A stretch of 12,045 nucleotides of DNA from a virus (lineage: Duplodnaviria > Heunggongvirae > Uroviricota > Caudoviricetes): the IMG/VR virus record IMGVR_UViG_3300041407_000052, positions 92,348 through 104,392 of that record. One strand, given 5' to 3'. Made by a program: the position numbers and the translations under genes. The notes under the pieces are model-generated. The model had not been told where the DNA came from. It saw only the letters and a program-made list of their open reading frames with translations, and made no database searches. Positions 1 through 12,045 of the stretch are shown here, one piece after another; position 1 is the first letter of the stretch, and every line of letters begins with the position of its first letter.

Positions 1-250
1 CACCACATAAGGCTTCCCATCCAGAGGTTCGATAAGTCAGAGGACCATTAATTTGCATGACACCAGTTGCTGTGTCGGCTACATATGCTGGTCCACCAAA
101 GTCATCATCAGAACGAGCTTCAGGGGTTACATCAACGTTCCCCTCAATTCGCTGGTTGACATATTCCATAATGCTATCGAAAGAACTTTGTTCAATCAGG
201 TGCGGAGTGTTGATCAACGAACCTTTAATACGTGCGAGGCTGTGAGCCAT
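1..250 (-). CDS. Prohead protease, S49/SppA-like peptidase (5' part; runs off window start)
   Basis: Not in ORF track. ATG at 250 with GGGAG RBS; translated by hand MAHSLARIKGSLINTPHLIEQSSFDSIM...TGVMQINGPLTYRTSGWEALCG, open to the window edge. The I-x-G-P-L...CG segment resembles the N-terminus of lambda gpC/S49 proteases, and the gene directly follows portal. Confidence 0.7.
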   Translation of the reverse strand, partial: MAHSLARIKGSLINTPHLIEQSSFDSIMEYVNQRIEGNVDVTPEARSDDDFGGPAYVADTATGVMQINGPLTYRTSGWEALCG

Positions 251-252
251 AA

Positions 253-1773
253 TTAACTCCCTTTGTTTGCTGTATCAGGATCACCGCTAGAACCTGTTCC
301 TTTTCCGTTACTCCCGTTGAGTCCAGATTCCATTCCACCCCCAGCTTCGGAGACAAAACTTGTCATCATTTCTCTTAGTTTCTCAGTAGTTGTATCATCA
401 GGAACTCGATAATCAATACCAACACGAGCAAGGACAAAGTTAACAACTTCAGGAACCAGTGGGATAAGTCCAACAGCAGCTGCTTGTTGTAGGTATTTAC
501 CAACACTCTCCAATGACTCACTGTTAGGTAAATCAAAGTCAATGTACGGCATTACATCAGTAGGCCAAGAATTCTGTTCAAACAAAGTCTTAACAAGCTT
601 ATGATTAAGCTGGTCTTTGATTTCATTCAAACGACTCTTTACAGCCATGTCGATAATGCTTACTTTCGATTCAGCAAGTGAGTAACTACCACCAGAACCA
701 CTACCGAGCGACAATACGTCAGCGAAGAGAGCAACTTGAATCTCTCGCACATATCGTTCGATGATTGCGTTAACATCATAAGACTTCGTACCTGAGATAT
801 TCTTAATCTCAAAGTCGAACATCTTGTTACCGTCATTATCCAGCAACATCGGCAGGATGAACCCGCTTTGTTTTGCTTGATGTGCTCGTTCCATCATTCG
901 AGTGTACATGTTGAAAGATGCTTCGCGATCAGCGTCACGATCTTCTACAAGATAATCAGGTGGAAGGAATAGGATCTTGAAGGCGTTGTTATCTTGTGCT
1001 ACACCAATTGCTTCAGACTCTTGGTAAGCTTGTTTCATCTTCCATGGTTGGTATGCAGACACCAAAGGAGATGTACCAGAAGGACTATCGTTCTGAGGAT
1101 TGTGACGGAAGTGCAAGCACTTCTTCATCGGAATGTATTTGACACCAGTCTCTTGTAAGACACTAGTACGCATAACTTCCCAACCGTCAGTACTGATCAT
1201 ACTGTTTTCACTTGGGATTACGATACGTTGATCGAAACCATCCAATTCACGACCTTTATCTTTCCAATACCACTGGATAATAGTTCCTTGACTACGTGGT
1301 GAAAGGGCTTCAATCCCCACCAGACCATCATTGAACTTACTACCGTACTTGTGGTTTCGGAAGCGAAGTACCATTTCAAGAACACTAAATCCGTAACGGT
1401 TGAATGTACCAGCGTTTTTAATACCGGTTGTCCAACTGTGACGCATGTCGTCCATTACTTCAGTGAGGTACTTCTGTTGAGCTTTGAGCGTAGCTTCACG
1501 TTCTTTAGGAACACCCTTTGGAATCTTTACACTCCATGTGGCTTCAGCTACTTTACCTTCGACAAACTCTAGAGCTGGTCCAACAGAACCATCGACAGAC
1601 ATTGTTTTGAATGTCTTGTATGCTTGGGGCCAACGTAGTTCATGTTTACAATCATCGAACACTTGTCCACCAAGAGTGACAAGACCAGTGTAACCAGTCT
1701 CACCGTATACAATCGCAGGAGCTTTGGAGTCTCCTTGTTTCAAGGAGGTTGTGTTTTCGGCGTTTTCTGCCAT
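253..1773 (-). CDS. Portal protein
   Basis: 506 aa, AAGGAG RBS, immediately downstream of terL and upstream of the protease. Size and synteny are typical of portal. Confidence 0.8.
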   Translation of the reverse strand: MAENAENTTSLKQGDSKAPAIVYGETGYTGLVTLGGQVFDDCKHELRWPQAYKTFKTMSVDGSVGPALEFVEGKVAEATWSVKIPKGVPKEREATLKAQQKYLTEVMDDMRHSWTTGIKNAGTFNRYGFSVLEMVLRFRNHKYGSKFNDGLVGIEALSPRSQGTIIQWYWKDKGRELDGFDQRIVIPSENSMISTDGWEVMRTSVLQETGVKYIPMKKCLHFRHNPQNDSPSGTSPLVSAYQPWKMKQAYQESEAIGVAQDNNAFKILFLPPDYLVEDRDADREASFNMYTRMMERAHQAKQSGFILPMLLDNDGNKMFDFEIKNISGTKSYDVNAIIERYVREIQVALFADVLSLGSGSGGSYSLAESKVSIIDMAVKSRLNEIKDQLNHKLVKTLFEQNSWPTDVMPYIDFDLPNSESLESVGKYLQQAAAVGLIPLVPEVVNFVLARVGIDYRVPDDTTTEKLREMMTSFVSEAGGGMESGLNGSNGKGTGSSGDPDTANKGS

Positions 1774-1784
1774 TAGGCAACTCC

Positions 1785-3308
1785 TTAATCGAAGGGGGTT
1801 TTATGTGAGAGGTTGACACTGGCTAGAACCTGTGCCATATTAGGTACGTTGACGCGCTGAGCGAGGATTGACGTGGCATCACTGATACAGTCAACAATGT
1901 CATCGTGACCTGTCTCACCGCTTCGCTTCTTACCGTTAAAGCCTTCAAGCTCGCGGTACATGAAGCTATTGTTATTTTCAATCTTGTTTTCCAAGTCTGT
2001 TGAACAACCCTTTAGGAACTGGACATGTCCGTTCATAGCCAAAGAAGAGAAAGGACGAAAACGATCCAACTTAGATTGGGTTGCTTTCATTGTTCTAACT
2101 CTGTATCCTTTTTCACTCAACGAACGTGTGAGCAGGCTTGTTGCAACTTTGGCAGAAGCACCGGGATCGAGTGGGATAATAATCTCACAGTTCTTCCCAT
2201 CTTGCTCTGCGTTGTCGAGGATGAACTTTTCCCACTCACCATACAGGATACGACAACGACGAACATCGTGAACGAAGTAATCTCCATTCTTCAACTTGCT
2301 CATCTTCACACATGCTGTATAGTCAGGACTTGGGTTACCAGAAGACTTCAATGTACCAGCAAAGTCATATGCTCTAACTGTTCGTACAATCTCACTGGTA
2401 GATGGCTCATCAAGAGCATCTTCACCACACCACGAACGTTGGAAGTATGTGGAACCTTCTTCACGAGCGGTCCAGTCACCAAGCAGCAGACGCCTCATCT
2501 CAACATCGGGCATGGCTTCCAACTTACCTTTATAGTCAGGTTGGAGCTTCATCAACGTTGGGTTGTCTACAAGAGTACCAAGCAGCACTTGGAATGGAAT
2601 AGGTTTAACTTGATCTGTGTGATCCATAGGAAGATGTTTCTTCCCGTACTTCTCAATAAGTTCTTCTGGAGATTCACCCCAGCACATCTCTCCACCGATA
2701 CGAAGTACAAATCTTGTGATCCCGTTCTTTGCAGGATCAGCGATACCGTATTGAGGATGACCTTCTGGATGTAACCACCATTTAACCCATTCGAAAAGAT
2801 AACTGTCTGGGTCAGGGTTGCATGACAACCAAATACTTGGTTCCATCTTAGCTGATGTACGAAGACGTGAAAACAACCACCAAATGTGTTGTTCATCAGC
2901 GTGAGTTGCTTCGTCATAGAATACGTTAGAGAGTTGAAGACCTTGATACTTACGACCAGCAGCGTCGTTCTCATAGTGAGCAAATGAAACAGATGCACCA
3001 CTTGGGAAAACAATCATCTGATCTTTAATCTTTACTTTGATGTCAGGATAAACCTGAGAGTAAAGCCCGACTGCTTCTTGGAACAGTCCACCAGCTTTCA
3101 TCAAGTCGTTACTGTGTTGTCGAATACAGTAACCATTATACTTTGGATCATGCGCCCAACGTAGGTGTCGCATTAGTCCGACATAGCTTTTAGAGCTACC
3201 GGCTGCACCACCAACTACCAGAATCTTAGCATTCGACTTCAGGTATTTCTCTTGGAAGGGAGATTGAGGACGCACCATGTTAACTTCATGTTTTACATCC
3301 ATGGTCAT
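1785..3308 (-). CDS. terL: Terminase large subunit
   Basis: 507 aa. Walker A-like GGAAGSSKS, Walker B VFYDEA, coupling motif SCNP, C-terminal RNase H-like nuclease acids (RAYDFA, HDDIVDCISD). Confidence 0.95.
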   Translation of the reverse strand: MTMDVKHEVNMVRPQSPFQEKYLKSNAKILVVGGAAGSSKSYVGLMRHLRWAHDPKYNGYCIRQHSNDLMKAGGLFQEAVGLYSQVYPDIKVKIKDQMIVFPSGASVSFAHYENDAAGRKYQGLQLSNVFYDEATHADEQHIWWLFSRLRTSAKMEPSIWLSCNPDPDSYLFEWVKWWLHPEGHPQYGIADPAKNGITRFVLRIGGEMCWGESPEELIEKYGKKHLPMDHTDQVKPIPFQVLLGTLVDNPTLMKLQPDYKGKLEAMPDVEMRRLLLGDWTAREEGSTYFQRSWCGEDALDEPSTSEIVRTVRAYDFAGTLKSSGNPSPDYTACVKMSKLKNGDYFVHDVRRCRILYGEWEKFILDNAEQDGKNCEIIIPLDPGASAKVATSLLTRSLSEKGYRVRTMKATQSKLDRFRPFSSLAMNGHVQFLKGCSTDLENKIENNNSFMYRELEGFNGKKRSGETGHDDIVDCISDATSILAQRVNVPNMAQVLASVNLSHKTPFD

Positions 3309-3353
3309 GGTGTGCTCCGAAGGAGATAACTTCTTATCTCCATATAAGTGCCT

Positions 3354-3385
3354 ATTCTAAATGATAATCATTATTTTGTCAATAC
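3354..3385 (-). promoter_or_regulatory. Sigma70-type promoter for terL
   Basis: Minus strand GTA-TTGACA (3382-3377), 17 bp, TAGAAT (3359-3354). Confidence 0.75.
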
Positions 3386-3388
3386 TCA

Positions 3389-3892
3389 TTACAAGTATTT
3401 TGCAAGATATTCTTTAGTCATCTTATCTCGTGATCGACCAGTGATCCCCACACTCTTAGTAACTTCCTTGAACTCTGTTTCCCAATCCATACTGTCTAGT
3501 TGTTCTTTGGTCCATGGAGTGCCTTGGTTGGTGCTCTTATCAACAACTACTTCGTCTAATGTATCTAGTGAGAAGGTTTTGGCAACAGGCTCTACAAAGG
3601 CTGCAAAGACTTCCTTACATGTGTCGTATTCGAATACACGAAGTGTGGCACGTGGTGTTGGTGGAACTTCAGCTTCTAGAACCATAGAGCAACTGTGTGG
3701 GAATCGCATACTTGGGAGAGTACCGGGTTTAAGCTTGGCACCCAAGTTAGCCATCTCAATAATGTTCTCAATCAGATTCAGACCCAGAGAGTCAGAACTG
3801 GTTACATGCAAGTGATATTTGTTGAGCATTGCTTCATTGATAAACACTTGCTCATCTTGTACCACGAATGGTTGTTGTTTAAGTTCGGTCAT
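3389..3892 (-). CDS. Hypothetical protein between terS and terL, possible C-terminal HeH/LEM-like motif
   Basis: 167 aa, AAGGAG RBS, tight packing with neighbours. Confidence 0.8.
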   Translation of the reverse strand: MTELKQQPFVVQDEQVFINEAMLNKYHLHVTSSDSLGLNLIENIIEMANLGAKLKPGTLPSMRFPHSCSMVLEAEVPPTPRATLRVFEYDTCKEVFAAFVEPVAKTFSLDTLDEVVVDKSTNQGTPWTKEQLDSMDWETEFKEVTKSVGITGRSRDKMTKEYLAKYL

Positions 3893-3901
3893 AAGTACTC
3901 C

Positions 3902-4336
3902 TTAATGTTGGGTTGTTTCCATATCGAGACTGAATGCACCTGTACTGGTCGCTTCAGCTTCTTTCTGGTTCTCTTCTAGTTGTGCAGCACCTTCAGCATT
4001 ACCTTTATCGCGAACACCAAGGATAAGTGCTTCTTCACGAAGACAGGTGTTGTTCAATGATTCGATCTTGTTGACGACAAACTTTGCCATATCAACTTTC
4101 TCTTTAGATGGTTGTACTACAGTCTCACCATTTGAGTTCTTACCAGTCATACTAATACGAAGAATCTCAATAGCGTCTGGTTGTAGTTCACAAAGCTTAA
4201 CTAGCTGGGTACGCATTTTAGATCGTGGACCACTCTTACTTCCCTTTGGTCGTCCAGCAGGATTACCAGATATACCGGGTTGAAATCGAGTGTCACGTTC
4301 ATGAAGTGGGCTAACGCCCATGTCTTCAGTGGACAT
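3902..4336 (-). CDS. terS: Terminase small subunit (putative)
   Basis: 144 aa. N-terminal RFQPGISGNPAGRPKGSKS motif typical of DUF5681-like TerS N-termini. AGGAG RBS; upstream of terL. Confidence 0.75.
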   Translation of the reverse strand: MSTEDMGVSPLHERDTRFQPGISGNPAGRPKGSKSGPRSKMRTQLVKLCELQPDAIEILRISMTGKNSNGETVVQPSKEKVDMAKFVVNKIESLNNTCLREEALILGVRDKGNAEGAAQLEENQKEAEATSTGAFSLDMETTQH

Positions 4337-4368
4337 AAATTACTCCTAATGTTCTTGACATAGAGACA

Positions 4369-4400
4369 AGTTTACTGTCTTGTTATAAATTTGTCAATAC
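4369..4400 (-). promoter_or_regulatory. Sigma70-type promoter for terS
   Basis: GTA-TTGACA (4397-4392), 17 bp, TAAACT (4374-4369). Confidence 0.65.
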
Positions 4401-4420
4401 CATACCGTTATACAGCTTGA

Positions 4421-4450
4421 CAAACAAGAAAGCCCGCACAAAGGCGGGCT
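4421..4450 (-). terminator. Rho-independent terminator after head-fibre-like gene
   Basis: AGCCCGC-ctttgt-GCGGGCT followed by TTCTTGTTTG on minus strand. Confidence 0.8.
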
Positions 4451-4468
4451 AATTTTAATAACTGAGCA

Positions 4469-4750
4469 TTAAGTCAGTTGACCAGCTGTGCGACTTGCAG
4501 CAAGTAGAGCATTGAGCTTAGTCACAATTGCAGTAATAGCGGTTTGTGCAGTTGCAATGTCGGTCACTGTTTGTGCACCAAGATCAGCAACGGCTGTGGC
4601 TTTCTTAACACCACCGACTACAGTGGTGGTTGCAGCTGGTAGTACGTAACCACCACTGAACAATCCATCAAGGTCACCATTTCGAGCAGCACCCATAAGT
4701 CCAACAAGTGCAAGAGTTTCAACCAAATCATCACGTGTTGCAATAGCCAT
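4469..4750 (-). CDS. Head-fibre/decoration-like small virion protein (putative)
   Basis: 93 aa, AAGGA RBS, Ala/Thr-rich. YVLPAATTTVVGGVKK and KLNALLAASRTAG resemble motifs of phage head-fibre proteins. Confidence 0.6.
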   Translation of the reverse strand: MAIATRDDLVETLALVGLMGAARNGDLDGLFSGGYVLPAATTTVVGGVKKATAVADLGAQTVTDIATAQTAITAIVTKLNALLAASRTAGQLT

Positions 4751-4780
4751 ATTTATTTCCTTTTGTCAATTACTATAGAT

Positions 4781-4808
4781 AACAAAAAGCCCGCTCGTGG
4801 CGGGCTTC
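4781..4808 (-). terminator. Rho-independent terminator of the tRNA operon
   Basis: AAGCCCGC-cacga-GCGGGCTT then TTTGTT on minus strand. Confidence 0.85.
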
Positions 4809-4985
4809 TATTAATCGTTACTATCTCATTACCGTCTAATGACTCGACCTTGTTATAGGTTAGTTGAACTGCCACGTTAGTGGTCACGATGTCGTTCTTA
4901 CAATTCCTTGTCGGGTAATTGTTTTGTTTAGTCGCTTGAAGCGCCGTTCAAGTCTTTCTTTTACGGGACAGCACCCGGACTAGCT

Positions 4986-5072
4986 TGGAGGAAGATATCC
5001 GATTTGAACGGATGGAGCTGTTACACTCGGTAGTTTTCAAGACTACTGCAATAGCCGCTCTGCCAATCTTCC
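4986..5072 (-). tRNA. tRNA-Ser(UGA)
   Basis: Acceptor GGAAGAT/ATCTTCC, anticodon arm GTAGT-CTTGAAA-ACTAC, long variable arm, T loop TTCAAAT, encoded CCA; discriminator U. Confidence 0.92.
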
Positions 5073-5185
5073 GTAATTTCAAGGTTACCTGTGAGGACTT
5101 TTACCCCAAGAGCCTAGTGGCCTACCGACGACGCAGAACCCTCACGCCGACATGCTTTCTTACTTGATCGTCACCAAGTACTGTT

Positions 5186-5259
5186 TGGTGTGAGATAGGG
5201 ATTTGAACCCTTCCTTCATTTTCACAGAATGAATACCTTAGCCATCGGTCTGTCTCACC
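5186..5259 (-). tRNA. tRNA-His(GUG)
   Basis: G(-1) then GTGAGA/TCTCAC, anticodon loop CTGTGAA in TCATT/AATGA stem, T loop TTCAAAT, CCA; A73 instead of C73. Confidence 0.82.
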
Positions 5260-5390
5260 ATTGTTTCTTCTAATGCTTCTTTCAGTATCTGACGATCTAA
5301 TCTGCATTCTTTCCAACTAAGTCTTGAACAGCAACGACAATCAGCTGGTCCCATATCTTTAAGTTGACGACGACGCATTTTAACTTTCAT
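5238..5390 (-). CDS. 50-aa Cys/Arg-rich micro-ORF whose 3' end overlaps tRNA-His
   Basis: Below track cut-off. AAAGGAG-6nt-ATG; MKVKMRRRQLKDMGPADCRCCSRLSWKECRLDRQILKEALEETMVRQTDG; stop TAA (5240-5238) lies in the tRNA-His D loop. Confidence 0.6.
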   Translation of the reverse strand: MKVKMRRRQLKDMGPADCRCCSRLSWKECRLDRQILKEALEETMVRQTDG

Positions 5391-5406
5391 CAAATACTCC
5401 TTTAAT

Positions 5407-5481
5407 TGGTCACCATACTTAGATTCGAACTAAGCCTTCATCGTCCCAAACGACGTGTGCTACCGCTAACACTATATGGAG
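5407..5481 (-). tRNA. tRNA-Pro(UGG)
   Basis: Acceptor CTCCATA/TATGGTG (U2.U71 mismatch), anticodon arm CGTCG-TTTGGGA-CGATG, T loop TTCGAAT, A73, CCA. Confidence 0.9.
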
Positions 5482-5482
5482 T

Positions 5483-5565
5483 TGGTGGATCAGGTTGGAC
5501 TCGAACCAACAATGCATTCAGCGGGGAGTTACAGTCCCTTGGGTTACCAATTACCCTACTGATCC
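5483..5565 (-). tRNA. tRNA-Tyr(GUA)
   Basis: Acceptor GGATCAG/CTGATCC, loop CTGTAAC, extended variable region, T loop TTCGAGT, A73, CCA; 1 nt from tRNA-Pro. Confidence 0.93.
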
Positions 5566-5567
5566 TT

Positions 5568-5660
5568 TTGTTATTAGGTAGCTCTACCGACTGAGCTTAC
5601 TCCGGTGTATACCACCAGAAATGGGACTCGAACCCATGCACACCAAGCAACTGTTAACAA
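5568..5660 (-). ncRNA. Circularly permuted tRNA-like RNA, module 2 (YrlA/Y-RNA-like topology)
   Basis: 5'->3': TTGTTA..TTGGT, GTGC, T arm ATGGG-TTCGAGT-CCCAT, closed acceptor TTCTGGT-ggtatac-ACCGGAG, TAA, D arm GCTC-AGTCGGTA-GAGC, T, ACCTA..TAACAA. Confidence 0.72.
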
Positions 5661-5731
5661 GCGATGTTCTCAAGCTTGCTTGAATTAGATCCGGTACACA
5701 ACAGTCTGACTAGTATCGAGAGTTGAATACC

Positions 5732-5812
5732 TGTTGAGTTTACCTGATCGCAGCCGGTTTGCAACTTCCGGTCAAGGAAGGTGGGAATCGAACCCATATC
5801 AGTTATCTCACA
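5732..5812 (-). ncRNA. Circularly permuted tRNA-like RNA, module 1 (YrlA/Y-RNA-like topology)
   Basis: 5'->3': TGAG-ataa-CTGA, T arm ATGGG-TTCGATT-CCCAC, closed acceptor CTTCC-ttgacc-GGAAG, D arm TTGC-AAACCGGCT-GCGA, TCAG-gtaaa-CTCA. Confidence 0.58.
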
Positions 5813-5965
5813 TAATGGGGCGTATACCCCGTTCGCTATTGTTGACTTATGTCGAATAGCATTTCTACGAATTTGGATTCCAATAATAGGCTGTACGTTT
5901 ATCCTATTCTACTATTAATCCACGTTGGTCAACCCGTGGTAGTTTTCTACTTTCAACATAGAATT

Positions 5966-6039
5966 TGGTGCCCCAGTAGAGAATCAAACTCCAATCCCCG
6001 GATTACAAAACCGGTGCATCATCACAATGCTTCAAGGGC
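5966..6039 (-). tRNA. tRNA-Thr(UGU), non-canonical
   Basis: Acceptor GCCCTTG/CTGGGGC, D stem GCAT/ATGC, loop TTTGTAA in CCGG/CCGG stem, T loop TTTGATT, CCA. Confidence 0.8.
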
Positions 6040-6098
6040 ATGACGGTTGTAACGTAATGTCGAACTGTGTCAACACCAGAGGATACAACGCTGTTGTT

Positions 6099-6173
6099 TG
6101 GCAGTCCATACGAGAATTGAACTCGTCCCTCCGGCGTGACAGGCCAGTGTACTAACCGATATACTAATGGACT
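6099..6173 (-). tRNA. tRNA-Asp(GUC)
   Basis: Acceptor AGTCCAT/ATGGACT, anticodon arm CTGGC-CTGTCAC-GCCGG, T loop TTCAATT, G73, CCA. Confidence 0.92.
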
Positions 6174-6180
6174 TTATTAC

Positions 6181-6315
6181 TTAGGAAACAACCTTACCAG
6201 TGTAAGGATTCTTACCTTTCAAACCTTTGTTCGGATGACCTTTAGTCTTCTCAGACTTAGTAGTCGATTTCTCAATCTTGGTGTGTTCTTTAGTTGCATC
6301 GTAAAACTTAGTCAT
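6181..6315 (-). CDS. 44-aa Lys-rich micro-ORF inside the tRNA cluster
   Basis: Track gives start 6375, but a strong GAGGAG RBS precedes ATG 6315: MTKFYDATKEHTKIEKSTTKSEKTKGHPNKGLKGKNPYTGKVVS (11 K). Confidence 0.6.
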   Translation of the reverse strand: MTKFYDATKEHTKIEKSTTKSEKTKGHPNKGLKGKNPYTGKVVS

Positions 6316-6448
6316 CTTTACAGCTCCTCTTTTGTTTACAACGAATACATTGAATGTCTCAAGCTCTAACCGCATCCGTGATACGCTTGTATAGGTTGAC
6401 TACTTAAGAACAAGTTCACGGAACATAAACTTGCACTTCATTCAAATT

Positions 6449-6524
6449 TGGCTCCCCCGGCTGGATTCGAACCAGCGACCTAACGGTTAACAGCCGTTTG
6501 CTCTACCAACTGAGCTACAGAGGA
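6449..6524 (-). tRNA. tRNA-Asn(GUU)
   Basis: TCCTCTG/CGGGGGA acceptor, canonical D arm, loop CTGTTAA, T loop TTCGAAT, G73, CCA; close to enterobacterial tRNA-Asn. Confidence 0.95.
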
Positions 6525-6530
6525 ATTGTT

Positions 6531-6604
6531 TGGTGCGGGCGACAGGTTTCGAACCTGCAATATTTGGGTGGAAGCCAAAGGTGTTACCGTTACACTACGC
6601 ACGC
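6531..6604 (-). tRNA. tRNA-Gly(UCC)
   Basis: GCGTGCG/CGCCCGC acceptor (U4.C69 mismatch), TTTGG-CTTCCAC-CCAAA, T loop TTCGAAA, A73, CCA. Confidence 0.9.
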
Positions 6605-6613
6605 TTGTTCTTT

Positions 6614-6690
6614 TGGTGAGTCCCACGGGGTACGATCCCGCATCTTATCTGTTATGAGCAGACAGCATTAACCAATTATGCTAAAGACCC
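6614..6690 (-). tRNA. tRNA with CAU anticodon (elongator Met or lysidine-dependent Ile2)
   Basis: GGGTCTT/GGGACTC acceptor, GTCTG-CTCATAA-CAGAT, T loop ATCGTAC, CCA. No initiator hallmarks (no 3 G-C anticodon pairs, no C1.A72). Confidence 0.85.
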
Positions 6691-6702
6691 ATTTACTAAT
6701 TT

Positions 6703-6779
6703 TGGCAGGTCACCACAGATTCGAACTGCGTCCACAAGGATTTGGAATCCCGTATGCTTCGCCATCACAACCGTGACCT
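6703..6779 (-). tRNA. tRNA-Trp(CCA)
   Basis: AGGTCAC/GTGACCT acceptor with G73, loop TTCCAAA, T loop TTCGAAT, CCA; irregular D arm and G8. Confidence 0.85.
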
Positions 6780-6926
6780 ATTTGTTTGTTGTTACGATTT
6801 GGAAGGCATGAACACTAACATCAAATCACAACAAGCAATCCTTTACATCACCTGATTCCTTAGAGGAGAGGGCTAAGTACCAATTCATCAGTAAAGGAAG
6901 TGCTCTTTTGTCTGGATATACCGACC

Positions 6927-6958
6927 ATTATATAGAAACACTCCAATACTGTCAATAC
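6927..6958 (-). promoter_or_regulatory. Perfect-consensus sigma70 promoter of the tRNA operon
   Basis: GTA-TTGACA (6955-6950), 17 bp, TATAAT (6932-6927). Confidence 0.88.
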
Positions 6959-6992
6959 CTGTTTTCAAATTATTTAAAATCCTTCGTATTCC

Positions 6993-7160
6993 TCAAACAT
7001 CATAGTTCCTTCGCTTATAAGATGAGTTTTTGTTTGTCAATGATTCAAACGCATATTCAAACTTGAAATCCTTACCTTCACTAAGGTCTTCCGATTCCAG
7101 TTCATCATTAACCTCTTCCATTTCTTTCATTACATTTTCATAGCTATCGGGCTTATTCAC
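6993..7160 (-). CDS. 55-aa acidic hypothetical protein
   Basis: Below track cut-off. GAGG RBS, GTG start: MNKPDSYENVMKEMEEVNDELESEDLSEGKDFKFEYAFESLTNKNSSYKRRNYDV. Confidence 0.6.
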   Translation of the reverse strand: MNKPDSYENVMKEMEEVNDELESEDLSEGKDFKFEYAFESLTNKNSSYKRRNYDV

Positions 7161-7194
7161 ATTGTTCGTCCTCTGGTTAGTTAAAGAAGACTAC

Positions 7195-7227
7195 ACTCTA
7201 CACCTAATAGTATGAAAATGTCAATAC
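7195..7227 (-). promoter_or_regulatory. Sigma70-like promoter for the 55-aa ORF
   Basis: GTA-TTGACA (7224-7219), 18 bp, TAGAGT (7200-7195). Confidence 0.5.
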
Positions 7228-7228
7228 G

Positions 7229-7423
7229 TTACAACAATGCTTCGATTAGGTCATAACCATCGTCAGCTGACAAGTCTCGAAGCCAAACTCTATATAGAAT
7301 TTCTTTGATTTCAGATTGTCGGTCACCATGAGTTCCATTTGCATACACACCATGCTTTGGACAATCAGGGTTCTCAGAAATCCATGGACCACCGATTAAA
7401 TAACATTCATATTCACAAAGCAT
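7229..7423 (-). CDS. Small Cys/His-containing hypothetical protein (64 aa)
   Basis: Start reassigned from 7444 to ATG 7423 (GAGGA RBS, TAATG overlap with upstream stop); MLCEYECYLIGGPWISENPDCPKHG... Confidence 0.7.
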   Translation of the reverse strand: MLCEYECYLIGGPWISENPDCPKHGVYANGTHGDRQSEIKEILYRVWLRDLSADDGYDLIEALL

Positions 7424-7722
7424 TAATCGTTCCTCATAACCCATTTAACAGCTTTGACAATCACATCACCATGACAGCTTTGTGGTTTGCAGAAACAACC
7501 AAGACGTTTGCCTGATAATGATCGCAACATATCTTGGGTTACAAATCCTTGTTTCATTTGATGCCACAGATAATCCTTGTAGGAGGAAACAGCTTCGTCA
7601 CGTGTTTCAACCTTGTACAACGCTTTGGTTTCAGGAAGGTGACTGAATGGATTACCCCATGCTGATCCTCTTCCGACATAGACATCATACTCCTCTTTGT
7701 ATTTATTGACCACGGTGCACAT
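7423..7722 (-). CDS. DUF4326-like protein
   Basis: VYVGRGSAWGNPF...LSGKRLGCFCKPQSCHGDVI pattern. Start reassigned to ATG 7722 because a separate ORF ends at 7727. Confidence 0.8.
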   Translation of the reverse strand: MCTVVNKYKEEYDVYVGRGSAWGNPFSHLPETKALYKVETRDEAVSSYKDYLWHQMKQGFVTQDMLRSLSGKRLGCFCKPQSCHGDVIVKAVKWVMRND

Positions 7723-7726
7723 TATG

Positions 7727-7906
7727 TCACCACTTCTCAAACGAGCTACAAGGGTCATAGACGCCGCTCATTGTGAATTCTGGGTCATGATCCACCTTAA
7801 AGGTTAAAACGTCTCCTGTGTGGGTTGTGAGGCTTGCTGAACCACATGAAGCATCTGCCAACACTGCACCACCGTGAAAGTTGTTATCACCAAAATCAAA
7901 ACTCAC
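7727..7906 (-). CDS. 59-aa hypothetical protein
   Basis: Below track cut-off. GAGGT RBS, GTGA overlap with upstream stop: MSFDFGDNNFHGGAVLADASCGSASLTTHTGDVLTFKVDHDPEFTMSGVYDPCSSFEKW. It fills the gap exactly. Confidence 0.65.
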   Translation of the reverse strand: MSFDFGDNNFHGGAVLADASCGSASLTTHTGDVLTFKVDHDPEFTMSGVYDPCSSFEKW

Positions 7907-8151
7907 AAAATTACCTCGCTTTCTACAACCGAATATTTATCCAAACCATTTTGCATACGTTCAATCAATGAACCCTCCAGACCCATTTCATGAAGCTTGA
8001 CAGACGCATTACGATAGTGGTCATGTTCTATAGCCTGACACCAGTCACGTAGGTACTCAGCAGTCTCAAGTCTCGCACATGAATGCATAACACCATTACC
8101 ATGACTACCGTTAATTACAACATTCCACGTATACATAATCCCATCATTCAT
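7903..8151 (-). CDS. Hypothetical protein (82 aa)
   Basis: GAGG RBS, overlaps neighbouring genes in operon fashion. Confidence 0.72.
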   Translation of the reverse strand: MNDGIMYTWNVVINGSHGNGVMHSCARLETAEYLRDWCQAIEHDHYRNASVKLHEMGLEGSLIERMQNGLDKYSVVESEVIL

Positions 8152-8617
8152 CTCGAAACCTCACTGATTGTAAAAATTCATCATCGTATTCACAGTATTC
8201 GATGTCGTTTGCTTGTGGTTCCATGATACTCGGTTCTACAACCTTGTCAACCACTATGTTCACTTCTTTTTGAATTCTCTTGGTTCCAAAGAAATTAATG
8301 TCAAGGTTCACACTCTTATACACCCAACTCTTGTTACCATTAGATCTTGGTTTGTCAGCATCCAGTACACCGCCATCATACATCTTCTTTAACGATCTTG
8401 CTACAGCCTTCCATTCCAAACCGATTGCATTACCAATGGTGACCTGTGTTTCATAATGACCACATCCTGAATTGTTGAAGTACGTGGTTCTTGCGTACAT
8501 GTAGATCAGTACCAGCTTATCAACAGCAGTAAGGTCTACTGGTTCACCTGTTGATTTACTTACGAATCCTGTAGCACTCATCAGATTCTTAGGTGCCTTG
8601 TAAAACTCACTACTCAT
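8144..8617 (-). CDS. Winged-helix DNA-binding protein (HTH_36/replication-initiator-N-like)
   Basis: LTAVDKLVLIYMY...ETQVTIGNAIGLEWKAVARSLKKMYDGGVL fits a wHTH pattern; acidic C-tail. The track's GTG 8647 lies next to the -10 box, so ATG 8617 is preferred (start uncertain). Confidence 0.68.
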   Translation of the reverse strand: MSSEFYKAPKNLMSATGFVSKSTGEPVDLTAVDKLVLIYMYARTTYFNNSGCGHYETQVTIGNAIGLEWKAVARSLKKMYDGGVLDADKPRSNGNKSWVYKSVNLDINFFGTKRIQKEVNIVVDKVVEPSIMEPQANDIEYCEYDDEFLQSVRFRDE

Positions 8618-8647
8618 TTTCCTACACTCTGTTCTGTAATTCCACAC

Positions 8648-8676
8648 ACCATACCCATGAGAGGATGTGTACGCAA
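8648..8676 (-). promoter_or_regulatory. Leftward sigma70-like promoter
   Basis: TTGCGT (8676-8671), 17 bp, TATGGT (8653-8648), A-rich upstream. Confidence 0.55.
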
Positions 8677-8681
8677 GCTTT

Positions 8682-8722
8682 TCTTTCTTACTACTTATCT
8701 GTCTTACTCAGTCTTTCTTACT
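8682..8722. repeat. Three TCTTACT repeats in a pyrimidine/AT-rich tract
   Basis: TCTTACT at 8686, 8702, 8716; TCTTTCTTACT at 8682 and 8712. Confidence 0.75.
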
Positions 8723-8726
8723 TCAG

Positions 8727-8802
8727 ACCCTCTGAGGGTGGTGACACACCTACCTGACAGGGTGGTGACATTGTATTTGACCTACCTCAGAGGGTGGTGA
8801 AA
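8727..8802. repeat. Three AGGGTGGTGA direct repeats plus 10-bp inverted repeat
   Basis: Copies at 8735, 8759, 8791; the last two are preceded by CCTACCT-N3. CCCTCTGAGG (8728-8737) is the exact reverse complement of CCTCAGAGGG (8785-8794). Confidence 0.85.
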
Positions 8803-8809
8803 ATATTCG

Positions 8810-8837
8810 TTGACATGATGAATAGAAGGTGTAGAAT
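8810..8837 (+). promoter_or_regulatory. Rightward sigma70-like promoter
   Basis: TTGACA (8810-8815), 16 bp, TAGAAT (8832-8837). Confidence 0.65.
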
Positions 8838-8861
8838 TGCCGACATCAACCAATTAGGAGA

Positions 8862-9056
8862 ATGATTGTGGTACGAGTAGTAGAGAAAGCCCGTTGCAAA
8901 CAAACCACTTGTAATAAATGCAGAACTGTATTAGAGTACGAATTCTCCGACATTGTAACAACTGTTGAGCGAGATTATACAGGATGTGGTGACAGCGTTT
9001 CACGAATCCATTGTCCTGTTTGCAATAGTCACCCTGCCGTTTCATCGCGTTTCTGA
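8862..9056 (+). CDS. Zn-ribbon small protein
   Basis: 64 aa, AGGAG RBS, CNKC...CPVC. Confidence 0.78.
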   Translation: MIVVRVVEKARCKQTTCNKCRTVLEYEFSDIVTTVERDYTGCGDSVSRIHCPVCNSHPAVSSRF

Positions 9057-9067
9057 GGAGATACAAA

Positions 9068-10204
9068 ATGCAAGTAATCGAATTTATCAAACAGAACGGT
9101 ACTGATGCAGAAAGCATCGAAGCAGGTCTGAAAGCTTTGACGGAACAGTTCGCAATCAGTGTCAAGAAAGTGGATGACCTTCTGGTTCTGAACTACAACC
9201 AGATTGATAGCCCGAAGACTCATCCTTATGTGATGGAATGTCGCAGTCTGATTCTGGAAGCCGAAACACTGAATGTTGTTAGTCGTTCCTTTGATCGCTT
9301 CTTCAACTATGGTGAGGCATTGAATGTCATGCCTGAGATTGACTGGAAGCGTGCTGTAGCCTTTGAAAAGGTTGATGGTAGCCTGATTAAGATATACAAC
9401 CACAAAGGTCACTGGTACATCTCTACTAAGGGTACAGCATATGCAGACAGTGATTGCATGGGTTATGGTGTTACATTCAGGGAATTGGTTTGGAAAGCAA
9501 TCGGTGTAAGCAATGACGAAGAGTTCCAGCTGAAAATGCGTATGTGCATCTTTGATGAATCTGTAACTTATATGTTCGAACTGACATCAGTTGAGAATCG
9601 TGTTGTCAAGCGTTACGATGGATACAAACTACATTTCTTGGGTGCACGGTGCAATGACACGGGTATGTATGTTTGTGAGGAAGAGAAGAACTGGTTCCTT
9701 GATCCACACAGCGATATTGACTTTATTCACTACCCTAAAGAATACCGATTCAACACCGTTGAAGAATGTCTGCGTACTTCTCGTGAGTTGAAAGACCTTG
9801 ACGAAGGTTACGTTATCTACCAAGATGGTGTTCCGATTGCAAAAGTGAAGTCGCCAGCTTATGTTGCTGTGCACCATATTCGTGGTGAAGGTTTGAATCC
9901 TAAGCGAATTATGCAACTGGTACTAGTGAATGAGCAAGATGAATACTTGCAATACTTCCCAGAAGATCGTGAAGTGTTTATTCCTTATGTTGAAGCTAAG
10001 AATACACTTGACCATCAACTACATGCTGTGTACAATTCTTGCAAATGGATTGATAATCAAAAAGAGTTTGCCGTTCACGCTCAACAATATCCTTTTAAAT
10101 CAGCATTGTTCCAAGCACGAGCTAAGCAGATTGGTGTTCTTCAAGCATTCAACGATCAGCGCGAAAGTTACAAAATGGAAATTCTCAAGGAGTATGTAGT
10201 TTGA
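9068..10204 (+). CDS. rnlA: RNA ligase, T4 Rnl1 family
   Basis: 378 aa; motif I EKVDGSL, MFELTS (III), EGYVI (IV), KVKS (V); GAGGAG RBS. Confidence 0.92.
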   Translation: MQVIEFIKQNGTDAESIEAGLKALTEQFAISVKKVDDLLVLNYNQIDSPKTHPYVMECRSLILEAETLNVVSRSFDRFFNYGEALNVMPEIDWKRAVAFEKVDGSLIKIYNHKGHWYISTKGTAYADSDCMGYGVTFRELVWKAIGVSNDEEFQLKMRMCIFDESVTYMFELTSVENRVVKRYDGYKLHFLGARCNDTGMYVCEEEKNWFLDPHSDIDFIHYPKEYRFNTVEECLRTSRELKDLDEGYVIYQDGVPIAKVKSPAYVAVHHIRGEGLNPKRIMQLVLVNEQDEYLQYFPEDREVFIPYVEAKNTLDHQLHAVYNSCKWIDNQKEFAVHAQQYPFKSALFQARAKQIGVLQAFNDQRESYKMEILKEYVV

Positions 10205-10599
10205 AAGGTTATGTAAATGTGCACGTTGATCAAATCAATGAAGCAGTTGCTGGGTTCAATAAACAACGTGCTGCTGGTAAAGTTATTCGAGATAAAGGTA
10301 TTGAACTGTACTACCAAAAGTATTTCACAGATGGTAGTTGGTTAACCAAATGGTTGAATCGAAACCGCACACCGATTCAATTTGCTAGAAAGAATGTTCC
10401 AGCATTTGGTAGCTGGGATGATTTATTTCACTCAGTGTTGACAACTGAAGAAAATGATCTTCTTGGTTGGTGGGCATGGAACAACAGCGACCATAAGATT
10501 CAACCTCTTAAATCACTTGTTTCACAATCAGCAACTGGGTTCGTACTGGTTGATAATGAAATGGCAACAATGATCGAAAATTATAGGAGTTACAAGTAA
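10201..10599 (+). CDS. Hypothetical protein (132 aa)
   Basis: TTG start overlapping ligase stop (TTGA), GGAG RBS; abuts PseT gene. Confidence 0.72.
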   Translation: MKGYVNVHVDQINEAVAGFNKQRAAGKVIRDKGIELYYQKYFTDGSWLTKWLNRNRTPIQFARKNVPAFGSWDDLFHSVLTTEENDLLGWWAWNNSDHKIQPLKSLVSQSATGFVLVDNEMATMIENYRSYK

Positions 10600-11478
10600 T
10601 TGAAAGCGTTTATTACAGTTGGTGTAAGTGCAAGTGGTAAAACCACATTTGCAAATGAGCTTGTTGCTCAAGGTTTCCGTGATATTAATCGGGATTACAT
10701 TCGATTCAATGTCGTATGTCCGGGTTCGAACTGGAGCAACTACAAGTTCAATGGTAAGAACGAAAAGGAAGTAACCCAAATCCATGAACAAATGATCTTG
10801 GAAAGTTGGGCTCGTGAAGAGAATATTGTAATCAGCGATACCAACTTGAATGCGGGTCGTCGTAACAATCTGGTGCGAACGCTCCAAGACCTTGGCTATG
10901 TTGTTGAAATCAAAGAGTTTCATGTTGCACAAGAGACGGCGTACAAGCGTGACCGTCTGCGACCAAATGGTGTTGGTGAAGGTGTAATCTATCGTCAGTT
11001 CAAAGATTACCATGATTATGTCGGGCGTCTGACATATGTTGCTGATGAAAGTTTGCCGAAAGCTGTTATCTTTGATGTTGACGGAACCATTGCAAGCATG
11101 GATGGTCGTGGTCCATTTGAATGGAAACGTGTTGGTGAGGATAACCCTCGTGAATTCGTAATTCAAATGTTGCGTAACTATGCAATGATGGGTTACATTA
11201 TCATTATCTGCTCAGGTCGAGATGATATCTGCCGTGGCGAAACCATCGAATGGTTGAATGAAAAAGTAGGCGAGATGTTTTATCATTTGTTGTATATGCG
11301 TAAGAATGGTGACTTCCGAAAAGATAATGCTGTAAAAGAAGAAATCTTCTGGACACACCTCGCACATAAGTATAACATTGTTGCCTGTGTTGATGACCGA
11401 CCACAAATGATTCGTCTTTGGCATGAATTGAAGATTCCAAACGTGATCGCTGTCGCTGATCCGTACATTGAGTTTTAA
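10600..11478 (+). CDS. pseT: Polynucleotide 5'-kinase/3'-phosphatase, T4 PseT family
   Basis: P-loop GVSASGKTT, INRD, RxxxR (RDRLR); HAD phosphatase DVDGT, SGR, DDR; TTG start. Confidence 0.93.
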   Translation: MKAFITVGVSASGKTTFANELVAQGFRDINRDYIRFNVVCPGSNWSNYKFNGKNEKEVTQIHEQMILESWAREENIVISDTNLNAGRRNNLVRTLQDLGYVVEIKEFHVAQETAYKRDRLRPNGVGEGVIYRQFKDYHDYVGRLTYVADESLPKAVIFDVDGTIASMDGRGPFEWKRVGEDNPREFVIQMLRNYAMMGYIIIICSGRDDICRGETIEWLNEKVGEMFYHLLYMRKNGDFRKDNAVKEEIFWTHLAHKYNIVACVDDRPQMIRLWHELKIPNVIAVADPYIEF

Positions 11479-11487
11479 GGAGAAGGT

Positions 11488-11685
11488 ATGAATAACCCTA
11501 AGTTTGGAAAAGGTGATGCGGTTCGAATTACATATAACAGTTGTTATCATGGTTTTGAAATTGGTGAAATTGTAACTATTTCATCCATGACTGACTGGGG
11601 TAGTTATTTTGGATACGGTAATGATGGTGAAAAATGGGCGTTCGATGACGACGACTGCGAAGCAATCCAAGGAGTTCTGCAATGA
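11488..11685 (+). CDS. Small hypothetical protein (KOW/SH3-like start PKFGKGDAVRI)
   Basis: 65 aa, AAGGAG RBS. Confidence 0.72.
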   Translation: MNNPKFGKGDAVRITYNSCYHGFEIGEIVTISSMTDWGSYFGYGNDGEKWAFDDDDCEAIQGVLQ

Positions 11686-12045
11686 TTAAGTACAATGTAG
11701 GTAATATCCAAACCACTGTTCGTCAATGGAAGTTTCCTGACGGTTGTGTTGGTGTGGATATCCAAGTGGGTAGTCAGGCAAAAGACTTTACAAACGATCT
11801 GGTTAAAATCACTTGCATCTTTGGCAGTGAAGGGTTTACAATCAATGACGACATCATTGCACTTGCGATGGTTGTTGATTCTGTAAAACGTCAATATCCT
11901 GTTGCTAAGTTGGAACTGGAACTACCTTACATTCCATATAGTCGCCAAGATCGTGCTGTGAACGCTGGTGAGCCTAACAGCTTGAAAGTAATAGGAAAGA
12001 TGATCAACGCTATGGGTTTCTCATCAGTGTTCGTCCTTGACGCCC
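11682..12045 (+). CDS. prs: Ribose-phosphate pyrophosphokinase-like protein (5' part; runs off window end)
   Basis: Not in track. AAGGAG RBS, ATGA overlap; translated by hand MIKYNVGNIQTTVRQWKFPDGCVGVDI...ELPYIPYSRQDRAVNAGEPNSLKVIGKMINAMGFSSVFVLDA. FPDG and PYxxYxRQDR are PRPP-synthetase signatures. Confidence 0.88.
   Translation, partial: MIKYNVGNIQTTVRQWKFPDGCVGVDIQVGSQAKDFTNDLVKITCIFGSEGFTINDDIIALAMVVDSVKRQYPVAKLELELPYIPYSRQDRAVNAGEPNSLKVIGKMINAMGFSSVFVLDA

What the first reader, a model, noticed from the sequence alone, without database searches (positions are those of the whole stretch)
4986..12045. Possible integrated translation/NAD counter-defence region: tRNA array + tRNA mimics + Rnl1/PseT + Prs-like enzyme
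Seen: 10 tRNAs, two tRNA mimics and, across one divergent control region, RNA ligase, kinase/phosphatase and a Prs-like gene. Known: T4 Rnl1 plus PseT heal and seal tRNA cut by the PrrC anticodon nuclease, and bacterial Y RNA/Ro60 genes are linked to RtcB RNA repair. Inference: replacement tRNAs, decoy mimics and repair enzymes may work as one system against tRNA-targeting immunity. Here the Y-like RNAs would be paired with a Rnl1/Pnkp rather than an RtcB repair pathway.
Basis: inference. Interest (0 to 1): 0.7.

Follow-up and report, generated by a model that had tools for sequence, protein, structure and literature searches.

The report
Phage tRNA, RNA-repair and NAD island
This end of an uncultured Pseudomonas-type phage genome packs spare tRNAs, two back-to-front tRNA look-alike RNAs, tRNA-mending enzymes and an NAD-rebuilding pathway side by side. 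The parts are real and mostly known anti-immunity tools, but nothing shows that they work as one machine.

Summary
The minus strand carries one promoter-to-terminator tRNA operon (6955 to 4785) with 10 tRNAs. Eight pass Rfam; His and Trp are non-canonical. It also holds two circularly permuted, acceptor-sealed tRNA look-alikes. The plus strand carries intact Rnl1 and Pnkp and the first 121 residues of a Prs-like gene cut by the contig end.

Three refinements:
- The Prs-like gene is most likely Adps of NARP1. Its Namat partner lies at the other contig end and matches solved phage Namat at E 1e-101.
- Mimic A is the swappable head of a covariation-supported structured RNA of about 220 nt, found in only seven related phages. 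Mimic B is an optional add-on.
- The genome has no Ro60, no RtcB and no Ro-binding stem, so the Y RNA reading is not met.

On linkage, nine relatives carry tRNA array, Rnl1, Pnkp and NARP1 together, and three more distant ones lack all of them, which fits a single accessory island. But phiPMW and SYP keep the enzymes without the mimics, and distant Rnl1/Pnkp phages have neither tRNAs nor NARP1 nearby. The best reading is co-located, parallel counter-defences.

A Band-7 gene with its own tRNA-like RNA lies 31 kb outside the window. Earlier scan notes describe similar mimics on other DNA.

The parts
6927..6955 (-). Promoter of the tRNA operon (TTGACA-17-TATAAT)
   Evidence: 12 of 12 consensus match. 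A consensus scan only, not shown to be active.
6703..6779 (-). tRNA-Trp(CCA), non-canonical D region
   Evidence: Read from the sequence. Aligns with the Trp genes of L015, L016, phiPMW and SYP, with an invariant anticodon arm. Missed by ARAGORN and by Rfam.
6614..6690 (-). tRNA-Met(CAU)
6531..6604 (-). tRNA-Gly(UCC)
6449..6524 (-). tRNA-Asn(GUU)
6181..6315 (-). 44-aa lysine-rich ORF inside the tRNA operon (phrog_11200)
   Evidence: PHROG match at E 3e-16. DNA conserved in all relatives, including phiPMW and SYP.
6099..6173 (-). tRNA-Asp(GUC)
5966..6039 (-). tRNA-Thr(UGU), with a U-U pair next to the anticodon loop
   Evidence: Rfam 45.1 bits. ARAGORN misses it here but calls it in relatives.
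5654..5872 (-). Conserved scaffold RNA of about 220 nt (helices P1 to P5), released between tRNA-Thr and the next tRNA or tRNA-like element
   Evidence: Alignment of 7 phages. In the scored structure, 97.3% of cells are paired and 13 of its 43 pairs show compensatory change, against 4.8+/-1.6 in shuffles (0 of 500). No Rfam family matches.
5732..5812 (-). Mimic A: a permuted tRNA-elbow head held by helix P3 of the scaffold (T arm, short hairpin, G-rich D-like stretch)
   Evidence: The T arm is kept in all 7 sequences, while the rest of the head is replaced between relatives.
5570..5651 (-). Mimic B: a near-perfect permuted tRNA body with a sealed 8-bp acceptor stem and an open anticodon end
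   Evidence: The minimum-free-energy fold gives the three-way junction. Rfam YrlA positions 16-93 at 19.1 bits. Present only here and in L015.
5483..5565 (-). tRNA-Tyr(GUA), 4 nt after mimic B
5407..5481 (-). tRNA-Pro(UGG)
5238..5390 (-). 50-aa Cys-rich ORF with a ribosome-binding site; overlaps tRNA-His by 21 nt
   Evidence: Read from the sequence. The DNA is kept in L015. No family match.
5186..5258 (-). tRNA-His(GUG), weak call
   Evidence: ARAGORN only. Not found by Rfam at E<=10.
4986..5072 (-). tRNA-Ser(UGA)
4785..4809 (-). Intrinsic terminator that ends the tRNA operon
   Evidence: 10-bp stem followed by a T run
7423..7758 (-). DUF4326 protein, predicted in print to remove phosphates from the ribose of ADP-ribose derivatives
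   Evidence: PF14216, 1.3e-23. The prediction is in PMC9503650.
8144..8647 (-). First gene of the leftward unit (weak DUF6945 match)
8729..8800 (+). Three CCTNNNAGGGTGGTGA repeats in the divergent intergenic region
8810..8837 (+). Rightward promoter-like site (TTGACA-16-TAGAAT)
   Evidence: 11 of 12 consensus match
8862..9056 (+). 64-aa protein with CxxC motifs (phrog_2834), first gene of the rightward unit
9068..10204 (+). Rnl1-type RNA ligase (378 aa)
   Evidence: PF09511. phrog_562 covers residues 33-366. Matches T4 Rnl1 structure 2C5U at 1.9e-11, with the KxDG lysine motif kept.
10201..10599 (+). 132-aa ORF of unknown function between Rnl1 and Pnkp
   Evidence: No Pfam or PHROG family. Present only here and in L016.
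10600..11478 (+). Pnkp: 5'-kinase plus 3'-phosphatase (292 aa)
   Evidence: Matches T4 Pnkp structure 1LTQ at 1.4e-46. The P-loop, DVDGT and DDR motifs are kept.
11488..11685 (+). 65-aa ORF (phrog_10201)
11682..12045 (+). N-terminal 121 residues of a Prs-like protein, probably Adps of NARP1; cut by the contig end
   Evidence: PF13793 and phrog_619. The full-length orthologue in L012 is 279 aa. Namat lies at genome positions 484-2289.

Best explanation
This stretch is an accessory, probably early-expressed island of a roughly 104-kb phage related to Pseudomonas phages phiPMW and SYP (phiPMW is classified as Plaisancevirus). It gathers several counter-measures that act in parallel, not as one machine.

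1. A tRNA operon driven by a sigma-70 promoter supplies 10 phage tRNAs. These replace depleted or cut host tRNAs and read the A-ending codons of this AT-rich phage.
2. Rnl1 and Pnkp heal and seal tRNAs cut in the anticodon loop, as in phage T4.
3. Adps (cut here by the contig end) and Namat rebuild NAD+ from ADP-ribose and nicotinamide (NARP1). A DUF4326 enzyme may trim phosphorylated ADP-ribose.

The two tRNA mimics are heads of the YrlA type without a Ro60 handle. Mimic A is an exchangeable tRNA-elbow module on a conserved RNA of about 220 nt. That RNA is inferred to be cut out of the tRNA precursor by the normal tRNA-processing enzymes. Mimic B is an optional, nearly complete tRNA body with a sealed acceptor end.

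Inferred, not shown: the mimics present an uncleavable, unchargeable tRNA shape to a factor that reads the tRNA elbow. That factor could be a host tRNA-targeting nuclease, which would make them decoys, or a partner protein.
For: Components:
- tRNAs.
- Promoter and terminator bounding the operon.
- Rnl1 and Pnkp with catalytic motifs kept.
- The Nampt-like gene matches SpbetaL1 Namat (9W5X, 9W5W) at E about 1e-101, against about 1e-43 for ordinary Nampt.
- The gene order Prs-like then Nampt-like defines NARP1. The orthologous Prs-like proteins are 279 aa (L012 and SYP) and 287 aa (phiPMW), the short Adps form.

Separate units:
- The tRNA operon has its own promoter.
- Rnl1 to Adps overlap or abut on the other strand.
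- The operator-like repeats occur only in front of the rightward unit.

Island behaviour:
- 9 genomes carry tRNA array, Rnl1, Pnkp, Prs-like and Nampt-like genes together.
- Three relatives at 59-73% TerL identity have none of the three enzyme families searched (Rnl1, Pnkp, Nampt-like) and 0-1 tRNA.

Independence of the mimics:
- Scaffold and heads are absent from phiPMW and SYP.
- Head A is replaced between relatives.
- Head B is in 2 of 9 relatives.

The scaffold RNA is real.

Codon use: CCA is 49% of Pro codons and ACA is 37% of Thr codons.
Against: - No expression, processing or phenotype data exist for this phage.
- The all-or-none pattern of the island is a single split in a small clade, so it does not exclude a functional tie.
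- The phage also carries a Band-7 gene with its own tRNA-like RNA. In bacteria that pair is reported next to RNA ligases (bioRxiv 10.1101/312249). This leaves room for tRNA-like RNAs acting with the repair enzymes.
- The decoy role of the mimics is inference only.
- Adps is incomplete in this assembly.
Confidence: 0.68

Rival explanations
1. One integrated system. The mimic RNAs work directly with Rnl1 and Pnkp, as cofactors, substrate mimics or decoys that buy time for repair. The replacement tRNAs and NARP1 are co-regulated parts of the same response.
For: - The order tRNA array, small ORFs, divergent region, Rnl1, Pnkp, Prs-like, Nampt-like is kept in 9 genomes whose Rnl1 identity falls to about 50%.
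- The block is absent as a whole from three more distant relatives.
- Print precedent: tRNA-like RNAs (YrlA, b7a-tRNA) lie next to RNA ligases, and YrlA has been proposed as a competitive inhibitor of an anticodon nuclease (PMC7790460; bioRxiv 10.1101/312249).
- The phage also has a Band-7 gene with a tRNA-like RNA.
Against: - The mimics are missing from phiPMW and SYP, which keep all the enzymes.
- Mimic B is in 2 of 9 genomes.
- The mimics and the enzymes sit in different transcription units with different promoters. The operator-like repeat is not shared.
- The nearest Rnl1 homologues outside the clade (Paraglaciecola GD virus 1, Vibrio phage vB_CoeS_P1) have Pnkp but no tRNAs and no annotated Prs or Nampt gene nearby.
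Confidence: 0.15
2. Housekeeping reading. The tRNAs serve codon supply for an AT-rich phage in a GC-rich host. The mimics are remnants of tandem tRNA duplication, kept as processing punctuation or stabilising ends for the spacer RNA, with no role in immunity.
For: - Phage third-position GC is 0.38. It makes heavy use of CCA, ACA and UCA, the codons read by the phage U34 tRNAs Pro, Thr and Ser.
- The array content varies from 6 to 16 or more tRNAs between relatives.
- Tandem tRNAs score as well as the mimics on the YrlA model, as expected if the mimics derive from tRNA dimers.
- The scaffold is always flanked by a tRNA or tRNA-like element that would define its ends.
Against: - Four of the tRNAs (Asn, Asp, His, Tyr with G34) duplicate what any host has. 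Gly(UCC) reads only 16% of Gly codons.
- The T arm of head A is kept in all 7 sequences, and a GG-containing D-like stretch persists (one G invariant), while everything around them is swapped. That points to selection for the tRNA elbow itself.
- The neighbours are dedicated anti-defence genes.
Confidence: 0.25
3. True Y RNAs. The scaffold or the mimics bind the host's own Ro60 (Rsr) and redirect PNPase or the repair pathway.
For: - The head architecture equals the YrlA tRNA-like domain.
- The scaffold has an invariant AGCGAACG between P1 and P2. This is one mismatch from the GNCGAAN0-1G motif proposed for Rsr binding (compared).
Against: - The phage has no TROVE gene.
- The YrlA score is 19 bits against a gathering score of 69, and only the tRNA-like part aligns.
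- Mimic B has no room for a handle.
- The motif is short and inexact.
- Whether the host has Rsr could not be tested.
Confidence: 0.07

Closest known systems
Phage T4 Pnkp (PseT) and Rnl1 tRNA repair, which counters the PrrC anticodon nuclease
   Same: Both enzymes are present, adjacent and full length, with catalytic motifs kept. As in T4, the phage also encodes its own tRNA cluster.
   Different: Identity to the T4 proteins is low (E 1e-11 for Rnl1). The genes lie about 2 kb from the tRNA operon, with a few small ORFs between them and NARP1, which is not the T4 layout. This array has no tRNA-Lys, the PrrC target. The target nuclease here is unknown.
NARP1 (Adps plus Namat), phage NAD+ reconstitution (bioRxiv 10.1101/2024.02.11.579819; PMC12774641; PMC13586617)
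   Same: A Prs-like gene is followed within a few genes by a Nampt-like gene whose best solved relatives are phage Namat. The orthologous Prs-like proteins have the short Adps length of about 280 aa.
   Different: In this assembly Adps is cut after residue 121, and an HNH endonuclease ORF sits before Namat at the other contig end. The pair is in one gene string with Rnl1 and Pnkp. No activity has been tested.
YrlA, the tRNA-like Y RNA bound by Ro60/Rsr in rsr-yrlBA-rtcBA operons (Rfam RF02553; PMC4201824; bioRxiv 10.1101/312249)
   Same: The same permuted order: T arm, loop-closed acceptor stem, D arm, entered and left through an anticodon-stem-like helix. No CCA end and no anticodon loop.
   Different: No Ro60 and no RtcB in the genome. 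No recognisable Ro-binding strand on mimic B. The Rfam score is far below threshold. Mimic A is embedded in a larger unrelated scaffold RNA. The mimics lie inside a tRNA operon.
Phage tRNA arrays that bypass tRNA-targeting immunity (PMC10264068; PMC12409363; reviewed in PMC9503650)
   Same: A multi-tRNA operon in a lytic-type phage beside repair enzymes. PMC9503650 lists own tRNAs plus RNA ligases as the standard phage answers to tRNA cleavage.
   Different: No evidence here that these tRNAs carry nuclease-resistant anticodon loops. Part of the set is also explained by codon supply.
b7a-tRNA with a Band-7 protein, predicted next to RNA ligases (Burroughs and Aravind 2016, as described in bioRxiv 10.1101/312249)
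   Same: The same phage has a Band_7 gene directly preceded by a promoter and a tRNA-like gene. The gene is conserved in the clade, and the tRNA-like RNA was found upstream of it in four relatives.
   Different: The pair lies about 31 kb outside the window and is not adjacent to Rnl1 or Pnkp. I could not read the original paper. The tRNA-like RNA there is not permuted.

Membership tests
Rnl1 (T4 RNA ligase 1 family, PF09511) | Nucleotidyl-transferase motif I with the lysine nucleophile (KxDG) | tested here: met
   EKVDGS aligns with T4 TKEDGS. PF09511 match at 64.6 bits, above the 28.3 cut-off.
Rnl1 (T4 RNA ligase 1 family, PF09511) | Full length, including the C-terminal domain that gives T4 Rnl1 its tRNA preference | tested here: inconclusive
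   The phrog_562 profile is covered over positions 30-361 of 377. The alignment to the solved T4 protein stops at residue 310.
T4-type Pnkp | Kinase P-loop (GxxGxGK[ST]) together with the HAD phosphatase DxDGT motif in one protein | tested here: met
   GVSASGKTT and IFDVDGTIA align with T4 Pnkp structure 1LTQ at E 1.4e-46 over residues 2-278.
NARP1 (Adps plus Namat) | A Nampt-like protein of the Namat type, not ordinary Nampt | tested here: met
   Best solved matches are 9W5X and 9W5W (SpbetaL1 Namat) at about 1e-101, against about 1e-43 for Nampt. The selectivity-clamp residues were not inspected.
NARP1 (Adps plus Namat) | A Prs-like protein lacking the C-terminal alpha11-alpha12 module (about 280 aa) | tested here: inconclusive
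   The window copy is cut at residue 121. Orthologues in L012 and SYP are 279 aa and in phiPMW 287 aa, which fits the signature described in PMC13586617.
NARP1 (Adps plus Namat) | Adps and Namat within ten genes of each other | tested here: met
   Two or three small ORFs lie between them in L012, SYP and phiPMW. In this genome they sit at opposite contig ends.
YrlA / bacterial Y RNA (RF02553) | Permuted tRNA-like domain (T arm, closed acceptor stem, D arm) | tested here: met
   Mimic B. Mimic A meets this only in part, because its D arm is degenerate.
YrlA / bacterial Y RNA (RF02553) | Score at or above the Rfam gathering threshold | tested here: not met
   19.1 bits against 69. Tandem tRNAs score higher.
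YrlA / bacterial Y RNA (RF02553) | A Ro60-binding element (GNCGAAN0-1G near the 5' end) and a neighbouring TROVE/Ro60 gene | tested here: not met
   No TROVE match in the 104-kb genome. Mimic B has no flank for such an element. The scaffold has only a one-mismatch AGCGAACG.
tRNA (RF00005) | Cloverleaf scoring above the gathering threshold | tested here: met
   Eight genes score 44.7-70.8 bits. His and Trp do not reach the model at E<=10 and rest on ARAGORN or on orthology.
RNA paired with DUF7873 (known only from earlier notes of this scan) | A DUF7873 protein gene next to the RNA | tested here: inconclusive
   No DUF7873 hit among 15 ORFs of 200-309 aa scanned against Pfam, nor among the window ORFs. 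The rest of the genome was not scanned, and I did not have the accession.

The most novel reading that the evidence does not exclude
Mimic B is the topological inverse of a tRNA: its acceptor end is sealed and its ends are open exactly where anticodon nucleases cut and where Rnl1 seals. It could therefore be a designed substrate of the neighbouring Pnkp and Rnl1. Joining its ends would make an exonuclease-proof circular decoy. After opening by RNase P and CCA addition, as shown for M. smegmatis YrlA, it could even give a working tRNA. The open ends could form the loop A-U-G-U-U-G-C with a GUU (Asn) anticodon, and the base after the 3' acceptor strand is G. Likewise, the scaffold RNA with its exchangeable elbow head could be a programmable decoy whose head is swapped to match the tRNA-targeting defences of each host.
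Probability: 0.08. Interest if true: 0.8.

Novelty: new variant of a known kind. Interest (0 to 1): 0.5.

Why it matters
If the neighbours really cooperate, this would be a compact phage toolkit aimed at the two commonest abortive-infection strategies, cutting tRNAs and burning NAD+. It would also give the unexplained YrlA-type tRNA mimics a testable job outside the Ro60 system.

Even on the sober reading, three results are useful:
- The annotated Prs and Nampt genes of the phiPMW and SYP phage group (phiPMW is a Plaisancevirus) are most likely NARP1.
- The tRNA operons of this clade hide a structured RNA supported by covariation, with a swappable tRNA-elbow head.
- The same phages carry a Band-7 gene with its own tRNA-like RNA.

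These are defined targets for deletion and pull-down experiments in Pseudomonas phages.

Tried and rejected
- **Rfam.** The whole window, the operon alone and the 461-nt gap were searched. No family covers the scaffold. The only matches were sub-threshold YrlA and 12-bit tmRNA T-arm hits.
- **The YrlA model as a general detector of sealed heads.** Rejected, because tandem tRNAs score higher than mimic B and 13 of 14 control genomes ring. For this reason no wide co-occurrence survey was run.
- **Scaffold in phiPMW and SYP.** nhmmer found none.
- **Pattern scans for the scaffold.** Viral contigs gave the same six contigs twice. Metagenome contigs gave one contig already known. Bacterial genomes gave none.
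- **blastn of mimic B against named phages.** No match.
- **Other genes in the genome.** TROVE and RtcB: none. DUF7873: not seen in 15 mid-sized ORFs.
- **A tmRNA-like tag reading of the scaffold** (GCG AAC ...). Rejected, because the frame has no conserved stop and the head varies in length.
- **A shared operator between the tRNA operon, the Rnl1 unit and the Band-7 unit.** Rejected, because the AGGGTGGTGA repeat is confined to 8729-8800.
- **The Burroughs and Aravind 2016 paper.** Not held.
- **Joining the contig end to its start.** This does not restore Adps. The frame stops 38 nt into the start, so some sequence is missing.

Full report
**Where the window lies.** The window is the right-hand 12 kb (92348-104392) of a 104,392-bp viral contig with 42% G+C. 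The large terminase and portal genes are at 1785-3308 and 253-1773. The nearest named relatives are Pseudomonas phages phiPMW (genus Plaisancevirus) and vB_PpS_SYP, with Rnl1 about 51% identical. Six closer uncultured contigs were found (L012-L016, L020).

**The tRNA operon.** On the minus strand a perfect TTGACA-17-TATAAT site (6955-6927) and a strong terminator (4809-4785) bracket 2.1 kb.
- ARAGORN finds eight tRNAs.
- Rfam adds Thr(UGU).
- A Trp(CCA) gene at 6703-6779, with a deviant D region, aligns with the Trp genes found at the same place in relatives.
- Two small ORFs with ribosome-binding sites sit inside the operon. The 44-aa one is phrog_11200 and is conserved in every relative.

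**The two mimics.** Mimic B (5570-5651) folds on its own into closing stem, T arm, 8-bp loop-sealed acceptor and D arm. It aligns with positions 16-93 of Rfam YrlA, the tRNA-like domain only, at 19.1 bits against a threshold of 69. It ends 4 nt before tRNA-Tyr, so there is no room for a Ro-binding stem. Mimic A (5732-5812) has the same order of parts but only a G-rich stretch in place of a D arm.

**Mimic A is part of a larger RNA.** It sits inside an RNA of about 220 nt (5654-5872) that is conserved in seven phages.
- The consensus has five helices. In the structure scored, 97.3% of cells are paired and 13 of its 43 pairs show compensatory change, against 4.8+/-1.6 in shuffles (0 of 500) and at most 3 when partners are slid.
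- Helix P3 holds the head.
- Across relatives the T arm is kept, with a GG-containing D-like stretch (one G invariant), while the rest of the head is replaced. The tRNA elbow therefore looks like the selected feature.
- The RNA always lies between a tRNA 3' end and the 5' end of the next tRNA or tRNA-like element. I infer from this that ordinary tRNA processing releases it.
- It matches no Rfam family, and it was found nowhere else in viral, metagenome or bacterial collections by pattern.
- Mimic B occurs only here and in L015. L012 and L013 have an unpermuted tRNA-like gene with a 15-nt anticodon loop in its place.

**The enzymes.** Rnl1 keeps the KxDG lysine motif. Pnkp keeps the P-loop and DVDGT motifs and matches T4 Pnkp at 1e-46. 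Rnl1, a 132-aa ORF, Pnkp, a 65-aa ORF and the Prs-like gene overlap or abut, which suggests one operon.

**The Prs-like gene and NARP1.** The Prs-like gene runs off the contig. The contig start holds an HNH endonuclease ORF followed by a 601-aa Nampt-like gene.
- That Nampt-like protein matches the solved phage Namat (9W5X, 9W5W) at about 1e-101, against about 1e-43 for ordinary Nampt.
- In relatives the Prs-like protein is 279-287 aa. This is the short form said to mark Adps.
- It lies two or three genes before Namat.
- A DUF4326 gene on the other strand (7423-7758) has been predicted to process phosphates on ADP-ribose.

**Is it one system?**

Evidence for linkage:
- The order tRNA array, small ORFs, divergent region, Rnl1, Pnkp, Prs-like, Nampt-like is kept in nine genomes.
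- Three more distant terminase relatives (one 96% complete) have no Rnl1, no Pnkp, no Nampt-like gene and 0-1 tRNA.
- The block therefore behaves as one accessory island, although this amounts to a single evolutionary split.

Evidence against a mechanistic unit:
- The mimics and the scaffold are absent from phiPMW and SYP, which keep all the enzymes and 6-9 tRNAs.
- The tRNA content varies from 6 to more than 16 genes.
- The tRNA operon has its own promoter. The three operator-like repeats (8729-8800) occur only before the rightward unit.
- The nearest Rnl1 homologues outside the clade have Pnkp but no tRNAs and no annotated Prs or Nampt gene nearby.

Part of the tRNA set also fits plain codon supply. 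CCA is 49% of Pro codons and ACA is 37% of Thr codons in a phage whose third-position GC is 0.38.

**The Y RNA comparison.** The genome has no TROVE gene and no RtcB. The scaffold carries an invariant AGCGAACG, one mismatch from the short motif proposed for Rsr binding, but this is weak evidence. The idea that tRNA-like RNAs serve RNA ligation beyond RtcB, or act as competitive inhibitors of an anticodon nuclease, is already in print as a hypothesis.

**A related pair outside the window.** While scanning mid-sized ORFs for a possible partner protein, I found a Band_7/SPFH gene at genome positions 59888-60796. It is directly preceded by a promoter and a 103-nt tRNA-like gene with an enlarged anticodon arm.
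- The Band_7 gene is found in all seven scaffold-bearing phages and in SYP. It is absent from phiPMW and from the three distant relatives. The tRNA-like RNA was seen upstream of it in four relatives (L054, L057-L059), with changed acceptor sequences.
- It looks like the predicted Band-7-associated tRNA that accompanies RNA ligases in bacteria.
- It gives a candidate protein partner for tRNA-shaped RNAs in this phage, but the pair is not adjacent to Rnl1 or Pnkp.

**Verdict.** This is a real counter-defence island built from known parts (tRNA supply, T4-type repair, NARP1). The tRNA mimics are a new, Ro-less variant of the YrlA design, and their link to the repair enzymes is unproven. The evidence in this clade shows at least that the link is not obligatory. 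Earlier notes of this scan describe similar Ro-less permuted mimics on other DNA. I used them only as leads.

Noticed in passing
genome outside the window: G000 59888-60796 (minus) and 60837-60939 (minus); L009 552-1460 and 1501-1603: A Band_7/SPFH protein gene is preceded on the same strand by a TTGACG-17-TATAAT site and a 103-nt tRNA-like gene. In that RNA a 43-nt stem-loop replaces the anticodon arm. The Band_7 gene is present in 8 of 9 Rnl1-bearing relatives, and the tRNA-like RNA was seen upstream of it in four of them. The pair resembles the predicted Band-7-associated tRNA.
   Followed up: partly
window 4899-4924 (minus): A hairpin, ACAATT-ACCCGACAAGG-AATTGT, lies between the last tRNA and the operon terminator. 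It is identical in phiPMW and SYP although their proteins are only about 50-78% identical. It does not resemble the annotated phage-specific promoters of phiPMW.
   Followed up: partly
window 8729-8744, 8753-8768, 8785-8800 (plus): Three direct repeats, CCTNNNAGGGTGGTGA, lie just upstream of the rightward promoter. They are unique in the genome and are kept in L012, L013 and L015 only. They are probably operator sites. The first gene downstream is a 64-aa protein with CxxC motifs.
   Followed up: partly
window 12045 and genome 1-2289 (L038): The contig breaks inside the Adps gene. The other end starts inside an HNH_3 endonuclease ORF (2-481) followed by Namat (484-2289). A homing endonuclease insertion may have caused the assembly break.
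   Followed up: partly
window about 5700-5720 (minus), the apical loop of scaffold helix P4: The loop always shows a 6-nt palindrome: ACUAGU in six phages and UCUAGA in L016. This would allow loop-loop dimerisation or binding of a dimeric protein.
   Followed up: no
window 6181-6315 (minus): A 44-aa lysine-rich ORF (phrog_11200) sits inside the tRNA operon. It is conserved within the tRNA arrays of all relatives, including phiPMW and SYP.
   Followed up: partly
window 5873-5965 (minus): An extra spacer of about 95 nt follows tRNA-Thr and is present only here and in L012. It begins with AATTCTATG, which resembles the scaffold's own 5' end, AATTCGTAG. It may be a partial duplication.
   Followed up: no
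L012 6695-6776 (minus); also L013: An unpermuted tRNA-like gene with a CCA end, normal D and T arms, a 3-bp anticodon stem and a 15-nt loop replaces mimic B and tRNA-Tyr in two relatives.
   Followed up: partly

What the first reader, a model, noticed from the sequence alone, without database searches (positions are those of the whole stretch)
5568..5660. Circularly permuted tRNA mimic (T arm before D arm, acceptor closed by a loop): candidate phage Y RNA
Seen: between tRNA-Thr and tRNA-Tyr the minus strand carries a perfect T arm (ATGGG-TTCGAGT-CCCAT, 5637-5621). It is followed directly by a 7-bp acceptor-like stem closed by a 7-nt loop (TTCTGGT/ACCGGAG, 5620-5600), then a textbook D arm (GCTC-AGTCGGTA-GAGC). 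The chain enters and exits through an anticodon-equivalent stem (TTGGT/ACCTA, 4 of 5 pairs, 4-nt variable loop) that continues into TTGTTA/TAACAA. There is no anticodon loop and no CCA, so it cannot be charged as is. Known: this permuted, loop-closed topology characterises bacterial YrlA Y RNAs, which bind Ro60/Rsr and in Salmonella lie in the rsr-yrlBA-rtcBA RNA-repair locus. Permuted tRNA genes also occur in red algae and archaea. Inference: a phage tRNA-elbow mimic acting as a decoy for tRNA-sensing or tRNA-cleaving defence proteins, a Ro60 ligand, or a permuted tRNA precursor. A standard tRNA scanner would miss it or call it a fragment.
Basis: partly seen in the sequence, partly recalled or inferred. 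Interest (0 to 1): 0.9.

Follow-up and report, generated by a model that had tools for sequence, protein, structure and literature searches.

The report
Stand-alone back-to-front tRNA mimic in phage
A Pseudomonas-type phage carries, inside its tRNA operon, a small RNA built like a tRNA opened at the anticodon end and sealed at the acceptor end; it has the shape of the known YrlA "Y RNA" tRNA mimic but lacks the Ro60 protein and the Ro60-binding handle that normally go with it.

Summary
All elbow-forming tRNA nucleotides are present. No tRNA finder calls it, and the 88-nt piece folds on its own into this shape.

The same topology recurs in 35 other phage and metagenome elements. Their acceptor-like stems differ completely in sequence but stay paired: 94.8% of cells pair, and all 7 pairs change on both sides. 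Tandem-tRNA junctions do not show this.

About half of those relatives sit next to a Ro60 (TROVE) gene, so they are phage YrlA-type Y RNAs, a kind described in 2014. This copy is different:
- The complete 104-kb phage has no Ro60, RtcB or DUF7873 gene.
- The likely host genus rarely has Ro60 (2 of 201 species).
- The Ro60-binding 5' motif is absent.
- The Rfam YrlA score is 19 bits against a threshold of 69.

Re-permuting the sequence gives no tRNA. Close relatives lack the element. No expression data exist.

My reading is a Ro60-independent, stand-alone tRNA-elbow mimic released from the tRNA operon, with its partner unknown. That makes it a new variant of a known kind. This scan has noted similar elements many times on other DNA.

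The parts
5648..5651 (-). Outer closing stem, 5' strand GTTG; pairs with TAAC at 5573-5570
   Evidence: Infernal alignment to YrlA positions 16-19/90-93; minimum-energy fold equals centroid fold for the 88-nt piece
5645..5647 (-). Internal loop CTT, aligned to the CUA bulge of the YrlA consensus; faces TAA at 5576-5574
5641..5644 (-). Inner closing stem (anticodon-stem equivalent), 5' strand GGTG; pairs with TACC at 5580-5577 in the Infernal alignment (RNAfold pairs only GGT/ACC)
   Evidence: The equivalent helix covaries in the family (helix 1, 87% paired, both pairs changed on both sides)
5638..5640 (-). Short variable loop TGC, ending in C48 (Levitt partner of G15)
   Evidence: Sequence. 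A metagenome variant has C to U here
5621..5637 (-). T arm: ATGGG, loop TTCGAGT, CCCAT, with G53 T54 T55 C56 R57 A58 C61
5600..5620 (-). Acceptor-like hairpin: TTCTGGT, loop GGTATAC, ACCGGAG (7 bp, or 8 bp with G5613-C5607); no free 3' end and no CCA
   Evidence: In the family all 7 pairs change on both sides. Natural variants: a loop T to C at 5611, and G to A at 5603 turning a G-U pair into A-U
5597..5599 (-). Linker TAA (U8, A9 and one extra A that may pair with T5580)
5581..5596 (-). D arm: GCTC, loop AGTCGGTA, GAGC, with A14 G15 G18 G19 A21
5570..5580 (-). 3' strands of the closing stems: TACC, TAA, TAAC
5566..5569 (-). AAAA spacer to the first base of tRNA-Tyr. RNase P cleavage of tRNA-Tyr would create the element's 3' end (inferred)
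5483..5565 (-). tRNA-Tyr(GTA), directly downstream; present together with the element only in this lineage
5654..5876 (-). Upstream conserved structured RNA (context, not part of the element). It includes a T-arm-like hairpin at 5796-5782 and ends in a hairpin that uses TTGTTA at 5660-5655
   Evidence: blastn to relatives; consensus fold with 17 compensatory pairs
6927..6955 (-). Perfect sigma-70 consensus promoter (12/12) at the head of the tRNA array
4785..4809 (-). Intrinsic-terminator-like hairpin with T tract at the end of the tRNA array

Best explanation
The element is a stand-alone copy of the YrlA-type tRNA-like domain, about 82-88 nt long.

**Shown.** It contains a T arm, a loop-sealed acceptor-like stem, a D arm and a closing stem, in circularly permuted order. 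Every nucleotide needed for the tRNA elbow is present.

**Inferred.**
- It is co-transcribed with the phage tRNA operon on the minus strand, from the promoter at 6955-6927 to the terminator at 4809-4785.
- RNase P cutting at the 5' end of tRNA-Tyr, 4 nt downstream, frees its 3' end.
- It has no anticodon loop and no free CCA end, so it can neither be charged nor decode. It would therefore act only as a tRNA-shaped ligand.
- Neither the phage nor, probably, the host has Ro60, and the Ro60 handle is missing. It would therefore work without Ro60, by occupying or recruiting some protein that recognises the tRNA elbow or the acceptor-T helix.

This genome invests heavily in tRNA supply and repair: at least 9 tRNAs, two RNA ligases and Pnkp. 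In that setting the most likely job is as a decoy or modulator in the conflict over tRNAs, aimed at a defence nuclease or a tRNA-processing or tRNA-modifying enzyme.
For: **Anatomy and fold.**; for the 88-nt piece the minimum-energy and centroid folds coincide, z = -2.0.

**Family-level support.**
- 35 sequences give 94.8% paired cells and a covariation score of 0.725, against 0.168 for shuffles (0 of 500 as high) and 0.09-0.18 for slid registers.
- All 7 acceptor pairs change on both sides.
- Orphan elements reach 7/7 acceptor complementarity in 21 of 36 cases (23 once the window and its twin are register-corrected), against 0 of 69 tandem-tRNA junctions.

**Natural variants spare the fold.** The three changes seen are two loop changes and one G-U to A-U change. 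One diverged contig has 2 changes in the element, 0 in tRNA-Tyr/Pro, and about 18 substitutions plus 9 deletions in the 223 nt upstream.

**No known partner.**
- No TROVE, RtcB or DUF7873 gene in the genome, which CheckV rates 100% complete.
- All 12 ORFs of at least 430 aa are accounted for: 8 by Pfam, and the three largest plus a 450-aa ORF by phage synteny.
- TROVE in 2 of 201 species of the presumed host genus. Host inference rests.

**Architecture class.** A straight closing stem occurs in 11 of 18 TROVE-less elements (13 with the window and its twin register-corrected), against 4 of 18 TROVE-linked ones. The TROVE-linked ones mostly carry a GTTACTTC handle plus an anticodon-like hairpin, 12 of 18.

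**Similar compact modules.** They sit tightly between tRNAs in other phages, for example L056, 3 nt after tRNA-Arg and 7 nt before tRNA-Tyr.

**Operon signals.**. RNA repair genes.
Against: - There is no transcript, end-mapping, binding or phenotype datum. No RNA run holds the region.
- The element is confined to this phage, one near-twin and metagenome variants.
- Relatives with 85-100% identical terminase, and phiPMW, lack it. It is therefore recent and dispensable for the lineage.
- Only three variable sites exist within the lineage, so selection on this copy is weakly documented.
- The 3-nt linker (TAA) departs from all 33 independent family members.
- Thermodynamic support is modest (z -1.5 to -2.0).
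- The decoy function is pure inference.
Confidence: 0.55

Rival explanations
1. Evolutionary relic. The element is a decaying YrlA that lost its Ro60 handle, or a leftover of tRNA-gene rearrangement, carried into the array together with tRNA-Tyr and not yet eroded. It has no function.
For: It is absent from the closest relatives, which carry an odd tRNA-like gene at that spot instead. The handle is missing and the YrlA score is low. The linker is atypical. Very few lineage variants are available to show selection.
Against: All four helices and every tertiary-contact nucleotide are intact. The only stem change seen improves a pair, G-U to A-U. The element has diverged far less than the adjoining RNA in the same contig. 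Compact straight-stem modules recur in other Ro60-less phages.
Confidence: 0.2
2. Two-piece tRNA-like RNA. As in Mycobacterium smegmatis YrlA, RNase P cuts at the 5' side of the acceptor stem (between C5607 and A5606), the 3' side is trimmed and CCA is added. The result is a nicked mimic with a real acceptor end, which might even be charged.
For: Chen et al. [quoted passage not shown] This element has 7 bp stacked on a 5-bp T stem.
Against: The position 73/-1 pair extends the helix and the loop is only 5 nt, which leaves a poor leader for RNase P. Many family members cap the stem with stable tetraloops such as GAAA, GAGA or GCAA, which suggests a cap meant to stay closed. No data exist for this RNA.
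Confidence: 0.1
3. Processing punctuation. The tRNA-like fold only serves to direct RNase P, RNase Z or RNase E cuts that separate the upstream structured RNA of about 300 nt from tRNA-Tyr.
For: It sits between a conserved structured RNA and tRNA-Tyr, with 2-4 nt spacers. Several family members lie within 80 nt upstream of a tRNA.
Against: Relatives process the same upstream RNA next to a tRNA-like gene without this element. tRNA-Tyr supplies its own RNase P site. A full elbow with D-loop/T-loop contacts is more than a cleavage signal needs.
Confidence: 0.08
4. Genuine Y RNA. It binds a host Ro60 (Rsr) and tethers or gates it as YrlA does.
For: Its topology is the same as the YrlA effector domain. 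In 17 of 31 phage records with such elements a TROVE gene is present, usually within 0.3-3 kb on the same strand. At least one Ro60-less complete phage (L018) carries a full-length YrlA match with the GNCGAA motif.
Against: No TROVE in the phage or its twin. TROVE in 2 of 201 species of the presumed host genus. There is no GNCGAAN0-1G motif and no terminal handle. On the 3' side there is no room for one, because tRNA-Tyr starts 4 nt after the closing stem. Score 19.1 bits against a gathering score of 69.
Confidence: 0.05
5. Permuted tRNA gene. The ends are joined, for example by the phage RNA ligases, and the acceptor loop is opened to give a working tRNA.
For: The 3' half lies before the 5' half and the two acceptor strands are complementary. 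The phage encodes two RNA ligases and Pnkp.
Against: Joining the ends gives a stem with a 6-nt AAAACA loop: no 7-nt anticodon loop and no U33. ARAGORN, with introns allowed, finds no tRNA in the re-permuted sequence. There is no CCA and no bulge-helix-bulge motif.
Confidence: 0.02
6. Chance juxtaposition: the T arm of one dead tRNA and the D arm of another (a dimeric-tRNA artefact).
For: The Rfam YrlA model and my own model both score ordinary tandem-tRNA junctions as high or higher.
Against: No flanking tRNA halves exist. Acceptor complementarity is 7/7 plus one extra pair, against 0 of 69 tandem controls. A closing stem is present.
Confidence: 0.03

Closest known systems
YrlA (Y RNA-like A; Rfam RF02553; Chen et al. 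2014, PMC4201824), the tRNA-mimicking Y RNA bound by bacterial and mycobacteriophage Ro60/Rsr
   Same: The order of parts is the same: closing stem, short variable loop, T arm, loop-closed acceptor-like stem, U8-A9 linker, D arm, closing stem. It has the same internal loop (CUU here, CUA in the consensus) and the same conserved elbow nucleotides. Infernal aligns it to model positions 16-93.
   Different: The Ro60-binding module is missing (model positions 1-15 and 94-114, with the GNCGAAN0-1G motif). There is no Ro60 gene within 4 kb or anywhere in the genome. Ro60 is rare in the likely host genus. The score is 19 bits against a gathering score of 69. It sits inside a tRNA operon, 4 nt from tRNA-Tyr. 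The linker has one extra A.
Phage YrlA-type elements next to TROVE genes in IMG/VR contigs
   Same: The T and D arms are identical or nearly so, and the 7-9 bp sealed acceptor stem covaries.
   Different: Most of these carry a 5' GTTACTTC handle and a cis hairpin with a 7-nt anticodon-like loop, and they lie 0.3-3 kb from a TROVE gene. The window's element has neither feature.
Double tRNA-mimic RNA beside DUF7873 (PF25283): noted earlier in this scan, no paper found. Seen here in L056, downstream of the DUF7873 gene
   Same: Permuted tRNA-like modules without Ro60, often inside phage tRNA arrays. The window also has a second T-arm module about 150 nt upstream.
   Different: There is no DUF7873 gene in this genome or its relatives. 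The upstream module has no canonical D arm, and it occurs in relatives without the element, so the two are not one conserved double-module RNA.
Permuted tRNA genes of Cyanidioschyzon merolae and some archaea (from my own knowledge: Soma et al. 2007; Chan et al. 2011)
   Same: The 3' half is encoded before the 5' half, and the two acceptor strands are joined by a short intervening sequence.
   Different: Those genes regenerate a complete tRNA with an anticodon loop through a circular intermediate. This one has no anticodon arm and gives no tRNA when re-permuted.
Two-piece (permuted) tmRNA
   Same: The T arm and 3' acceptor strand are encoded before the 5' acceptor strand.
   Different: There is no CCA, no tag reading frame and no pseudoknots. 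ARAGORN calls no tmRNA in the window.

Membership tests
YrlA (RF02553) | Permuted tRNA-like domain: T arm, loop-closed acceptor-like stem and D arm, enclosed by a stem | tested here: met
   Sequence; Infernal alignment to positions 16-93; minimum-energy fold equals centroid fold
YrlA (RF02553) | Conserved tRNA tertiary nucleotides (U8, A14, R15, G18 G19, A21, C48, G53 T54 Psi55 C56 R57 A58 C61) | tested here: met
   All are present in 5638-5581, read directly from the sequence. The modifications themselves cannot be tested here
YrlA (RF02553) | GNCGAAN0-1G motif near the 5' end (Ro60/Rsr recognition; PMC4201824) | tested here: not met
   No such motif in the 90 nt upstream. The Infernal match is local and omits positions 1-15. 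Compare L018, which has GTCGAATG
YrlA (RF02553) | Encoded within about 4 kb of a Ro60/TROVE gene, on the same strand | tested here: not met
   No TROVE hit in the 104-kb genome rated 100% complete. All ORFs of 430 aa or more are otherwise assigned
YrlA (RF02553) | Reaches the Rfam gathering score (69 bits) | tested here: not met
   19.1 bits. None of the 31 phage records searched reached it either; the best was 57.7 bits
YrlA (RF02553) | Binds Ro60/Rsr | not testable with these tools
   Needs co-immunoprecipitation or a gel-shift assay
DUF7873-associated double tRNA-mimic RNA (earlier notes of this scan) | Adjacent DUF7873 (PF25283) gene | tested here: not met
   No hit in G000, in its relatives G002 and G032-G034, or in phiPMW
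DUF7873-associated double tRNA-mimic RNA (earlier notes of this scan) | Two complete permuted tRNA-like modules in one RNA of about 340-430 nt | tested here: inconclusive
   A second T arm plus hairpin lies at 5796-5760 but no canonical D arm is evident. The upstream RNA is conserved without the element in L129-L131
Canonical tRNA | Cloverleaf in standard order, with anticodon arm and free acceptor end | tested here: not met
   ARAGORN and Rfam tRNA find nothing at 5566-5968. There is no anticodon loop, and the acceptor is closed by a loop
Permuted tRNA gene (C. merolae type) | Re-joining the termini restores a complete tRNA with an anticodon loop | tested here: not met
   ARAGORN, with introns allowed, finds no tRNA in three re-permuted versions
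Tandem-tRNA junction (artefact class) | T arm and D arm each belong to a complete flanking tRNA; the acceptor strands are unrelated | tested here: not met
   No enclosing tRNAs. Complementarity is 7/7, against 0 of 69 controls

The most novel reading that the evidence does not exclude
Phages carry a class of partner-less, compact 'sealed tRNA' modules with a straight closing stem and no Ro60 or DUF7873 partner. They drop these modules into tRNA operons so that the host's own tRNA-processing enzymes release them. The modules then act as elbow decoys that blunt tRNA-targeting immunity or retune tRNA-modifying or tRNA-processing enzymes. On this reading, the YrlA effector domain is a free-standing, mobile anti-defence part.
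Probability: 0.22. Interest if true: 0.75.

Novelty: new variant of a known kind. Interest (0 to 1): 0.5.

Why it matters
YrlA-type tRNA mimics are understood only as the effector end of Ro60 particles. This copy lacks the Ro60 handle. It sits in a complete phage genome without Ro60, and the likely host genus almost never has Ro60. That argues the tRNA-like domain can be used on its own.

If so, it points to an unknown tRNA-shape-reading partner in the phage-host conflict over tRNAs. It also gives a small, easily deleted and easily expressed test object. More practically, tRNA arrays in phage genomes hide structured RNAs that tRNA finders skip and that covariance models confuse with tandem tRNAs.

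Tried and rejected
1. **Rfam YrlA score as a membership test.** Rejected as a discriminator. The model scores ordinary tandem-tRNA junctions as high or higher (24.5 bits at window ~6500-6560), and it rings in 13 of 14 control genomes.
2. **My own covariance model R1,** built without the window. The window scores 50.2 bits over the full length, but so do dozens of tandem junctions. It is not discriminating. What separates the classes is the absence of enclosing tRNAs together with acceptor complementarity.
3. **Partner genes.** TROVE, RtcB and DUF7873 were searched in the genome and all were absent. A divergent vWA-type Ro60-like protein was a lead from earlier notes. No unassigned ORF of at least 430 aa exists. 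Small ORFs in and around the array have no Pfam match.
4. **More relatives of this exact subtype.**
   - blastn against cultured phages found only tRNA matches.
   - Terminase-based relatives include one near-twin with the element. Three closer relatives that share the upstream RNA lack it, and it was not detected in the remaining, more distant or fragmentary loci.
   - Two metagenome pattern scans gave 0 hits, then 17 hits, none of this subtype.
5. **Expression.** No RNA run holds the region. Contig-only data cannot show RNA ends.
6. **Re-permutation test for a hidden tRNA.** Negative.
7. **Outer stem TTGTTA/TAACAA.** Rejected as part of the element, because TTGTTA belongs to a conserved upstream hairpin.
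8. **Folding the whole 403-nt spacer**. The minimum-energy structure disrupts the element and is not informative.

Full report
**Where the window lies.** The window is the last 12 kb of a 104,392-bp IMG/VR phage record that CheckV rates 100% complete. The large terminase is 78% identical to that of Pseudomonas phage phiPMW (Plaisancevirus), and gene order is the same: Pnkp, RNA ligase, small ORFs, tRNA array, terminase. A phage-borne PhaZ is 61% identical to that of Pseudomonas fluorescens. The DNA turns up mostly in rhizosphere metagenomes. I therefore take the host to be a fluorescent or putida-group Pseudomonas; this is an inference.

**The observation.** On the minus strand the order of parts is:
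- GTTG (5651-5648), CTT, GGTG (5644-5641), TGC
- T arm ATGGG/TTCGAGT/CCCAT (5637-5621)
- TTCTGGT (5620-5614), loop GGTATAC, ACCGGAG (5606-5600)
- TAA linker
- D arm GCTC/AGTCGGTA/GAGC (5596-5581)
- TACC, TAA, TAAC (5580-5570), AAAA
- first base of tRNA-Tyr at 5565

ARAGORN finds 8 tRNAs in the window and Rfam finds 6 (9 distinct), including tRNA-Thr at 5969-6039. Neither calls anything at 5566-5968. Every nucleotide that builds the tRNA elbow is in place: U8, A14, G15, G18 G19, A21, C48, G53 T54 T55 C56 G57 A58 C61. The isolated 88 nt (5653-5566) fold, with minimum-energy and centroid structures identical, into a closing stem, T arm, 8-bp sealed acceptor stem and D arm at -26.6 kcal/mol, z = -2.0.

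Two details change:
- The closing stem is better drawn in the register that Infernal and RNAfold choose.
- The proposed TTGTTA/TAACAA extension uses a strand that belongs to a hairpin of the upstream RNA. That hairpin is conserved, with compensatory changes, in relatives that lack the element.

**Is it more than a tandem-tRNA artefact?** The Rfam YrlA model aligns positions 16-93 of 114 to the element, arm for arm, at 19.1 bits. The same model gives 24.5 bits to the ordinary junction between tRNA-Gly and tRNA-Asn in this window, and it rings in most control genomes. Chen et al. warned about exactly this. So the score proves nothing.

- In 69 hits both arms belong to called tRNAs. The 7 nt after the T arm and the 7 nt before U8 then form a mean of about 3 pairs, and never 7.
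- In 36 hits neither arm lies in a tRNA. In 30 of these at least 6 of 7 pairs form, and 21 are perfect.
- The window and its twin score 7/7 once their 3-nt linker is allowed for.

On an alignment of 35 such elements, the structure gives:
- 94.8% paired cells.
- A covariation score of 0.725, against 0.168 in shuffles (0 of 500 reach it) and 0.09-0.18 for slid registers.
- Changes on both sides in all 7 acceptor pairs and in both closing pairs.

The sealed, back-to-front tRNA is therefore a real and recurrent RNA fold, and the window's element has all of its parts.

**What the family is.** Of the 31 records that could be searched whole, 17 encode a TROVE (Ro60) protein. Among records at least 90% complete the figure is 10 of 15. 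The YrlA-model hits in these records (30-58 bits) mostly lie 0.3-3 kb from that gene on the same strand. That is the criterion Chen et al. 2014 used for YrlA in 254 bacteria and 22 phages (PMC4201824). These are phage Ro60/YrlA loci, so the kind is known.

Within my set two architectures separate:
- TROVE-linked elements mostly have a 5' GTTACTTC handle and a cis hairpin with a 7-nt anticodon-like loop (12 of 18).
- TROVE-less elements mostly have a plain closing stem (11 of 18, or 13 with the window and its twin register-corrected), and several are wedged tightly between tRNAs.

The four TROVE-less elements that do have the cis hairpin all come from incomplete or unsearched records. These counts are not phylogenetically independent.

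**What this copy lacks.**
- No TROVE, RtcB or DUF7873 gene in this genome. TROVE and DUF7873 are also absent from the near-twin, and DUF7873 from the other relatives searched.
- Earlier notes of this scan warned that phage Ro60-like proteins can be too divergent for Pfam. I therefore listed every ORF of at least 300 aa. All ORFs of at least 430 aa are accounted for: NAPRTase, DNA ligase, ribonucleotide reductase, polymerase, primase-helicase, UvrD, portal and terminase by Pfam, and the three largest plus a 450-aa ORF as tail and head genes by synteny.
- TROVE occurs in 2 of 201 species sampled from the presumed host genus.
- The GNCGAAN0-1G motif is absent. On the 3' side there is no room for a handle, because tRNA-Tyr starts 4 nt after the closing stem.

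The 'Y RNA / Ro60 ligand' reading is therefore unlikely here.

**Not a hidden tRNA.** Joining the ends would give a stem capped by AAAACA, not an anticodon loop. ARAGORN, with introns allowed, finds nothing in the re-permuted sequence.

**History and conservation.**
- A near-twin genome (104,907 bp) has the element with one loop change.
- Relatives with 100%, 94% and 85% identical terminase keep the roughly 220-nt structured RNA upstream. In place of the element plus tRNA-Tyr they carry a single odd tRNA-like gene, Tyr-like in one of them.
- phiPMW has tRNA-Thr and tRNA-Pro 8 nt apart.

The element plus tRNA-Tyr is thus a recent, lineage-specific cassette.

Metagenome contigs add two more variant sites: G5603 to A, which turns a G-U pair of the acceptor stem into A-U, and C5638 to U at position 48. 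In that diverged contig tRNA-Tyr/Pro carry 0 changes, the element 2, and the 223 nt upstream about 18 substitutions and 9 deletions. This fits purifying selection, but it rests on very few events.

**Expression.** A perfect sigma-70 consensus promoter (6955-6927) and a terminator-like hairpin (4809-4785) bracket the array on the minus strand, so co-transcription with the tRNAs is likely. This is inferred. No RNA run holds the region.

**Mechanism.** The fold type and its family-level covariation are shown. The rest is inferred:
- The element is released from the operon by the tRNA-processing machinery. RNase P acting on tRNA-Tyr sets its 3' end.
- It folds into an L shape with a sealed acceptor end.
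- It acts as a tRNA-shaped ligand without Ro60.

Given two RNA ligases, Pnkp and at least 9 tRNAs in this phage, a role in the conflict over tRNAs is the most coherent guess: a decoy for, or modulator of, a protein that reads the elbow or the acceptor-T helix. A variant mechanism has precedent in M. smegmatis YrlA, whose 7-bp acceptor stem is cut by RNase P and receives CCA. Here the helix is extended by one pair and the loop is short, so I rate that lower. The main rival is that this copy is a recent, functionless passenger.

**Verdict.** The structural interpretation is right, the Ro60 and permuted-tRNA readings are not supported, and the function is open. This is a new variant (stand-alone, Ro60-less) of a known kind (the YrlA tRNA mimic). 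This scan has already noted permuted tRNA-like modules on many other genomes, so the present copy adds a clean partner-less example rather than a new class.

Noticed in passing
window 5654-5876 (minus strand): A conserved non-coding RNA of about 220 nt follows tRNA-Thr. It is shared at 80-95% identity with relatives that lack the element. The consensus fold has 58 pairs, 17 of them with compensatory changes. It includes a T-arm-like hairpin (5796-5782), a variable hairpin after it, a long-range stem (TGTGAG with CTCAACA) and a terminal hairpin. There is no Rfam match.
   Followed up: partly
L130:8044-8123, L129:8121-8199, L131:7522-7598: At the position of the element plus tRNA-Tyr, the relatives carry a CCA-ended tRNA-like gene that ARAGORN does not call. 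L131 has a CTGTAAC (Tyr-type) anticodon loop. L129 and L130 have a degenerate anticodon region.
   Followed up: no
IMG/VR loci L064, L067, L075, L089, L092, L098, L099, L105, L107, L108, L110, L121, L125: Phage YrlA-type RNAs next to TROVE genes share a 5' GTTACTTC handle. Their 'anticodon stem' is composite: 2 pairs come from the 3' tail and 3 pairs from a cis hairpin. The 7-nt loops of that hairpin look like real anticodon loops (CTTTTAA, CTGTTAA, CTGTCAA, TTGCTAA and others). They are almost complete tRNAs, broken in the 5' strand of the anticodon stem. None reaches the Rfam YrlA gathering score.
   Followed up: partly
L056:5096-6320 and L056:8276-8335: One phage contig with 30 tRNAs has a DUF7873 gene followed by an RNA with two complete permuted tRNA-like modules. 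It also has a third, compact straight-stem module, 3 nt after tRNA-Arg and 7 nt before tRNA-Tyr.
   Followed up: partly
It lies in a 57-kb phage genome rated 100% complete that has no TROVE gene, directly upstream of a tRNA. It is a candidate for a phage Y RNA that uses the host's Ro60.
   Followed up: no
G000:C1:66498-67643 (outside the window): A second RNA ligase (PF09414 with a PHA02142 OB-fold domain), in addition to the Rnl1-type ligase (window 9068-10204) and Pnkp (window 10600-11478).
   Followed up: no
window 6927-6955 (minus strand): A perfect 12/12 sigma-70 consensus promoter (TTGACA, 17 nt, TATAAT) sits about 240 nt upstream of the first tRNA of the array.
   Followed up: no
L005:3612-4004: ARAGORN calls a permuted (two-piece) tmRNA with tag ANDAYYGETALAA on the same 22-kb phage contig that carries a sealed tRNA-like element between tRNA-Arg and tRNA-Gln.
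   Followed up: no
window 5238-5393 (minus strand): A 51-aa Cys-rich ORF with a good Shine-Dalgarno sequence lies between tRNA-Pro and tRNA-His. It has no Pfam match.
   Followed up: partly

What the first reader, a model, noticed from the sequence alone, without database searches (positions are those of the whole stretch)
5732..5812. Second, diverged permuted tRNA-like module in tandem
Seen: about 70 nt upstream is the same architecture with different sequence. T arm ATGGG-TTCGATT-CCCAC (5797-5781), closed hairpin CTTCC-ttgacc-GGAAG, D-like arm TTGC-AAACCGGCT-GCGA with the GG dinucleotide, and entry/exit stem CTGA/TCAG extended by TGAG/CTCA. Both modules share ATGGGTTCGAnTCCCA but differ in every other stem while keeping the pairing. 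This is intragenomic covariation and argues against chance. Inference: a duplicated pair reminiscent of tandem Y RNA genes (yrlA/yrlB), or one larger RNA with two tRNA-elbow domains.
Basis: partly seen in the sequence, partly recalled or inferred. Interest (0 to 1): 0.8.

Follow-up and report, generated by a model that had tools for sequence, protein, structure and literature searches.

The report
Phage RNA with swappable tRNA-like tip
The flagged stretch is the tip of a conserved, uncatalogued non-coding RNA of about 220 bases in a Pseudomonas-type phage's tRNA operon; the tip copies the top half of a tRNA in rearranged order and is exchanged like a cassette between close relatives, and its function is unknown.

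Summary
On the minus strand, 5812-5732 holds an entry/exit stem, a T arm, a capped hairpin directly after the T stem and a GG-bearing stretch.

It is not a free-standing gene or half of a duplicated pair. It caps helix P3 of a unit of about 220 nt (5873-5654). Seven IMG/VR phage records, the window's own included, carry this unit in their tRNA clusters. The nearest isolate, phiPMW, lacks it, and Rfam 15 has no match.

The scaffold helices and the module stems keep pairing through compensatory changes. The module occurs as five sequence types. Type-to-type identity is 61-69%, between flanks that are 81-100% (5') and 74-96% (3') identical. This holds even where the terminase is 100% identical, so the module behaves as a swappable cassette.

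The D-like stem is not conserved; only GG is.

The Y-RNA reading is not supported. The complete phage genome has no TROVE, DUF2828 or vWA gene and no YrlA match at threshold. "Module 1" occurs in only 2 of 7 relatives.

My best reading is a tRNA-operon-embedded structured RNA with a tRNA-elbow mimic. Its function is inferred, not shown. The scan has noted the same unit on other DNA (e1-1878684).

The parts
5654..5873 (-). Conserved structured ncRNA unit of about 220 nt. It holds helices P1, P1b and P2, then P3 carrying the tRNA-like module, then P4 and P5.
   Evidence: It is homologous in 7 IMG/VR phage records. On its 43 scaffold pairs, 97.3% of cells are paired and 13 pairs show compensatory changes, against 0-3 in slid controls. 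Rfam 15 has no match for the scaffold or module 2; only the T arm gives a 12-bit tmRNA fragment hit.
5732..5812 (-). The finding: P3 plus the apical tRNA-like module ('module 2', type A)
   Evidence: Hand parse checked against the sequences. Model R1 recovers all 7 homologues. On that alignment, which was fitted to the model, 95.6% of cells are paired and 10 of 20 pairs change on both sides.
5807..5812 (-). P3 5' strand TGTGAG. It pairs with CTCAACA at 5738-5732.
   Evidence: Invariant in all 7 sequences, so it is conserved but gives no covariation.
5798..5802 (-). Entry stem CTGAT. It pairs with ATCAG at 5748-5744.
   Evidence: Replaced by CATTA/TAATG, CTTAT/ATAAG, CTTG/CAAG and C-TGC/GCA-TTT-G in the other types. 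An anchored 4-bp closure arises in 2-3.6% of shuffles per type.
5781..5797 (-). T arm: a 4-bp stem plus an A.C mismatch, with loop TTCGATT
   Evidence: The loop letters TTC.A are invariant. The second stem pair is U-A, A-U or G-C depending on type.
5765..5780 (-). Capped acceptor-like hairpin CTTCC-TTGACC-GGAAG, directly 3' of the T stem
   Evidence: All five types have a 5-7-position hairpin at this place with unrelated sequences. T stem plus hairpin spans 10-12 positions, mismatches included. A hairpin of at least 5 bp at this place arises in 12-23% of shuffles per type.
5749..5764 (-). GG-bearing stretch (GG at 5755-5754). In this genome it can form a 4-bp D-like stem-loop.
   Evidence: Every type has GG in a 12-16 nt stretch here, but no D stem is shared. 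The 4-bp stem appears in the enforced fold of the window sequence.
5835..5860 (-). P1/P1b hairpin of the near-invariant 5' domain
   Evidence: Two P1b pairs change on both sides in L003 and L004.
5817..5830 (-). P2 hairpin GGGGU...GCCCC, preceded by the invariant linker GAAC
   Evidence: The invariant AGCGAACG only nearly matches the Y-RNA motif GNCGAAN0-1G.
5693..5731 (-). P4 long hairpin
   Evidence: 7 of its 10 pairs show compensatory changes.
5656..5680 (-). P5 hairpin with conserved loop TTGAGAAYATC
   Evidence: Two pairs change on both sides and two on one side.
5570..5651 (-). 'Module 1': a separate permuted tRNA-like element (T arm, 7-8-bp capped acceptor, textbook D arm). It is not part of the conserved unit.
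   Evidence: Present only in the window and L003. Rfam YrlA scores 19.1 bits against a cut-off of 69, and the match covers the tRNA-like part only.
6927..6955 (-). Perfect sigma-70 consensus promoter upstream of the tRNA cluster
   Evidence: 12 of 12 hexamer matches. The simple scan found no promoter- or terminator-like site on the minus strand beside the unit.
4785..4809 (-). Intrinsic terminator after the last tRNA
   Evidence: 10-bp stem followed by a T run.

Best explanation
The stretch is the apical domain of a previously uncatalogued structured non-coding RNA of about 220 nt (window 5873-5654, minus strand). This RNA is transcribed as part of the phage's tRNA operon.

The likely release route is the nucleases that mature the flanking tRNAs. 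RNase P would cut at the 5' end of the next tRNA, and 3' processing would act behind tRNA-Thr.

The apical domain folds like the top half of a tRNA wired in permuted order. An entry/exit stem leads to a T arm with a canonical T loop. A capped hairpin stacks on the T stem to give a 10-12-position minihelix. A GG-bearing stretch could dock on the T loop as G18/G19 do in tRNA.

Because the acceptor end is sealed by a loop and there is no anticodon arm, it cannot be charged or decode. It is a tRNA-shape mimic, not a tRNA.

Shown here:
- the RNA-level conservation;
- the helices;
- the cassette-like replacement of the module between near-identical flanks.

Inferred:
- The mimic makes the RNA a client of factors that read tRNA shape, such as T-arm modification enzymes and proteins or RNAs that bind the tRNA elbow.
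- This interaction stabilises the near-invariant 5' domain (P1-P2), which I take to be the working part, or brings it to its target.

In the window and L003 the adjacent module 1 may ride on the same processed RNA, making it about 310 nt with two elbows.
For: - The unit is homologous in 7 phage records, embedded between tRNAs.
- Scaffold: 97.3% of cells paired and 13 compensatory pairs, against 0-3 in slid controls.
- Module stems: five sequence types keep the entry/exit stem, T arm and capped hairpin. Shuffle nulls are 2-3.6% per type for stem closure and 12-23% per type for the hairpin. The model-based count gives 95.6% paired and 10 of 20 pairs with changes on both sides.
- The T-loop letters and G53-C61 are kept, and GG is present in every type.
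- Cassette pattern: window vs L005 is 99% / 61% / 96% identical (5' scaffold / module / 3' part) with terminase 100% identical. L013 vs L015 is 100% / 62% / 94%.
- The 5' scaffold is 81-100% identical where the rest of the cluster is 72-94%.
- One consensus promoter and one terminator bracket the cluster, and the simple scan found none beside the unit.
- The permuted fold lies within 0.1 kcal/mol of the minimum free energy.
- Contigs from RNA libraries of three soil and peat studies carry the 5' scaffold and run on into type B and type D modules. This shows presence in RNA libraries only.
Against: - There are only 7 sequences and 5 module types.
- The model-derived alignment leans towards the structure, and it misplaces the hairpin of three types.
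- No D stem is conserved, so a full tRNA-like elbow is not demonstrated.
- P3 is invariant, so no covariation supports it.
- The minimum-free-energy folds of three types do not form the T arm.
- No transcript ends, modifications or partners are known.
- RNA-library contigs can contain DNA.
- The nearest isolated phage lacks the unit, so it is dispensable for this phage group.
Confidence: 0.6

Rival explanations
1. It is a phage Y RNA. Module 2 and module 1 would be a yrlA/yrlB-like pair, or one two-domain Y RNA, that binds a Ro60/Rsr ring protein (here it would have to be the host's) and tethers it to an exonuclease.
For: - The order T arm, capped acceptor-like stem-loop, D-like element is the order of the YrlA tRNA-like domain.
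- Module 1 aligns to positions 16-93 of the Rfam YrlA model.
- The invariant 5' domain holds CGAA within AGCGAACG, one letter off GNCGAAN0-1G.
- RNA-repair genes (Rnl1-type ligase, PNKP) lie 3-5 kb away.
Against: - The complete 104-kb genome has no TROVE, DUF2828 or vWA match. The DUF2828 control rang nowhere, so that one search is weak.
- YrlA scores are 19.1 bits for module 1 and nothing for module 2, against a cut-off of 69. The Gly-Asn tRNA junction scores 24.5 bits.
- The motif lies in a junction between two hairpins, not in a 5'/3' terminal stem.
- The unit is about 220 nt, whereas Y RNAs are 80-130 nt.
- Module 1 is missing from 5 of 7 relatives.
Confidence: 0.1
2. It is an architectural T-loop module only. 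The T loop and the GG stretch would form a compact tertiary knot that props up the larger RNA, as T-loop motifs do in RNase P RNA, rRNA and riboswitches. No tRNA-binding factor would ever read it as a tRNA.
For: - Only the T-loop letters and GG are fixed.
- No D stem is conserved.
- The stems vary freely under pairing constraint alone.
- The sequence constraint sits in the scaffold, not in the module.
Against: - The T stem plus capped hairpin keeps a tRNA-like 10-12-position stack with a linker of 0-1 nt in every type.
- The element sits in a tRNA operon, beside other permuted tRNA look-alikes in the same phage group.
- Both points are suggestive, not decisive.
Confidence: 0.17
3. It is a decaying tRNA relic: the junction of two degenerate or tandemly duplicated tRNA genes, carried along without function.
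For: - The clusters of this phage group hold degenerate tRNAs and tRNA pieces. One element scores 20.9 bits as tRNA, and L013 has fragments.
- A tandem duplication of a tRNA automatically yields a T arm, paired acceptor strands and a D arm in this order. The YrlA paper warns of this.
Against: - Five unrelated module sequences keep the same stems.
- The flanking scaffold is more conserved than the neighbouring tRNAs.
- No module matches a tRNA beyond the T arm.
- One type caps its hairpin with a GAAA tetraloop, which is not a tRNA spacer.
Confidence: 0.07
4. It is a permuted or split tRNA gene that matures into a working tRNA by cleavage in the capping loop and rejoining of the outer ends, possibly by the phage's own ligase and kinase-phosphatase.
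For: - The phage encodes an Rnl1-type ligase and PNKP.
- M. smegmatis YrlA is cut by RNase P and receives CCA when its acceptor stem has 7 bp.
- Module 1 has such a stem.
Against: - Module 2 has a 5-bp cap stem in this genome, no anticodon arm and no conserved D stem.
- Its entry/exit stem runs on into the invariant helix P3 of a larger RNA.
- ARAGORN and the Rfam tRNA model do not call it.
- phiPMW has the ligase and kinase but not the unit.
Confidence: 0.03

Closest known systems
YrlA, the bacterial and mycobacteriophage Y RNA-like RNA (Rfam RF02553; Chen et al. 2014, PMC4201824), and Yrl1/Yrl2 of Thermus phage phiLo (PMC12135203)
   Same: Both have a tRNA-like domain in permuted order: a T arm, then an acceptor-like stem closed by a loop, then a D-like element, entered and left through one stem. 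Both occur in phages.
   Different: - The phage genome has no Ro60 gene.
- There is no Rfam match for module 2.
- The D arm is not conserved.
- There is no terminal stem bearing GNCGAAN0-1G.
- The host RNA is about 220 nt with five further helices.
- It lies inside a tRNA operon rather than beside rsr.
The tRNA-like domain of tmRNA, especially two-piece tmRNAs from permuted genes (my own knowledge of the family; Rfam RF00023)
   Same: Both have a T arm, an acceptor helix, a D 'loop' without a D stem, and a continuing helix in place of the anticodon arm. Permuted genes also place the T-arm side before the 5' acceptor side.
   Different: - The acceptor end is capped, with no CCA.
- There is no conserved tag reading frame.
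- ARAGORN finds no tmRNA.
- Rfam matches only the 15-nt T arm, at 12 bits.
rnaC and rnaD (species 1 and 2 RNAs) of phage T4, as annotated in NC_000866
   Same: These are small stable RNAs of unknown function encoded inside a phage tRNA cluster. rnaC carries a T arm.
   Different: - Sequence similarity does not extend beyond the T arm.
- The T4 rnaC T arm sits at the 3' end in normal order.
- The sizes are 139 and 119 nt.
Circularly permuted tRNA genes of the red alga Cyanidioschyzon merolae (my own knowledge)
   Same: In the gene, the 3' half comes before the 5' half.
   Different: Those genes mature into real tRNAs with an anticodon arm. This element has none and is part of a larger RNA.

Membership tests
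YrlA / Y RNA-like (RF02553) | Reaches the Rfam gathering score (69 bits) | tested here: not met
   Module 2 gives no match even at E up to 10 on a 411-nt search. Module 1 scores 19.1 bits and a tRNA-tRNA junction 24.5 bits.
YrlA / Y RNA-like (RF02553) | Encoded within about 4 kb of a Ro60/TROVE gene on the same strand (PMC4201824) | tested here: not met
   The complete 104-kb phage genome has no TROVE, DUF2828 or VWA_2 match. The host's genome could not be examined.
YrlA / Y RNA-like (RF02553) | GNCGAAN0-1G motif near the 5' end, in the stem formed by the RNA's two ends | tested here: not met
   The nearest string is the invariant AGCGAACG, whose first letter is A rather than G. It lies in the junction between hairpins P1 and P2. 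No 5'/3' closing stem is supported.
YrlA / Y RNA-like (RF02553) | T arm, AS (acceptor-like) stem-loop and D arm in that order | tested here: inconclusive
   The T arm and capped stem-loop are conserved with covariation. A D stem appears only in type A, and GG is kept in all types.
YrlA / Y RNA-like (RF02553) | Bound by Ro60/Rsr | not testable with these tools
   This needs immunoprecipitation or a gel-shift assay.
tmRNA (including permuted two-piece forms) | Open acceptor stem with a 3' CCA end that can be charged | tested here: not met
   The stem is closed by a 4-10 nt loop in all types.
tmRNA (including permuted two-piece forms) | Tag-peptide reading frame, and detection by ARAGORN or Rfam | tested here: not met
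   ARAGORN finds none. Rfam matches only the T arm, at 12 bits. The downstream region evolves by compensatory helix changes.
tRNA (normal or permuted gene) | Complete cloverleaf with an anticodon arm, callable by ARAGORN or Rfam RF00005 | tested here: not met
   There is no call at 5732-5812. The entry/exit stem continues into the invariant P3 rather than an anticodon loop.
tRNA (normal or permuted gene) | T-loop consensus U54 U55 C56 R57 A58 closed by G53-C61 | tested here: met
   TTC.A is invariant. G-C closes the loop in 6 of 7 sequences and U.G in L005.
Stable RNAs embedded in phage tRNA operons (T4 rnaC/rnaD type) | Lies between tRNA genes of one operon with no promoter or terminator of its own | tested here: met
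   tRNA-Thr lies upstream and tRNA-Tyr downstream. One consensus promoter and one terminator bracket the cluster.
Stable RNAs embedded in phage tRNA operons (T4 rnaC/rnaD type) | Sequence homology to T4 rnaC or rnaD | tested here: not met
   Only T-arm-length matches of 11-20 nt to the T4 region.
Stable RNAs embedded in phage tRNA operons (T4 rnaC/rnaD type) | Accumulates as a discrete stable RNA | tested here: inconclusive
   RNA-library contigs hold the 5' scaffold plus modules. Contigs show neither transcript ends nor transcription itself.

The most novel reading that the evidence does not exclude
The invariant scaffold plus exchangeable tRNA-shaped tip is a two-part device. The tip would be a specificity cassette that decides which tRNA-reading host factor the RNA engages or decoys, for example a tRNA-targeting defence nuclease, RNase P or a repair enzyme. 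Recombination between phages would shuffle cassettes under an arms race. This would be an RNA-based counter-defence or host-takeover module in phage tRNA operons that works without a Ro60 partner.
Probability: 0.12. Interest if true: 0.85.

Novelty: new variant of a known kind. Interest (0 to 1): 0.55.

Why it matters
Phage tRNA clusters are usually annotated as tRNAs plus 'spacers'. Here a spacer is a conserved, highly structured RNA of about 220 nt. Its tip imitates tRNA shape and is swapped between near-identical genomes.

Three consequences follow if the RNA is stable in infected cells.
- It adds a Ro60-independent branch to the small set of tRNA-mimicking non-coding RNAs (YrlA, the tmRNA tRNA-like domain).
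- It gives a tractable case for asking what tRNA mimicry does for a phage.
- Isolated relatives that infect Pseudomonas putida already exist. Natural cassette variants and natural unit-less relatives such as phiPMW can serve as controls.

Tried and rejected
- **Rfam.** Rfam 15 at gathering and at E-value thresholds gave nothing for the scaffold or module 2.
- **Wider homologue searches.**
  - The metagenome scan with a 20-base gapped scaffold pattern returned only the contig already held as L005.
  - The genome-contig scan returned nothing.
  - Two more viral scans added only chance matches; for example, L032 lies in a ClpS-like coding region.
  - A module 1 pattern found only the L003 contig.
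- **Isolated phages.** blastn in distant mode found only tRNA matches and the 92-nt element. phiPMW and Pyxpy01 lack the unit.
- **Base-pairing sRNA idea.** Complementarity of the conserved single-stranded segments to the rest of the phage genome is at chance level. The one exception is a 12-mer that lies in paired regions. I dropped the idea.
- **Recent tRNA origin of the cassettes.** Nothing matches beyond T-arm length.
- **'CAGCAA handle' family from earlier scan notes.** There is no ACAGCAA on the cluster strand and no DUF2828 gene.
- **tmRNA reading.** I rejected it because there is no conserved frame and the acceptor is capped.
- **RNA-library contigs.** Parts of the stretch without cover in these contigs say nothing either way.
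- **Literature.** Five full-text searches found no description of this RNA.
- **Not used.** Complex prediction and the protein-structure tools were not used, because no protein partner is proposed.

Full report
**Context**

The window is the last 12 kb of a complete 104-kb IMG/VR phage record. Its large terminase is 78% identical to that of Pseudomonas putida phage phiPMW. Gene order matches phiPMW: kinase-phosphatase, RNA ligase, small ORFs, tRNA cluster, terminase.

The tRNA cluster lies on the minus strand at 6690-4986. A perfect sigma-70 consensus promoter sits at 6955-6927 and an intrinsic terminator at 4809-4785. The simple scan found no promoter- or terminator-like site on the minus strand beside the finding.

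The finding lies in the 403-nt gap between tRNA-Thr(UGU) at 6039-5969, which only Rfam calls, and tRNA-Tyr at 5565-5483.

**Observation**

- P3, TGTGAG/CTCAACA;
- the entry/exit stem, CTGAT/ATCAG;
- a T arm with loop TTCGATT, whose outermost A.C does not pair;
- the capped hairpin CTTCC-TTGACC-GGAAG, with no linker after the T stem;
- a 16-nt GG-bearing stretch that can form a 4-bp D-like stem in this genome.

The T-loop string GGTTCRANNCC occurs six times in the window. All six are on the minus strand inside the cluster, against 0.15 expected by chance. Four lie in tRNAs and two in the modules. Within the 223-nt unit, enforcing the permuted fold costs 0.1 kcal/mol relative to the minimum free energy.

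**What it belongs to**

Relatives fetched through the terminase and through conserved strings give six further phage records with a homologous stretch: L003, L004, L005, L006, L013 and L015.

Aligning them splits the Thr-Tyr gap into three independent pieces.
- *A 92-nt insert (5968-5877).* It is flanked by a CCAAATTC direct repeat and is present only in the window and L005.
- *A unit of about 220 nt (5873-5654).* All seven records have it. In five it starts right after the CCA of tRNA-Thr. In L013 and L015 it runs almost directly into tRNA-Tyr.
- *'Module 1' (5651-5570).* It is present only in the window and L003.

The finding is the centre of the second piece. phiPMW has tRNA-Thr directly followed by tRNA-Pro and lacks the unit.

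**Structure of the unit**

RNAalifold and a pair count on the MAFFT alignment support helices P1, P1b, P2, P3, the T stem, P4 and P5. Of the cells, 97.3% are paired, against 33-45% when partners are slid. Thirteen pairs show changes on both sides, against 0-3 in the slid controls. P3, which carries the module, is invariant. It is therefore conserved but untested by covariation.

**The module across genomes**

The module occurs as five sequence types: A in the window and L003, B in L005 and L004, C in L006, D in L013 and E in L015.

I parsed each by hand and checked the parse against the sequences. Each type has:
- an entry/exit stem of 4-5 bp, with a 3-nt bulge in type C;
- a T arm of 4-5 bp with a TTCRAYY loop;
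- a capped hairpin of 5-7 positions starting 0-1 nt after the T stem;
- a 12-16 nt stretch containing GG.

The T stem plus hairpin always spans 10-12 positions, close to the 12-bp acceptor/T stack of a tRNA. The stems differ in sequence between types: CTGAT/ATCAG, CATTA/TAATG, CTTAT/ATAAG and CTTG/CAAG. One type caps its hairpin with a GAAA tetraloop.

In shuffles of the variable letters, an anchored 4-bp closure arises in 2-3.6% of cases per type. A hairpin of at least 5 bp at that place arises in 12-23%. Four of the five types pass each test as scored.

A covariance model built from type A alone recovers all seven modules, at 27-115 bits. On its alignment 95.6% of cells are paired, and 10 of 20 pairs change on both sides. 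That alignment leans towards the model and misplaces the hairpin of three types. The hand parse is therefore the better record.

**What is not conserved**

No D stem is shared. Type A has 4 bp, types B and E have a 2-bp closure around GAKGG, and the others have none. The element is therefore closer to the tRNA-like domain of tmRNA, which also lacks a D stem, than to a full tRNA elbow.

It is also lost in L003 and L004, where GTCAA becomes ACCAA as part of a compensated change within P1b. In L004 and L005 the hairpin loop itself differs.

**Cassette behaviour**

Between types the module core is 61-69% identical. The 5' scaffold is 81-100% identical and the P4-P5 part 74-96%.
- Window vs L005: 99% / 61% / 96%, although their terminases are 100% identical.
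- L013 vs L015: 100% / 62% / 94%.

Gradual drift cannot produce this pattern. The module has been replaced by recombination between the near-invariant flanks. The P1b variant is also distributed mosaically, since L003 shares it with L004 rather than with the window. The 5' scaffold is more conserved than the surrounding tRNA cluster, which is 72-94% identical. This points to sequence-level constraint on P1-P2.

**Relation to module 1 and the Y-RNA idea**

Module 1 has the YrlA architecture. Rfam aligns it to model positions 16-93, which is the tRNA-like part only, at 19.1 bits against a cut-off of 69. The junction of tRNA-Gly and tRNA-Asn scores higher, at 24.5 bits. This is the false-positive type that the YrlA paper warns about.

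Module 1 is absent from five of the seven relatives, so the 'tandem pair' is not a family feature. The model of module 2 sees only the T arm of module 1.

Three defining Y-RNA features were tested and not met.
- *A neighbouring Ro60 gene.* None is found. TROVE, DUF2828 and VWA_2 searches of the complete genome are all negative. The DUF2828 control rang in no control genome, so that search is weak.
- *The GNCGAAN0-1G motif in a terminal stem.* The nearest string is the invariant AGCGAACG, which lies in the P1/P2 junction.
- *A length of 80-130 nt.* The unit is about 220 nt.

A host-encoded Rsr cannot be excluded.

**Expression**

Contigs from RNA libraries of three studies, one of soil and two of peat, hold the 5' scaffold at 95-99% identity. 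They continue into modules that I read as type B (X16, X17) and type D (X18). One contig spans the whole unit with a replaced centre. The tool warns that such contigs do not prove transcription, so I count this as weak support only.

**Mechanism**

Shown:
- a conserved multi-helix RNA inside a tRNA operon;
- a tip that keeps a tRNA-top-half architecture through unrelated sequences.

Inferred:
- tRNA-processing nucleases release the RNA;
- the T loop docks on the GG stretch;
- the tip serves as a tRNA-shape mimic for factors that read the T arm or elbow, while the invariant 5' domain does the work.

A capped acceptor and the lack of an anticodon arm exclude charging and decoding. I put the structural claim near 0.9 and the mimicry function near 0.3-0.4, and I give 0.6 overall for the statement as worded.

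**Comparison and novelty**

The element works like the tRNA-like domains of YrlA and tmRNA. It sits like T4 rnaC/rnaD, but it is a member of none of these families (see the membership rows).

I found it neither in Rfam 15 nor in the papers searched. Earlier notes of this scan describe the same unit on another genome (e1-1878684). They also describe other phage RNAs with permuted tRNA look-alikes on conserved handles beside Ro60-like genes. The handle and the gene of that family are absent here.

I class it as a new variant of a known kind.

Noticed in passing
window 5877-5968 (minus strand): A 92-nt insert lies between tRNA-Thr and the unit. It is flanked by the direct repeat CCAAATTC (5968-5961 and 5876-5869) and is present only in the window and L005. 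A copy about 80% identical fills the gap between tRNA-Ile and tRNA-Met in Pseudomonas phage Pyxpy01, with compensatory changes in two hairpins (CCACG/CGTGG to CCTCG/CGAGG; ATAGG/CCTAT to ACAGG/CCTGT) and a conserved loop RTAAACGTACAG. It is probably another small mobile structured RNA of tRNA clusters.
   Followed up: partly
window 5570-5651 (minus strand): Module 1 has a 7-8-bp acceptor-like stem capped by a 5-nt loop, then U8/A9-like letters and a textbook D arm. A 7-bp stem is what made M. smegmatis YrlA an RNase P substrate (PMC4201824). It might therefore be cut in the loop into two pieces. It is found only in the window and in L003.
   Followed up: partly
window 5969-6039 (minus strand): tRNA-Thr(UGU) is found by Rfam at 45 bits but missed by ARAGORN. 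It has mismatches in the acceptor and anticodon stems.
   Followed up: no
L005 6035-6130; L004 6112-6211; L006 about 5511-5600: In relatives, the place of module 1 and tRNA-Tyr holds unusual normal-order tRNA-like genes ending in ...GACCACCA. The L005/L004 form has an 11-nt 'anticodon' loop and scores only 20.9 bits as tRNA. The L006 form has a CUGUAAC loop (Tyr anticodon) and a long variable arm, but ARAGORN does not call it.
   Followed up: partly
L013 5575-5700: Upstream of the unit in L013, where tRNA-Thr sits in other genomes, lies a small ORF followed by another permuted tRNA-like arrangement. It has a weak T arm, a 6-bp capped hairpin, a good D arm (GCTT...AAGC with GG) and a UAAAG/CUUUA closing stem. 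Permuted tRNA look-alikes thus recur in this phage group.
   Followed up: partly
window 9068-11478 (plus strand): An Rnl1-type RNA ligase (378 aa) and a polynucleotide kinase-phosphatase (292 aa) are transcribed divergently from the tRNA operon. phiPMW has the same pair and the same order, but lacks the unit.
   Followed up: partly
L034 (Pseudomonas phage Pyxpy01, record 96245-101236): The 19-tRNA cluster has unannotated gaps of 94-417 nt. Several of them hold T-loop-bearing elements and hairpins with ...ACGTACAGCC / ...ACTACAGCATC motifs. These are likely further uncatalogued small RNAs or odd tRNAs.
   Followed up: no
L036 1409-1547 (phage T4 rnaC): The T4 species 1 RNA ends with a canonical T arm (CCGGGTTCGAATCCCGG) followed by 9 nt. 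This known stable RNA of unknown function therefore also carries a tRNA piece.
   Followed up: no
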